Shown here: positions 1-57,186 of the stretch, piece by piece
How positions within the stretch are numbered: position 1 is the stretch's first letter
Layout of the letters: every line of letters starts with the position of its first letter
DNA from: a virus
Taxonomy: Duplodnaviria; Caudoviricetes
Virus record (IMG/VR): IMGVR_UViG_3300020151_001089
Coordinates: 1-57,186 of that record
Direction: 5' to 3' (one strand)
Length of the DNA stretch: 57,186 nt
Program-made: the position numbers and the translations under genes
The notes under the pieces: generated by a model
What the model saw: the letters and a program-made list of their open reading frames with translations, nothing else
Database searches by the model: none
Told to the model about the DNA's origin: nothing

Positions 1-1
1 A

Positions 2-514
<513 letters not shown>

Positions 515-539
515 TAACAACTGAATAACTGATATAATT

Positions 540-565
540 AAGAGGGTATAACAACCCTCTTTTTT
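540..565 (+). terminator. Intrinsic terminator after psbA
   Basis: AGAGGGT-ataaca-ACCCTCT hairpin followed by a T run. Confidence 0.8.
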
Positions 566-688
566 ATGTCTCATAATACTAACTACGAACCTATTCCTAA
601 CTGGGCAATCTGGGTAGGAATAGGTATAATGGTATTCACAATTCTTGTATTTCTCTTGTTCACTCTCGGAATAATATATTGGGGATGA
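566..688 (+). CDS. 40-aa single-TM microprotein (not in ORF track)
   Basis: MSHNTNYEPIPNWAIWVGIGIMVFTILVFLLFTLGIIYWG*; one long hydrophobic stretch; fills the psbA-psbD gap. Confidence 0.6.
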   Translation: MSHNTNYEPIPNWAIWVGIGIMVFTILVFLLFTLGIIYWG

Positions 689-701
689 GTAAAAACACTC
701 A

Positions 702-737
702 TTGACCTTTTTTGTTAAGTAATGTTAAGATAAATAT
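702..737 (+). promoter_or_regulatory. psbD promoter region: sigma70-like plus overlapping T4-type late promoter
   Basis: TTGACC(702-707)-18 nt-TAAGAT(726-731), overlapping GATAAATA; SD GGAGG before ATG 758. Confidence 0.6.
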
Positions 738-757
738 GAGAAATCACATAGGAGGCT

Positions 758-1819
758 ATGACTTCTTCTACACTTTCACAACCAATTTCACAAAGGGGAT
801 GGTTTGATGTACTCGACGATTGGATTAAGCGTGACCGCTTTGTTTTTGTTGGGTGGTCAGGTCTTCTTTTATTCCCTACTGCTTACTTGGCATTGGGTGG
901 TTGGCTTACAGGTACAACGTTTGCAACCTCCTGGTACACGCATGGCATTGCCTCGTCGTATCTTGAGGGATGTAATTTCCTTACTGCTGCTGTTTCAACT
1001 CCTGCAGACGCTCTCGGACATTCCTTACTTCTACTCTGGGGTCCAGAAGCTCAGGGCGATTTCGTCCGCTGGATCCAACTTGGGGGACTATGGACTTTTG
1101 TGGCACTCCACGGAGCCTTCAGTCTTATAGGATTTATGCTTCGCCAGTTTGAGATTGCTCGCCTTGTAGGCATTCGTCCTTACAATGCAATCGCATTCTC
1201 TGGTCCTATTGCAGTCTTTGTTTCAGTATTTTTAATGTATCCATTGGGACAATCAAGTTGGTTCTTTGCACCTTCATTTGGTGTTGCTGCTATCTTCAGG
1301 TTCCTTTTGTTCCTTCAGGGTTTCCACAACTGGACCCTCAATCCCTTCCATATGATGGGAGTTGCTGGTATACTAGGAGGTGCTCTACTCTGTGCTATTC
1401 ATGGTGCAACGGTTGAAAACACCCTCTTCGAAGATGGGGACAAAGCAAATACCTTCAAAGCCTTTGAACCTACCCAAGAAGAGGAAACTTATTCAATGGT
1501 TACAGCGAATAGGTTCTGGTCTCAAATTTTTGGTATCGCTTTTAGTAATAAGCGTTGGCTCCATTTCTTTATGTTGTTTGTACCTGTTATGGGTCTCTGG
1601 ACATCTAGTATTGGAATTATTGGGTTGGCTCTTAACCTTCGAGCATACGATTTCGTCTCACAGGAAATCCGTGCAGCAGAAGATCCAGAATTTGAAACGT
1701 TCTACACGAAAAATATCCTTCTAAACGAAGGTCTTCGTGCTTGGATGGCACCCACAGATCAACCTCATGAGAACTTCGTGTTCCCTGAGGAAGTTTTACC
1801 TCGTGGAAATGCACTCTAA
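758..1819 (+). CDS. psbD: Photosystem II D2 protein
   Basis: [23 protein letters not shown]...[16 protein letters not shown]...[10 protein letters not shown]; full length, 353 aa. Confidence 0.99.
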
Positions 1820-1829
1820 AAAATAAATA

Positions 1830-1855
1830 AGGGAGTTCTATGAACTCCTTTTTTT
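1830..1855 (+). terminator. Intrinsic terminator after psbD
   Basis: GGAGTTC-tat-GAACTCC followed by a T run. Confidence 0.8.
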
Positions 1856-1904
1856 ATGTCTATAAGATGTATGGAAAATAAATATTCACAAGTCGCAAGT
1901 ACTT

Positions 1905-2276
1905 ATGAATATTCTCCAGTCGCCTCAAGACTACTTGTTTAATTTACAGACAACAAGTTCATCTGAAGCAAAACGATTATGGAGAAAACATATAAAAGAA
2001 AGTTGGAATCATAAATGTGCTTACTGTAACTCAGAAGAAAATCTAACCTTAGATCATGTTGTTCCTCAATCAAAAGGTGGTTTGGATGTTACAAGAAATG
2101 TGGTATGCTGCTGTCATTCTTGTAATCAATCTAAAGGACATGAGTATTGGAAGTTGTGGTACGTCCAACAAGACTTTTATAATGAAGATAGATTGAATAA
2201 AATAGAAGACTGGATGAAACCTCCAGCACCAACAAATATGTATAGTTATCGTCCAAGGAGGAATAATGCATCATGA
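1905..2276 (+). CDS. Free-standing HNH endonuclease
   Basis: CAYC...LTLDHVVPQSKGG...N..CCCHSCNQSKG; late-promoter-like AATAAATA at 1877-1884. Confidence 0.9.
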   Translation: MNILQSPQDYLFNLQTTSSSEAKRLWRKHIKESWNHKCAYCNSEENLTLDHVVPQSKGGLDVTRNVVCCCHSCNQSKGHEYWKLWYVQQDFYNEDRLNKIEDWMKPPAPTNMYSYRPRRNNAS

Positions 2277-2407
2277 TAAATTCGACAACTCCATATAAAC
2301 TTGCGGAGATTATTAGAGATACTTGGCCTGGTCTTTACAGACCTATCAAACCAGTGTATAATAATTCAAATACAGACAAATTAAATGATAAAAGAAACAT
2401 ACGGTAA
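2273..2407 (+). CDS. 44-aa hypothetical protein (not in ORF track)
   Basis: MINSTTPYKLAEIIRDTWPGLYRPIK...; ATGA overlap with the HNH stop codon. Confidence 0.55.
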   Translation: MINSTTPYKLAEIIRDTWPGLYRPIKPVYNNSNTDKLNDKRNIR

Positions 2408-2681
2408 TCAATTTCGTTCTGGTGAAAAAAATATTGACGATTTACATAAATCTTTAATTCAAGATCTTATGAGTAAATCTAAAGAAGAATATAAATTTAA
2501 TTATATTATAAAAGATGTTTTTGAAATAATGAGAAATTTGGGATGGTCTGGTGATGATACTTTTGAAGTTCAAGTAGATAAAACTTTACCAAGAGATGAG
2601 TTTATTGTAATTAAAAATAATAAACTTAGTCTTAAACAAAAATCACTACCACAAAGTGATTTGAAGGAAGTTAAAATTTAA
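2385..2681 (+). CDS. Hypothetical protein
   Basis: 98-aa ORF, colinear with its neighbours. Confidence 0.6.
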   Translation: MIKETYGNQFRSGEKNIDDLHKSLIQDLMSKSKEEYKFNYIIKDVFEIMRNLGWSGDDTFEVQVDKTLPRDEFIVIKNNKLSLKQKSLPQSDLKEVKI

Positions 2682-2713
2682 AATATATAATAAAATACTA
2701 ATTAAATTTAAAT

Positions 2714-2950
2714 ATGAAATTTACAGTTTATTCTAAAAATGGATGCCCATATTGCGAAAAAATCAAAGATGTGCTAAGGTTATCAAACCTAGAGCATGTC
2801 GTCTATGTTCTTGATGAGCATTTTACTAAAGATCAATTCTATCAAGAGTTTGGGATTGGATCTACTTTTCCTCAAGTCATTATGGACGACAAGCATTTAG
2901 GTGGATGTATTGACACCGTTAAGTATTTACAGGAGAATAAGATCATTTAA
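2714..2950 (+). CDS. Glutaredoxin (NrdC/Grx-like)
   Basis: YSKNGCPYC...TFPQV...HLGG; 78 aa. Confidence 0.92.
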   Translation: MKFTVYSKNGCPYCEKIKDVLRLSNLEHVVYVLDEHFTKDQFYQEFGIGSTFPQVIMDDKHLGGCIDTVKYLQENKII

Positions 2951-3309
2951 TGGAAGACGCACTTTTTGACATTTATTCTGATATTGAACGTGCAATAGAT
3001 CTTGCTTTTGAAGGAAGATTTGTTTTAAAGTTTTATGATTATTTGAAAATAAAAAGTGTTAGGAGGAGGGAAGTTGATGTCTTTATTGAAAGTATAACTG
3101 CAAATAACATTAATACTGTAGTTATGGACCTTGACGATTATCTAGAAGGTGGTTCTGATGAAATTCATAAACAACTTCGTGAAGCCTATGGGCATATTCC
3201 CAAACCTCAAGCAAGAAAAATTAGAAATTACCTTTATGGTATTTTAGAAGATGCTTGGAGATATAGTTATGATAAGAGACCAGGAAGGAGGAAAAAGGAA
3301 ACTAAATAA
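2950..3309 (+). CDS. Conserved cyanophage-type hypothetical protein
   Basis: 119 aa; start overlaps the glutaredoxin stop codon. Confidence 0.75.
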   Translation: MEDALFDIYSDIERAIDLAFEGRFVLKFYDYLKIKSVRRREVDVFIESITANNINTVVMDLDDYLEGGSDEIHKQLREAYGHIPKPQARKIRNYLYGILEDAWRYSYDKRPGRRKKETK

Positions 3310-3481
3310 TCAAGAACCCAATATCAATCGTGGGTTTGAATTGATGTTACGGCAACATAATAGGAGGGAGGAAAAACCACAACCAAAAACATTTCAAATA
3401 ATGTTTGGTAAAATGGTTTCTCTCTTCAAGCGAGAGTTCCATTTTTATTTTGAAATAAGTCTTGATATAAAGAAAAAGTAA
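3251..3481 (+). CDS. Hypothetical protein (start uncertain)
   Basis: Basic small ORF filling the gap to 3499. Confidence 0.55.
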   Translation: MLGDIVMIRDQEGGKRKLNNQEPNINRGFELMLRQHNRREEKPQPKTFQIMFGKMVSLFKREFHFYFEISLDIKKK

Positions 3482-3498
3482 CTCTCGGGAGAAACACG

Positions 3499-3726
3499 AT
3501 GTTAGCAGTAGCACTCACCTTAGGAACATTAATTTCTATCATGTTCTTTTTTGTAGGTGGCATTGTTGGATGGATGGCAAAACAATATGTAATTGAGAAA
3601 AATTACGTTGCCTATACTCATCCAGAAATGTTTGATGAAAATGGAAACGTAATTCCCGATGAAATTTTAGCAGTGAGATTTGAAAATGACTACGACTACG
3701 ACAACGAAGAAGAAGACGACGACTAA
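3499..3726 (+). CDS. Small membrane protein with acidic tail
   Basis: N-terminal TM helix, then HPEMFDENG...; SD GGGAG. Confidence 0.75.
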   Translation: MLAVALTLGTLISIMFFFVGGIVGWMAKQYVIEKNYVAYTHPEMFDENGNVIPDEILAVRFENDYDYDNEEEDDD

Positions 3727-4273
3727 GAAATCTTCTACAGATACTCAAGAAATTCAAGAACTTCAATCAAATCCTTTTCAGTATGAAATTTTGGATTTGG
3801 TTAATAAGCAAAGAAGTAATGCTGGTAAGGTTGAAGTTCTAAAAAAATATAGAAATGACGCCCTTGTTTCAATTTTAATTTGGAACTTTGATGAATCCAT
3901 TATTTCATTACTTCCACCTGGAGAAGTTCCATATGCTCGTGTAGATGAGCAATCTTCTCTTAATGATACTCTTTCTGGATCTATCGAAAAGGGTAACAAG
4001 GTTATGGGTAGAGCTGATGAATTTATCAGAGATAGGCATACCTCAATTCGCAATGAGTGGGAAAATTTTTATAACTACCTTCAAGGAGGAAATCCTTCAT
4101 TAAGTTCTCTTCGTAGAGAAACTATGTTTATTCAAATGCTTGAAGGGTTGCATCCACAAGAAGCAGAAATTATGGTACTTGTTAAAGATAAACTTCTTTC
4201 CAATAAATACAAACTTACACAAGAAATTGTTGGAGAAGCATATCCTGATATTCAATGGGGAGGTCGTTCTTGA
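3686..4273 (+). CDS. Conserved T4-like phage hypothetical protein
   Basis: LPPGEVPY...RRETMFIQMLEGLHPQEAE; probable ATG at 3686. Confidence 0.8.
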   Translation: MTTTTTTKKKTTTKKSSTDTQEIQELQSNPFQYEILDLVNKQRSNAGKVEVLKKYRNDALVSILIWNFDESIISLLPPGEVPYARVDEQSSLNDTLSGSIEKGNKVMGRADEFIRDRHTSIRNEWENFYNYLQGGNPSLSSLRRETMFIQMLEGLHPQEAEIMVLVKDKLLSNKYKLTQEIVGEAYPDIQWGGRS

Positions 4274-4530
4274 CAGTTCAATTTATTCACAAAAATTGTA
4301 ATCCTGATATGGCAAATGATAGAACTTTGCCATATACCGCATATTTGGTTGAATATGTGTGTGATGGAGATCTAACATATGATATTGTTAGTAGTCAAAA
4401 AAGAGTAGAAATTTTTGACTACTATTGGGACAAATATCGAGAAGATTTAAAATCGTTTAAACAAACTGAAGGAATGGTAAATCCTAAACTTTGGGGTCAA
4501 AAACCTAAGGAGGAAAAAAGAAAGAAATGA
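4270..4530 (+). CDS. Hypothetical protein
   Basis: TTG start preceded by GGAGGT; overlaps the upstream stop codon. Confidence 0.7.
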   Translation: MTVQFIHKNCNPDMANDRTLPYTAYLVEYVCDGDLTYDIVSSQKRVEIFDYYWDKYREDLKSFKQTEGMVNPKLWGQKPKEEKRKK

Positions 4531-4733
4531 GTTCTGGATTTGGTGCAGAAAAAATTAAAGATGGTAAAGCAGTAGTTGTTATTAATGATGATGAAGTTAA
4601 AAAACTTCTTAAAGAATATAAAAAGATTAAAAAATATATGAAATCATCTTTATATACAATTCAAACACTGGATGGTGTTGAAAATTCGGTTTCTAAATTA
4701 TTAGAAGAATACTCTGACACGGAGATTAAATAA
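4527..4733 (+). CDS. Hypothetical protein
   Basis: 68 aa; ATGA coupling; SD AAGGAGG upstream. Confidence 0.7.
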   Translation: MSSGFGAEKIKDGKAVVVINDDEVKKLLKEYKKIKKYMKSSLYTIQTLDGVENSVSKLLEEYSDTEIK

Positions 4734-4749
4734 ACTTAATTGTAGATAA

Positions 4750-5076
4750 ATGGGAAAACATTACTTACTTAACTTGTATGGATGCTCGTTTGTTCTTTTG
4801 GACGACGAGCGTTGCCTTATAGACTTATTAGAAAACGCAGCAGCAGCAAGTGGTGCTACTGTGGTTCAAACTATCTCTAAAAAGTTTGAACCACAGGGGG
4901 TAACTGTAATTTGTTTGCTTTCAGAAAGTCACATCTCAATCCATACTTGGCCTGAGGAAGGTAAAGCAGCAGTGGATGTATACACTTGTGGAGATTGCGA
5001 TCCTAAAATTGGTTGTGATATGATTATCGAACAACTTTTTGCTCAAAACCACACCCTAAGTTATATTGAGCGATAA
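4750..5076 (+). CDS. speD: S-adenosylmethionine decarboxylase proenzyme
   Basis: GKHYLLNLYGC...FEPQGVT...LSESHISIHTWPE...AAVDVYTCG (pyruvoyl cleavage motif ESH). Confidence 0.93.
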   Translation: MGKHYLLNLYGCSFVLLDDERCLIDLLENAAAASGATVVQTISKKFEPQGVTVICLLSESHISIHTWPEEGKAAVDVYTCGDCDPKIGCDMIIEQLFAQNHTLSYIER

Positions 5077-5104
5077 AATAAATACACTATATCTGGAGAA
5101 GTAT

Positions 5105-5422
5105 ATGCTGTCTACACAATATCGTCTACGTCTTGAAGCAATTTCTGATAAAATTGCTAAAGGTGAATCTGTAGAGTTAAGTGATATGATATGGGCAGAA
5201 AAACTTGCTAAAGCAAATCGATCTGCCGCAACAATTTTAAGGCAAGCAAGACGCCGTGCAGCAAATCCTGATATGCAGGAAGGTGGTCTTGATGATTTTA
5301 TGAATGCGTTAGACCTAGGAGATCCAGATCCATCAAATCATAGAACGGGATTTCAAAGTGTTGATGATATTATTGATTTCTTTACTAATGAAAAACCAGA
5401 TGATTGGAGACAGAGAGATTAA
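5105..5422 (+). CDS. Conserved cyanophage-type hypothetical protein
   Basis: MLSTQYRLRLE...DWRQRD; late promoter AATAAATA 5077-5084; SD GGAG. Confidence 0.75.
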   Translation: MLSTQYRLRLEAISDKIAKGESVELSDMIWAEKLAKANRSAATILRQARRRAANPDMQEGGLDDFMNALDLGDPDPSNHRTGFQSVDDIIDFFTNEKPDDWRQRD

Positions 5423-5426
5423 TATT

Positions 5427-5440
5427 GTATCTCATTATAC
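5427..5440 (+). promoter_or_regulatory. NtcA-box-like site (GTA-N8-TAC)
   Basis: GTA tctcatta TAC, 8 nt upstream of a -35 element. Confidence 0.55.
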
Positions 5441-5448
5441 CTAAGTAA

Positions 5449-5477
5449 TTGACTATATATCCTAACAGGTCTAAAAT
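5449..5477 (+). promoter_or_regulatory. sigma70-type promoter
   Basis: TTGACT-17 nt-TAAAAT; predicted TSS about 5484, at the first base of the RNA motif. Confidence 0.75.
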
Positions 5478-5484
5478 GACCTAA

Positions 5485-5528
5485 CGTTCATCTGGTTTGA
5501 CCAGACGGAAGTAAGCCGACTCGGAACG
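5485..5528 (+). ncRNA. Glutamine riboswitch-like aptamer 1 (glnA/Downstream-peptide class)
   Basis: CGTTC-A-[TCTGG tttga CCAGA]-CGGAAGTAAGCCGACTCG-GAACG; P1 CGTTC/GAACG, P2 hairpin, CGGAAGTA junction. Confidence 0.75.
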
Positions 5529-5531
5529 GGA

Positions 5532-5700
5532 CGTTCATCTATGGAAGCACTCATTCTTTCATGTTTACAGGCACAATTAATTGCTGGGAGAGTTAATAAA
5601 CAGGACATTCCCAAACAAATTAAGAATGATTTGATTTGGGAAGTTAAGCAGATTTCTCCAAAAGAGTGTAAACTAGACGCAAAAGCCGACTGAAGGAACG
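5532..5700 (+). ncRNA. Glutamine riboswitch-like aptamer 2, P2 loop expanded to hold an ORF
   Basis: CGTTC-A-TCTA...(132 nt)...TAGA-CGCAAAAGCCGACTGAAG-GAACG; shares AGCCGACT and GGAACG with aptamer 1. Confidence 0.65.
5541..5693 (+). CDS. 50-aa peptide encoded inside aptamer 2 (not in ORF track)
   Basis: MEALILSCLQAQLIAGRVNKQDIPKQIKNDLIWEVKQISPKECKLDAKAD*. Confidence 0.55.
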   Translation: MEALILSCLQAQLIAGRVNKQDIPKQIKNDLIWEVKQISPKECKLDAKAD

Positions 5701-5731
5701 CTCTTTAGCCTCAAAATTAAGGAGAAACCTA

Positions 5732-5890
5732 ATGTCTAAAGTTGTATATCGTGGTGTTGAATATGACACTACAGATCGCCCTAATCAAACGTTTAAGATT
5801 GAACCACATGTAGAAATTTATCGTGGATCTATGTTTTATGTTGATGAAAATGGAAACAAACTCCATATGGAAAAATCCAAAGAGGTGTGA
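5732..5890 (+). CDS. DUF4278-like 'downstream peptide' (two YRG motifs)
   Basis: MSKVVYRGVEYDT...EIYRGSMF; SD AAGGAG; directly 3' of the riboswitch-like RNA. Confidence 0.8.
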   Translation: MSKVVYRGVEYDTTDRPNQTFKIEPHVEIYRGSMFYVDENGNKLHMEKSKEV

Positions 5891-5891
5891 A

Positions 5892-5993
5892 ATGAATACT
5901 TACTTCGTTCGTTATCTTAAGAAAAAAGCAAAAAAAGAAAAACTTCTTAAAGATGCACAACTAAATATTGCAAAGCAACCACAAATTGCTTGA
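5892..5993 (+). CDS. 33-aa basic peptide
   Basis: MNTYFVRYLKKKAKKEKLLKDAQLNIAKQPQIA*; SD GAGGTG; followed by a terminator. Confidence 0.6.
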   Translation: MNTYFVRYLKKKAKKEKLLKDAQLNIAKQPQIA

Positions 5994-5997
5994 TATA

Positions 5998-6035
5998 AGA
6001 GGGGACTTGACTTCCCCTCTTTTTTTGTGTATACT
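5998..6035 (+). promoter_or_regulatory. Terminator hairpin carrying a -35 box (promoter-stem-loop element), copy 1
   Basis: AGAGGGGA-cTTGACt-TCCCCTCT plus T run; TTGACT-17-TATACT. Confidence 0.7.
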
Positions 6036-6060
6036 ATGCTAATACTATAATATTTTTACT

Positions 6061-6558
6061 ATGGCTTCTAAAACTCCTGGTTTGAAAGTTAAAGATTTGT
6101 ATGAAAAGTACCCGCATTTTGAAACTGAATTTCTTAAGATGTGGAGAAATATTATTAAAGAGGCACTTGCTGGACAGGTAGCAAGAACTCCAGATAGCAG
6201 AAGTTTGAGGGGCATTACAAATATTGTAAAAAATCATTGGCCTTATTTTACCAATATGGAAGCAATTAAAGTTACTGATATGATTTCCTCTAGATTTAAT
6301 AATCATAAACTTCTTCCTGATTGGGATGGATATAGAAAAAAACTTCCTAATATTTTCCCAGAATCTGTAATTGGTCAGTTGGTTTTTTCGGAAAATGAAG
6401 ATGGCACCTCAACTATTGTGGGCACTATTCCAGAACCATCTTCAGATGATATGTGTGTGATTATTATTCAAGGTAAAAAAATGAATGCTCAATTTACAGA
6501 TGTTCCTCAAGATACTGCATATTCTATTCTTTCAGAACTTTCAAAATCTCTAGCATAA
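6061..6558 (+). CDS. Hypothetical protein flanked by repeated promoter-stem-loops
   Basis: 165-aa ORF with its own promoter and terminator. Confidence 0.75.
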   Translation: MASKTPGLKVKDLYEKYPHFETEFLKMWRNIIKEALAGQVARTPDSRSLRGITNIVKNHWPYFTNMEAIKVTDMISSRFNNHKLLPDWDGYRKKLPNIFPESVIGQLVFSENEDGTSTIVGTIPEPSSDDMCVIIIQGKKMNAQFTDVPQDTAYSILSELSKSLA

Positions 6559-6562
6559 TATC

Positions 6563-6600
6563 AGGGGGGATTGACTTCCCCTCTTTTTTTATGCTATTAT
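6563..6600 (+). promoter_or_regulatory. Terminator hairpin carrying a -35 box, copy 2
   Basis: AGGGGGGA-TTGACt-TCCCCTCT plus T run; TTGACT-18-TATTAT. Confidence 0.7.
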
Positions 6601-6622
6601 TGGTAAGGTTAATGACCATAAT

Positions 6623-6799
6623 ATGAATATTGAAAGATTAAAATTACTAGTTGACAATCTAGAAGTTGTTTTAAATCAATTAAAATCTGAAATTTATGGT
6701 AATAGTGAGGGTATCAGTGATGATATTGGGGAAGAGTATTTAATGAAAGGTTTCTCTTCCCCAGATTTTGATTATGATGAAATTTTTGATGAAGAATAA
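6623..6799 (+). CDS. 58-aa acidic hypothetical protein (not in ORF track)
   Basis: MNIERLKLLVDNLEVVLNQLKSEIYG...DYDEIFDEE*. Confidence 0.65.
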   Translation: MNIERLKLLVDNLEVVLNQLKSEIYGNSEGISDDIGEEYLMKGFSSPDFDYDEIFDEE

Positions 6800-6818
6800 T
6801 ACTAAAATGAGGTATGAT

Positions 6819-7535
6819 ATGAAACCTATTGTTAAATTGATTGCTGTTACTCAAGGTGCAGGAGAACTTGCTGGAAAGTCTGCACAAGAAGTAATTACTT
6901 ACAATGCTCGTGTAAGTAATCCCAATAACCAACTTAAGTTTGATACTGCTTCTGGGCTTCTTAAGTATTGTATTAAACAAAACCACTGGTCTATCTTTGA
7001 GCAAGCAGATATGACCCTTGAGATTAATACTACTCGTGGTATCGCAGCTCAAGTGCTTCGACACCGTAGTTTTGTATATCAAGAATTCTCGCAACGGTAT
7101 GCAGATACAAAACTTCTGACCGAACTTCCTGAGGTTCCTGAACTTCGTAAGCAGGATGAAAAGAACCGTCAGAACTCAACTAATGATCTGGATGAGCATG
7201 TACGGGAAAAGTTTGAAGGAATGATTGAGCAGCACTTTGAAGAGGCACAACGTCTCTATGATAAGATGCTTGATCACGGTGTGGCAAAGGAATGTGCAAG
7301 GTTTGTATTGCCTTTGGCAACACAAACAAGAATTTACATGAAAGGATCTGTAAGGTCATGGATTCATTATATTGATCTTAGGTCTGCTCACGGTACTCAG
7401 AAGGAGCATATGGACATTGCAGAAGCAGCACGATGTGTCTTTATCTGTCAGTTCCCTGATATTGCTAAAGCACTTGGTTGGGAACCAGAAAATTGTCCAG
7501 AGTGTACTGATGCACCTTCTATTACTATTGAATAA
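6819..7535 (+). CDS. thyX: FAD-dependent thymidylate synthase
   Basis: HWSIFEQA...QVLRHRSFVYQEFSQRY (RHRx7S motif)...GVAKECARFVLP; probable ATG 6819 after GAGGT. Confidence 0.95.
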   Translation: MKPIVKLIAVTQGAGELAGKSAQEVITYNARVSNPNNQLKFDTASGLLKYCIKQNHWSIFEQADMTLEINTTRGIAAQVLRHRSFVYQEFSQRYADTKLLTELPEVPELRKQDEKNRQNSTNDLDEHVREKFEGMIEQHFEEAQRLYDKMLDHGVAKECARFVLPLATQTRIYMKGSVRSWIHYIDLRSAHGTQKEHMDIAEAARCVFICQFPDIAKALGWEPENCPECTDAPSITIE

Positions 7536-7560
7536 ATATTCTTACAATTTATGGTAACTT

Positions 7561-7803
7561 ATGGCGATTTATCCTATTGTTAATAATGAGACTGGGGAGC
7601 AAAAAATTATTGAAATGAGTGTTCATGAGATCACTCAATGGTATAAAGATAATCCAGAATGGACCAGAGATTGGTCTAAAGGATGTGCATCTTTTGGAGA
7701 AGTTGGTGAATGGAAAGACCAACTTGTTAAAAAACATCCTGGATGGAATGAAGTCCTTGATAAGGCATCTAAAGCTCCTAAGTCCCTTGTTAAAAAAATC
7801 TAA
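7561..7803 (+). CDS. Conserved cyanophage-type hypothetical protein
   Basis: 80 aa; late promoter AATAAATA at 7531-7538. Confidence 0.75.
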   Translation: MAIYPIVNNETGEQKIIEMSVHEITQWYKDNPEWTRDWSKGCASFGEVGEWKDQLVKKHPGWNEVLDKASKAPKSLVKKI

Positions 7804-8558
7804 TGGCAAGAAAAAGAAGAAATCCTGACCAACCAATCGGCGTTGGAATGACTGCTAAGCAAATGAAGAGAAAAAAACCTATTAATTTAGATTTACTTCT
7901 CGATATTGATCCTTTGACCGATAATCAAAGAAAATTATTTGATTCTTATGATACCAATAAAAACTTAGTTGCATATGGTGCAGCAGGTACTGGTAAAACA
8001 TTTATTACCTTATATAATGCTCTGAGAGATGTTCTGGATGAAAATTCTCCATATGAAAAAATTTATATTGTTCGTTCTCTTGTAGCTACTAGAGAAATTG
8101 GATTTCTTCCTGGAGATCATGAAGATAAATCTTCTCTGTATCAAATTCCTTATAAGAACATGGTTAAGTACATGTTCCAACTGGCTTCTGATTCAGACTT
8201 TGAAATGCTTTATGGTAATTTAAAAACTCAAGGAACCATTAGTTTTTGGTCTACTTCTTTTATTCGTGGAACTACTCTTGATAAAGCAATTATTATTGTA
8301 GATGAATTCCAAAACTTGAATTTTCACGAATTAGATAGTATAATTACTCGTGTAGGTGAAGACACCAAAATTTGTTTTTGTGGTGATGCCACTCAGTCTG
8401 ATCTTGTAAAAACAAATGAAAGGAATGGAATTATTGACTTCTTAAAGATTTTAAGAATAATGCCATCATTCGATTTAATTGAATTTGGTGTTGAGGATAT
8501 TGTTCGTTCTGGTCTCTGTAAAGAATACATTATTGCAAAAACTCATTTAGGATTTTGA
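7803..8558 (+). CDS. phoH: PhoH-family ATPase
   Basis: GAAGTGKT...IGFLPG...FIRGTTL...IIVDEFQN...CGDATQSD...DIVRSGL. Confidence 0.95.
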   Translation: MARKRRNPDQPIGVGMTAKQMKRKKPINLDLLLDIDPLTDNQRKLFDSYDTNKNLVAYGAAGTGKTFITLYNALRDVLDENSPYEKIYIVRSLVATREIGFLPGDHEDKSSLYQIPYKNMVKYMFQLASDSDFEMLYGNLKTQGTISFWSTSFIRGTTLDKAIIIVDEFQNLNFHELDSIITRVGEDTKICFCGDATQSDLVKTNERNGIIDFLKILRIMPSFDLIEFGVEDIVRSGLCKEYIIAKTHLGF

Positions 8559-9235
8559 TGTTTACACATATTGATTTGAAACTCCCCAATCTTGAAAGAG
8601 AAACTGTAAATGGAGTTAGGTACTATAAAATTCCAGATAATGGCGAAATACTTAAGTTATTTTCTATTACTTCTGTAACTAGTCATAAAAATCGCCAGTT
8701 CTTTGCGAATTGGCGTAAAAAAATTGGTGAAGAAAAGGCAGATAAGATTACACGACAAGCAACAAGTCGTGGAACTGATATGCATACTCTTACTGAACAT
8801 CACCTTAAAAATGAAGAACTTCCACAAGTTCAACCTTTATCAGAATTCTTGTTTAAAATTGCGAAGGAAGAATTAAATAAGATAAATAATATTCATGCAT
8901 TAGAAAGTTCCCTATACAGCAAGGTATTAGGCGTTGCTGGAACCGTAGATTGTATTGCGGAATATAATGGGGAACTAGCAATTATAGATTTTAAGACATC
9001 TAAAAAACCAAAACCAGTAGACTGGATTGAACATTATTTTGTACAATGTATGGCATATGGATGTATGTTATACGAACTTACTGGATTACAAGTAAAAAAA
9101 CTTGTCATTATTATGGCATGTGAAAACGGAGAATGTGTTGTTTATGAAGAATATGATAAAGCAAAGTACATCAAACTTCTCACCGAGTATATTAGAGAGT
9201 TTGTTCAATTCAAACTTGGGGAATATGGAGACTAG
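8555..9235 (+). CDS. PD-(D/E)XK exonuclease (exonuclease A-like)
   Basis: SITSV...RGTDMH...AGTVDCIAEY...IIDFKTS...QCMAY. Confidence 0.85.
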   Translation: MMFTHIDLKLPNLERETVNGVRYYKIPDNGEILKLFSITSVTSHKNRQFFANWRKKIGEEKADKITRQATSRGTDMHTLTEHHLKNEELPQVQPLSEFLFKIAKEELNKINNIHALESSLYSKVLGVAGTVDCIAEYNGELAIIDFKTSKKPKPVDWIEHYFVQCMAYGCMLYELTGLQVKKLVIIMACENGECVVYEEYDKAKYIKLLTEYIREFVQFKLGEYGD

Positions 9236-9494
9236 AATAGAAAACGAATTTGAAAAAGTATTAGAAACTAAGTTCTTTTGTCCATCAAAGTTTGCACAAG
9301 AAATAGAAAAACTTGTACAAACTAATCTGGACATGAATTATATTGATGCGATAGTTTATTTTTGTGAAAAAAATAACATAGATTTAGAATCAGTTCCTAA
9401 ATTAATTTCGAAACCACTAAAAGAAAAAATTAAATATGATGCTATTGAATTAAACTTTTTAAAACGTACTTCTAGAGCAAAATTAGTATTTTAA
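9225..9494 (+). CDS. Late promoter transcription accessory protein gp33
   Basis: FAQEIEKLV...YIDAIVYFCEKNNID.ESVPKLISKPLKEKIKYDA; synteny before gp59 and gp32. Confidence 0.85.
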   Translation: METRIENEFEKVLETKFFCPSKFAQEIEKLVQTNLDMNYIDAIVYFCEKNNIDLESVPKLISKPLKEKIKYDAIELNFLKRTSRAKLVF

Positions 9495-9546
9495 TTCATT
9501 TTTCCCCGAAAAATTTTTCTGGGAAAATTTTCGTATGTAGGGTTTT

Positions 9547-10134
9547 ATGACACCATTTGATGTTTACAAGACATATCTTTCACTAAAAAATCATTTTACG
9601 AAAGAACAGTATGATTACCACAAGTATTGTGGTAAAGTTAGGGCACAATTACAATCTTTTTATAAGAGGAAAGATAGATATTGGTTTGAACGTTTGTCGA
9701 GACAAAAAAGTGATACCGAAGTTGTAGATTTTTTTGTTTCCAATTTTATTAATTGTAATGACCCACAATCTTTATGGATTGGTGAAATTATTAAGGATGG
9801 TGAACGTAGATATGATGATTGGAAAAAAAGAAAACAATCATTATCATATATCTTTAAAGAAGAAACCCAAGAATTGTTTGGAGAATATCCATTAGAAGAT
9901 GTCTTTAAATGTGAAAAGGGACATCCACCAATCTTAAAAAAATTCTTGAGTGGTAAAATTAGTTTAGAAACGATAGTCATTTATGATATGATATTCAGGT
10001 TCAGTAAAAGGTTTGATAAAAAACTTTTAGATCCAGTGTGGGAAATGGTTAGTTTTAAAATTAAAAAGTATAATTCGTTTCTAAATATTGATATATTTAA
10101 ATATAGAAAAATTCTGAAGGAGTGTGTATTATGA
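9547..10134 (+). CDS. Helicase loader gp59
   Basis: FDVYKTYLSLKNHF...YDYHKYCGK...FYKRKDRYWFERL; synteny. Confidence 0.88.
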   Translation: MTPFDVYKTYLSLKNHFTKEQYDYHKYCGKVRAQLQSFYKRKDRYWFERLSRQKSDTEVVDFFVSNFINCNDPQSLWIGEIIKDGERRYDDWKKRKQSLSYIFKEETQELFGEYPLEDVFKCEKGHPPILKKFLSGKISLETIVIYDMIFRFSKRFDKKLLDPVWEMVSFKIKKYNSFLNIDIFKYRKILKECVL

Positions 10135-10478
10135 GTTTTTTTGAATCTGAAGTAGTTCGTGCTGAAATGACGGAGATCACAGAACTACAAGAAGAACTTT
10201 ACAATAGTGTTTTTAAATTTTATCAGATGGATAATACTGGTAAAATGTCTCATGTTAATCTTCTTCAAAAACTTTTAGATAAACAAAAAATTCTTTATAC
10301 TCGTCTTTCTTTGTCCGACGATCCAGAAGCAAAGAAGATGAAAGAAAACATTTCTAAGTCTGCTACAATGATGGGATTACCTGAAAACGTAGACATGAAT
10401 ATAATTTTTTCAAATATGCAAAAGTTAATTGAAAGGATGAAAGATCAGATTGGCGAATTCAACCAAAATAATCCTTGA
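10131..10478 (+). CDS. Conserved cyanophage protein (DUF1825-like)
   Basis: MSFFESEVV...KQKILYTRLSLSDDPEA. Confidence 0.7.
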   Translation: MSFFESEVVRAEMTEITELQEELYNSVFKFYQMDNTGKMSHVNLLQKLLDKQKILYTRLSLSDDPEAKKMKENISKSATMMGLPENVDMNIIFSNMQKLIERMKDQIGEFNQNNP

Positions 10479-10503
10479 CATCCACGGGCATCTGCACTAC
10501 ACT
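10475..10503 (+). promoter_or_regulatory. sigma70-type promoter of gene 32
   Basis: TTGACA-17 nt-TACACT. Confidence 0.7.
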
Positions 10504-10575
10504 AGGTAAGTGCCCACCGCAGATGCCCCTCCAGGGCACCCAAAGGCCAAATCTAACGTAATACGAGGTAATCTA

Positions 10576-11520
10576 ATGTCTTTCACAGATCTTAAAAAGC
10601 AATCTTCTCTTGGTTCTCTAACACAAAAACTTGTTAAGGAAATGGAGAAGATGAACACTGGTTCTAATGGTGCTGATGAGCGTCTTTGGAAACCAGAAAT
10701 GGATAAAACTGGTAACGGTTATGCAGTTATCCGATTTCTTCCTGCTCCAGAAGGAGAAGATCTTCCTTGGGTAAAAATGTATGCCCATGGTTTCCAAGGT
10801 CCTGGTGGTTGGTATATTGAAAACTCCCTGACTACCATTGGACAAAAGGATCCCGTGTCTGAATACAATCGTGGATTGTGGAATACTGGCAACGAAAAGG
10901 ACAAAGAAACTGTCCGTAAGCAGAAGCGTAAACTGTCATACTATTCCAATATCTACGTTGTAAAGGATCCTGCAAATCCTTCTAATGAAGGTAAAGTGTT
11001 TCTTTTCAAATATGGTGCAAAAATCTTTGATAAAGTTATGGCAGCAATGCAACCAGAGTTCGAAGATGAAACTCCTATCAACCCATTTGATTTCTGGCAA
11101 GGTGCAAACTTTAAACTGAAAATCCGTAAGGTTGATGGATACTGGAATTATGACAAATCTGAGTTTGATCGTCCTGGTTCTCTTCTAGATGATGATGATG
11201 CAATGGAGGCAATTTGGAAGAAAGAATATTCTCTCAATCAATTAATTGCTCCTACTGAATTTAAAACATACGAAGAACTTGAAAAACGTCTCAAGTATGT
11301 TCTTGGTCAAAAAGCAACTCCTCGCTACCAAAATTCTGAAGAGAATGAGGATGAAGATAATACTCGTGGTTCTTTTACCCCTAGTTTTGAATCACGTAAT
11401 CAGACCTCAGAACTTCCTGACAATCTGAGTAAAGAACTAAATTCTATTGGATCTAGTTCTTATGAAGAAGAAGGAGAGGATGATGCAATGAGTTATTTCC
11501 AGCGTCTTGCTGAAAGTTGA
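10576..11520 (+). CDS. Single-stranded DNA-binding protein gp32
   Basis: DERLWKP..DKTGNGYAVIRFLP...WYIENSLTT...GANFKLKIRKV.GYWNYD; acidic tail; ATG 10576 after GAGGT. Confidence 0.95.
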   Translation: MSFTDLKKQSSLGSLTQKLVKEMEKMNTGSNGADERLWKPEMDKTGNGYAVIRFLPAPEGEDLPWVKMYAHGFQGPGGWYIENSLTTIGQKDPVSEYNRGLWNTGNEKDKETVRKQKRKLSYYSNIYVVKDPANPSNEGKVFLFKYGAKIFDKVMAAMQPEFEDETPINPFDFWQGANFKLKIRKVDGYWNYDKSEFDRPGSLLDDDDAMEAIWKKEYSLNQLIAPTEFKTYEELEKRLKYVLGQKATPRYQNSEENEDEDNTRGSFTPSFESRNQTSELPDNLSKELNSIGSSSYEEEGEDDAMSYFQRLAES

Positions 11521-13857
11521 TTACTCATAAATTCTAGGGTTATCACCTCTACTTAAGGTTCTGGACACGTATTGTTCAGAACCTTTTTCATATGTCATTA
11601 ATCTTTCTATATCATCGAAGATTAGATTTAAATATTTTGGTTTTAATAAGAAAATCTTTCTCTTTTTATCTTCCAAAGATAATTCATACTCATAATTTGT
11701 AATAGGTCTACAGCATTTTTTTCCTGGGATTTCTTCATATCTTTCTGATGTGTTATCATAATATATTGTCCCAGTAGTAACCTTTTTATACCAATTATAC
11801 CCATTGAATTTCCATTCTTGCCCTTTACGTCTGTATATTTCATTTACTGTTGGTTCATAAATGTTTCCAGGTGGTCCAATATAAATTGATGGTGCGGTGA
11901 CATAACCAGCACCTTTTTCTGTCAATACAATTTGCTCCACTTCACCAGCAAAAATTTTAGCATATCCTTCTGCTCTAATTGGTGTTGGTGGATTACCAAT
12001 AACTACTGACGGAGTAGATCTATAATTATATCCTGGATCTGTGATTATAATTGATCCAACCGTTGAATTATCTAATATTGCATAACCTTTTGCAGATCTT
12101 GCTGGAATTGGTGGTTCTATGGTTACTGTTGGTGGATTTGTATAACCACCACCAGGATCATCTATGACAATTTGTGCTAATTGCTCACTTGAAATTATTG
12201 CATGACCTTTTGCTGTTAAGTCAATATTATATTCATATATTTTTAAATTATCTCCACCAGAAATAAACAATCTTGTTTTGAGATCATTTATGTAAATATC
12301 TGTGATAGTTCCATCTTGAGATGAAGTATCCAATTGTGTAAGTAAAGATGCACTACTTACTAACCAGGGAGTTCCAAGATTAAAAACGTATGCTTTATCT
12401 GTATGTGCTCCCGCAGTATATAATTGAGTTCCATCATCACTAAAAGTAAATCCTAAAAAGAAATCTTCTCCAGTTAAAGCAGTCAAATCTATATAATCAA
12501 CTTCAGATCCTATTGTCGAAATATTCCATGCAGTGGATAATGGATATTTTCTAAGAACCATTGGAAAATCTATATCCATTAAAAATAAAAATTTACCATT
12601 ATCTTGTAGTCTTACTCCACATGGAGAACCAGCTGGAATGCTATGATTGTAAGTTGCAGTACTAATATTCCAAGCAGTAGATAAATTATATGATGCTACT
12701 TTATATCCAGTATCTGTTAATCCTGTTACATACATCACTTTACCATCTGGTTTAAATTCAACACCAGTTGTATAGATAAAAGTTATGCCTGTGGTTAATT
12801 GTTTTTCTCTAACATATGATCCTGTTGTAATATCCCAAGGAGTTGATAGATCATATTGTTCAATTTTTCTTTCTCCAATTTCAAAAACTCCATGTGCAGT
12901 ATATAAACGAGTTCCATCTGGAGAAACGTACATTCCATCCAATCCTTGACCAGTTGTAAATGATGATTCAGTTAAAAATGCTGCATTACCAATAATGTCT
13001 TCAGGTGTTGAGAAAGTAACTGTTGGGATGAATGTATATCCATAACCACCGCTTTGAATACCAACATTAGTTACTGTTCCACCTGCTCCTATGACTGCAG
13101 TAACTGTTGGTATAATAGTTTGTTCTGGTGGTGTAAAGAAAACTGTTGGTGCAACAAGGTATCCTTGTCCATTATTTGTTATTTGAACGCTTCCAATTTC
13201 TCTTTCACCTTGAACTGTAGATAAAGTTGCTACAGCTGTTGCTGTTATAACTGTATCTGGTTCTGAAAAAGTAACTAATGGTACACTTGTATATGCTGTA
13301 CCAGCTTTTGTTACAGTAACAGTATCTACTCTCGTATTATTAATAGTTGCTGATGCTATTGCATTAACTCCAGGAACTGGTTGTGGTAAAAATATATCTG
13401 GATCAGTCTCAACTCTATATTCTGGGGCATTGTAAAATGTTTCATCAACAATTAAGTTTGGTTGAACTATTGTAAGATTATCTTTTGTTCGGTATGCAAA
13501 TGTTTCGTAATGATGAATTCCAGAATATAAGTTTTCATATGAACCATATCTTCTCAATAATAATCTATCTAATTCTTGTTGAGATTTTGGCCATTCATCA
13601 TATACGTTTAATATGTTATTCGAAATTAAAACAATCCAGTCTAATGAGGAATCGCCATAAAATTCGAAAGCAACATTGTCTGGTCTCACATCACCTTTAA
13701 TGACATAATTATCAAAATATGAAAGATTTTGAAAGATGTCTTCTCTAATCTTTGCTCTTTGAAAAAGATTTTTTACTTGAATATATCCATTTATTGGAGC
13801 GTCATCAAGTCTATTTACATAATCAAAATTTGGTAGTTTTCTAAAATAATTTGACAT
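11521..13857 (-). CDS. Baseplate wedge protein gp53-like, with a ~500-aa internal insertion
   Basis: gp53-type N-terminus (YF..LP...RPDNVAFEFYGDS.LDWIVL..NNI....EWP...IHHYET) and C-terminus (ITNYEYE...EDKKRKIFLLKP.YL). Confidence 0.8.
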   Translation of the reverse strand: MSNYFRKLPNFDYVNRLDDAPINGYIQVKNLFQRAKIREDIFQNLSYFDNYVIKGDVRPDNVAFEFYGDSSLDWIVLISNNILNVYDEWPKSQQELDRLLLRRYGSYENLYSGIHHYETFAYRTKDNLTIVQPNLIVDETFYNAPEYRVETDPDIFLPQPVPGVNAIASATINNTRVDTVTVTKAGTAYTSVPLVTFSEPDTVITATAVATLSTVQGEREIGSVQITNNGQGYLVAPTVFFTPPEQTIIPTVTAVIGAGGTVTNVGIQSGGYGYTFIPTVTFSTPEDIIGNAAFLTESSFTTGQGLDGMYVSPDGTRLYTAHGVFEIGERKIEQYDLSTPWDITTGSYVREKQLTTGITFIYTTGVEFKPDGKVMYVTGLTDTGYKVASYNLSTAWNISTATYNHSIPAGSPCGVRLQDNGKFLFLMDIDFPMVLRKYPLSTAWNISTIGSEVDYIDLTALTGEDFFLGFTFSDDGTQLYTAGAHTDKAYVFNLGTPWLVSSASLLTQLDTSSQDGTITDIYINDLKTRLFISGGDNLKIYEYNIDLTAKGHAIISSEQLAQIVIDDPGGGYTNPPTVTIEPPIPARSAKGYAILDNSTVGSIIITDPGYNYRSTPSVVIGNPPTPIRAEGYAKIFAGEVEQIVLTEKGAGYVTAPSIYIGPPGNIYEPTVNEIYRRKGQEWKFNGYNWYKKVTTGTIYYDNTSERYEEIPGKKCCRPITNYEYELSLEDKKRKIFLLKPKYLNLIFDDIERLMTYEKGSEQYVSRTLSRGDNPRIYE

Positions 13858-13858
13858 T

Positions 13859-15196
13859 TTAGTAACCTATTTCGTCTGCGTTGAGTTTATGGTAATCATC
13901 TTCATATACTGGTTCTAATTCTACAAATTGCATTTGTAGTAAATATGAAACCATAGTACCATCTTCATCATATGCCATGTATGTTCCTTCAGGTGTATAA
14001 TCAACATTAAAAGATTGTAAAGCACATTTTCCTTTAATTTTATTTAATCCTGGGTGATCTTTTTCTTTAAATTTATATGCAATTTCAAATACATGAGGTG
14101 CTTTTAAAAATAAACTTGTTTGAGCTCTTTGTGGTGCCATTCCTTGTTTAAAAAATCTAATGATTTTTTTAATTTGGTCTGCTTCAGGTTTACTTCTTGC
14201 ATTTAATTTAAAGGTAAAATTAAATGGTCTTAATGAAGGACCTTCAAAAAGAAGTTCAACATTTGGATTTAAAATTGCACCATATAATCTAGGTAATATA
14301 TTATTAACACCAGTTGCTTCTTGTGCAAAATATGATGCTATTACTGCAGATATTGCATCATTTGTTCCTGCATTTTGTGTTGCTTGTTCAGTGGTACTTA
14401 GTAATTTTGTAAGAGCACTTTGAACACCACCCTCAACACCAGCATTAAAAATTTTAAGTGATTCTAATTGGGCTGCATTTATAGAATTTTCATTCCACTT
14501 TACTGAATTACTATCAGATATTTGTGATTGTATTGGTAACCATACTGTTCCTTGTCTGTCTCCAAAATTTCTATTTCCAAATTCACCTAAAGTTTCAGAT
14601 AGTTTCTTTGTACCATAATCAAATATTGAAAATGATACGTAATCATGTAGTTCGTTACCTCTATCTAATGGATATGCTAAGTTACCATAATCTGTTCTAG
14701 TCCCTTCTCTACTAGCAAAACCACCGAAAGAATTTAATTGTTCTGCAGATGCTGTTGCTGGTGCTCCCGTATCTTGGTTATCCGTTGATGTATTTGGATC
14801 TCCTCCTGTTGGTGATGTTGGAGTTGTAGTTGGTGCTCTAGTTCCTGACCAAGTATTATATGGTAAGAAAGTATTTGATGTGCGAAAATTATTTTTTTGA
14901 TCTTCTGGTAGTTGATCTATTATTCTTATCGTATTTAATCTAAATGTTTCTGAGTTTTGATTTAAAAATGCACCTATTGGAGTATTATCTGAACCAACTT
15001 GTTGAGATGAATTTAAAGGTGACCAAGATTTATTTGTGGGATTCCAAGATGCAATGACGCTACCATTTTGGTCAACTATATTTGGTGCTGAACCCGAATT
15101 TTGTGGATTTAATTGTACGCCAAATGTTCCTGTTCCAGTTCCAGTTTTAACAGGAAATAATGTAGTTTTACTTGTCGGTGTATTTTGTATGGGCAC
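13859..15196 (-). CDS. Baseplate tail-tube cap gp48-like
   Basis: LPI...ISDSNSV.W...NPNVELLFEGPSLRPFNFTF...IKKIIRFFK...VDYTP. Confidence 0.8.
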   Translation of the reverse strand: MPIQNTPTSKTTLFPVKTGTGTGTFGVQLNPQNSGSAPNIVDQNGSVIASWNPTNKSWSPLNSSQQVGSDNTPIGAFLNQNSETFRLNTIRIIDQLPEDQKNNFRTSNTFLPYNTWSGTRAPTTTPTSPTGGDPNTSTDNQDTGAPATASAEQLNSFGGFASREGTRTDYGNLAYPLDRGNELHDYVSFSIFDYGTKKLSETLGEFGNRNFGDRQGTVWLPIQSQISDSNSVKWNENSINAAQLESLKIFNAGVEGGVQSALTKLLSTTEQATQNAGTNDAISAVIASYFAQEATGVNNILPRLYGAILNPNVELLFEGPSLRPFNFTFKLNARSKPEADQIKKIIRFFKQGMAPQRAQTSLFLKAPHVFEIAYKFKEKDHPGLNKIKGKCALQSFNVDYTPEGTYMAYDEDGTMVSYLLQMQFVELEPVYEDDYHKLNADEIGY

Positions 15197-15229
15197 TATT
15201 GATCTTCCATTTTAAAGAAGAGGTTGTAT

Positions 15230-15586
15230 TTATTTAGTAATGAATTTGTAGTATTGAATATTTTGTAAATCGGTTAATTCATTATTTCTAACATGATGTA
15301 ACTGGCCAACCACTTCTACCCAAGTATAATTTCTTTGTTCTCTCCAATGATAATTATATCCTTTAAATCCCCATCTTTGAACTTCTAAACATGTGATTAG
15401 TGGGTGTTGATCATATGCTATATCTGGAGTTTTTGGTCTATAAACAAACGTATAATGTTTTCCTGGTATGGGTATTAAATCAATTTCTTTCAATGCATCC
15501 ATAATATAGATCATCAGATCTTCTGGATCAGTTACTCGTTTAATTTTTGATTTTAGTGACTTAATTCTGTTTATTTGTTTTGCCAT
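15230..15586 (-). CDS. gp2-like DNA end protector (short form)
   Basis: PGKHYTFVY.PKT...YDQHPLI...GFKGYNYHW; position between gp4 and gp48. Confidence 0.6.
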   Translation of the reverse strand: MAKQINRIKSLKSKIKRVTDPEDLMIYIMDALKEIDLIPIPGKHYTFVYRPKTPDIAYDQHPLITCLEVQRWGFKGYNYHWREQRNYTWVEVVGQLHHVRNNELTDLQNIQYYKFITK

Positions 15587-16029
15587 TAATTAATACCTAA
15601 ATCATCTTCGGTAATAATTTTAAATTGTAATAATCTATCTTCACACCATTCCTTTGCTGCTTTCCACTTTGCTTTATTAACTTCATAAGTTTTTGCTTCG
15701 TAGATAAAATTCTTTGTAACTCTTGATTTTTTTATTGGTGGTAAAGTTTGTCTTTTTGGTTTGACTTCTATAACATAAGTTTTTATTTCTCCAGATCGGT
15801 CTTTCATCTTCACTATAAAATCTGGATAATATCTGTGAACTCTTTTATCAATTGGTGATACGTATGGGATAGAAAATTCCTCACTTGCCCACTCAAGAAT
15901 ATTATCATTTACATCACACCACTTACAAAACTTTCTTTCCCAACTACTTCTACAAATTATATTATTGGGATTTCCTTTATATTTGTCTGGATTTGATGGG
16001 TGATATCTACTTTTTATACTTTCTCCCAT
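15586..16029 (-). CDS. Head completion nuclease gp4
   Basis: KYKGNPNNII.RSSWERKFCKWCD...WASEE...HRYYPDF...IEVKP...VNKAKWKAA. Confidence 0.9.
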   Translation of the reverse strand: MGESIKSRYHPSNPDKYKGNPNNIICRSSWERKFCKWCDVNDNILEWASEEFSIPYVSPIDKRVHRYYPDFIVKMKDRSGEIKTYVIEVKPKRQTLPPIKKSRVTKNFIYEAKTYEVNKAKWKAAKEWCEDRLLQFKIITEDDLGIN

Positions 16030-16061
16030 TATCTTGACTACATATAATATAATAGTACTTT

Positions 16062-16069
16062 TATTTATA
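16062..16069 (-). promoter_or_regulatory. T4-type late promoter for the gp4-gp2-gp48-gp53 operon
   Basis: TATAAATA on the minus strand, about 30 nt upstream of the gp4 start. Confidence 0.7.
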
Positions 16070-16074
16070 GATAG

Positions 16075-16839
16075 ATGCCAGCACCAAAAACGGTTGCAGA
16101 ACTCAAATCTAGTATCTTAAGACCTGCATTAACATCTCACTATTCAGTAACTGTTAAACCACCAGACTCAGCGGTAAAATTTATTAATGACAATTCTGCA
16201 ACTACATTTGATGGTCAATTTTTAGAAATATCATGTTGCGAGGCATCTTTACCTGGATCATCTTTAGCAACTTTAGATATTGTCAACGATTATGTTGGTG
16301 TTAGTGAAAAACATGCATACAGAAGATTATATGATGATAGGGCTGATTTTACATTTTATGTGGATCATGATTATAGACCAATACGATTATTTGAATCATG
16401 GATGAAATATATTACTAAAGAGGAATTTGCTACTGGTGTTAGAAAGAGAACATTTACTTCTAGACCTCGTTGGCCAGATCAATATTGTACCGACGAATTG
16501 GTTATTGATAAATTTGAGAGAGATCATACTGGACTACTTCGTTATAGATTTATCAAAGCATTTCCCGTAAGTATTAATTCAATGCCAGTATCTTATGATG
16601 CATCTAATTTATTAAAGGTAACAGTTTCATTTGTTTATAGTAGATATTATATTGATGGATTTAAAGAAACTAAACTTGACACACCAACAGTAGCAAATGC
16701 TGCAGAATTTAATAACTCTCAATACGCTGCTGATCTAACAGGTCAATTTGGACAGACTGGGCAAAACTTGACAGTAAATCCTCTTGGAAATGGTGGTAGT
16801 GTAGGAAACCTTTTGGGTAGGTTTGGACCTGGGTTTTAA
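16075..16839 (+). CDS. Tail tube initiator gp54-like / tube-fold protein
   Basis: C.EASLPG...FTFYVD.DY....FESWM...AFPVSI..MPVSY......KVTVSF.Y. Confidence 0.7.
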   Translation: MPAPKTVAELKSSILRPALTSHYSVTVKPPDSAVKFINDNSATTFDGQFLEISCCEASLPGSSLATLDIVNDYVGVSEKHAYRRLYDDRADFTFYVDHDYRPIRLFESWMKYITKEEFATGVRKRTFTSRPRWPDQYCTDELVIDKFERDHTGLLRYRFIKAFPVSINSMPVSYDASNLLKVTVSFVYSRYYIDGFKETKLDTPTVANAAEFNNSQYAADLTGQFGQTGQNLTVNPLGNGGSVGNLLGRFGPGF

Positions 16840-16841
16840 TT

Positions 16842-16849
16842 TATAAATA
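16842..16849 (+). promoter_or_regulatory. T4-type late promoter
   Basis: TATAAATA 26 nt upstream of the gp26 ATG. Confidence 0.75.
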
Positions 16850-16874
16850 AAGCATCTGAATTCTATAGGACATT

Positions 16875-17594
16875 ATGCCTTTACCGAAGATTTCTACACC
16901 AACATATGAGTTGGATTTGCCATCAACTGGAAAGAAAATTACATACCGACCTTTTTTAGTTAGAGAAGAAAAACTTTTAGTTATTGCTTTAGAAACAGAA
17001 GATTCTAAACAAATAACAAATGCTATTAAGAATGTAATTGGGAATTGTATCCTTACAAAAAATATAAAAGTAGAAACTTTACCAACCTTTGATATTGAAT
17101 ATTTGTTTTTAAATATTAGAGGAAAATCTGTTGGTGAAGAATTAGAAGTTAATATTATTTGTCCAGATGATGGAAAAACTACGGCAGCAGTAAAAATTAA
17201 TATAGATGATATTCACGTTCAGAAAAATCCCAAACATTCAACAAAAATTAATTTAGATGATAATTTATTTTTAGAAATGAAGTATCCTTCATTGGATCAA
17301 TTTATTAAAAATAATTTTGATTTTACTTCTTCAAATAACATGGAGCAATCATTTGATCTTGTTGCTTCCTGTGTCGATAAAGTTTATAGTGAAGAAGAAA
17401 CTTGGGCTATGTCGGATGTAACTAAATCTGAAGTGATTGAATTTTTGGATCAGATGAATTCTTCTCAATTTAAAAAAGTTGAGGAATTCTTTGAAACTAT
17501 GCCAAAACTTTCTCATGAAATTAAAGTTAAAAATCCAAATACTAAAGTTGAAAGCACTGTAATTCTGGAAGGGTTATCAAGTTTTTTCGTATAG
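16875..17594 (+). CDS. Baseplate hub subunit gp26
   Basis: MPLPKI.TPTYEL.LPSTGKKI.YRPFLVREEK...FDIEYLFLNIRGKSVGE. Confidence 0.88.
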   Translation: MPLPKISTPTYELDLPSTGKKITYRPFLVREEKLLVIALETEDSKQITNAIKNVIGNCILTKNIKVETLPTFDIEYLFLNIRGKSVGEELEVNIICPDDGKTTAAVKINIDDIHVQKNPKHSTKINLDDNLFLEMKYPSLDQFIKNNFDFTSSNNMEQSFDLVASCVDKVYSEEETWAMSDVTKSEVIEFLDQMNSSQFKKVEEFFETMPKLSHEIKVKNPNTKVESTVILEGLSSFFV

Positions 17595-17596
17595 CC

Positions 17597-17779
17597 TTGG
17601 TCCATATGGACCTTGAAAATTACTTTAAGTTGAACTTCGCTTTGATGCAGTACCATAAATACTCATTAACGGAGATTGAAAATATGTTGCCGTGGGAAAG
17701 AGACATTTATGTTGCTTTACTCCAAAATCATTTAGAAGAAGAAAAACTTAAGCAGCAACAACAAAATGGCGTTAAGTAA
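17597..17779 (+). CDS. Baseplate hub assembly protein gp51
   Basis: LENYFKLNFALMQYHKYSLTEIENMLPWERDIYV. Confidence 0.88.
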   Translation: MVHMDLENYFKLNFALMQYHKYSLTEIENMLPWERDIYVALLQNHLEEEKLKQQQQNGVK

Positions 17780-20201
17780 ACCAAAGTTTATCGATAAGTT
17801 TTGGCCAGTATCTACAATTGTTGCAAGTAGAACTGGTCAATATAAAAGAATACTTGCTCAACGAATGGAGAGGAACAAGTATTTAATCGAGAATACTTAT
17901 GGTATAAAGGCTGATAGAGTTTTAGATACTTTTATTAAAGCATATTTGGCGTCGGATAAAGATTATCCTGCACCAATTGATGCTGTTCAAAATCCACAAA
18001 ATACGAAAGATTTTGATTTATATAATCAATATATTTTATTTTTGTGGGAATATTATGTAAAAGATAAAAGTAAGAAGAAGAAATTAGGTGTAGAAAAACC
18101 ACCAACTGGGAGTGGCAATAATCCTCCAGATGGGTTGGTATTTTATGATGGTAAAAAAGAAGAAGATTTAGTTGATGAAGAAATTGATGAAAGAGTTTTA
18201 AAACTTCTTGGATTACAAGATGTATTTGATATTGATTATGGAACTTATCTTACTCTATTAAAAGAGAAGATGATGTCTGCTAGGATGGCATCTACTAGCA
18301 TTCCAACAGAAGAAATAGAATTGCTGACAAATGAATATAGGAGAGTAAAGGGTAAAGTTGGTAGGTTTAAAGTAAAATCTAGAAAAATTAGTGCAGATAC
18401 TATAAAATCAACTGGTCCTATAAGAATTACAAAAGATCAGTTTTTTCTTGCTGGTAAGGTATCAATTCCAGATGTAAAACAAGATAAGCAAGCAGAAACT
18501 GGTGATGAACCAAGTAGTTTGAGGAAAGATATTAAAATTATTAGATCTAGTCTTGAAAATATTGCTTCTCTTTTATCAAGTCAGAATAAATTATTTCAAA
18601 AACAATCTGAACTCCAAAGATTATCGGGAGAAAATAAGAAGAGAAAGAATAAAGAAGAAAAATTAGAAACTGTAAAGGGTGCATTAAAAAACGTAGCTCA
18701 GAAAATAATTGCACCATTTCAAAGTATACTTGATAAGATTATTAATTTTATTGTCAATATGCTTTTGGGAAATTTCTTTGTAAAGTTGATGGACTGGCTT
18801 GCAAATCCTGAGAATTTTGCAAAAGTAAAAAATATTTTTAGATTTCTTAAAGATTGGTGGCCTGCATTATTGGGGGCATATCTTTTATTTGGAAATGGTA
18901 TAGGTAGATTTGCAATAAAACTGACAGCATCTCTAATAAAATTTGGTTTTAAATTAACTAAAAAAGTTTTACCACAACTATTAAAGTTTTTAAAAAGTCC
19001 CTTAGGTATGGGTATTGGTTTATTTACTGCTGGTGCTACAGTTCCAATGTTATTTCCTCAAACTGTAGATGCACAGGAAAGGAAAACTGCCGCTCAACCA
19101 GGAACAAACAAAGAAAAAATTGAAAGTTTAAAACAACAAAAACAGAATTTAAACTTGTTTGAAAAAATGCAAGGAAAGGGTTCTGAAATAGATGAACAAA
19201 TTTATTCTTTAGAAACTGGAAAAACAAAATCTTATGCTAATGGTGGATTAATAACAAGACAAAAACCTCAGGATTTTTATACACAACCAATAAACGTTAA
19301 AGATATAGGATTTGCTGGTGGTGGTGCAATTAATAATGATACTGGTGTTCAAGTAACTGGTGCTGGAAAAGATACTCAGTTAATCGCAGCACAACCTGGT
19401 GAAGTTGTTATGAATAAACCAACTGTGGATGCTGTTGGTAAAGATTTCTTCTTGAATTTAAACTCAAGATTTGGTGGTGCAAGAGCTAACATGCCAAGAA
19501 TGTATAATAATGTTCAATTAGCTGCTAATGGTGGTGTTGTTGGTGGTGGAAAAGTTGAAAATAAAAAAGAAATATTACCTTCTTACGGTAAGAGAAAACC
19601 TCAAGGTAATTTTTCTAAATTATCACCTTTTAGTATGAAAGAATCTTTTATGAATTTTGGTGATACAAATATTGATAAAAGTAAAACCTCAGTTTTCAAT
19701 CAAGAATATTTGAATAAGACATCTACACCTAAAAAATCAACCCCGATGCAGCAATGGGCTAAAAAGTTTCCTGATTTAGCTAAGAAAGTGAAACCAGGAC
19801 AATCTGGATATGATGAAATTCAATCAATTATAAATCCAAAAGTTGATGTTACTAATCTATTTTCATCTTCTTTTAATCCATTATTCAAAGATGTTATTGC
19901 AAATGTTTTTAATAATAGTGTTGATGGGTTAAATTTTAATACTCAAAATAATGTTACAGTAAGTGGAAATAAACAAGCTAATTTTATTCCATCAAAACAA
20001 AATGTTTATGTTCCTCCACCTCCACCATCATCTAATTCACCAAATATAGTTTCTTTACCACCAATTAGAAGTGGTAATAAGTCTGGAGGTAGTGGATCCA
20101 ATCAAAGTCTTGGAAGAGATATACCCAATTTCCCAGTATATCAAGATACAATTAGTAGAAGAGTTAACATTCAAATCTACGGAATAGCAGGATTGATGTA
20201 A
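17766..20201 (+). CDS. Large virion protein (hub/tape-measure-like)
   Basis: 811 aa with coiled-coil and hydrophobic segments; GKDTQLIAAQPGEVVM motif; follows gp51. Confidence 0.6.
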   Translation: MALSKPKFIDKFWPVSTIVASRTGQYKRILAQRMERNKYLIENTYGIKADRVLDTFIKAYLASDKDYPAPIDAVQNPQNTKDFDLYNQYILFLWEYYVKDKSKKKKLGVEKPPTGSGNNPPDGLVFYDGKKEEDLVDEEIDERVLKLLGLQDVFDIDYGTYLTLLKEKMMSARMASTSIPTEEIELLTNEYRRVKGKVGRFKVKSRKISADTIKSTGPIRITKDQFFLAGKVSIPDVKQDKQAETGDEPSSLRKDIKIIRSSLENIASLLSSQNKLFQKQSELQRLSGENKKRKNKEEKLETVKGALKNVAQKIIAPFQSILDKIINFIVNMLLGNFFVKLMDWLANPENFAKVKNIFRFLKDWWPALLGAYLLFGNGIGRFAIKLTASLIKFGFKLTKKVLPQLLKFLKSPLGMGIGLFTAGATVPMLFPQTVDAQERKTAAQPGTNKEKIESLKQQKQNLNLFEKMQGKGSEIDEQIYSLETGKTKSYANGGLITRQKPQDFYTQPINVKDIGFAGGGAINNDTGVQVTGAGKDTQLIAAQPGEVVMNKPTVDAVGKDFFLNLNSRFGGARANMPRMYNNVQLAANGGVVGGGKVENKKEILPSYGKRKPQGNFSKLSPFSMKESFMNFGDTNIDKSKTSVFNQEYLNKTSTPKKSTPMQQWAKKFPDLAKKVKPGQSGYDEIQSIINPKVDVTNLFSSSFNPLFKDVIANVFNNSVDGLNFNTQNNVTVSGNKQANFIPSKQNVYVPPPPPSSNSPNIVSLPPIRSGNKSGGSGSNQSLGRDIPNFPVYQDTISRRVNIQIYGIAGLM

Positions 20202-20202
20202 T

Positions 20203-23200
20203 ATGAATTTAGATCCTAAAAAACTTCTTCCAACATCTAAAAAATCTGAATCTCAGAAAGTTAATGCTGAGAAATTTTTAATACCAGTAAAAAATATACA
20301 ATATAAAGATATTGTAAAATTATCTGAAAATAAAAAAGATGATGATCAAAAAGTTAATAAATCGAGTTTACGAGAAGAAATTCTTTCTATAAAAGAATCA
20401 ATTCTTACTATTGAAAAACACATATCAAAATCTTTAAATTTACAAAAAGAGCAACAAGTAAAAGATAGAATAGATAGAGAAAACCAAAAAAGATCTGAAC
20501 AGGAAGAGAAGTCTGAGAAAAAAAATAATTATGGTTTAGGTAATATTGTAAAAAATATACCCAAACCAAGATTAAAATTTATTGATTGGATTAAAAATTT
20601 TGTATTGAATATGTTTCTTGGATATTTTGCTGTAAGAATAATAGATTATCTACCAACTTTAATATCAATAGTAAGTAAAATAACACCAGCAATAAATTTT
20701 ATTGGTTGGATGGGTAAAAATTTGATAAAAGGTTTTATTGATTTTGTTGATTGGGGATATAAAGCATATGATTCTACTAAAGGATTTGTAAAACAACTAG
20801 GTGGTACTGGTGCCGAAAAAGTATTTGATGAGTTCTCTAAAAATCTAAATGATGTTCTTAATTATACTATAATTGCTGCTTTAGGTGTAGCAGCTCTTGC
20901 CAATAAAGTTAAAGATAAACCTTCTGGTAAAGGGGGTCGAGGACAACAACCAACGGATCCTCGTACTAATAGACCAATACCAATAAACAAAAAAGGTAAA
21001 TATTCTTTCCATAAGAGTGGTGGTGCATACCATGAAGAAGTTTTTAGAAAAACTGATTGGTCTGATGCTCAATATTATGCAAACCAAAATAAAATAATGC
21101 GAAGATACGCCGAAAGATATGGGCGTGATGCAGCAATTGATAAATTTGGTAAAGGGAGTGTTAAAGATCTTGGTGGAAAGTATGGTAGATCTAGATTAAG
21201 TAATGTCGCAAGAGCGGGTGCTGTTAAATTAGTTGGTAAATCTGGTGCAAAGACTGTCTTAAAATTTACCAGACCTCTTCTAAAAAGACTTCCAATAATT
21301 GGTGGTCTCATTGACTTTGGTTTATCTGTTGCCATGGGTGAACCATTAGGTAGAGCAGCATTTTCTGCTATTGGTGCTGCTCTTCTTGGAACGATTGGTA
21401 CTGGATTTGGTGGTCCAATTGGTGCTGTTCTTGGTGGACTTGCTGGAGATTGGGCTGGTGGTAAATTATATGATATTTTGTTTAATGGTAAAAAAGATCA
21501 AGCAAAGGATAAAAAGGTAAGTGGTAAAGTCCAAGGTGGATCAGTTACACCTACACGGGGTGGATCTACTGTTGGGGGAAATATTGGTAGATCTTTAAAG
21601 ATAAAAAGAACAACACCTAAACAACCAAAATTACAAGCACCAAAATCGGATCCTGGTAAAAATATTGGTGGTGAAAAAGTAATAAGTAAAATATTCCCTA
21701 AGGAAAATCCTAATACGTTAGATCAAATTAGTCCTCTTAGATCTCTAAAAACTACATCTAATATATTAAAAGGTGGTCAATCAACACTACTAAGTCAGAC
21801 TATGGCTGTTGGTGTTGATCTTGCTATGGGACAAAAACCTTCTAAAGCATTTTATTCTAAGTATGGAAAGGCATTTGGTTCTTTTATACAGGAATTAGTT
21901 AACACTAATATGGAAGTAACAACACAAGATACTGCAAAATCTATTCTCGCTATGGCTACTGGTGGTGTTATTCCACCTAATATGCCATCTAGAGGACCAA
22001 ATTTTGGAGCAAAGGTTGGTGAAATTTTAGCAAATACATTTTCTAATTTAGTTGAAAAGCAAGCAGCATCAATTCTTACTGCTTTAAGGGAAGAATCGAA
22101 TAAGAAACCAATCAGTGGAAATGTTCCAGGTGGTCAAACCACACCAGATGGTGAAGTTGATGTTCAAGGTGGAACTTCTGATTTTTGGACATTAGTTGCT
22201 ATTGCTTCTAGAGAAGATGGTGAACCTCAAGCATGGGCAGATGTTGCACAATCAATTTACAATAGACTTGGATCTGGAGCATACTCAGGAAAATCTATTA
22301 AAGATTTAATACTTGGACAGATGCAATATGAACCAACGTGGAAATTTCCTAAACCTGGAACAATTGGAGTTCCAAATCCAGAGTGGAGAAATATTACTGA
22401 TGCACAATCTGCATCTGCAGCTTCTGGTCAGTCTCCAGAAGCTATGAAAAAAGTTGCTGCCGCTCTCTTGGATCCAGCATTACAAAAAAATGCTAGAGAG
22501 TTTATACAAGGAAGGACTGATTTTAGGGGATATAGTGTATCTGGAGGTGTACAGAGAAAAGGTGGAGACAATTATTTTGGGTGGTATAATAATTACAGAG
22601 ATAATAAAGTTGCATCTGTTCCTAATTTTGGAGCAACTGCATCTGGTGGAGGTGGTGGATCTGGACCTAATATTCAACTAGGTAAAGGTTATGGATCTGC
22701 TGGATCTAAAATTGCAGGAGAGCTTGGTAGATTTATTAAACAAAAACTTAGACAAGGACCAGACTTTCAGGCAGTAACTGAACACCCAGAACATGGGGGA
22801 GTTCGTGGTAGACATGCTGATGGATCATTACATTATTCTAATCGTGCTATTGACATTGGTGCATATACGCACGAACAGGGTCCAATTCTAAGGGTAATAT
22901 CTGAATTTAACAGAATGAAAGGTATTAAACCCGTTCAATTGTTGCATGGTGGAAATGATTCTGATCATAGAGATCACGTTCACGTTGCTTATGGAAACGG
23001 TGGATTAGTAACTCAACCAACTCATGCTTTGATGGGTGAAACTGGAAAACCTGAAATGGTATTAGATCCAGACACAACTAAAACAATGAATAATGAATAC
23101 CCTGGAATGTTGGCAAAATTAAATTCTGCTAAGAATAAGAAGCAAATATCTGAGGTATTAAATTCTTATGCATCATATGAAAATAATGGAGGAAAATCTA

Positions 23201-23328
23201 CTATAATTTTAGTTCCAATTGAAAAGCATGTAAATACTAGTGGAAGATTGCCAATGCCCACTCAAAATAATATTATGGCATCCACAAAATCATCATTAAT
23301 TTCTAGTATAGAAACTCAACTATCATGA
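20203..23328 (+). CDS. Large hub/tape-measure-like protein with putative cell-wall hydrolase and M15-like peptidase domains
   Basis: Gly-rich hydrophobic helices; AIASRED...ADVAQSIYNR...QYEP; H...SLHY.NRAIDI...DHVHVAY. Confidence 0.65.
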   Translation: MNLDPKKLLPTSKKSESQKVNAEKFLIPVKNIQYKDIVKLSENKKDDDQKVNKSSLREEILSIKESILTIEKHISKSLNLQKEQQVKDRIDRENQKRSEQEEKSEKKNNYGLGNIVKNIPKPRLKFIDWIKNFVLNMFLGYFAVRIIDYLPTLISIVSKITPAINFIGWMGKNLIKGFIDFVDWGYKAYDSTKGFVKQLGGTGAEKVFDEFSKNLNDVLNYTIIAALGVAALANKVKDKPSGKGGRGQQPTDPRTNRPIPINKKGKYSFHKSGGAYHEEVFRKTDWSDAQYYANQNKIMRRYAERYGRDAAIDKFGKGSVKDLGGKYGRSRLSNVARAGAVKLVGKSGAKTVLKFTRPLLKRLPIIGGLIDFGLSVAMGEPLGRAAFSAIGAALLGTIGTGFGGPIGAVLGGLAGDWAGGKLYDILFNGKKDQAKDKKVSGKVQGGSVTPTRGGSTVGGNIGRSLKIKRTTPKQPKLQAPKSDPGKNIGGEKVISKIFPKENPNTLDQISPLRSLKTTSNILKGGQSTLLSQTMAVGVDLAMGQKPSKAFYSKYGKAFGSFIQELVNTNMEVTTQDTAKSILAMATGGVIPPNMPSRGPNFGAKVGEILANTFSNLVEKQAASILTALREESNKKPISGNVPGGQTTPDGEVDVQGGTSDFWTLVAIASREDGEPQAWADVAQSIYNRLGSGAYSGKSIKDLILGQMQYEPTWKFPKPGTIGVPNPEWRNITDAQSASAASGQSPEAMKKVAAALLDPALQKNAREFIQGRTDFRGYSVSGGVQRKGGDNYFGWYNNYRDNKVASVPNFGATASGGGGGSGPNIQLGKGYGSAGSKIAGELGRFIKQKLRQGPDFQAVTEHPEHGGVRGRHADGSLHYSNRAIDIGAYTHEQGPILRVISEFNRMKGIKPVQLLHGGNDSDHRDHVHVAYGNGGLVTQPTHALMGETGKPEMVLDPDTTKTMNNEYPGMLAKLNSAKNKKQISEVLNSYASYENNGGKSTIILVPIEKHVNTSGRLPMPTQNNIMASTKSSLISSIETQLS

Positions 23329-24629
23329 CAAAAAGAACTGTAAATTCCGCTGCAGAACCAGCAAATATATTAAAATTTGAAATAAAATCATCCGCTACTG
23401 GAGGATTGGCTGATGTTAAAGCTGGAGTTGTTCATCTTGCATATTTTGAGAGTATACTTGAAAACACTATAAGAGTAACTGCTACTATAATTGATTCTGG
23501 AAATGCCTTACCAGATGCTTCAAATCCTGGTGAAATGGTAAGTGTTTTGCGAGGATTGAAATTATCTGGGTTTGAAGAAGTTAAATTAATTTTTACAGAC
23601 AATCAAGATCCTCCATTTAAAATGGAATTTGAAAAATTACGTATTGCGAAAATAAGAAACATATATTCACACACTCAAAAAACTTCTTACACTATAGATC
23701 TAGTAAGTAATGAATTTTGTACAAATGAAGAAGAACCTAATTTAGTTTATAAAAGATATGATGGGGAAATATCATCTTCTGTTAAAAAAATAATTAAAGA
23801 AAATTTGAAAACCAATAAAGATGTTGATGCTGATTTAACTAATAATACTTATAATTTTACTGGTAATGCTAAAAAACCAATGAAATTATGTACAGAACTT
23901 GCTAAGTATTGTGTTCCAGATGGAATACCTAATGCTAGAGGAAAAATTGCTGGATATTTGTTTTTTGAAACTTATGATGGATATAAATTCAAATCTATTG
24001 ATAAATTATTTCAAGGTACATATAAAAAGTATATTTACAATTTAACTGTTGGTGAAGTACCATCTGGATATGATGGGAAAATATTGGAATACCATTCTGA
24101 TAAAACAATAGATGTGCAACAAAGATTGCTTTCTGGTGCTTATGGTACTAAATTAGAAGGATTTGATCCATATCAGGATAAATTTGGATTTAGTAAAGTT
24201 AATCAAGATCAGCAACCTGAATTGGGTGGAAATACTTCACCATTTATACCATCAGAATTTTCTAAAATAAGTAGAAAGTCACAAAGACGTTTGGATGTTG
24301 GTGAACTTCCTAGTGGATCAACAAGTGAACAGCAATTGAAAAACGCATTTGATGAAAATCTAAATGCTGGTATTACCGTAGCACAATCTGCTATGAGATA
24401 TAATCAATTATTCAACATTATTTTGACTATAACAGTAGCTGGAGATTTTACATTCCGAGCTGGTTCATTAATATATTGTGATTTTCCTGGAACAAGTCCA
24501 AAAAATAATCCCCGACCAGACCCAGAGATAAGTGGTATATATATGATATCAGATGTATGTCATTACATAGAACCAAAAAGAACGTTTACTAAAATGCAAT
24601 TAGTTCGTGGTTCTTTTGGAAGAATCTAA
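23325..24629 (+). CDS. Baseplate hub / gp27-like tail protein
   Basis: YFESI...GYLFFETYDGYKFKSIDKL...V.GDF..RAG...SGIYMI..VCH. Confidence 0.65.
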   Translation: MTKRTVNSAAEPANILKFEIKSSATGGLADVKAGVVHLAYFESILENTIRVTATIIDSGNALPDASNPGEMVSVLRGLKLSGFEEVKLIFTDNQDPPFKMEFEKLRIAKIRNIYSHTQKTSYTIDLVSNEFCTNEEEPNLVYKRYDGEISSSVKKIIKENLKTNKDVDADLTNNTYNFTGNAKKPMKLCTELAKYCVPDGIPNARGKIAGYLFFETYDGYKFKSIDKLFQGTYKKYIYNLTVGEVPSGYDGKILEYHSDKTIDVQQRLLSGAYGTKLEGFDPYQDKFGFSKVNQDQQPELGGNTSPFIPSEFSKISRKSQRRLDVGELPSGSTSEQQLKNAFDENLNAGITVAQSAMRYNQLFNIILTITVAGDFTFRAGSLIYCDFPGTSPKNNPRPDPEISGIYMISDVCHYIEPKRTFTKMQLVRGSFGRI

Positions 24630-24644
24630 ACCAGAATTAAACAA

Positions 24645-24857
24645 ATGGAAAACATCAATCAGCACATTGAACAAGATAAAAAATTACTTGATGATCCAAC
24701 TATTTCATCTCAAGCAAGAAGGCATACTCAAGAAGAATTAATGTCTTTGGAAAAATATAAAGAGCGTCATCCAGAAGATGATCATGATCCAACTGGACTT
24801 GAATTATATTGTGATGAAAATCCAGATGCTCTTGAATGCAGAATATATGAAAACTGA
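24645..24857 (+). CDS. cp12: CP12 (Calvin-cycle inhibitor), phage type
   Basis: C-terminal ELYCDENPDALECRIYE with Cys pair; 70 aa; lacks the N-terminal Cys pair. Confidence 0.88.
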   Translation: MENINQHIEQDKKLLDDPTISSQARRHTQEELMSLEKYKERHPEDDHDPTGLELYCDENPDALECRIYEN

Positions 24858-27601
24858 TGGAAAATACTCTTACTTTATTTGATACAAATGCGTATGTTAA
24901 TTATTGGGAAGGAATAGTTGTAGGTAGATCCGAATGGCCAAGAACTGATACTCCCATAAAATCTTCTGAAGAACTTAATAATTGGGCATATCGTGTTAAA
25001 GTACGAATACAAGGAGTACATCCAGCAGATAAATCTTTATTACCAGATTCTCAATTACCTTGGATAGAACTTCCAGCAAATCCTTTCGGATCTGGGCATA
25101 GAGCTACAGGAATTACTCCTGGGATAACACAGGGATCAATTGTATGGGGAATATGGGCAGTGCCAGCACTGAGGCAAAGACCCATTATTCTTGGTATAAA
25201 ACATAATAATGAACAGACACCTTTAACAAGATCTCAACGGAGTGGATTTGATCCTCTTAGTGGATTTACATCTCAGGATGTTGTTCCTGGTTACGCTGTT
25301 CCTTTAACTGAAGGTAATCCATTAGAAGGAATTGCTTTCGGTAATTTCTGGAATCAATCTGATAAAGGTAAAATGGAGGAATATGTTATTCCTCTTAAAT
25401 CACCTTCTCCATGTACAGCGTCTCCATTATCTGGAATAATGATGACGATGAGAAAATTGATACAACAAATAGAAAAGATAAGATCACAAATAAGAACATG
25501 GGGTTCTGCTGCTCAATCTTGGATATCTGAAAAACAAGCCTATATTCAAGATTTATTGCAGAAAGCTGCTAGGAAAATTTCAGAAGGAATTCGTTGGTTA
25601 ATAGAAACTATAAGGAAATATACTATTGAATTTGTTGAAGATAAAATAAAAAAATTGATGTATAATGTCAATCATTCCGATAGACAAGCTGCAAAATCTG
25701 CAAAAGATACTGCTATGCAACTTTTGTCTTGTTTGTTTAACAAGATTATAAATGCTCTTCTTGGAATGGTTCTTAATATGCTCAAAAATGCTCTTGGTAG
25801 ATTTATAAATGTACCCAAGTGTGTTGTTGAAAATCTTATGGGATCATTATTAGGAAATCTTTTTGGATTTCTTTCTGGTGCAATAGATAAAATACTTCAA
25901 CCAATTTCTTCTATAATTGGTTCAGTAGTTAGTGTTGCTGATGGTATTCTTGGAGCGATAACATCTCTCATAGGATTTTTTGCGTGTGATGATCAGATGG
26001 AATGTCCAGAAACCACACAATGGCATATACACAATGGTGGGAGAGCACCTATTACTTTTGACATACAAACAATTTTTGATCAGGCAAAAAGTATTGCTGT
26101 TGATGTAAAAAAAATTGTTGATCCTGAAAACTTTACATTTGATCTCCCTTCTATATTTTCTAATGTAAATTCTTGTTTTACTGGACCAATTCTTTGTGGA
26201 CCACCTAAGGTTGAATTTTTTGGTGGTGGTGGAAAAGGTGCCGCAGCAAATGCAATAATAAATGGTCTTGGGGAACTCATGGGAGTTGATATAGTTTCTC
26301 CTGGATCTGGATATACTAAACCTCCTTTTGTAAATCTTGTGGATGATTGTGGTAATGGGAACGGTGCAGTATTAAGATCTGTTATTGGTGATCCTACAAC
26401 TATCGGATCAATTACTTATGGAAGTCCATCTGGAAATACAACTAAACAGGGTGGTTCAGCATCTTTTAGAGTAAGGGTAAGTGGAAATCCAACTTCTGAT
26501 GTTTTTATTGATTTAACTCTTAGTGATGAAATGCAGGCAAAAATTTCTTCAGGAACACAATTGTTATCCAAATTAACACTTGCCTTTTCTCCTGATGGAA
26601 CTGCATATACTAAACAACAAAACTTTACTAGACCTATAGATGTAACTGTAAGAAAAAATGGAACTAAAAGTGCAGATTTTATCATCACTTTAATTGGTCA
26701 AAATGATGGAGTTCCTGGAGATACTTCTTATACAGTTAATGGTTCATCAAGATCGAAAGATCCTGTTTTTAATGGAAGAACTGGATCTGTTCAATTGAAA
26801 AATATTGGAACATCATCATCTTCTGGTTCTACTACAAATTTACCTGGTGGTGGTACTGATAGGGAACCAACACAAACACCATTAGTACCGTTACCACTTA
26901 CACCTGAACAATATGTTGGTATTGGATCAACCAATCTTCCTTTAGCACCAGATATACCAACAGAAGTTGGTGTAATTCGGGTAATTGTTGAAGAATCTGG
27001 GTTTAATTATCTAACATCTCCAAATGGATCTTTAGGTGGGGATGGTAGATTGTGGGCAACTCCAGAACAATTTGTAGTTACCAGATCTGATGGAACTTAT
27101 GATGATCCTTATGATTCCGAAGATCAAATTGAACCACCTTTATCTTCTGGAGATAAACTTAGTAGACCAGAAGATAGGGTCCAGACAATTCTTACTGATG
27201 GAATTGTTGGTGGGGGAAGATCAACAGAATTTCCAACAAATGGTGATGGAAGTTATCCTGTTCTACTTTATTTGTGTGATGTAATAGTAGAAAGGGGTGG
27301 TATTAATTATAATATAGGTGATAAAGTTATAATTGAACCTAATAGTGATGGTGCAATTCTGGAACCAGTTATTGGACCTTTTGGATCTGTGGAAAAAATA
27401 ACTATTGTTTCTCCAGGTATAGGATATACTGTAAGACCAAATATATACGTTGAAAGTCAAACTGGATATAATGCAATTCTTATTCCAGTATTATGTGTAA
27501 ATAGGATAGGTGATGATACGGAAGGAACTATTTCTTCTAATGTTAAACCAGCAGACATTATAAAAGTTATTGATTGTGTAGGTACAGTTGATAACTCATA
27601 A
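24857..27601 (+). CDS. Baseplate hub/spike gp5-like protein (N-terminal OB fold, no recognisable T4 lysozyme domain)
   Basis: W.G.V...RVKVRI.G.HP......LPW...G..VWG...PIILG; G.GYT.PP repeats. Confidence 0.75.
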   Translation: MENTLTLFDTNAYVNYWEGIVVGRSEWPRTDTPIKSSEELNNWAYRVKVRIQGVHPADKSLLPDSQLPWIELPANPFGSGHRATGITPGITQGSIVWGIWAVPALRQRPIILGIKHNNEQTPLTRSQRSGFDPLSGFTSQDVVPGYAVPLTEGNPLEGIAFGNFWNQSDKGKMEEYVIPLKSPSPCTASPLSGIMMTMRKLIQQIEKIRSQIRTWGSAAQSWISEKQAYIQDLLQKAARKISEGIRWLIETIRKYTIEFVEDKIKKLMYNVNHSDRQAAKSAKDTAMQLLSCLFNKIINALLGMVLNMLKNALGRFINVPKCVVENLMGSLLGNLFGFLSGAIDKILQPISSIIGSVVSVADGILGAITSLIGFFACDDQMECPETTQWHIHNGGRAPITFDIQTIFDQAKSIAVDVKKIVDPENFTFDLPSIFSNVNSCFTGPILCGPPKVEFFGGGGKGAAANAIINGLGELMGVDIVSPGSGYTKPPFVNLVDDCGNGNGAVLRSVIGDPTTIGSITYGSPSGNTTKQGGSASFRVRVSGNPTSDVFIDLTLSDEMQAKISSGTQLLSKLTLAFSPDGTAYTKQQNFTRPIDVTVRKNGTKSADFIITLIGQNDGVPGDTSYTVNGSSRSKDPVFNGRTGSVQLKNIGTSSSSGSTTNLPGGGTDREPTQTPLVPLPLTPEQYVGIGSTNLPLAPDIPTEVGVIRVIVEESGFNYLTSPNGSLGGDGRLWATPEQFVVTRSDGTYDDPYDSEDQIEPPLSSGDKLSRPEDRVQTILTDGIVGGGRSTEFPTNGDGSYPVLLYLCDVIVERGGINYNIGDKVIIEPNSDGAILEPVIGPFGSVEKITIVSPGIGYTVRPNIYVESQTGYNAILIPVLCVNRIGDDTEGTISSNVKPADIIKVIDCVGTVDNS

Positions 27602-27628
27602 CATATAAATTTAACCATTGTAAATTTA

Positions 27629-28216
27629 ATGGCACTACCGCAAACAAATTCAAAAAGAATAGGTACACACGAAGGTGAATTAAAATTTGGACATGTAGAC
27701 ATGAATGGGTCAATGTCTGGTGTCCAACTTAGAAATGGTCCTCCTGGACCAGAAGCAGAACATTATATGCAATTTGTTTCCACTGGAAAACAAAAAGGTG
27801 GAACAATTAATCGTTGTCCAAGAACATATCAGATTTGGTGTTCTGAAAGATCTGTAGATGGTATTGGATTTATTTTAAACGTTGCTGATGGTGATATCGT
27901 TATACGTGCAGAAAATGGCGATATACGATTTGAAGGTAAAAATATTATGGCTGTTGCTGGTGGATCTAATGGTAAAGAGGGGTATATAAATCTTTCTGCA
28001 GATGAGAAAATTGTATTGCAATCAAAAAATATACAAATTGATGGAACCTCTGTGGTTAAGTTTTTCTCTTCTGGATTAATGGAAATGGTTGGTAAAAATG
28101 CTGTAAATTTTTATGGTGGAATGGTTGATTGTGCTGATAGTTGTACAACAGCTCCTGGAGCATTATCAAAACCATTCCCATCTCCATTTGAAATCCAAAA
28201 TCTCTTAACAGTTTAA
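27629..28216 (+). CDS. Spike/gp5 C-terminal-like beta-rich protein
   Basis: Repeats such as GDIVIRAENGDIRFEGKNI; directly follows gp5. Confidence 0.55.
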   Translation: MALPQTNSKRIGTHEGELKFGHVDMNGSMSGVQLRNGPPGPEAEHYMQFVSTGKQKGGTINRCPRTYQIWCSERSVDGIGFILNVADGDIVIRAENGDIRFEGKNIMAVAGGSNGKEGYINLSADEKIVLQSKNIQIDGTSVVKFFSSGLMEMVGKNAVNFYGGMVDCADSCTTAPGALSKPFPSPFEIQNLLTV

Positions 28217-28231
28217 AATAGGAATAATTAA

Positions 28232-28915
28232 ATGAAACAATCTGATGTAGAAGTAGGGAAAAGACTAACAGTAGGTGCTGGAAATCCATCAAATGTTTTA
28301 GGTATTGGACCAACTGAACATAAAGGAACTGCTTTTGTTGAAGCACCTGCAGTTTTTGGGGATCCAGGTCCTTTTAAAGCAACCCCATTTGAACGAGGTA
28401 CTGTTAATATTGGTCCCAATATTAATCCAGATGTTCTTAAATTGGGATCATGGCCATTTTATTCATTGATTGTTCAGACATATGCCAGAATAAAGTCATT
28501 TCTAAAAGTTGACACTTTATTATCTGTTAAGTTAATCAAATCTGATATAATTTATACTAATGTTTTGATGGCTAATACGAAAAATTTTGTAATAGATCAT
28601 CCAACAAAAGAAAATAAGAAGTTAGTTTATGGATGTCTTGAGGGACCAGAACATTCCGTATATGTTAGAGGGAGGTTGAGAAATGATAATACAATTGAAT
28701 TACCTGAATATTGGATTAATTTAGTAGATGAAACTACAATTACAGTTTCTTTGACTGCTATTAATTCTGAACAATCTTTATTTGTTGCTAAAATTGAAGA
28801 TAATAAAATAATTATAGGTAATTATATGACCCAGTTTGGTGAATTACCGATTGATTGTTTTTATCATGTCTTTGCTGAAAGAAAAGATGTGGATAAATTA
28901 GAAACGGAGATTTAA
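28232..28915 (+). CDS. Virion protein with C-terminal K.F.I.HP...CLEGPE domain
   Basis: KNFVIDHPTKENKKLVYGCLEGPEHSVYVRG...LPEYW. Confidence 0.7.
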   Translation: MKQSDVEVGKRLTVGAGNPSNVLGIGPTEHKGTAFVEAPAVFGDPGPFKATPFERGTVNIGPNINPDVLKLGSWPFYSLIVQTYARIKSFLKVDTLLSVKLIKSDIIYTNVLMANTKNFVIDHPTKENKKLVYGCLEGPEHSVYVRGRLRNDNTIELPEYWINLVDETTITVSLTAINSEQSLFVAKIEDNKIIIGNYMTQFGELPIDCFYHVFAERKDVDKLETEI

Positions 28916-28918
28916 ATT

Positions 28919-29734
28919 ATGCCAGGACCATTTAATTTTAACCAGTATGGAACCTTTACTGGACCAGCAAAAAATTATGAATTTAATGATGATGATGCTA
29001 CTTGGTGGAGTGATATTCCTATAGACACTTCGTTCAAGTTAAATGATATTGGGGTTTTATTTTTTAATAATCAATCTGATTATGCATATTTCCACCTATA
29101 TGGAGTATCAACAGCGTTAGTTACATTTGAAAAGAATAGTGGAGATTTACCTAATTTACTTGCTAATATTCAAAATACAATTTTTAACGGAAACATTATT
29201 ATTAATGGAACTACCGTAGCAAACGATAATATTGTATGTAATTCTAATGTTGCTTGTAATGGTGTATTGAATTTGTCTGGTGTTGGTAATGCTGCGTCTT
29301 ATATGACGACTACTAGAGCAATCGCACAATCTAAAAAATCTTTTGACATACCACACCCATTAAAAGATGATCATCGCCTTCGATATGTTTGTTTAGAAGG
29401 TCCTGCTGCGGAAGTTTATATTAGGGGTAAATTGGAAAATGAAAATATTATTACGTTACCAGAATACTGGAGTAATTTAATAGATCAAGAAACAATAGGA
29501 GTAACATTAACACCTATTGGGTATCATCAAGAATTGTTTGTTGAAAAAATAGAATGGGGATCTAGAATTGTTATTAAAAATAATTCTGGTGGATCTGTAA
29601 ATTGTTATTATACTATTACTGCAGAAAGAAAGGATACTCCAAAAAATATTCCAGAGTACCTAGGGTTGACACCAGCAGATTATCCAGGAGATAATAGTGA
29701 ATATACTATTAATGGTAATTGGAAAAATAAATAA
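28919..29734 (+). CDS. Virion protein, paralog of the preceding gene (same C-terminal domain)
   Basis: KSFDIPHPLKDDHRLRYVCLEGPAAEVYIRG...LPEYW. Confidence 0.7.
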   Translation: MPGPFNFNQYGTFTGPAKNYEFNDDDATWWSDIPIDTSFKLNDIGVLFFNNQSDYAYFHLYGVSTALVTFEKNSGDLPNLLANIQNTIFNGNIIINGTTVANDNIVCNSNVACNGVLNLSGVGNAASYMTTTRAIAQSKKSFDIPHPLKDDHRLRYVCLEGPAAEVYIRGKLENENIITLPEYWSNLIDQETIGVTLTPIGYHQELFVEKIEWGSRIVIKNNSGGSVNCYYTITAERKDTPKNIPEYLGLTPADYPGDNSEYTINGNWKNK

Positions 29735-29754
29735 CTTAACAGTACACCATAGTT

Positions 29755-30954
29755 ATGACAACATTATCGACCGTTGGGCAAACAGTTGTTTCTGGATTAA
29801 CTTCCGAATCATCAAATAGAACAGAAAGTAATTCTACGTTTTCTATTCCTTTGGGAATAGCAGGAACTTCTATTAGCCAATATCAATTACCAGCAAAGGA
29901 ATTGGATCTTGAGATACTTGAAAATGTACAACCAATATTGGATCAAATAAACGCTAAAAAATCACAGATAGTTTCTATTTGTAATCAGGTGATGTCTGTT
30001 TATATTCCTGGAATAAGATCTCCGTTATGTGCAGTTGAACCTGATAAAGCAAATTTAGATTCTGAGGTTATATCTGATAAAGATGAATATCCAGCAGTAA
30101 TAGGTGGATTTAGTGGTGGTGGAACTCCTAACCCTGGAACTCCTCAAATTGCTTATGGGAATGTTAGACCTGATAATATAAGAATTTTAAGATATCCTAA
30201 TTTAGAAAATAGAGTTGCACCTAATGATAATGCTTTAGAAAATTATAAATTTCCAGTATTAACAACTCAGAATTCTGGACAAGGGAAAGTGGATTCTTTC
30301 TTCAAAAATTCAAAATATAATGATGGAGTTCTTACTTATTATGTAACTAGCGATTCTGGTAATTGGAGTAGTGAAAGTTGGAATAGTAGTAGTAATGTAA
30401 TAGGTCAGTATGTTAAAGTTACTGGTCCTGGAATTGGTACTATAGGAATTCCAGGAGCATATGATCATCCATCTACAACATTTACACCAGAACCAGAATA
30501 TGCCTCAATAGTTTCTGGATTAACTGGTATTACTACTGGAACTTTTAACGGTGTTAGTGTTAATTTAAATCCAGTGACATTAAAACTAGAATCAACTGGA
30601 TTTCCCCCATTACTCGCTTCTAGTTCTGGTACACTTGTTATTGCTTCTGGTCTTAATGCAACAACAATTATTAATAGTATTAATACTTTAGAATCTGAAA
30701 TTGAAGCATTAAGAGTTGGGATTAGTACTTGGTTTGGTGAGGTAAACTCATTAAAAGAAAGAAGACATGGACAACAGTTAAGAGTGTGGAGTTATAAAAG
30801 AGTACAGTCTAGAAATAGTTCAGAAAATGTAAACATTGGATTGGGCGTTTCTTCTGTTGAACGAGTTGATCCTAGATTACCAACAACAATTTATGTATTT
30901 GATAATGAAGATAGTAGATTTGATGATACAAGTATAAAGTTTGATGCCAACTGA
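29755..30954 (+). CDS. Hypothetical structural protein
   Basis: 399 aa, Ser/Thr/Gly rich; AATAAATA late promoter just upstream. Confidence 0.65.
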   Translation: MTTLSTVGQTVVSGLTSESSNRTESNSTFSIPLGIAGTSISQYQLPAKELDLEILENVQPILDQINAKKSQIVSICNQVMSVYIPGIRSPLCAVEPDKANLDSEVISDKDEYPAVIGGFSGGGTPNPGTPQIAYGNVRPDNIRILRYPNLENRVAPNDNALENYKFPVLTTQNSGQGKVDSFFKNSKYNDGVLTYYVTSDSGNWSSESWNSSSNVIGQYVKVTGPGIGTIGIPGAYDHPSTTFTPEPEYASIVSGLTGITTGTFNGVSVNLNPVTLKLESTGFPPLLASSSGTLVIASGLNATTIINSINTLESEIEALRVGISTWFGEVNSLKERRHGQQLRVWSYKRVQSRNSSENVNIGLGVSSVERVDPRLPTTIYVFDNEDSRFDDTSIKFDAN

Positions 30955-30987
30955 TGATAAATAATAGGAAAATTATTTTATATAATA

Positions 30988-31557
30988 ATGGCAAAATCAC
31001 TTATTAGTATTGGATCGACATCTAATGATGGTACTGGAGATACTCTGAGAGCAGGGGCAGAAAAAATTAATGCTAATTTTGATGAGATTTATAGTACATT
31101 TGGAAATGGAACATCTTTAAGTTCTTCAGTAGCAAATGCCACAACATCTTCATATGCATCTGTTGCTGGAATTGCAACAATTGCACAGGGATTAAGTGGT
31201 GTTCCTAATATTACAGCAGGTATTGTAACTACATCTGGTAATTTAAATGTAGTTGGAATTGTAACCTCTTCAGGTGCAACAATCTATAATACAACGACAT
31301 TAAGTAGTGTCGTTATTAGTGGTGTAAATACTCACAGTGGTGTTTCTAATTTTACTAATACTATTAATCAATCTGCTGGAACTGCTGCTATTAATAGATT
31401 GGTTGTATCTGGTGTTACTACTTCTGGTGTTGGTAATACAGCAGCACTTGGTGTTAATAGCAGTATGCAATTTTTCCTTCAAAATGACACAACTCTTAGA
31501 GTTGCAGTTAGGGGTAGTGATGGTGTGACTAGATATGGGACAATCTCACTTGCGTAA
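30988..31557 (+). CDS. Structural protein with gp9/gp10-like N-terminal motif
   Basis: ISIGSTSNDGTGDTLRAGAEKINANFDEIY; GATAAATA upstream. Confidence 0.7.
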   Translation: MAKSLISIGSTSNDGTGDTLRAGAEKINANFDEIYSTFGNGTSLSSSVANATTSSYASVAGIATIAQGLSGVPNITAGIVTTSGNLNVVGIVTSSGATIYNTTTLSSVVISGVNTHSGVSNFTNTINQSAGTAAINRLVVSGVTTSGVGNTAALGVNSSMQFFLQNDTTLRVAVRGSDGVTRYGTISLA

Positions 31558-31561
31558 AGGC

Positions 31562-31590
31562 TTGACAGACGCTTTTTGATCGTGTATAAT
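31562..31590 (+). promoter_or_regulatory. Consensus sigma70 (early) promoter
   Basis: TTGACA-17 nt-TATAAT. Confidence 0.85.
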
Positions 31591-31614
31591 GATGAGGTAA
31601 ACAAAGGTGATGTC

Positions 31615-31815
31615 ATGATTGGTGATGTTGATGAGTATCTGACACGTTGCGTCGTGGATCCTAGCACTCGTACTTTTTTGATTTACTCAAATCTAGGTAA
31701 TGAAAGAAAGATTGATTGTGCTAATAGTAATGAATTTATGAATGTTCTCAGTTTTGTTCGGAGTATTCTTGAATCTGATACTTTAGTTTACGCTGATCCC
31801 CTTGTGAGAGGGTGA
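31615..31815 (+). CDS. Small conserved hypothetical protein
   Basis: DEYLTRCVVDP..RTFLIYS..G.E..IDC....EFMNVL.FVR. Confidence 0.65.
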   Translation: MIGDVDEYLTRCVVDPSTRTFLIYSNLGNERKIDCANSNEFMNVLSFVRSILESDTLVYADPLVRG

Positions 31816-31820
31816 TCCTT

Positions 31821-31891
31821 GCGGGCATGGTGTAGCGGTAACATACCATCCTTCCAAGTTGTAGTCACGGGTTCGATCCCCGTTGCCCGCT
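31821..31891 (+). tRNA. tRNA-Gly (TCC)
   Basis: Acceptor GCGGGCA/TGCCCGC, D-arm GTGT/ACAT, loop CT-TCC-AA, T-arm ACGGG-TTCGATC-CCCGT; no encoded CCA; two mismatches in the anticodon stem. Confidence 0.85.
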
Positions 31892-31963
31892 TACCAAAAT
31901 TGGACTTTAATTCCATTTTTGGTCGAAAAAATTTCCCACTAAAATTTGCTAAAAACCCTTTTT

Positions 31964-32173
31964 ATGAATCCTTATAAAATTTCGTATAAAAATTTAAAAG
32001 AGGAACCTATTAAAACTACACCTGAAAATGTGAAAGAAGCAAATGAGGGATTATTTTATGCTAAAATGACACTTCCAGCTGCTGCTAAGCATTGTGGAAT
32101 GTCTAAAAAAGAAATGAAATTAACATTTTACGAATATCTTAAATATCACCCTAAAACTTATATTGGGGAATAA
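31964..32173 (+). CDS. Small hypothetical protein (HTH-like)
   Basis: MTLPAAAKHCGMSKKEMKLTF. Confidence 0.65.
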   Translation: MNPYKISYKNLKEEPIKTTPENVKEANEGLFYAKMTLPAAAKHCGMSKKEMKLTFYEYLKYHPKTYIGE

Positions 32174-32209
32174 TTGTTTACCCCTAATATATAATAAAAG
32201 AAGATTCTT

Positions 32210-32485
32210 ATGGGATATAGAATCGACAGCACTTATTGTTGGTATAGACTTGAGAGTGAAGACATTATTGTTAAAATGTATTTTATAAATAATGTTCCTT
32301 TTACTTTTGATGAAATCTCATCTATAGTTTCTGAAGATCCAGAAATTATAACTATAGCTAATGAAAATAATAAATTTTCACCCGAAGATTTATACAGAAC
32401 TTCATTTTATCTAATTGATGAACAAGTTCACCCATTTTTATTTCCAGTAGACTTAGAAAACCCAGAGGAATTGCCAGATGATTGA
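32210..32485 (+). CDS. Hypothetical protein
   Basis: 91 aa; IVKMYFINNVPFTFDE. Confidence 0.7.
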   Translation: MGYRIDSTYCWYRLESEDIIVKMYFINNVPFTFDEISSIVSEDPEIITIANENNKFSPEDLYRTSFYLIDEQVHPFLFPVDLENPEELPDD

Positions 32486-32963
32486 AGAATTTTGTAAATA
32501 CTTTGAAGGTTATTTTAACAATCAAAGACAAGCATTTGCAAATCCTAGAGAATTTGCTCTGATTGAATTGGAGCATCACCAAATCTCTGATAATAAATTT
32601 AGGGTCAGTCAAAAATATAATATTGACCCAGATCCATATCGCAAAACAATTATTGAAGTGATTGAAGAAGATGGTCATCTTCTCCTTAAAAATTATAAAG
32701 ATGATGAAGAATTGACACCTCTTCCTGGTTGTGATATTATTATGAAATATCAAGATGGTAAATTCTTCGGGAAAAATTCCTGCAAAGAATGTATTGTTCC
32801 CTGGGGAATTAAAACTACATATTTAATGACTGAAAGTATTCTTAGTGAAGATCTTTATGAAGTCATTGATCAGGGATTTGATGTTGAAAATGATGATCAA
32901 ATTTGGGGATCCTTTAATGGATTTTTTAGATTTGATAAAATTAAATCTTTTAAAGAGGAGTAA
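32478..32963 (+). CDS. cpeT: CpeT/CpcT-like phycobiliprotein lyase
   Basis: G.F.N..QAF.NP..FA.I...PYR...GCDI...C...TYL...DQGFD.E...QIWGS. Confidence 0.82.
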   Translation: MIEEFCKYFEGYFNNQRQAFANPREFALIELEHHQISDNKFRVSQKYNIDPDPYRKTIIEVIEEDGHLLLKNYKDDEELTPLPGCDIIMKYQDGKFFGKNSCKECIVPWGIKTTYLMTESILSEDLYEVIDQGFDVENDDQIWGSFNGFFRFDKIKSFKEE

Positions 32964-32971
32964 TCCTTTTT

Positions 32972-33043
32972 GCCTTTGTAGCTCAGTGGTAGAGCAGGGC
33001 TTTTGTAAAGCTCAGGTCGCAAGTTCAAATCTTGTCGGAGGCT
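32972..33043 (+). tRNA. tRNA-Thr (TGT)
   Basis: GCCTTTG/CGGAGGC acceptor, GCTC/GAGC D-arm, GGGCT-TT TGT AA-AGCTC, GCAAG-TTCAAAT-CTTGT. Confidence 0.92.
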
Positions 33044-33062
33044 TTGAGTTAGTAACTCTAAT

Positions 33063-34199
33063 ATGAAAAACGAAGTAAATTTTAAATATATTAACGTCTT
33101 TGACAATAAAGATGTAACTTATGATTTGGAAAAATATCCAATGAATAAGATTATTCTCAGAGAAGTTCAAAAATATTATCCAGATGTTCAAGATCTAAGT
33201 CTTCTTCATGAGCATGTTGAAGGTGGAAAGGTATCAGATCTGATGTCTAAAGTTAGTAAAGACCTAACTAAAACGGAATTTTATGAATATTTTGATGATA
33301 TTGTTAAACAATATGTTGTATCACAAATTGATCGTGATGTTCTAATTCAAAAATTTGGAAATGTTAGAGCAGTTATTCCAAATCAAGATAAAATTGGTGC
33401 TCTTCTTCACTTCCATCAAGGAAGATGGGTTGGAAATGGTCTTGGATTGAGAACTGTTTGGATGGCATTTACTGATTGTTATGAAAGTAATAGTTTACAA
33501 ATTCTTCCTTTAGAAGAAAGTAGAAGAATTACAGTTGATGCAGTTAAAGAAAATTGGTCATATGAAAAACTGCAAGAAGAATGTACAAGACATGCATTTC
33601 CTGTGACCATTAAACCAGGACAATTTCATCTGTTTACTCAAGAACATATTCATGGTAATTTCCCAAATCTTACTAACAAAACTAGAATTAGTATAGATGT
33701 AAGAATTTTATTAAAAGATGGTCAACCCCACCGTAAATGGCCAGGTGCTTATTTTAGAAAATTGGGAAATCTTGATATTAATTCAAAACCTGTAGAAATT
33801 AAACCTGGAGAATCTACTGCAACGTATGCTGAATATGAAGGATTTAAGACAAAAGGAATTGATCTTCATTTTCAAACTCTTACAGTAAGAAATTATTGTT
33901 CTAGAATGGGATATGTTTTTCCATATCAACACGCCGATAATGAAGGAACCCATCATGCCCATTTAGAGCATTTAATTGAACATGGAAACATCGATCATTT
34001 ATTCTTGTTCAGTATTTTTTCACTACCAGATGATCCAGGTAGGAGACAACATTTAATGAATTTGGCTTTAAAGAATAATTGTAAACTACACTTTGCAAAT
34101 GAGGAATTTGTGCTTGACAACGAAGAGATGTTGAGTAAAATAGAGTACTTACGATCATTTACAAATGATTGGACAAATCCTGTGGATCAAGTTTTATGA
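33063..34199 (+). CDS. 2OG-Fe(II) oxygenase-like domain (HxG variant) fused to a second domain
   Basis: FHQGRW.G...TVWMAFTD....NSLQI...HGN.PN.T.KTRISID.R; C-terminal FSIFSLPDD..RR...LHFANE domain. Confidence 0.7.
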   Translation: MKNEVNFKYINVFDNKDVTYDLEKYPMNKIILREVQKYYPDVQDLSLLHEHVEGGKVSDLMSKVSKDLTKTEFYEYFDDIVKQYVVSQIDRDVLIQKFGNVRAVIPNQDKIGALLHFHQGRWVGNGLGLRTVWMAFTDCYESNSLQILPLEESRRITVDAVKENWSYEKLQEECTRHAFPVTIKPGQFHLFTQEHIHGNFPNLTNKTRISIDVRILLKDGQPHRKWPGAYFRKLGNLDINSKPVEIKPGESTATYAEYEGFKTKGIDLHFQTLTVRNYCSRMGYVFPYQHADNEGTHHAHLEHLIEHGNIDHLFLFSIFSLPDDPGRRQHLMNLALKNNCKLHFANEEFVLDNEEMLSKIEYLRSFTNDWTNPVDQVL

Positions 34200-34363
34200 A
34201 AGTTAATCTTTGGTACTGTTGTGAGATGAAACAATGGCGTTGGACATTGTGTGATGATTCTAGACCAATATTGAAACAAGAATCTGGTCAACAACCAAAT
34301 CTTAGAGATGCAATGAACGATGTTGCAAATACAGTAGAATATATGAGTCAAAAAAATGAGTGA
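34196..34363 (+). CDS. Small hypothetical protein
   Basis: MKVNLWYC..MKQWRWTL...QESGQQP.LRDAMNDVA; TTGACA-16-TAAAAT at 34114-34141. Confidence 0.7.
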   Translation: MKVNLWYCCEMKQWRWTLCDDSRPILKQESGQQPNLRDAMNDVANTVEYMSQKNE

Positions 34364-35051
34364 TACCCTTAAAGTATTTCCTGTATTTTCTTCTCCTATT
34401 GCTGTTTTTGATATTGAACAGAATTTAGATTTTTACTACGAAAAATTAAAAACATTTTATAATTTTAAATCAATATATCCTAAAGAATACTCTGAACAGG
34501 CGGATATAAAAAACACATGGATTAGTGAAAGTTATGTTGTTTTTAAAGATTTTCCAGACCTAGAAAAGATAATTTTAAAATATTTTTACAATTATAAAAA
34601 TAAGGTTTTAAAATATGAAAATACTGATTTTGTTTTTACAACTTCTTGGGTAACAAAAGTTGAAGTTCCTTCATATCATCCATATCATCCACATCACAAT
34701 TCTATGTTCAGTGGATGTTTATATTTTGATGATGGATCTCCGATAGAATTTCATCCAAGTTATAATCCTTTGATAGCAGTTAATAACCCTACTGAAAATA
34801 ATATTTACAATTCATTGCATTGGGAGATAGAAACTAAAAAAAATAGGTTGATATTTTTTCCAAGTTATTTACTTCATAGAATATCGTCAAATCACTTGAC
34901 AAATGATACAAGATATTCTTTAGTTTTTAATATTCTTCCAACTGGTACTTTTTCTACAAATACTGCCATTGTTAATATTGATGTAAAAGATATTGATTGG
35001 CATACTTATAGTATTTTTAATGATGAATGGTTGAATAAAGATGAAGGGTGA
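34356..35051 (+). CDS. Putative 2OG-Fe(II) oxygenase (TIGR02466-like)
   Basis: SWV...HPHHNSMFSGCLYF...LIFFPSYLLH...RYSLVFN. Confidence 0.8.
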   Translation: MSDTLKVFPVFSSPIAVFDIEQNLDFYYEKLKTFYNFKSIYPKEYSEQADIKNTWISESYVVFKDFPDLEKIILKYFYNYKNKVLKYENTDFVFTTSWVTKVEVPSYHPYHPHHNSMFSGCLYFDDGSPIEFHPSYNPLIAVNNPTENNIYNSLHWEIETKKNRLIFFPSYLLHRISSNHLTNDTRYSLVFNILPTGTFSTNTAIVNIDVKDIDWHTYSIFNDEWLNKDEG

Positions 35052-35667
35052 TTTTTTTATAGATAAAGTAACAAAACAAGAAATTAAAGAATTATTATAT
35101 AATCATCATTACTTAAAGGATTATTCAAAAGATTTTAAATCTGGTTATAATTATGGACTTTACCACAACTCTTTCACAGACATCCTTAGGATTGGCAACT
35201 GCCTTGGTGTTTGCATTTTTACTGGTCTCCCAGTTCCAGAAATTGCCGTAGGAGCGTTTGGATTAAATCGTAATGAACAACAAGGAATCTTTGAACTCTC
35301 AAGACTTTGCATCGAACCTAATACACAGTCAGAAGAATATAACATCACTTCTTGGTTTGTATCACGATCGATTAGACAATTTCGGAAAGATACTGAAGTT
35401 AAAGCAATCCTTTCTTATGCTGATTCAGATCACCATTCTGGTACAATTTATCGCGCTTGCAACTTTAAGTATTATGGTCTCACGGATCGAAAAAAAGATT
35501 TCTACTATTCAGACGGAACTAAACACTCTCGTGGAAAAGTAAAAGGTTCTGAAGGTGAATGGAAAGAACGAACTCGAAAGCATAGATATCTGATGATTTT
35601 TGATAAAGAATTGCAAAAACGCTTGACATGGAAAGAAGAAAATGTTAAAATAATAGAGCGATACTAA
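35041..35667 (+). CDS. Mom-like GNAT-fold DNA modification protein
   Basis: HHY...ELSRLC...SWFVSRSIR...ILSYAD...HSGTIYRACNF.Y.G. Confidence 0.65.
   Translation: MKGDFFIDKVTKQEIKELLYNHHYLKDYSKDFKSGYNYGLYHNSFTDILRIGNCLGVCIFTGLPVPEIAVGAFGLNRNEQQGIFELSRLCIEPNTQSEEYNITSWFVSRSIRQFRKDTEVKAILSYADSDHHSGTIYRACNFKYYGLTDRKKDFYYSDGTKHSRGKVKGSEGEWKERTRKHRYLMIFDKELQKRLTWKEENVKIIERY
35623..35651 (+). promoter_or_regulatory. sigma70 promoter with extended -10
   Basis: TTGACA-17 nt (ending TGt)-TAAAAT, inside the 3' end of the Mom-like gene. Confidence 0.7.
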
Positions 35668-35695
35668 TTCGCAGTGACCCAAAAAGTGTGACTTC

Positions 35696-35721
35696 AGAAC
35701 CCTCTTATCGAGGGTTTTGTT
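35696..35721 (+). terminator. Intrinsic terminator
   Basis: AACCCTC-ttatc-GAGGGTT followed by TTGTT. Confidence 0.7.
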
Positions 35722-35784
35722 GTATGGAAATCATGGTTTTTTATCCGAATAAATAAAACATAGTAGAAACCTAAGAGTAATAAA

Positions 35785-38700
35785 ATGGGTCTTAGCCGCT
35801 TAGATAATTTCCTGAAAAATAGTAGAGGAAATACCATTTATGTTGATCCATCAAGTATAGATGCTACAGACAGTATTGAAAATCAAGGTAATTCTCTTGG
35901 TCGTCCTTTTAAAACTATTCAAAGGGCACTAATAGAAGCATCAAGATTTTCGTATCAGAGGGGATTTGATAATGATAGATTTGGTAGAACTACGGTAGTC
36001 GTTTATCCTGGTGACCATATAATAGACAATAGACCAGGATGGATACCAATTCACGATGCTCCAGTAAGTGGAAATAACTGGAGACAGAGAAGTGGGTCGT
36101 TATCAAATGATTGGAATGATTTTAACTTATATACAAATTTTGATGTGTCTTCTGATGACAACGTTTTATATAAGTTCAATAGTGTTTACGGTGGTGTAAT
36201 TATTCCTCGTGGAACATCTTTAGTTGGATTAGATCTCAGAAAAACAAAGATTAGACCAAGATTTGTACCAGATCCAACTGATGATGATATTCAACAGACT
36301 GCAATTTTCAAAGTAACTGGATCTTGTTATTTTTATCAATTTACTCTTTTTGATGCTGATCCTGCAGGTACAATTTATAATTCTTATAGTACCACAAAAG
36401 TTGTTCCCAATTTTTCACACCATAAATTAACTTGTTTTGAATATGCTGATGGTGTAAATCAAGTTAAATTTAATGATACCTTTTTAACTTATTCAACCGA
36501 TAGAACAGATTTAGACATTTATTATCAAAAAATAGGTCTTGCCTTCGGTGCTTCTAGTGGTAGAGATATTCAAAATGATTATCCTAGCAGTCTTATAGAT
36601 GTTCAAGCAAAAATTGATGAATCTAGAATTGTAGGTTCTAAAGGACAAGACGTTGGAATAACAAGTATAAGATCTGGAAATGGTGTAGTTTCAACTACTA
36701 CAATTACTGTAGATATTGAAGAAGCAATTACAGGATTAGATGTTGATACTCCTATCAGAATTGAAGGTGTCCCTGTTTCTGGATATAATGGTCAATTTGT
36801 AATAAGCACAGTTGAAACACCAACAAGGATTACATATAAAACTTCTACCGCTCCTGTAAATCCTCTTCCAACAATTGTTAGTGGATCACCAACTCTTAAT
36901 ATCACTGTAGATACAGTTACTTCATCGTCTCCATACATTTTTAATTGTTCGTTGAGATCAGTTTTTGGTATGTGTGGATTACATGCTGATGGAAGTAAAG
37001 CCGATGGATTTAAATCCATGGTTGTGGCACAATTCACTGGAATTGGTCTACAAAAAGATGATAATGCATTTGTTAAGTATAATTCATCTACTGGTGTATA
37101 TGAAGATAGTACCGCTGTTCCAAATATTCACACAAGTACCTCATCTTTATATAAACCTTCCTTTGAAAGTTTTCATATTAAAGCCTCTAATGATGCTTTC
37201 TTACAGTTAGTATCCATTTTTGCTATTGGTTATGCAAATCACTTCTTAGCTGAAAGTGGTGGAGACCACTCCATTACAAACTCTAACTCTAACTTTGGTG
37301 CTAAGGCACTTGTTGCTAGAGGATATAAAAGAGATGCTTTCCCTAGAGATGATACTGGATTTATAACTCATATTATTCCACCAAAAGAAATTGAAACTTC
37401 TGATGTAACAATTGAATTTGATGCTATTGATGTAGGAAGAACTGTTGGTGTTGGATCTACTTCTAGGTTATATTTGTATAACAGAACTAATGTAAATGAT
37501 CCACCAAATCATATTTTAGAAGGTTATAGAATAGGTGCTAAAAAAGGTGATAGTTTACATGTTTTAGTGAATGATGGTAGTGGTACACAATCATTATCTG
37601 CTAGAATAGTTATGCCTAACACCCAAAATACGGGTGTTTATGAATCAACATACAGGAAAGTTGTTCATGTTGGGAGAACAAATGTTGGTATTAATAGTAT
37701 TTCTTCTGATACTTTAACATTTACAACTCCACATAAATTTATAAATGGAGAAACTATTAGAATTTTCAGTAGTACTGGTGAATTGCCTGATGGATTAAAT
37801 CATAATCAAGTTTATTATGCAATTACTGATGGTGTTAGTAGCGATCAAATAAAAGTAGCACAAACTTTTAACGATACTATTGCTGGAGATGCAGTTTCTA
37901 TTAATAGTAAAGGTGGTATATTAGTAGTAGAGAGTAGAGTATCTGATAAGGTTTCTGGTGATCTTGGGCATCCAATTCAATTTGATAGTAATGTTAATCA
38001 ATGGTACTTAAATGTAAGTGGAATATCTACATTTAATAATTTAACTCCTGCTATTGTTGGATTAGGGACTACCACATTAGGAAGTGCCACTTCAAGAACA
38101 TTCCTTAAGAGAAAACCTGATACTAGATCCTTATCTGACAAGATCTATAAGGCAAGATATGTAATACCAAAAGATTCTGTAGTTGTTGCTAGACCTCCAC
38201 AAGAAGGATTTGTACTACAAGAATCTAATAGTACAATTGGTAAAACATCTACTGAAATTTTAAAGTATAATAGTGTTGATTCTTCTTCATTAGCAAATAG
38301 TTCCGAATTAAGAAACTATAGATTAATATCTAATGTTATTTGGGATAATATAGCTGGAATTGCAACTTATACTACTGAAGCACCACATGAATTATCTGCT
38401 GGATCTTTAGTAGAAGTTAAAAATATTAAAACAACATCTAATACTACTGGAATTGGTAATAGTGGATTTAATGGATTTTTTGAAATATTATCAAAACCAA
38501 CAAGAAGGACTTTTACTGTTGGATTGACAACAAATCCTGGTGTTTTTTCTAGCAATACTTCTGTTAGAGATGGTAATTTACCTTATTATAAGAGAGTTAA
38601 CTTCAATAATACTTTTGTAGTATACAGATCTCAAGAATTACAGGAATATGTACCAAATGATAAAGATGGAATTTATTATTTAACTTTATTAAGTGTTTCT

Positions 38701-41664
38701 AATTCTCCTAATGTCGAACCTTTTAGTGGATTAAAGTTTTCACAACCAATAAAAAATCTTTACCCACAGTTAGACAGAGACAATCCATCTTCAGATCCAC
38801 AAAAATCTACTTCTTTTGCTCTCCCAAATCCAATTGGATTAGTTGAAGTTGATAATCCAGAGAACAGTATTACCAGAGAAACGTTAGTTAACAATTTACA
38901 TGATTTTGCTGTTGGATTTGGTTTAACTGATATAAGATCATCTTCTGGTATTGCACATACATTATACACTAAACTTGATCATGGATTGAACAGAATTACC
39001 CAAGTTGGAATTGTTAGTGCTGGTCTTAATTATGGAAATGGATCTGGAAGTAATCAAACACTTTATAATGCAAACTTAGTTGGTTTTGCTGGATCAACAA
39101 CTGGTAAATATGCAACAGCTAATATCAAAATTGATACATCTGGAAGAATTACCGCAGTCAATATTATTGATGGTGGAAGTGCTTTTGGAATTGGTAATAC
39201 TTTAGCGGTTGTTGGTGTTGCTACTACTACCGCACACATTGTGGGTGTAGTATCTGTTACTTCAATTTACAGTAATATTGGTGATACCATAGCAATAGAA
39301 GGTATTGGGGGAGATACGTTCAAAACATATAATAATCTTTATAGAATAACTGGTATTATCACAGGACGTGATCGAGAAATACAGGTTTCTTCGTCATCTA
39401 CAGTTACAGCAGATTATGAATTTATAGGATCTCTTCCTATAACTGGAGTTAATACTTCTGGATTGTCTAATATTAATGTTGATGTATTATCTTATAGTGC
39501 TGCTTATGTAACTGGAGAATCCTTGGGAATTTCTTCAATAACATATTATAATAATACTGGAATTGCTAGTGTTAGTTTCAATAAGTCTCATGGATATGTT
39601 GTTGATAATAAAATTAAAATAGGTGGATTTAATGAAGATGTGTTTAATGGTGACTTTATTATTAAAAAAGTCAACTCTATAAATTCTTTAGATATCTTTG
39701 TTGGCGTTTCTACAATTTCATTAGGAACTACATCAACAAATGGTGCTTATGGATATAAACCAGGATATACATCTCAAGGTGGATTTATAAGTAAAGATAA
39801 AACTAATTTTGGAAGATTACTGAATTCTTACGCTGGAGTTACAACTTCTTTATCTGTTGCATTAACAAATCCAAATACTAATGTCCTCACTGTTAGCAAT
39901 GCATTAAGACTTAATTTACAAGTTGGTGATTATCTCATTGTTGGTAATGAGATCATGAGAGTTTCCTCTACCGTTACTTCATCGACAGACATTAATGTTT
40001 TCCGTGGATTATTGGGTAGTTTTAAAGAAACTCATGAAGTTGGAAGTATAGTCACTCGTGTGAGATTGCAACCAATAGAACTTAGAAGAAATTCTATTCT
40101 TCGTGCTTCTGGACATACCTTTGAATATCTTGGTTTTGGTCCTGGTAATTATTCAACAGCATTACCAGAAAGACAAGATAGGAAATTTACTGATGTTGAG
40201 AGAGTATTATCACAATCAGTTAGTGATGATGGTGGTGCTCCAATTTACACGGGCATGGATGATCGTGGAAATAATTATACTGTTAATGCGGTAACAAACT
40301 CATCAACGGGACAAGAACTTTTAATCAATACTCCAATCCCATCTGTAAGAGGTGAAGATTTAACTTCTAATACAACTTCTATTGGATTTGATGTTCAATC
40401 TTCTGCAGAATTGACAATTGAAAGATCATTAAAAGTTGAAGGTGGTGATGGTGGAACAATTATTTCCGAATTTAATGGTCCAGTAATCTTTAACAATAAA
40501 GTATCTTCAAACTCTGATGAAGGTATAGAATCTAATTCTTTATACCTACAAGGTGATGCGACAATATCTAGAAAGTATACTGTTGGTGTATCGCAACCAA
40601 CTCTTGCTGGTAACCCTGGTGACATTACGTTTTATTCTGATCCATATCCTGGTGGTAGAATTGGTTGGGTCTATACTACCAATAATACTTGGCAAGAATT
40701 TGCTCCAATTTTAGATACAAATAATCGCGTTGTTGGAGTTTTCAGTGGTACATTTATCGGTGATGGATCTGGATTGACTAATGTATCTGATGTTTGGGTA
40801 TTTGATGGAGTTGGAATTTCTACAACAGCTTATGTTGGTCTTGGAACAACTAGTGCAAAAGCTGGTTATGCTGTTTATGCTGGTGGATCAGTTTTATTTG
40901 AAGGGGCGACACAATTCAATACCCAATCTATGCTATGGAATGTCCCTAATGGTTTCTTAGTTAACACTGGTATTTCTACATTTAATCAGCAAGTAAATGT
41001 CAATACATTTAAGGCGATTGGTGTAAGTACATTTAGAAATAATGTTATAGTTACAACTAACCCAGAAACTACTGGTGATACTGAAGGTAATTACTTAAAA
41101 TTTGTACAAAGTGATACAAATATAAATGCCGCTTATTATTATGGTGGAGTGCAATGGGAAGGAAATGACACTGGAAATAGTGGTATAAGAGGTTATATAA
41201 GAGGTGAATCTGAAGGAACAGCGGGACAATTTGCTATAACTTTTGGTACTCAAGGATCTGGTTCAAGTAATCCACAAGAAGCATTAAGAATTGATAGTAA
41301 TAGAGATCTCAATGTTGTTAACAATTTAAATGTTGGTATCAACATTGTTGCTGTTGGTGAAATAACTGCCAATTCGGACGAGAGAATAAAAACCAACATC
41401 AAGACTATTGACAACGCACTTGAAAAAGTTCTTCAACTTCGTGGAGTTGAATATGATCGTATAGATACTCAAAAGCATCAAATCGGTGTCATTGCTCAGG
41501 AAGTTGAGAAGGTTCTACCAGATCTCGTTTTGGATGGTGAGAAAAAATCTGTTGCTTATGGTAACATGGTAGCAGTTCTTATCGAGGCAATCAAAGAGCA
41601 ACAAAAACAAATTGATGCTCAAGGTAAGCAAATTGAGGAACTTTTAAAAAGACTTGATGGGTAA
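35785..41664 (+). CDS. Large tail-fibre/structural protein with C-terminal peptidase S74 intramolecular chaperone
   Basis: 1959 aa; N-terminal IYVDP...GNSL.RPFKTIQRA; C-terminal SDERIKTNI...LRGVEY...IGVIAQEVEKVLP...LIEAIKEQQ; late promoter AATAAATA about 35748. Confidence 0.85.
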   Translation: MGLSRLDNFLKNSRGNTIYVDPSSIDATDSIENQGNSLGRPFKTIQRALIEASRFSYQRGFDNDRFGRTTVVVYPGDHIIDNRPGWIPIHDAPVSGNNWRQRSGSLSNDWNDFNLYTNFDVSSDDNVLYKFNSVYGGVIIPRGTSLVGLDLRKTKIRPRFVPDPTDDDIQQTAIFKVTGSCYFYQFTLFDADPAGTIYNSYSTTKVVPNFSHHKLTCFEYADGVNQVKFNDTFLTYSTDRTDLDIYYQKIGLAFGASSGRDIQNDYPSSLIDVQAKIDESRIVGSKGQDVGITSIRSGNGVVSTTTITVDIEEAITGLDVDTPIRIEGVPVSGYNGQFVISTVETPTRITYKTSTAPVNPLPTIVSGSPTLNITVDTVTSSSPYIFNCSLRSVFGMCGLHADGSKADGFKSMVVAQFTGIGLQKDDNAFVKYNSSTGVYEDSTAVPNIHTSTSSLYKPSFESFHIKASNDAFLQLVSIFAIGYANHFLAESGGDHSITNSNSNFGAKALVARGYKRDAFPRDDTGFITHIIPPKEIETSDVTIEFDAIDVGRTVGVGSTSRLYLYNRTNVNDPPNHILEGYRIGAKKGDSLHVLVNDGSGTQSLSARIVMPNTQNTGVYESTYRKVVHVGRTNVGINSISSDTLTFTTPHKFINGETIRIFSSTGELPDGLNHNQVYYAITDGVSSDQIKVAQTFNDTIAGDAVSINSKGGILVVESRVSDKVSGDLGHPIQFDSNVNQWYLNVSGISTFNNLTPAIVGLGTTTLGSATSRTFLKRKPDTRSLSDKIYKARYVIPKDSVVVARPPQEGFVLQESNSTIGKTSTEILKYNSVDSSSLANSSELRNYRLISNVIWDNIAGIATYTTEAPHELSAGSLVEVKNIKTTSNTTGIGNSGFNGFFEILSKPTRRTFTVGLTTNPGVFSSNTSVRDGNLPYYKRVNFNNTFVVYRSQELQEYVPNDKDGIYYLTLLSVSNSPNVEPFSGLKFSQPIKNLYPQLDRDNPSSDPQKSTSFALPNPIGLVEVDNPENSITRETLVNNLHDFAVGFGLTDIRSSSGIAHTLYTKLDHGLNRITQVGIVSAGLNYGNGSGSNQTLYNANLVGFAGSTTGKYATANIKIDTSGRITAVNIIDGGSAFGIGNTLAVVGVATTTAHIVGVVSVTSIYSNIGDTIAIEGIGGDTFKTYNNLYRITGIITGRDREIQVSSSSTVTADYEFIGSLPITGVNTSGLSNINVDVLSYSAAYVTGESLGISSITYYNNTGIASVSFNKSHGYVVDNKIKIGGFNEDVFNGDFIIKKVNSINSLDIFVGVSTISLGTTSTNGAYGYKPGYTSQGGFISKDKTNFGRLLNSYAGVTTSLSVALTNPNTNVLTVSNALRLNLQVGDYLIVGNEIMRVSSTVTSSTDINVFRGLLGSFKETHEVGSIVTRVRLQPIELRRNSILRASGHTFEYLGFGPGNYSTALPERQDRKFTDVERVLSQSVSDDGGAPIYTGMDDRGNNYTVNAVTNSSTGQELLINTPIPSVRGEDLTSNTTSIGFDVQSSAELTIERSLKVEGGDGGTIISEFNGPVIFNNKVSSNSDEGIESNSLYLQGDATISRKYTVGVSQPTLAGNPGDITFYSDPYPGGRIGWVYTTNNTWQEFAPILDTNNRVVGVFSGTFIGDGSGLTNVSDVWVFDGVGISTTAYVGLGTTSAKAGYAVYAGGSVLFEGATQFNTQSMLWNVPNGFLVNTGISTFNQQVNVNTFKAIGVSTFRNNVIVTTNPETTGDTEGNYLKFVQSDTNINAAYYYGGVQWEGNDTGNSGIRGYIRGESEGTAGQFAITFGTQGSGSSNPQEALRIDSNRDLNVVNNLNVGINIVAVGEITANSDERIKTNIKTIDNALEKVLQLRGVEYDRIDTQKHQIGVIAQEVEKVLPDLVLDGEKKSVAYGNMVAVLIEAIKEQQKQIDAQGKQIEELLKRLDG

Positions 41665-41665
41665 T

Positions 41666-41724
41666 TGACCAGTTGATAAACTGTCACAAGGGGTCCCTAG
41701 GACCCCTTCTTTTTGCTGTATAAT
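41666..41724 (+). promoter_or_regulatory. Palindrome plus terminator hairpin plus -10 box before the helicase gene
   Basis: TGACCAGTT-gata-AACTGTCA; AAGGGGTCC-cta-GGACCCCTT plus T run; TATAAT at 41719-41724. Confidence 0.6.
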
Positions 41725-41737
41725 AACTTTATCGGCA

Positions 41738-42979
41738 ATGAGTTCCATGTTCCAACTTCGTCCTCACCAAAAAGACGCTCTTGAAGCAATGCTCCGTTAT
41801 CTCAAGGGTATCATTGTTGCTCCAACTGGTGCTGGCAAGAGCATTATTGCCATCTATGACGCCATCCGCCAGTTTGCACTTGGTAACCAGACTGTGGTAG
41901 TTGTTGCTCCTAGGTTGCTTCTCGCTCAGCAGTTGTGCTCCGAGTTCATGGAGCACATTACTGATGCTTCTGTGATGCATGTTCATTCTGCTAAAGACTG
42001 TAATTATTTTGCAACAACTAATCCTAATAAAATTGGTGATTGGTGTGAAAACACTCAGGGTAACAAACTGATCTTTACAACTTATAATTCTCTTCAGCGT
42101 ATCGTTGATGCAGGTATTCATGTTAATGCTATCTATTTTGACGAAGCACACAATTCTGTCAAAAAGTCATTTTTTGATGGCACACGCATTCTATCTAAGT
42201 ATGCTGATCGTTGCTATTTCTTTACTGCAACTCCGAAGTACTCTGCTACTCCAAAAAAGCCAGGAATGAATGACCATGAAGTTTATGGTAAGATCATCTT
42301 TAATGTTCCTGCTCCAGAGTTGATTGCAAATGGTTCTATCCTGCCTCCTAAGATTAATGCCATGAACATTGGATCTGCTCGGGAGAAGGATCAGAACACT
42401 GCTCAGAGGGATTGTATGACCCTTCTGGATACCATTCTGAATGAGGATCATATGGATAAGGTTCTTGTTGCTGCCCCCAACACCAAAGTTCTTATTCGCA
42501 TGATTGCTGAGACTGATTTCATGACCGAAGTTCAGTCTTACGGTTATGATGTTCTTTGGATCACTGCTAAGTACGGTGCATTCATCAACAACACCAAAAT
42601 TGGTCGTGAAGAGTTCTTTAACAAGATTTCTGACTTTGGTAAAGATCCCAACAAAAAGTTCATTGTTCTTCATTACTCCATCCTTAGTGAAGGTATTTCT
42701 GTGCCTGGTCTTACTTCTCTTGTTATGATGCGTCAGATGAACGTCATTGAAATGTGCCAATCTATTGGTCGAGTTATCCGTCTCCATCTGGATGACATCA
42801 AAGGTATCCAGAACGGACAAATTAAAGCAGGTGACCTTGATTCGTATACCAAATCTTTTGGTCTGATCCATGTCCCTGTTTACAGTAACACTGGTATTTC
42901 TACAGTGCGTCGTTTGCAATCTGTAGTTGATACTGTGTTTGTTGAAGGTCAACCTGCTATTTCGGTAATTAAACGATGA
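41738..42979 (+). CDS. Superfamily 2 (DEAH-type) helicase
   Basis: LRPHQ...APTGAGKS...FDEAH...FTATP...LSEGISVP...QSIGRVIR. Confidence 0.9.
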   Translation: MSSMFQLRPHQKDALEAMLRYLKGIIVAPTGAGKSIIAIYDAIRQFALGNQTVVVVAPRLLLAQQLCSEFMEHITDASVMHVHSAKDCNYFATTNPNKIGDWCENTQGNKLIFTTYNSLQRIVDAGIHVNAIYFDEAHNSVKKSFFDGTRILSKYADRCYFFTATPKYSATPKKPGMNDHEVYGKIIFNVPAPELIANGSILPPKINAMNIGSAREKDQNTAQRDCMTLLDTILNEDHMDKVLVAAPNTKVLIRMIAETDFMTEVQSYGYDVLWITAKYGAFINNTKIGREEFFNKISDFGKDPNKKFIVLHYSILSEGISVPGLTSLVMMRQMNVIEMCQSIGRVIRLHLDDIKGIQNGQIKAGDLDSYTKSFGLIHVPVYSNTGISTVRRLQSVVDTVFVEGQPAISVIKR

Positions 42980-43149
42980 AAGAAGGATTTATTACAAAAG
43001 ATGGGTACGCCGCTGTTCCTTTTGGAAACCAACTCATGGTCATTTACAATGGACAGCAGTTGAAAGTTTGTAGAACTGAAAATTCCGCTAGAAATTTCAT
43101 CAAGGAACACTCTTCTAAACCTAAACCTGGAACTATTTTTATAAAATGA
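42976..43149 (+). CDS. 57-aa hypothetical protein (not in ORF track)
   Basis: MKEGFITKDGYAAVPFGNQLMVIYNGQQLKVCRTENSARNFI...; ATGA coupling at both ends. Confidence 0.65.
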   Translation: MKEGFITKDGYAAVPFGNQLMVIYNGQQLKVCRTENSARNFIKEHSSKPKPGTIFIK

Positions 43150-43355
43150 ACATGAAAAAGGAAAAAACTAAGTTTGTTTGTGTGTCTCCTTTGACTATCA
43201 AAGCACGTAATCACTTTCATGCTGACATGGATAATCTCCATTCATGTCGCGTAAAAGATGAAAATCATGATAAAATGTATTTGGAATCGTTGAATAAAAA
43301 GCATTATTTCTGGATCAATAAAAAGGATGATAAAAATTGGAGGATTGAGAAATGA
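43146..43355 (+). CDS. Hypothetical protein
   Basis: 69 aa; coupled to its neighbours. Confidence 0.7.
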   Translation: MNMKKEKTKFVCVSPLTIKARNHFHADMDNLHSCRVKDENHDKMYLESLNKKHYFWINKKDDKNWRIEK

Positions 43356-43561
43356 AAATTGTAGCATCTCCCGATACTTTGGTGACTATTACTGTAGATA
43401 AAGAGGGGTTGGAGACCATGATTAATGCGGCAACCGCTGCCATTACATCAATTAACGAATGGAATATGGGTGATGAGTATGATACTGATATCACTCCCTA
43501 TCATGATCTTTTAACGGCACTTAGAGAAAAATATAAGAGTGTTTATGGAGAAATTCTATAG
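43352..43561 (+). CDS. Hypothetical protein
   Basis: 69 aa; SD GGAGG. Confidence 0.7.
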   Translation: MKIVASPDTLVTITVDKEGLETMINAATAAITSINEWNMGDEYDTDITPYHDLLTALREKYKSVYGEIL

Positions 43562-44039
43562 TAATTTTTTCATCTCTAATAATGAGATATTAAAATATTT
43601 CTCTACATTATTGGATGCACTTCAAAAAAATCCTCAAAAATACCGTGATGTGAGCAATCATTGTTTATCTTCAAATTGCTTTGCATCCAATAATCTTTTA
43701 AATTTAATTGATGATCATTCCTTTGTGAAAAATATTAACTTTATTTTGGAGGAGTGTCAAAAACATATTCCCAATAAAGTTGAATACTTTTATATCCACA
43801 TGATTGATTATGAAAATGGTGGAGATATGCTTATTCATAAACACGATCATAATGAGGACTATTCATTTGTTTTTTATCTTAATGATTGTGTAGATGGATA
43901 TACCACTTTGTATCTTGATAAACCAATTAGGGTTATGCCAGAAGAAGGTAAAATTTTAATATTTTCTTCTAATATTTACCATTCATCAACTTTTTCTAAA
44001 AAGAAAAAAATTTTTGTTGGTGGATTAAAAATATCTTGA
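43545..44039 (+). CDS. 2OG-Fe(II) oxygenase-like protein
   Basis: Y..GG....HKHD...YSFVFYLND...G.T...PEEGKILIF.S.IYH. Confidence 0.7.
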   Translation: MEKFYSNFFISNNEILKYFSTLLDALQKNPQKYRDVSNHCLSSNCFASNNLLNLIDDHSFVKNINFILEECQKHIPNKVEYFYIHMIDYENGGDMLIHKHDHNEDYSFVFYLNDCVDGYTTLYLDKPIRVMPEEGKILIFSSNIYHSSTFSKKKKIFVGGLKIS

Positions 44040-44065
44040 TAAATAAACGTAATTGACAGTAATTT

Positions 44066-44233
44066 ATGACTGATGTAGACAAATGGAACCGAGGCTTGGA
44101 TCTTTTTATTGAAAGTGTTCATAAACCAGATCATGAATTAAGACAGTGTGCCCATAATCAAAAATGTTTTCCTGAATTGATGTCTGTTCGTCAAAATGTG
44201 CTAGGATACTTAAAAACATTAAGAAAAGAATGA
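44066..44233 (+). CDS. 55-aa hypothetical protein (not in ORF track)
   Basis: MTDVDKWNRGLDLFIESVHKPDHELRQCAHNQKCF.ELM.VR. Confidence 0.65.
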   Translation: MTDVDKWNRGLDLFIESVHKPDHELRQCAHNQKCFPELMSVRQNVLGYLKTLRKE

Positions 44234-44242
44234 AATATAAAA

Positions 44243-44725
44243 ATGAATAAAAAATATTTTAATATTATATGCAATTCTTATGTTGTGATTGCTGACGGTA
44301 AATACGAAGAAAATTCGATGTTAAGATATTTTGATTATAACTTAAAATTTGTAGCTTTAGATCCAACATTTAAAAATAAGTGTCTGTCAGAAACTAAAGT
44401 ATGGAAAGAAAATTTATTTACTAAAAACATTGACCTAGCAGAAAAATATCTGTTAGGTCTTAATGTAATAGATGGAAAATTTTGTAATGTTGATGGTATA
44501 AGAAAAGAAGAAGTTTTTACCAAAGGATATACCCATATTGGAAAACCATTGCTTGAATATAATCAAGATATGTTCATATATCACAAAAATATTCAAGTAA
44601 ATCTATGTACAATTGGAACTATTGGGCATATAAAAGCATTAGAAAATGGAAGCAGTAAAACTAGATTTTGGGAACCAGATCAGTTTTTATCATGTATAAA
44701 ATCTTTAGAATTATTTTTGGAATAA
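44243..44725 (+). CDS. Hypothetical protein
   Basis: 160-aa ORF. Confidence 0.65.
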   Translation: MNKKYFNIICNSYVVIADGKYEENSMLRYFDYNLKFVALDPTFKNKCLSETKVWKENLFTKNIDLAEKYLLGLNVIDGKFCNVDGIRKEEVFTKGYTHIGKPLLEYNQDMFIYHKNIQVNLCTIGTIGHIKALENGSSKTRFWEPDQFLSCIKSLELFLE

Positions 44726-44726
44726 C

Positions 44727-44966
44727 ATGTATTCTTCAAACTACGTTTTTTATCTAATATTATTTTTAATATGTGCATATTTAATTTTAACTGATAATAG
44801 TATATCTCAAGCATTCGTATATGTTTTCGATATCATTAAAAATAAACTCATAATGATGATATGGTGGGTAATAAATAATCCACGAAATCCAATTGTAAAA
44901 TATTTGATGTGGAAAAGGTCAATGAAGTTAGCTGAAGAATTGATGAGAGAATATGAACAAAAATAA
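44727..44966 (+). CDS. Small membrane protein
   Basis: Hydrophobic N-terminus; NPRNPIVKYLMW. Confidence 0.65.
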   Translation: MYSSNYVFYLILFLICAYLILTDNSISQAFVYVFDIIKNKLIMMIWWVINNPRNPIVKYLMWKRSMKLAEELMREYEQK

Positions 44967-44971
44967 TATTC

Positions 44972-45000
44972 TTGACAAATGCAAATATTTTTGATATAGT
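44972..45000 (+). promoter_or_regulatory. sigma70 (early) promoter
   Basis: TTGACA-17 nt-TATAGT. Confidence 0.7.
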
Positions 45001-45043
45001 AACTTTACAAAAAACCAGTTATTCACACTCTTGGGAAATAGAT

Positions 45044-45439
45044 ATGGGAATGTTTGATTACTTCCGTTCATCGTATGATTTGGGTGAGCAATTTACAAAT
45101 GTAGCGTGTCAAACCAAAGACATTGAAGATTGTATTGGTGGTACAATGACTTACTATTGGTTAGATCCCAATGGGGTTTTGTGGTATCCAAATTATACTG
45201 GCACTAACACATTTGAGATCATTCCTAAGGATGATCCTCGATATGATTCAAAGAAACTATTTTTAAATTATGAATGGGTTCCTACTGGTGAGCATGGTAA
45301 GTATGTACCGCATCATATTACCAAATATGTTGAAGTGTATCCAGAAAACTGGAAAGGATCATGGGAGGATTGGCCCAGGTTGCGTCTTCATTTTAGAAAT
45401 GGAGTATTGCAAGATTTTGTAAATGTAAGTAGAGAGTAA
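45044..45439 (+). CDS. Hypothetical protein
   Basis: MGMFDYFRSSY...QTKDIE...YWLDPNG.LW; start placed downstream of the promoter. Confidence 0.75.
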   Translation: MGMFDYFRSSYDLGEQFTNVACQTKDIEDCIGGTMTYYWLDPNGVLWYPNYTGTNTFEIIPKDDPRYDSKKLFLNYEWVPTGEHGKYVPHHITKYVEVYPENWKGSWEDWPRLRLHFRNGVLQDFVNVSRE

Positions 45440-45464
45440 TAAATAACTTTAAAATTCATAGTGT

Positions 45465-45947
45465 ATGATTAATATAAAGAATTTAGAATTTGAAGATAAA
45501 TTAAAATTAGTAAATGATAAAAATGTAGAGGAAGAAGTTTTAAAGGATCTATCTAAAGATATTGATTATTCTATTAGGTGGAGGGTAGCTAGACATAAAA
45601 ATACATCACCAAAAACTTTATCTTTATTGGCAAAAGATGAAATTTTTGACGTAAGGTATAACGTTGTTGATCATCCAAATATTCCATTATCTGTTCTTGA
45701 GAAATTATCTGATGATCCACACCCTGGAGTTAGATATAAAGCTGCGTCACATCCAAATGCAAGTCTTTTAATATTGTCAAAATTATCTAAAGATTCTAAA
45801 ATTTGTGTAAGATATTGTGTTGCTGGGAATTTAAATACCTCCATCGAAGACCTTAAAAATCTTTGTAAAGATAATAGTCTTTTGGTAGCCGTAACAGCAA
45901 AAAAAAGTTTAAAATCTAAATATTATGAGTTTAGAGGGAGAATTTAA
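45465..45947 (+). CDS. HEAT/leucine-rich-variant repeat protein
   Basis: About five 24-aa repeats of VR..VA.HPN.P...L..LS.D. Confidence 0.75.
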   Translation: MINIKNLEFEDKLKLVNDKNVEEEVLKDLSKDIDYSIRWRVARHKNTSPKTLSLLAKDEIFDVRYNVVDHPNIPLSVLEKLSDDPHPGVRYKAASHPNASLLILSKLSKDSKICVRYCVAGNLNTSIEDLKNLCKDNSLLVAVTAKKSLKSKYYEFRGRI

Positions 45948-46332
45948 CGTGATGGAAAATCAAGATAGAAAATTTAATATATTGAAAGCAATCAAACATG
46001 TTGAAGCTATTAGAGAAATTGTTGTTGGATGGGACAATGAACATTTTTTAAAAGTTCATTTGATTGATGTTAAAGGGGAACTTGAACGGCAATTATATGA
46101 GCATCTAAGATTCCCAGTAAAATATTATCAAGGAGATAAAGTTAAATTTATTGGTTGTTCTAAAGAACAAATCAAATGGGGAAATAATGATGATCCTAAT
46201 TTAGGGTTACAATTAAATCAAATATATGAAATTGAAAATGTTGATACTCGTTCCCAACATACAAAATTGACATTGGTTGGAATTACTGGTATATTTAATA
46301 GTGTATGTTTTGAGAGAGTGTACAATGATTAA
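45925..46332 (+). CDS. Hypothetical protein
   Basis: 135 aa; GDKVKFIGCSKEQIKWGNNDDP...FNSVCFE. Confidence 0.65.
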   Translation: MSLEGEFNVMENQDRKFNILKAIKHVEAIREIVVGWDNEHFLKVHLIDVKGELERQLYEHLRFPVKYYQGDKVKFIGCSKEQIKWGNNDDPNLGLQLNQIYEIENVDTRSQHTKLTLVGITGIFNSVCFERVYND

Positions 46333-46435
46333 AACTCACACGCAAAAAGATGGGACTATTTGGGAATGGGAAGAAACGGAAGAATTGATTGAAATTTTAA
46401 AAAAATTAAATATCAATAAAACTAAACAAGAATAA
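46325..46435 (+). CDS. 36-aa hypothetical peptide
   Basis: MIKTHTQKDGTIWEWEETEELIEILKKL...; fills the gap. Confidence 0.45.
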   Translation: MIKTHTQKDGTIWEWEETEELIEILKKLNINKTKQE

Positions 46436-46439
46436 CATA

Positions 46440-47270
46440 ATGGATCAAGAAGTATCTATTTCTGAATTAATTTTTAATTTTGATAAATGTCTTTCTGTTT
46501 TACAACACGAAGATATTTCTGATTTTGATGATCTAAAAATTATGAGGTTAAAATATTCTACAAAAGAAATAGATACTTCTTTACCTATAATAAGAGAATC
46601 GACAGAAATTTATTTAACAGTATTAAGTTGTTTATCTAACATTAAAAATTTTTTGATTAGTTTAGGTAAAAATGAAATAGATGAAGAAATATTGGAAAAA
46701 TTATCAAAAAAATATCAAAAAATTTATATTTCAAAGTCTGGTAAAGATTGTTTACCTCCAGATGCTGATGGAATGGATAAGAGAGATGGTATATTTTTTG
46801 ATGAATTTGAAGGATCTGTTTTTAGATATTATAATTTTTTGTCAACTGAACATAGAAATAAGACGAAGAAAAAAATTTTAAAGGGTGATTATACGATAGA
46901 AGAATTTTTGTTCATGGTAGAACTTAAATTAGATTATTATCTTGAAATAACGAAAAATAAACATAAAAATTTGAATTTATCTTCGTTCACTATATCTAAA
47001 ATGAATAGTCAAGATGAAAAAATTCTTCATCTTTCTGAAAAAAATTTTGAATCAAAAATAACAATGATATATTTTTTAGAAAATATATCGAGAATATATG
47101 GAGTAATAATAGAGCAAAGAGGATCAGATGTTATACTTTTAGGGGATAAAAATTCAATGATTTTTTATGATTCTTCTATTAATTGTAGATTAGTTTATCC
47201 ACCATTAGAAATATCTGAACATGTAACACATAAATACCCAAGATATATTATTAAATGCCATTTTAGTTAA
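46440..47270 (+). CDS. Hypothetical protein, C-terminus related to the next gene
   Basis: MIYFLEN.S.IYG...LGDKNSMIF...YPP...KYPRYII. Confidence 0.65.
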   Translation: MDQEVSISELIFNFDKCLSVLQHEDISDFDDLKIMRLKYSTKEIDTSLPIIRESTEIYLTVLSCLSNIKNFLISLGKNEIDEEILEKLSKKYQKIYISKSGKDCLPPDADGMDKRDGIFFDEFEGSVFRYYNFLSTEHRNKTKKKILKGDYTIEEFLFMVELKLDYYLEITKNKHKNLNLSSFTISKMNSQDEKILHLSEKNFESKITMIYFLENISRIYGVIIEQRGSDVILLGDKNSMIFYDSSINCRLVYPPLEISEHVTHKYPRYIIKCHFS

Positions 47271-47273
47271 AAA

Positions 47274-47864
47274 ATGATACATAAATTTTATTCTAATACT
47301 GTTTATACTAAAACAGATTTGTTAGATAAGAAGACAAGACTTGAATTAATAGAAGAAATTGATGATCATTTGGATAATGTTAATAAGTATAATCAAAATG
47401 GGGAATATTTAGAACATGCTTTGGGATTAGGTAACAGAGAAATAAAAAATAGTGTCTGTTGGTTCAATCTTTTTAAAGCAATAAAAAAAGAATTAAAAAA
47501 TTATTCTGAAGAAGTTGGTAATATAGAAATATCTAAAGTAGCGATGGGAGCATTTTGGGCTAATAGAATTAGATATTTGACACAAAAAACATATTACGAA
47601 AGATTTTATCCTAATTATCTAAATGTTCATGATCATAAACCAAGTGATTTTGGTATGATATATTATCTACAAAATTTATCTGAAATTTATGGAACAATTT
47701 GGTATCATGATGATAAAGAAATAATTACTTTGGGGAAAGAAAATTCTTTGGTATTTTGTAATACTGAAATGCTTCATAACCCAGTTCATCCTCCACCTGA
47801 AGTAACTATAAAATATCCAAGATATGTTATAGTTGCAGAATTTAAATATAGAAAAAAAATTTAA
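47274..47864 (+). CDS. 2OG-Fe(II) oxygenase-like protein
   Basis: FWAN...HDH...MIYYLQN...YGT...ENSLVF...LH.P...PRYVIV.EF. Confidence 0.6.
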   Translation: MIHKFYSNTVYTKTDLLDKKTRLELIEEIDDHLDNVNKYNQNGEYLEHALGLGNREIKNSVCWFNLFKAIKKELKNYSEEVGNIEISKVAMGAFWANRIRYLTQKTYYERFYPNYLNVHDHKPSDFGMIYYLQNLSEIYGTIWYHDDKEIITLGKENSLVFCNTEMLHNPVHPPPEVTIKYPRYVIVAEFKYRKKI

Positions 47865-47870
47865 AGGATT

Positions 47871-48083
47871 TTGTTTATGAACATGGAAGTAAAAAATAAA
47901 ATATTGCAAATTTTAACACGAATAGAAGATCGTAATCAAAAATTGAGAAAAAATGATATGGAATTTGTGTTAAGTTATTGTAAAAAATATAAGTCAGTAG
48001 ATAATAATTTAAAAAAAGCAATGAATAAAAGATATATTACTATTAATGATTTTTATAATGATTTTGGATTTTCTTTAGACTGA
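47871..48083 (+). CDS. Hypothetical protein
   Basis: 70-aa basic ORF. Confidence 0.5.
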   Translation: MFMNMEVKNKILQILTRIEDRNQKLRKNDMEFVLSYCKKYKSVDNNLKKAMNKRYITINDFYNDFGFSLD

Positions 48084-48607
48084 AATTTATAAAATGAATT
48101 CCATTCAGCATAAATTCGATGATTATTATCGTATTTTAAATCTACACAAGTAAATCCAAAGTGTTCTGAAAATTTTAAATGTAAATCATAAGACCATGGA
48201 AAGAAGTCAATTTCTTCACATTGACTATTTTCATGGTCTTTTCTACCAGGATTGCATCTCCAATAGATTCTTCCACCAGGTTTAAGTAACTTTACTACCG
48301 AATTAATCTCTGATATAATCTTATCTCCAGATCCAAAATTGATGCTCCCCAGACAAAAGGCAACATCAAATTTTTGATCTGTTTTAAATTTATCTATAGT
48401 AACTTTATAATCTGCTTCATCAAATGCTGGATCTATTCCAATTAAGTTTTTTATTTTTCCTTTAAATGGGTTTGGACCACAACCAACATCCAAAACCCAT
48501 TCATCTTCTTTAACTTTATTGATTAGATCCCAACCAGAATATAAGTATTGATCTAAATTACTAGTCCACTTTGTCGCAAAGTATTCATTCAGTTGTTCTT
48601 GTTTCAT
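48053..48607 (-). CDS. Class I SAM-dependent methyltransferase
   Basis: VLDVGCG.N...IGIDP...FDVAFCLGSINF...LLKPGGRIY. Confidence 0.85.
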   Translation of the reverse strand: MKQEQLNEYFATKWTSNLDQYLYSGWDLINKVKEDEWVLDVGCGPNPFKGKIKNLIGIDPAFDEADYKVTIDKFKTDQKFDVAFCLGSINFGSGDKIISEINSVVKLLKPGGRIYWRCNPGRKDHENSQCEEIDFFPWSYDLHLKFSEHFGFTCVDLKYDNNHRIYAEWNSFYKFQSKENPKSL

Positions 48608-49184
48608 GAAATTGCCTAATAGAATATTTTTTACTGGAGTTCCTGGATCCCGTTGGAGTGGTATCGCCCAGACGTTAGAAACGATGTCTGATATGAATAC
48701 CTCTGACCGTACTCCTGAGCGTGAATATGTTCATCATAGTTATACTGGACATAAAGGAGCGTATTTTGGACCTGGGATGGAATTTGAACCAATTCTCGAT
48801 CCTGTTTATATTGATCAGGCATGGATTGAACCTCAAGGATGTAAACTTGTAAAAAGTCATGAATGGTCTTATTATCTAGGTGAAATTCGCCAAAAGTTTC
48901 CAAATGACTGGATATTAATGGTATATCGTCCTGATATGTCTAGTTATTCTTGGTGGCATGAAGCAGGTGGATTTCAAATTAAATATCCAAACTATACATC
49001 TTATCAAAATAGTGCTATAATGATGTCTGAGATTATGAAACAAAATTCTGAAATTTTGAAGTTTGGTAGTCTAAATAAATGCAAGTGGGAGTATTTTACT
49101 TCTTCTTGGATAACTGATAATTTTAATCAAGATATTCTGGTGAAAACCGTATTTGATGACATTCTAGTTACATTGATTAAATAA
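48606..49184 (+). CDS. P-loop/sulfotransferase-fold-like protein
   Basis: IFFTGVPGSRWSG...LVKSH...ILMVYRP. Confidence 0.6.
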   Translation: MKLPNRIFFTGVPGSRWSGIAQTLETMSDMNTSDRTPEREYVHHSYTGHKGAYFGPGMEFEPILDPVYIDQAWIEPQGCKLVKSHEWSYYLGEIRQKFPNDWILMVYRPDMSSYSWWHEAGGFQIKYPNYTSYQNSAIMMSEIMKQNSEILKFGSLNKCKWEYFTSSWITDNFNQDILVKTVFDDILVTLIK

Positions 49185-49219
49185 TAAATAATAGTACAAT
49201 TTAAAGGAGTATTTAAAAA

Positions 49220-49894
49220 ATGCTGTCTGGAAAGGAATTTGTAAAAAAGATTAAAGAAGAAAACGCTGAGCTTTTTGAGCAGTCTCGCATTAACGTTCGT
49301 CGTTTCTTTGCTTCAAATCCAAGCAAAGAGCATATGGTTGAGCATTTCCGTGGTCGCATGGTGAATGAAGCAATGAACATGAAGGCGATTGCTGCTGAAG
49401 TTGCTTCTGCTCCTGCATCGATGGATGTAACTGAACTTGAGCTTCTTACTAAGCAAGCACAAGATGAAGCAAAGCACTTCCGTATGGTTAAGGAAGTTAT
49501 TGAGCATATCTCTGGTGAAACTGTAGATGTTGACGCTGCATTTGCTGCAGAAGCATCTGCTCCACAGGCAAAGGGTGCTACTCTACTTGATAAGTATGGT
49601 GCATCAGAAGATCCTGCTGCTCTTGCTGCATATCAGCTTGTTGCTGAAGGTCGTGCAGAAGCAGTATGGAACGAAATGGCAGAGTGTGTATCAGATGATT
49701 TCATCTCTTCACGTTATGCTGCTATTGCTAAGGATGAAGGTTTCCATGCTAATATTGGTGGTTGGAAGCTTGAGAAACTTGTAGAAGGTGCTGCTGATCT
49801 TCAGGAGCGTATTCTTTCAATGGTCGCTCAAATGCGTTCTGATCTTCTTGAAATTAGTAATAAGAACACCGCTGTTCCTTTTGCTGCCATCTGA
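49220..49894 (+). CDS. Ferritin-like di-iron carboxylate protein
   Basis: E...DEAKH...E...DEGFH ligand pattern; late promoter AATAAATA 49183-49190; SD AAGGAG. Confidence 0.8.
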   Translation: MLSGKEFVKKIKEENAELFEQSRINVRRFFASNPSKEHMVEHFRGRMVNEAMNMKAIAAEVASAPASMDVTELELLTKQAQDEAKHFRMVKEVIEHISGETVDVDAAFAAEASAPQAKGATLLDKYGASEDPAALAAYQLVAEGRAEAVWNEMAECVSDDFISSRYAAIAKDEGFHANIGGWKLEKLVEGAADLQERILSMVAQMRSDLLEISNKNTAVPFAAI

Positions 49895-49911
49895 TAATTG
49901 AATTTTTCATT

Positions 49912-50163
49912 ATGACTTTTATTGGAACAAAGAAACAAAAAGATAAAACTCATATAATTAAATGGGTTAGTGCTTGCACAATACTAGTAGCAATGGTATT
50001 TCATGTGCTGGGACTAACCCCTTGGAATAGTATCCTACAACTAATCGGTGCATCTGGTTGGACTTATGTAGGATTTAAGTGGAAGGAACGTTCAATCATA
50101 ATGAACTTCCTTCCACAATTTTTTATTATCATACCAGGATTAATTTACATGATGATAAAATAA
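49912..50163 (+). CDS. Small multi-pass membrane protein
   Basis: IKWV....L.AM.FH..G..PWN..LQL.G..GW..VG..W.E.SII.N. Confidence 0.75.
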   Translation: MTFIGTKKQKDKTHIIKWVSACTILVAMVFHVLGLTPWNSILQLIGASGWTYVGFKWKERSIIMNFLPQFFIIIPGLIYMMIK

Positions 50164-50164
50164 A

Positions 50165-51097
50165 ATGCAAAAAGGACAGAAAATGGTGAGAGTTGGATCT
50201 CACACCTGGGATAACCGAGTGGGTGTTTATGTCCCAGTTTATGAAGAAAACGTCGATTATGCCCCAGATGTGAGGGGTAATTTTAAATTATTTAAGCGTT
50301 CTTTTTACAATAGAGATTATCCTAACGTAATTTTAATATATTGGAAAAGTGGTGCTGGTGGATTATTTCTAGCAAATTGTTTATCATTAAGTAATAGAGT
50401 AATTTCTACATTTGAAACTCAAGAGGAAAAAATAGAGTTTTTAGAAAAATATATTGATGATCAGAATTTATTTTGGAATGATTGCTATCTCAATAATATA
50501 ACAGCGGAAATACAATTTGATGAGAAGTGGCATAAAAACCGATATTTTATGGTTTATGACCATGATCCAAATAATATACCAAATCATTTAAAATTTTGGT
50601 CAAATTTAAATGTAATATATTTTAAGAATCCAGATTTATTTGTAAAAATGAGAAGGGTTCTTAAAAATTTTGGTGGAAATATTATTCATACTAGTTATGA
50701 AGAAGTTCTTCCAACTTGTGCATTATACCCAATACCAAGAACGTTTGAAGAATATTATTCATTATCAGTGGAAGAAAAAAAGAATATTCATAATTTTTAT
50801 AAAAGCAATGAAGACTTTGGAAGTCAATGTTACTTAAACAATAAGAAACTTTTCTATGTTTGGGATACTAATTGGTATTTTTCAAAAAAATTAACTTTAA
50901 AATATGTTAAACATTTATATCAATGTTATCAGTTTGATGATTATAATGAAGAGTATATATCTAGATATTATGATAAATGGTTTTCAAAAATAAGAGAAAT
51001 AAAAAGAAAACCTATTCCTAGAAACATATATGAAATATGTAAAAATGAGGAACTTTTTGATAGAACTATAATGTATCCAGAAGACTTGAACTCTTAA
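50165..51097 (+). CDS. Hypothetical protein, sulfotransferase-fold-like N-terminal motif
   Basis: ILIYW.SGAGGLFLANCLSLS. Confidence 0.6.
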   Translation: MQKGQKMVRVGSHTWDNRVGVYVPVYEENVDYAPDVRGNFKLFKRSFYNRDYPNVILIYWKSGAGGLFLANCLSLSNRVISTFETQEEKIEFLEKYIDDQNLFWNDCYLNNITAEIQFDEKWHKNRYFMVYDHDPNNIPNHLKFWSNLNVIYFKNPDLFVKMRRVLKNFGGNIIHTSYEEVLPTCALYPIPRTFEEYYSLSVEEKKNIHNFYKSNEDFGSQCYLNNKKLFYVWDTNWYFSKKLTLKYVKHLYQCYQFDDYNEEYISRYYDKWFSKIREIKRKPIPRNIYEICKNEELFDRTIMYPEDLNS

Positions 51098-51717
51098 TGA
51101 AAAAAATGGTAATCCTCACTGGACCACAAGGGTCTGGTAATCATCTTTGGTCTAAAATATTTTCACTTCATCCTAAAGTATTTGGGTGGAAGACACTTCT
51201 TGAAAATTATTGGGAAGCACATAGGTTTGCAGAACCATTCTGTGAATATTGGAAAGACCCATCAAAACTCAAAGACTTTGATTGGTCTACTCATGATTAT
51301 TTTTTTACAAGTATTAGTGTCCCTCTTGGTATTCAAGAAACTAAATGGGAACCAGATATCATGAAATTTGTAACTGAAGTTGAAAAACTTGCAATTAAAA
51401 CACAAGTTGTTGTAGTTGGTAGAGATCAAAACATTCTTAGACATCAACAAACTCGTCTTAGAAAGGAAAGTACTTTACCTTACTTTATGAAACAACTTCC
51501 TGAATTTCCTAATCCTATTTTTCTTAGTTATGAACTCTTATATCTTTACAAACAAGATTATTTGAAATCTTTGGATGTTGGTATTCCAGTTGCTTGGGAT
51601 GATTTTAGAGTACCTGAAATATTATCTTGTGATCCTAACGATAAGTATATTCATAGTGTTGATGAATATTTTTTAGATAATTGTAATAAAACTGGTATCC
51701 CACTTAAATCAATATGA
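51097..51717 (+). CDS. Atypical P-loop (GPQGSGNH) protein, paralog 1
   Basis: VILTGPQGSGNHLWSKIFSLHPKV.GW...VGRDQNI...QQ.R.R...FLSYE. Confidence 0.7.
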   Translation: MKKMVILTGPQGSGNHLWSKIFSLHPKVFGWKTLLENYWEAHRFAEPFCEYWKDPSKLKDFDWSTHDYFFTSISVPLGIQETKWEPDIMKFVTEVEKLAIKTQVVVVGRDQNILRHQQTRLRKESTLPYFMKQLPEFPNPIFLSYELLYLYKQDYLKSLDVGIPVAWDDFRVPEILSCDPNDKYIHSVDEYFLDNCNKTGIPLKSI

Positions 51718-52367
51718 AAAAACTTGTAATCGTAACTGGACCACAAGGATCTGGAAACCATTTTTTTAGTAGAGTGTTCAGCACCCATCCTAAAGTTGGG
51801 GGGTGGAAAAGTCTTTTGGATAAGTATTGGGTTCCGAGTGATGAAGAATACTTTGCGAAGTATTGGGTTCATCCAGAAGAACTTACCGAAAAAGATTTTA
51901 ATGGATATGATTATTGGTTAGCGAATGTGAGTTGTCCATTCTTTTATGATGGGGTAAGGTACATACCGAAAATTAAAGAGTTTGCTGAGAAGGTACAATC
52001 TTTTGGGATCGATGTTCAGATTTGCATCATTGTTAGAGACCAGAATATTAACTGCGAACAACAAAAAAGAGTTCGTAATGAGGTTACTTTACCAATAGCG
52101 ATGCATTATTATCAGAATAATATTATTGGAAATGGATTTAATGTTCATTTTCTAGATAATGAAGCGTTCTTCTTACATAGACAATATTATTTGAAGTGGA
52201 TAAGTGAATTGTTAGATTTTCCTGTTGATTGTAATAATCCAGATATTTTTAATTTTATAACAGAAGATCCCAATAAGAAATATGTTAAGTATGTTGATGA
52301 GTACTGGCTAGACAAACAGGTGTGGGATGGTGTACAATCAAAAAAGATACGAGGTATTGATGGTTAG
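51714..52367 (+). CDS. Atypical P-loop (GPQGSGNH) protein, paralog 2
   Basis: VIVTGPQGSGNHFFSRVFSTHPKV.GW...IVRDQNI...QQ.R.R...FLDNE. Confidence 0.7.
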   Translation: MKKLVIVTGPQGSGNHFFSRVFSTHPKVGGWKSLLDKYWVPSDEEYFAKYWVHPEELTEKDFNGYDYWLANVSCPFFYDGVRYIPKIKEFAEKVQSFGIDVQICIIVRDQNINCEQQKRVRNEVTLPIAMHYYQNNIIGNGFNVHFLDNEAFFLHRQYYLKWISELLDFPVDCNNPDIFNFITEDPNKKYVKYVDEYWLDKQVWDGVQSKKIRGIDG

Positions 52368-52521
52368 TACAGAATTTCCTTATGAAAATTTTCGTTATCG
52401 TTTAGAATATAATGAAACTAAGGAAAAAAGAATTTGTTGGTTTGAATGTAAAGAACATCTGGACAAATATATTTCTAGACATAAATTAAAAAAGAAAGAT
52501 ATTAACGTTAAAACAAAATGA
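52360..52521 (+). CDS. Small hypothetical protein
   Basis: FPYE.F.YRLEY...ICWFECKEHLDKYI.R. Confidence 0.6.
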   Translation: MVSTEFPYENFRYRLEYNETKEKRICWFECKEHLDKYISRHKLKKKDINVKTK

Positions 52522-53942
52522 TAACTTGGGGAATTTCATCAGAAAGTCATAATGCTGCACTCTCAGTATTCGTCAACGATACGTTAGTTTTTGCAAGTGA
52601 GAGTGAGAGATTTAGTGGCATTAAAAACGATGCTTATCTGAATGATGACATTATTAACTACGCACTAAAGTTTGGAAAACCAGAACTAGTTTGTTGGTAT
52701 GAGAACCCATATAAGAAAACACTCAGGCAACTTCTTGCGGGACAAGGATGGATCCAAAACGTCAAGAAGTATGTTGATGTTCCAATCAAGTATTATGATC
52801 ATCATTATACTCATGCTTGTGCTGGTTATTTCACCAGCAAGTTTGATGAATGTTGTGTGGTGGTTATTGACGCTATAGGTGAATTTCAAACACTTACAAT
52901 TTGGGAAGCAAAGGGTGATAAATTAAAACTCAAGTTTCAACGTAGATATCCGAACAGTATCGGACTTTGGTACTCTGCAATGACCCAAAGGTGTGGATTA
53001 AAACCAAATGAAGAAGAATATATTCTCATGGGTATGTCTGCTTATGGGGATAAGACCCGTTATGAAGATGATATTTATGATGATTTTATAGGATTTAGGT
53101 CATTAACTTTTAGAAAAAATTTACATAAAGGATGTGTGGATTGGAGACCTGATATTAAGAATAACTTTGATATTGCTGCTGCAACTCAAAGCATTTATGA
53201 GACAATGTTTAGAGATATTATGCAAACTGCATCTAACATTGTTGATAGTAGAAATTTAGTTCTTATGGGTGGGTGTGCATTAAATTGTGTTGCAAATCCT
53301 ATTGCATATTATTACTTTGATGATGTTTGGATTATGCCTGCACCTGGAGACAATGGATCTGCAATTGGTGCTGTACTTGCACACAAGAAAAAACATATTG
53401 ATTGGCATGGACCTTACCTTGGATATAATATAAAACCACTTGCATCAAATGAAGAGATTGTTAATCATCTTTTAGAGTATAAATTATGTGGACTTGCAAG
53501 AGGTCGTGCAGAGTTTGGACCCAGAGCATTAGGTAATCGTAGTTTGCTTGCAGACCCTTGTGATCCTAATATTAAATCTATTGTTAATGATATAAAACAG
53601 AGACAACAATTTAGACCATTTGCCCCTGTAATTATGGAAGAATATGTGCATGATTACTTTAGAATGCCTACAAATTCTTCTCCTTACATGCAATATGCAG
53701 TAAGGTGTAAACAATCTAAAAAGTTTCCAGCAATTGTTCATGTAGATAAAACAAGCAGAGTTCAAACTGTAAATAAACGTCAGAACGCAGAACTTTATGA
53801 TCTTTTAAAATTATGGTATGAAGAAACTGGTTGTCCTATGCTTTTGAATACTAGTTTAAATATTAAAGGAAAACCAATGGTTAATGATGAAAAGGATTGT
53901 AAAGATTGGGAAGAAACCTACAATGTAAAGGTATTTAATTGA
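52518..53942 (+). CDS. Carbamoyltransferase (NodU/CmcH/TobZ family)
   Basis: HNAA...ESERFS..K...HHYTHA...DAIGE...GGCALNC..N...PAPGD.G...EFGPRALGNRS...FRPFAP...LLNTSLN.KG.P. Confidence 0.93.
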   Translation: MITWGISSESHNAALSVFVNDTLVFASESERFSGIKNDAYLNDDIINYALKFGKPELVCWYENPYKKTLRQLLAGQGWIQNVKKYVDVPIKYYDHHYTHACAGYFTSKFDECCVVVIDAIGEFQTLTIWEAKGDKLKLKFQRRYPNSIGLWYSAMTQRCGLKPNEEEYILMGMSAYGDKTRYEDDIYDDFIGFRSLTFRKNLHKGCVDWRPDIKNNFDIAAATQSIYETMFRDIMQTASNIVDSRNLVLMGGCALNCVANPIAYYYFDDVWIMPAPGDNGSAIGAVLAHKKKHIDWHGPYLGYNIKPLASNEEIVNHLLEYKLCGLARGRAEFGPRALGNRSLLADPCDPNIKSIVNDIKQRQQFRPFAPVIMEEYVHDYFRMPTNSSPYMQYAVRCKQSKKFPAIVHVDKTSRVQTVNKRQNAELYDLLKLWYEETGCPMLLNTSLNIKGKPMVNDEKDCKDWEETYNVKVFN

Positions 53943-54718
53943 TGGATTATAAAGATAATTTTTTATATTTTCCTAATAGAACTTTTACCACATTTGACAA
54001 TAAAAATTTCTACAACAATCCTAAAAATTTAGAATGGGATTTTGTTGGGACTGATAAACGCGATTTATATGAAAAAAATTTAAAAAAACAATCTAAAGAT
54101 TGGTATTATAGAACTGCAAAAATTAAATATAATTTAAATTCCTTTGGATATAGAACTAAAGAATTTGATCAAATTGATTGGAAAAATTCTATAGTAATGT
54201 TTGGTTGTTCTCATGTTTTTGGTACTGGTGTGGAAGAACAATATAGTATTTCTTCCTTATTAGAAAAACTTATTGATATTCCTGTTATTAATTTGGCAGT
54301 TGATGGTGGTTCAAATCAAATAATGTTTCACAATTCATTAGTGTTGTCTGAATTATATCCCCCACCTAAAGCAATAGTTTACTTTTGGACTTCTTTTGGT
54401 AGATTTTTTATTTATTCTCATGATAAGATAGAATCTCATTATAGGAATGAAATTATGGAAAAACATAAAGATTCTTTTGGATATTCTAGTCCGTATAATT
54501 TAGCTATTTCTAATTTGATGTGGATTAAATATATGAGAAATCTTTGGAAAAATAAAACTGAAATTTATGAGTTGACATTTTTTAAACATGTAACTAAAAT
54601 ATTAAATAACGAATGTGAGCATGTAACATGTGATAATTTTGCAAGAGATTGTGGGCACCAAGGAATTTTTTCAAATATTGAAATATCCAAAAAATTAAAA
54701 TCTAAAATAAAGTTATGA
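53939..54718 (+). CDS. SGNH/GDSL-like protein, paralog 1
   Basis: N..GYR..EF...FGCSHVFG.G...INLA..GGS...RD.GH.G...N. Confidence 0.65.
   Translation: MMDYKDNFLYFPNRTFTTFDNKNFYNNPKNLEWDFVGTDKRDLYEKNLKKQSKDWYYRTAKIKYNLNSFGYRTKEFDQIDWKNSIVMFGCSHVFGTGVEEQYSISSLLEKLIDIPVINLAVDGGSNQIMFHNSLVLSELYPPPKAIVYFWTSFGRFFIYSHDKIESHYRNEIMEKHKDSFGYSSPYNLAISNLMWIKYMRNLWKNKTEIYELTFFKHVTKILNNECEHVTCDNFARDCGHQGIFSNIEISKKLKSKIKL
54146..54224 (+). repeat. 79-bp exact direct repeat, copy 1
   Basis: ggatatagaactaaagaatttgatcaaattgattggaaaaattctatagtaatgtttggttgttctcatgtttttggta, identical to 55141-55219. Confidence 0.95.
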
Positions 54719-54894
54719 CTGATAAAACATTAATTGACAATTATTTTTATGTTCAACGACAAAAATGGGGAACATGGAAATCTTATGATATTCAAGATAA
54801 TCCTATAATGACTTCTTTGACAGAAGAACTTTGTATTAAGTCTACTCGTTGGTATCTAAAAGAAAAACAAGAGCAGCATAATAGTGGGGATTAA
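54715..54894 (+). CDS. 59-aa hypothetical protein (not in ORF track)
   Basis: MTDKTLIDNYFYVQRQKWGTWKSYD...TSLTEE.C..STRWYLK. Confidence 0.65.
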   Translation: MTDKTLIDNYFYVQRQKWGTWKSYDIQDNPIMTSLTEELCIKSTRWYLKEKQEQHNSGD

Positions 54895-54900
54895 TTTAAA

Positions 54901-55749
54901 ATGAATATTAATAGATCTTTATTAGATATAATAAAGAAAGGAGATTTTCTTCCGATAAATCCAATTAATAGGGAAAAGTTTTTTTATAATAATCCAGAAG
55001 AAAAAAAATCCAATAATCCACATAATGTTTGGGATTTTGTTCATCCAGATGATTATCATCTATATAAAAGACATTTAAAAACTCAACCACATTATTGGTT
55101 TTATAGACATAATCCTATAAAATATACTGTTAATTCCAAAGGATATAGAACTAAAGAATTTGATCAAATTGATTGGAAAAATTCTATAGTAATGTTTGGT
55201 TGTTCTCATGTTTTTGGTATTGGTAATGATGATAAACATACTATACCTTATTACCTAGAAGAGATATGTGGAATACCAATTATCAATATGGGTATAAACG
55301 GATCTTCAATTCAAGCAGCTTTGCATAATTCTTTAATCACCAATAATAAATATGAAACTCCTAAAGCAATAATTTATTCCTGGACTTCAATTACTAGATA
55401 TGCAACATATCAAAAATATAATGCTGCATATAATACATTATCAAGTTCAATGGATTATGAAGGTCTTCCTCTTATTGAATTGTTGAAAGGAAAGCAACTT
55501 AAAAGAGAATTTCACGATTTATATAATATACTTGGGATCAATATGTTATACGTGGATTTAATTCGTAATATGTGGAAAGATAAATGTCCAATTTATGAAT
55601 TTTCTTTGTTTGCAAATACTGCTGATTATTTTGAATGTGATCTTTTCAGTGAGATACAAGATAAAGCAAGAGATCTGCATCATTATGGACCAAAAACAAA
55701 TAAATTAATTGCGGAATTTATACATAATAAAATAAAGGACAAATTATGA
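54901..55749 (+). CDS. SGNH/GDSL-like protein, paralog 2
   Basis: NSKGYR..EF...FGCSHVFG.G...INMG..GSS...ARDLHHYG...N. Confidence 0.65.
   Translation: MNINRSLLDIIKKGDFLPINPINREKFFYNNPEEKKSNNPHNVWDFVHPDDYHLYKRHLKTQPHYWFYRHNPIKYTVNSKGYRTKEFDQIDWKNSIVMFGCSHVFGIGNDDKHTIPYYLEEICGIPIINMGINGSSIQAALHNSLITNNKYETPKAIIYSWTSITRYATYQKYNAAYNTLSSSMDYEGLPLIELLKGKQLKREFHDLYNILGINMLYVDLIRNMWKDKCPIYEFSLFANTADYFECDLFSEIQDKARDLHHYGPKTNKLIAEFIHNKIKDKL
55141..55219 (+). repeat. 79-bp exact direct repeat, copy 2
   Basis: Identical to 54146-54224. Confidence 0.95.
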
Positions 55750-55850
55750 TTAAATTTATCAAATCTTTAATTAAAAAATATAAAGAACACGTTGAGTATA
55801 AAAAACTTGTTGAACAAATAAAGAAAGAAGATCCATTTATTTACAAATGA
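55746..55850 (+). CDS. 34-aa peptide
   Basis: MIKFIKSLIKKYKEHVEYKKLVEQIKKEDPFIYK*; ATGA coupling at both ends. Confidence 0.55.
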   Translation: MIKFIKSLIKKYKEHVEYKKLVEQIKKEDPFIYK

Positions 55851-55990
55851 CATATCATGTTTTAGATCCAACGACACCATGGTTTGAGTGGTTGTCTTAT
55901 TGTGAATGTTGTGCTAGTCTTAATATTGAACCACGTCTTGGAAGATTTATGCGTTATCGTGAATATCTAAGAGAAGTTGGAATTTTGTAA
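55847..55990 (+). CDS. 47-aa peptide
   Basis: MTYHVLDPTTPWFEWLSYCECCASLNIEPRLGRFMRYREYLREVGIL*. Confidence 0.6.
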   Translation: MTYHVLDPTTPWFEWLSYCECCASLNIEPRLGRFMRYREYLREVGIL

Positions 55991-56005
55991 TTAGGAGAAT
56001 AATAA

Positions 56006-56296
56006 ATGGTTTTTAATATTACTCTTGTAAATTTTGAAGGGACTGAATATAAAATAACGGGAGAAAATGATACGTATATTATTGATTCTATAGAAAAATC
56101 TGGATATGCGATTCCCACTCTTTGCCGTGCTGGTGCTTGTGGTCGATGTGCATCAAAGATACTTGAAGGTAAAGTTGATAATTCAGAACAATCGTTTTTG
56201 ACTGATGAACAGATAGAACAAGGATTTTCACAAATTTGTGTTGCATATCCATTATCAGACTGTAAAATTCTCGTTGACCAAGAGAGGTTTCTTTAA
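56006..56296 (+). CDS. petF: Plant-type [2Fe-2S] ferredoxin
   Basis: P.LCRAGACGRC..KI.EG.VD.SEQSFL.DEQIEQGF..ICVAYP.SDC; SD AGGAG. Confidence 0.92.
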   Translation: MVFNITLVNFEGTEYKITGENDTYIIDSIEKSGYAIPTLCRAGACGRCASKILEGKVDNSEQSFLTDEQIEQGFSQICVAYPLSDCKILVDQERFL

Positions 56297-56299
56297 ATC

Positions 56300-56593
56300 A
56301 TGAATTTTTTATATTATTGGGACAGGATAAATTTAAAAATTAGTAGATTTTTTAAAATTAAAGATCCACTTGCTGAATATAAAATTTATTGTTATGATGA
56401 ACAAGATGCAAAGTATTCATTAGTTGAAATTTTATATAATGTAGAAGAAAAGGTGAGACAATTGGAAGAAAAAGTTCAAAATCTTGAAATGGAAAATATT
56501 GCTACTACAAATGAACTTTATCGCCTTGAAAATTCTCTTGATGCTCGTATAGATATTATTGTAGATCGTTGTAGGATTGATTTCAATGTATGA
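56300..56593 (+). CDS. Coiled-coil hypothetical protein
   Basis: LEEKVQNLEMENIATTNELYRLEN. Confidence 0.65.
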   Translation: MNFLYYWDRINLKISRFFKIKDPLAEYKIYCYDEQDAKYSLVEILYNVEEKVRQLEEKVQNLEMENIATTNELYRLENSLDARIDIIVDRCRIDFNV

Positions 56594-56765
56594 ATTGGAC
56601 GATTTTGAAAAAGCACTTGCACATTTTGGATCACGAGTAGATATCATTGTCGCCCTTGAAATGGGAGGAAAATTAGATGCTGACACTGCTTACAAAAATA
56701 TTAAAATTGAACTTAAAGAACTCAAAAGAATCAGAAAATCTATCAAAAAAGACAAGGATTTGTGA
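56586..56765 (+). CDS. Small hypothetical protein
   Basis: MYELDDFEKALAHFGSRVDIIVALEMGGK. Confidence 0.7.
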   Translation: MYELDDFEKALAHFGSRVDIIVALEMGGKLDADTAYKNIKIELKELKRIRKSIKKDKDL

Positions 56766-56883
56766 TAAGTGTGGAGTTGAAAAATCTCTAACACGAGAAA
56801 ACTTTGAAGTAGTGAAGTATTTTCGTGATGGATACTCCTATTATTGTAATGAATGTTCTTCTAATAGTACCAAGTCTAAATAA
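56677..56883 (+). CDS. Small Zn-finger-like protein (start uncertain)
   Basis: CDKCGVEK...F...YCNEC. Confidence 0.5.
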   Translation: MLTLLTKILKLNLKNSKESENLSKKTRICDKCGVEKSLTRENFEVVKYFRDGYSYYCNECSSNSTKSK

Positions 56884-56921
56884 CAATAAATAAGTAAATA
56901 ACAGAGGAAATTTGAGATAAG

Positions 56922-57186
56922 ATGGCAGTATTAACCGCAACTGGTATTACTTTTAGTGATGCCACATCATTATCATCTAGATATGGGGTTTTACCACAAA
57001 GCACCGTAGCAGTATTTTTTCAGGCAGCTGCACCAACTGGTTGGACCCAAAGTGCAACTCATAATGACAAAGCATTAAGAGTTGTTAGTGGTACTGGTGG
57101 TGGATTTGGTTCTGGTGGAACTTCTGGTGCTGGAGGAATTGCTTTTAGTTCAGCATTCCCAGCAGTGGCAAAACCAATTTCAGTTC
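56922..57186 (+). CDS. Tail-fibre/collar-like protein, 3'-truncated by window edge (not in ORF track)
   Basis: MAVLTATGITFSD...FFQAAAPTGWTQ...NDKALRVVSG.GGG; AATAAATA late promoter about 56885. Confidence 0.7.
   Translation, partial: MAVLTATGITFSDATSLSSRYGVLPQSTVAVFFQAAAPTGWTQSATHNDKALRVVSGTGGGFGSGGTSGAGGIAFSSAFPAVAKPISV

Follow-up and report, generated by a model that had tools for sequence, protein, structure and literature searches.

Riboswitch aptamers are usually treated as compact, non-coding domains and are found with covariance models. The type 1 (glnA-type) glutamine riboswitches that precede gifB/DUF4278 genes are described, in the available portions of two papers, as having a CGUUC/GAACG P1 helix, a variable hairpin, a ACGGAAGUA junction and a GGAACG 3' end (Klaehn 2018, PMC6212724; Weinberg 2010, PMC2864571), and the phage locus analyzed here is alike in P1, the variable hairpin and the GGAACG end, with the ACGGAAGUA junction present in its first unit. 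As far as the accessible text of Klaehn 2018 (PMC6212724) extends, anti-RBS pairing was proposed for gifB, which glutamine binding melts (an ON mechanism), and the IF17-like family comprises genes under glutamine riboswitch control in cyanobacteria. The phage locus likewise has a DUF4278 gene downstream and an anti-RBS strand that adjoins the 3' strand of P1, as does the gifB-type element in that text (PMC6212724).

Tandem arrangements of glutamine riboswitches, which are thought to sharpen the dose response, were surveyed by Sherlock 2022 (PMC9481103), the available part of which counts 157 doublets and 4 triplets. These tandems and the phage locus share two aptamers of the same class in series before one gene. 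According to the same part of the survey (PMC9481103), it was based on covariance-model hits and accepted tandems only when there was no intervening ORF; aptamers split by an ORF would have escaped such a survey or been set aside.

In comparison with the gifB-type riboswitch, as presented in the accessible portions of PMC6212724 and PMC2864571, the phage element differs in that a gene is enclosed by one of its aptamers, its second unit carries ACGCAAAAG, it is phage-borne, and its scores fall just under the Rfam cut-off. The glnA-type aptamers, their tandem arrangement and the DUF4278 target are thus known, and what appears to be new is a protein gene enclosed by an aptamer, together with the regulatory logic that we infer for it. 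No description of an ORF inside a glutamine aptamer was found in the literature searched, and the nested layout is unmentioned in the available portions of Weinberg 2010 (PMC2864571), Klaehn 2018 (PMC6212724), the S-CREM1 and Melnitz papers and the tandem survey (PMC9481103).

A predicted tandem glutamine leader in a T4-like cyanophage

The window, i.e., the whole stretch of 57,186 nucleotides that was analyzed, is a 57-kb IMG/VR virus fragment with an estimated completeness of 27%. Megablast matched psbA/psbD, thymidylate synthase and other Kyanoviridae genes, and the virus is of the T4-like cyanomyovirus type. Positions 5449-6030 appear to form a small early-type transcription unit, in which a tandem type-1 (glnA) leader would stand before an IF17-like DUF4278 gene (Table 1). 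We give this reading, jointly with the explanation as a whole that is set out below, a probability of roughly 0.55. All positions originally given held when checked against the sequence, among them those of the P2 stem of unit 2, which closes 132 nt, and of the ATG and TGA of the nested ORF. The -10 hexamer of the promoter-like site ends 7 nt 5' of aptamer 1, and a strict regular expression recovered a similar site 7-10 nt 5' of unit 1 at 45 of 116 loci (among the matches listed) in the comparative set described below.

Table 1. Features of the predicted leader and its surroundings (positions in the window)
Feature	Position	Strand	Details
speD	4750-5076		within the window
sigma-70-type promoter-like site	5449..5477	+	TTGACT, 17-nt spacer, TAAAAT; 10/12 matches
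aptamer 1, compact glnA-type	5485..5528	+	RF01739 34.3 bits; model R1 25.5 bits; P1 CGTTC 5485-5489 / GAACG 5524-5528; P2 TCTGG 5491-5495 / CCAGA 5501-5505
GGA linker	5529..5531	+	with flanking GAACG and CGUUC can form a competing hairpin
aptamer 2, 5' half	5532..5541	+	P1 strand CGUUC 5532-5536, A5537, P2 strand UCUA 5538-5541
nested ORF, 50 aa, phrog_504	5541..5693	+	ATG 5541-5543, TGA 5691-5693
aptamer 2, 3' half	5674..5700	+	P2 strand UAGA 5674-5677, core CGCAAAAGCCGACUGAAG, P1 strand GAACG 5696-5700
expression platform	5701..5724	+	anti-SD CUCUUUAG (5701-5708) pairs with UUAAGGAG (5717-5724), which holds the downstream SD
DUF4278 / IF17-like small protein	5732..5890	+	two YRG motifs; canonical regulated gene
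third small ORF, 33 aa	5892..5993	+	lysine-rich; read from sequence
intrinsic-terminator-like hairpin, then T run	5997..6021	+	9 pairs, 5 of them G-C; closes the transcription unit

Structure and class of the two aptamers

Aptamer 1 has the canonical ACGGAAGUA junction and a 3' end that reads CUCGGAACG; aptamer 2 has ACGCAAAAG in place of the canonical ACGGAAGUA, and its 3' end is GAAGGAACG. It was found that these deviations from ACGGAAGUA/GAAGGAACG (ACGGAAGUA with CUCGGAACG in unit 1, ACGCAAAAG with GAAGGAACG in unit 2) are consistent phage-wide variants.

In an Rfam search of 401 nt, the Glutamine model RF01739 matched unit 1 with an E value of 7.9e-6. The score of 34.3 bits is 0.7 bit under the gathering cut-off of 35 bits, which is why the unit is missing from the gathering scan of the whole window. 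No full-length match to unit 2 was obtained with Rfam in E-value mode or, with filters off, with model R1, a covariance model that was made from 31 compact second aptamers, because these models cannot span 169 nt; R1 aligned in unit 2 to the 3' core alone (5654-5698, 25.3 bits). The Downstream-peptide class (Glutamine-II, RF01704), which had been put forward alongside glnA, did not fit: unit 1 scored 19.5 bits, under the cut-off of 33, and S-PM2 scored 24.6 bits, in both cases lower than RF01739 on the same bases.

Natural compact second aptamers, in which the same flanks surround a short hairpin, stood in for a loop-deleted form of unit 2 of the window. RF01739 gave 33.3 bits for that of S-PM2 (L004, 914-970) and 33.5 bits for that of S-CREM1 (L006, 772-828), and the 5' flank of aptamer 2 is identical to theirs. 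The S-CREM1 record annotates the 772-828 stretch as a glnA riboswitch, and the S-CREM1 paper, in the part available, gives a glnA riboswitch with 44.0 bits for the S-CREM1 tandem. Unit 1 of DSL-LC02 reached 35.6 bits. With scores this close to the threshold, the aptamers of the window, S-PM2, S-CREM1 and DSL-LC02 are predicted to belong to a phage subgroup at the edge of the glnA-type family, in its known tandem arrangement, as the claim of tandem glnA-type aptamers in a T4-like cyanophage had it.

Alignment of the orthologues gave a divided answer on covariation. P1 (CGUUC/GAACG) was invariant in 31 compact and 36 long (ORF-holding) units and offers no covariation. In P2 of the compact units, four of the five pairs change on both sides, with 99% of cells paired; the corresponding closing helix of the long units covaries as well (see below), and the enclosed ORF is conserved at the codon level.

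The ViennaRNA minimum-free-energy fold (-64.2 kcal/mol, nearest-neighbour) contains the competing GAACG-GGA-CGUUC linker hairpin that had been foreseen. Enforcing unit 1, unit 2 or both raised the energy over this fold by 1.4, 5.7 and 7.2 kcal/mol, respectively; in this energy model, the gap of 7.2 kcal/mol would suit a switch that relies on its ligand and on tertiary contacts.

Coding potential of the insert in aptamer 2

Aptamer 2 covers 169 nt (5532-5700), and its P2 strands TCTA (5538-5541) and TAGA (5674-5677) close 132 nt. The P2 5' strand ends with the A of the nested ATG; 5' of this ATG, the frame is closed by a stop codon with no start codon in between. At the other end, the 3' core of the aptamer supplies the last five codons (DAKAD) and the stop.

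Among 36 distinct members of the peptide family of the window, all gaps were multiples of three, the median pairwise dN/dS was 0.20 in the nested frame vs 0.57 and 2.73 when the alternative frames were read, and variability (entropy) at the three codon positions was 0.89, 0.48 and 1.25 bits. These results indicate that the 132-nt insert is a genuine protein gene, as had been supposed when the ORF was first noticed. RNAalifold found no conserved structure inside the ORF of this 36-member family; its output was limited to P1 and short local pairs, none of which showed compensatory changes. Because the closing helix is almost constant within one family, covariation was read across families.

The peptide of the window matched phrog_504 (E 4.3e-5), other unit-2 peptides matched the same group with E values down to 9.2e-16, and unit-1-type peptides matched phrog_6471 and phrog_13397; function is unannotated for all three. 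A large protein collection held 109 relatives, mostly of 50 aa, with a credible name on none, and searches for a Pfam family or a usable ESM Atlas match returned neither. The only invariant residues in 86 aligned sequences are two cysteines. AlphaFold2 predicted a two-helix hairpin (residues 8-19 and 25-37, pLDDT 84), and a Foldseek comparison of this model with the PDB gave 0 matches at E <= 0.001. Peptide families A5 (the type of the window) and A4 (the HW..C type) are probably homologous, with their cysteines aligned and an hhalign E value of 1.9e-5. Homology between A4 and A3 was unsupported (hhalign E 0.018, probability 2.5%). Single-linkage clustering placed the peptides in one cluster, but shared composition and the aptamer-encoded tails may have made this cluster too large.

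Relatives of the nested ORF were covered along with both aptamer cores in RNA-library contigs from several studies, a possible sign of transcription. Such contigs may derive from DNA carry-over, strand, ends and translation are not readable from them, and gaps in their coverage carry no information.

Nested ORFs in the tandem aptamers of related phages

The unit-2 3' core was found in at least 120 IMG/VR loci, and these, with six isolate phages and the window, make a set of 127 loci (among the matches listed); tandem pairs were resolved at 116 of them, 5 were cut off, and at 6 unit 1 was unresolved. The layout recurs in related marine and freshwater phages. In P-SSM4 (PSSM4_169.2, 169.3) and P-HM2 (PHM2_179, 180) each of the two aptamers has an ORF, and in P-RSM6, DSL-LC02, DSL-LC03 and S-SRM01 the second aptamer has one.

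Among the matches listed, all 108 long units have an intact ORF of 49-73 aa, an ATG 9-12 nt after CGTTCA, and a stop codon in or just before the 3' core. In unit 2, 69 of the 71 ORFs (among the matches listed) stop at the UGA of GACUGAAGG, which makes the ...DAKAD tail a product of the aptamer core; the stop codon of unit-1 ORFs is the UAA of GCAAGUAAGCC or lies a few bases 5' of it. At least one base of the ATG lies inside the closing helix in 95 of 108 long units, and in the other 13 no ATG base is in the contiguous helix (among the matches listed).

A reverse test started from the protein, with queries whose conserved words come from outside the aptamer-encoded part. Peptide similarity alone retrieved 160 loci, and both halves of an aptamer are present at 150 of them. 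The other 10 include three cut by contig ends, two with a canonical longer P3 missed by the regular expression, one from which the 3' core has been lost, and four (L277-L280) with free-standing homologues and no aptamer around them. The last four show that the nested protein does not strictly need the RNA. The free-standing L277 peptide had no relative among the genome contigs searched, and cellular homologues were not found in them. In 401 sampled cyanobacterial genomes, scanned for the ACGSAAGTA-type core only, the long-unit pattern occurred in 1 genome vs 9 matches for the reversed control, which is not above chance. Within the genomes searched, the ORF-in-aptamer layout is a phage feature.

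The 116 pairs comprise 49 short-long (the type of the window), 30 short-short, 19 long-long and 18 long-short (among the matches listed), so that the ORFs are optional and may sit in either aptamer or both. This is as would be seen if the P2 loop were a safe place that tolerates an insert, the gene being expressed constitutively from the same promoter and the aptamer working after ribosomes leave, with no selected regulatory link between them. Precedents exist, since homing-endonuclease ORFs sit in peripheral loops of group I introns and T4-type phages shuffle gene cassettes between conserved flanks. At one locus (L105), a unit-1-type peptide is housed in unit 2, which suggests cassette swapping between units; the conserved aptamer halves would supply the homology for recombination, and the free-standing homologues point the same way. 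However, the geometry described above, with its fixed ATG distance, an ATG mostly in the helix and a stop in or just before the core in 108 of 108 long units (among the matches listed), is stricter than loop tolerance needs. The embedding of 150 of the 160 peptide-selected loci in both aptamer halves and the near absence of Shine-Dalgarno (SD) sequences from the nested ORFs (see below) likewise speak against mere tolerance, and we regard this account as rather unlikely.

We also considered that the units with an ORF have decayed and lost ligand binding, and that nothing but gene conversion with compact neighbours or recent common descent keeps their flanks alike. The closing helix of the window is weak, having only 4 bp (UCUA/UAGA) where its relatives have 5-12 bp, no covariance-model match spans a long unit, and the invariant P1 has no covariation on offer; all three are what decay would allow. 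The long-unit cores, however, are about as conserved as those of short units, across peptide families whose proteins are <30% identical. Zero-mismatch 3' cores were found in 33 of 36 distinct long unit-1 aptamers vs 53 of 63 short ones (among the matches listed). Conservation thus extends to the long unit-1 cores, which are largely non-coding. Furthermore, the closing helix covaries with the ends of the ORF: at least five contiguous pairs form in 64 of 68 distinct strand combinations (among the matches listed), e.g., UCUAUGG/CCAUAGA, UCCUCA/UGAGGA and UCUUAUGG/CCAUAAGA, vs 10.7% when 5' and 3' strands from different loci were paired as a control. Finally, long-long loci have no compact unit that could serve as a copy source. 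We consider decay highly improbable.

Expression platform, start sites and the downstream gene

The 8-bp anti-SD hairpin appeared in free and constrained folds and directly abuts the 3' strand of P1 of aptamer 2; its CTCTTTA...TAAGGAG pattern is recurrent at many loci. It matches the ON logic of gifB as laid out in the available part of Klaehn 2018 (PMC6212724). The product of 5732..5890 matched Pfam DUF4278 with E 7e-4 and 20.4 bits, under the cut-off of 25.3, and phrog_5049 with E 1.9e-8. The gene after the tandem opens with the motif M..V.YRGV.YD, and at 109 of 114 loci (among the matches listed) the first 15 residues that the downstream ORF encodes include Y[RK]G, which bears out the downstream YRG gene of the original prediction.

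That prediction also had the likely SD of the nested ORF overlap the 3' strand of P1 in unit 1, and here it failed. An SD-like 4-mer at -16 to -4 occurs in 0 of 28 distinct unit-1 and 1 of 35 distinct unit-2 nested ORFs, and an SD is present in 79 of 81 distinct downstream genes (among the matches listed).

The original proposal, that translation of the nested ORF unfolds aptamer 2 and so couples ribosome traffic and glutamine sensing to the YRG gene, would make the peptide a sensor of the leader-peptide kind, whose translation mainly opens aptamer 2 and the anti-SD hairpin. The position of the stop in the window is compatible with this: from the UGA at 5691-5693 it is 8 nt to the anti-SD strand and 38 nt to the downstream ATG, so that a terminating ribosome would open the hairpin. 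However, an ORF is present in aptamer 1 alone in 18 of the 116 pairs and in both aptamers in 19 (among the matches listed), and at the 18 long-short loci the ORF ends one whole compact aptamer 5' of the platform, so that coupling to the downstream gene is not the conserved feature. The nested peptides also differ from leader peptides, for which the act of translation suffices, in being under purifying selection at the protein level, with two cysteines that never vary and a two-helix structure predicted with confidence, and glutamine codons are not enriched outside the window's own family. We judge a leader-peptide role to be improbable. What is conserved is that each ORF is enclosed by its own aptamer, which points to an aptamer that gates the nested gene or is gated by it.

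A proposed model in which an aptamer gates its nested gene

The predicted ligand-binding domain and the protein gene share one RNA, with the start codon in a helix and the stop in the binding core. It follows directly from this arrangement that translation of the nested gene and folding of aptamer 2 are predicted to exclude each other, because a ribosome that initiates at 5541 or terminates at 5691-5693 sits on P1/P2 or on the 3' core. The original expectation that nested translation must unfold aptamer 2 is upheld by the ATG in the P2 5' strand and by the last five codons and stop in the 3' core. Conversely, a folded aptamer 2 would bury the SD-less start site of the nested gene.

Our best explanation as a whole, at the slightly better than even odds given above, is a tandem glutamine switch whose aptamer 2 would gate the nested gene, with opposite outputs for the two genes. 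The variable hairpin (P2) of aptamer 2 would have grown to take in a gene whose 50-aa product has two cysteines and two predicted helices. The AUG of this gene, which has no SD, is placed in the 5' strand of P2, 9 nt from where P1 begins, and its last five codons and UGA fall in the predicted ligand-binding 3' core. Before the 3' half is transcribed, pioneer ribosomes could freely translate the nested gene; once the 3' half is made, closure of P1/P2 would compete with re-initiation, and glutamine would make closure long-lived. At high glutamine, production of the nested protein would be off and the SD of the downstream IF17-like gene would be freed, as in gifB; at low glutamine, the reverse would hold. 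One sensor would then have two opposite outputs, and ribosome traffic on the nested gene would set whether the leader behaves as a one-aptamer or a two-aptamer switch.

A fuller version of this explanation is that the aptamer encloses the gene it controls, glutamine closure turning the SD-less nested gene off and the IF17-like gene on with feedback from ribosomes, and that the two-cysteine mini-proteins are shuffled as cassettes, suggesting a choice, by nitrogen status, between two small host-manipulating proteins. We offer this version tentatively, as a plausible reading that is somewhat doubtful in its entirety.

Several observations weigh against the best explanation: the 4-bp helix of the window, the ACGCAAAAG junction of unit 2, a unit 1 that scores under the cut-off, the 13 of 108 long units with no ATG base in the helix (among the matches listed) and the free-standing homologues at L277-L280. 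With regard to the opposite outputs, ribosomes that terminate at the UGA at 5691-5693 could, at a short-long locus, open the anti-SD hairpin and turn the downstream gene on regardless of glutamine, which would make the two outputs less clearly opposed.

Elements of such a mechanism are known from other RNAs. In SAM-II and SAM-V riboswitches, the aptamer is itself the expression platform and the folded sensor hides the ribosome landing site, as is proposed for the phage unit, and the SAM-III (SMK) and preQ1-II aptamers likewise sequester the initiation site. The phage unit differs from all four in that its start region pairs with a strand found past the regulated ORF, 130-230 nt away in the 3' direction, and its closure is predicted only after the whole gene has been transcribed. 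In the "Min Jou" pairing of phage MS2, a start region is closed by long-range pairing within or behind the coding region and is opened by translating ribosomes; unlike the phage unit, it contains no ligand-binding aptamer, and it controls a gene other than the one translated.

The mgtA and mgtCBR leaders of Salmonella resemble the phage locus as metabolite- or ion-sensing leader RNAs with a translated ORF. Their short ORFs (mgtL, mgtM and mgtP) have up to ~20 codons, and ribosome occupancy on them picks between RNA folds; they act via translation speed, not through a conserved protein, and, unlike the phage ORF, they are not known to be housed in a helix of a defined aptamer whose ligand-binding domain would include both their start and their stop. 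Group I and group II introns also carry a protein gene in a dispensable peripheral loop of a structured, functional RNA, but the start and stop codons of these ORFs are not known to fall within the catalytic core, whereas those of the phage ORF lie in its aptamer.

If the long units bind glutamine, they would be natural examples of long-range, translation-coupled riboswitch folding with dual output, and, while Prochlorococcus and Synechococcus are being infected, nitrogen status would control many "hypothetical" phage mini-genes (phrog_504, phrog_6471 and phrog_13397; T4-GC 429/430/541). The layout is borne by the model systems P-HM2 on MED4 and P-SSM4 on NATL2A. Current riboswitch counts miss split aptamers of this kind.

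A Pfam search with the third small ORF of the transcription unit returned no match. The 33-aa product resembles the tails that are fused to DUF4278 proteins at other loci.

Variant arrangements of the nested peptides

Comparison of the nested peptides among loci showed that unit 2, the second aptamer of the tandem, houses a unit-1-type peptide (..HEPVHWTIKC..) at locus L105, and that this peptide now ends in the unit-2 tail ..DAKAD, which is encoded by the aptamer 3' core. This arrangement supports cassette exchange between the two aptamers. At another locus, L198, the unit-1 ORF retains an intact 5' aptamer half, has lost the 3' core, and reads directly into the following nested ORF, an arrangement suggestive of recombination or deletion. 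Members of the HW..C family of nested peptides were also observed as free-standing homologues of 67-78 aa, without a surrounding aptamer, at four loci (L277-L280). A purine-rich stretch lies 5' of the start codon in L277-L279, and L280 also encodes a YRG peptide.

Features located in the window and in compared loci
Feature	Sequence	Coordinates	Strand	Details
Third small ORF	window	5892-5993	+	33 aa, lysine-rich, ends ...KDAQLNIAKQ
R1 match	window	4454-4476		13.8 bits, E 0.17
manA RNA (RF01745)	P-SSM4 (L005)	315-500		184 bits
manA-like region	P-RSM6 (L410)	from about 943
YRG peptide	L280	1109-1231	opposite

Sequences between and beyond the aptamers and DUF4278

The third small ORF resembles the C-terminal 'IEKE..KEAQLA' tail that is fused to the DUF4278 proteins of S-CREM1, L028 and L031, and likewise, in L078 and L097, a module at the N terminus. 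It looks like a module that some phages encode separately and others as part of a fusion. In L021, L040, L109 and L126, the interval between unit 2 and the Shine-Dalgarno sequence of the DUF4278 gene contains an additional element of ~30 nt with the layout GGAACACGGATCAC..hairpin..AAAGGTG, owing to which this spacer is 61-62 nt.

Other RNA elements and habitat

A manA RNA was found immediately upstream of the P-SSM4 tandem, and sequence very similar to this region lies 3' of the aptamer unit in P-RSM6. The compact glnA-type aptamer pattern also occurs in genomes labelled as marine proteobacteria, i.e., SAR86, SAR116, Pelagibacteraceae and others (L291, L293, L301, L306, L313, L349 and further loci), several of which contain two adjacent matches. 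R1, the covariance model built from 31 compact second aptamers, gave a weak match elsewhere in the window, which is probably due to chance.

Finally, the best DNA matches to window 5440-6040 in public runs were labelled freshwater, lake or aquatic metagenomes, and the nearest isolate relatives, DSL-LC02, DSL-LC03 and S-SRM01, are phages from lakes and reservoirs.
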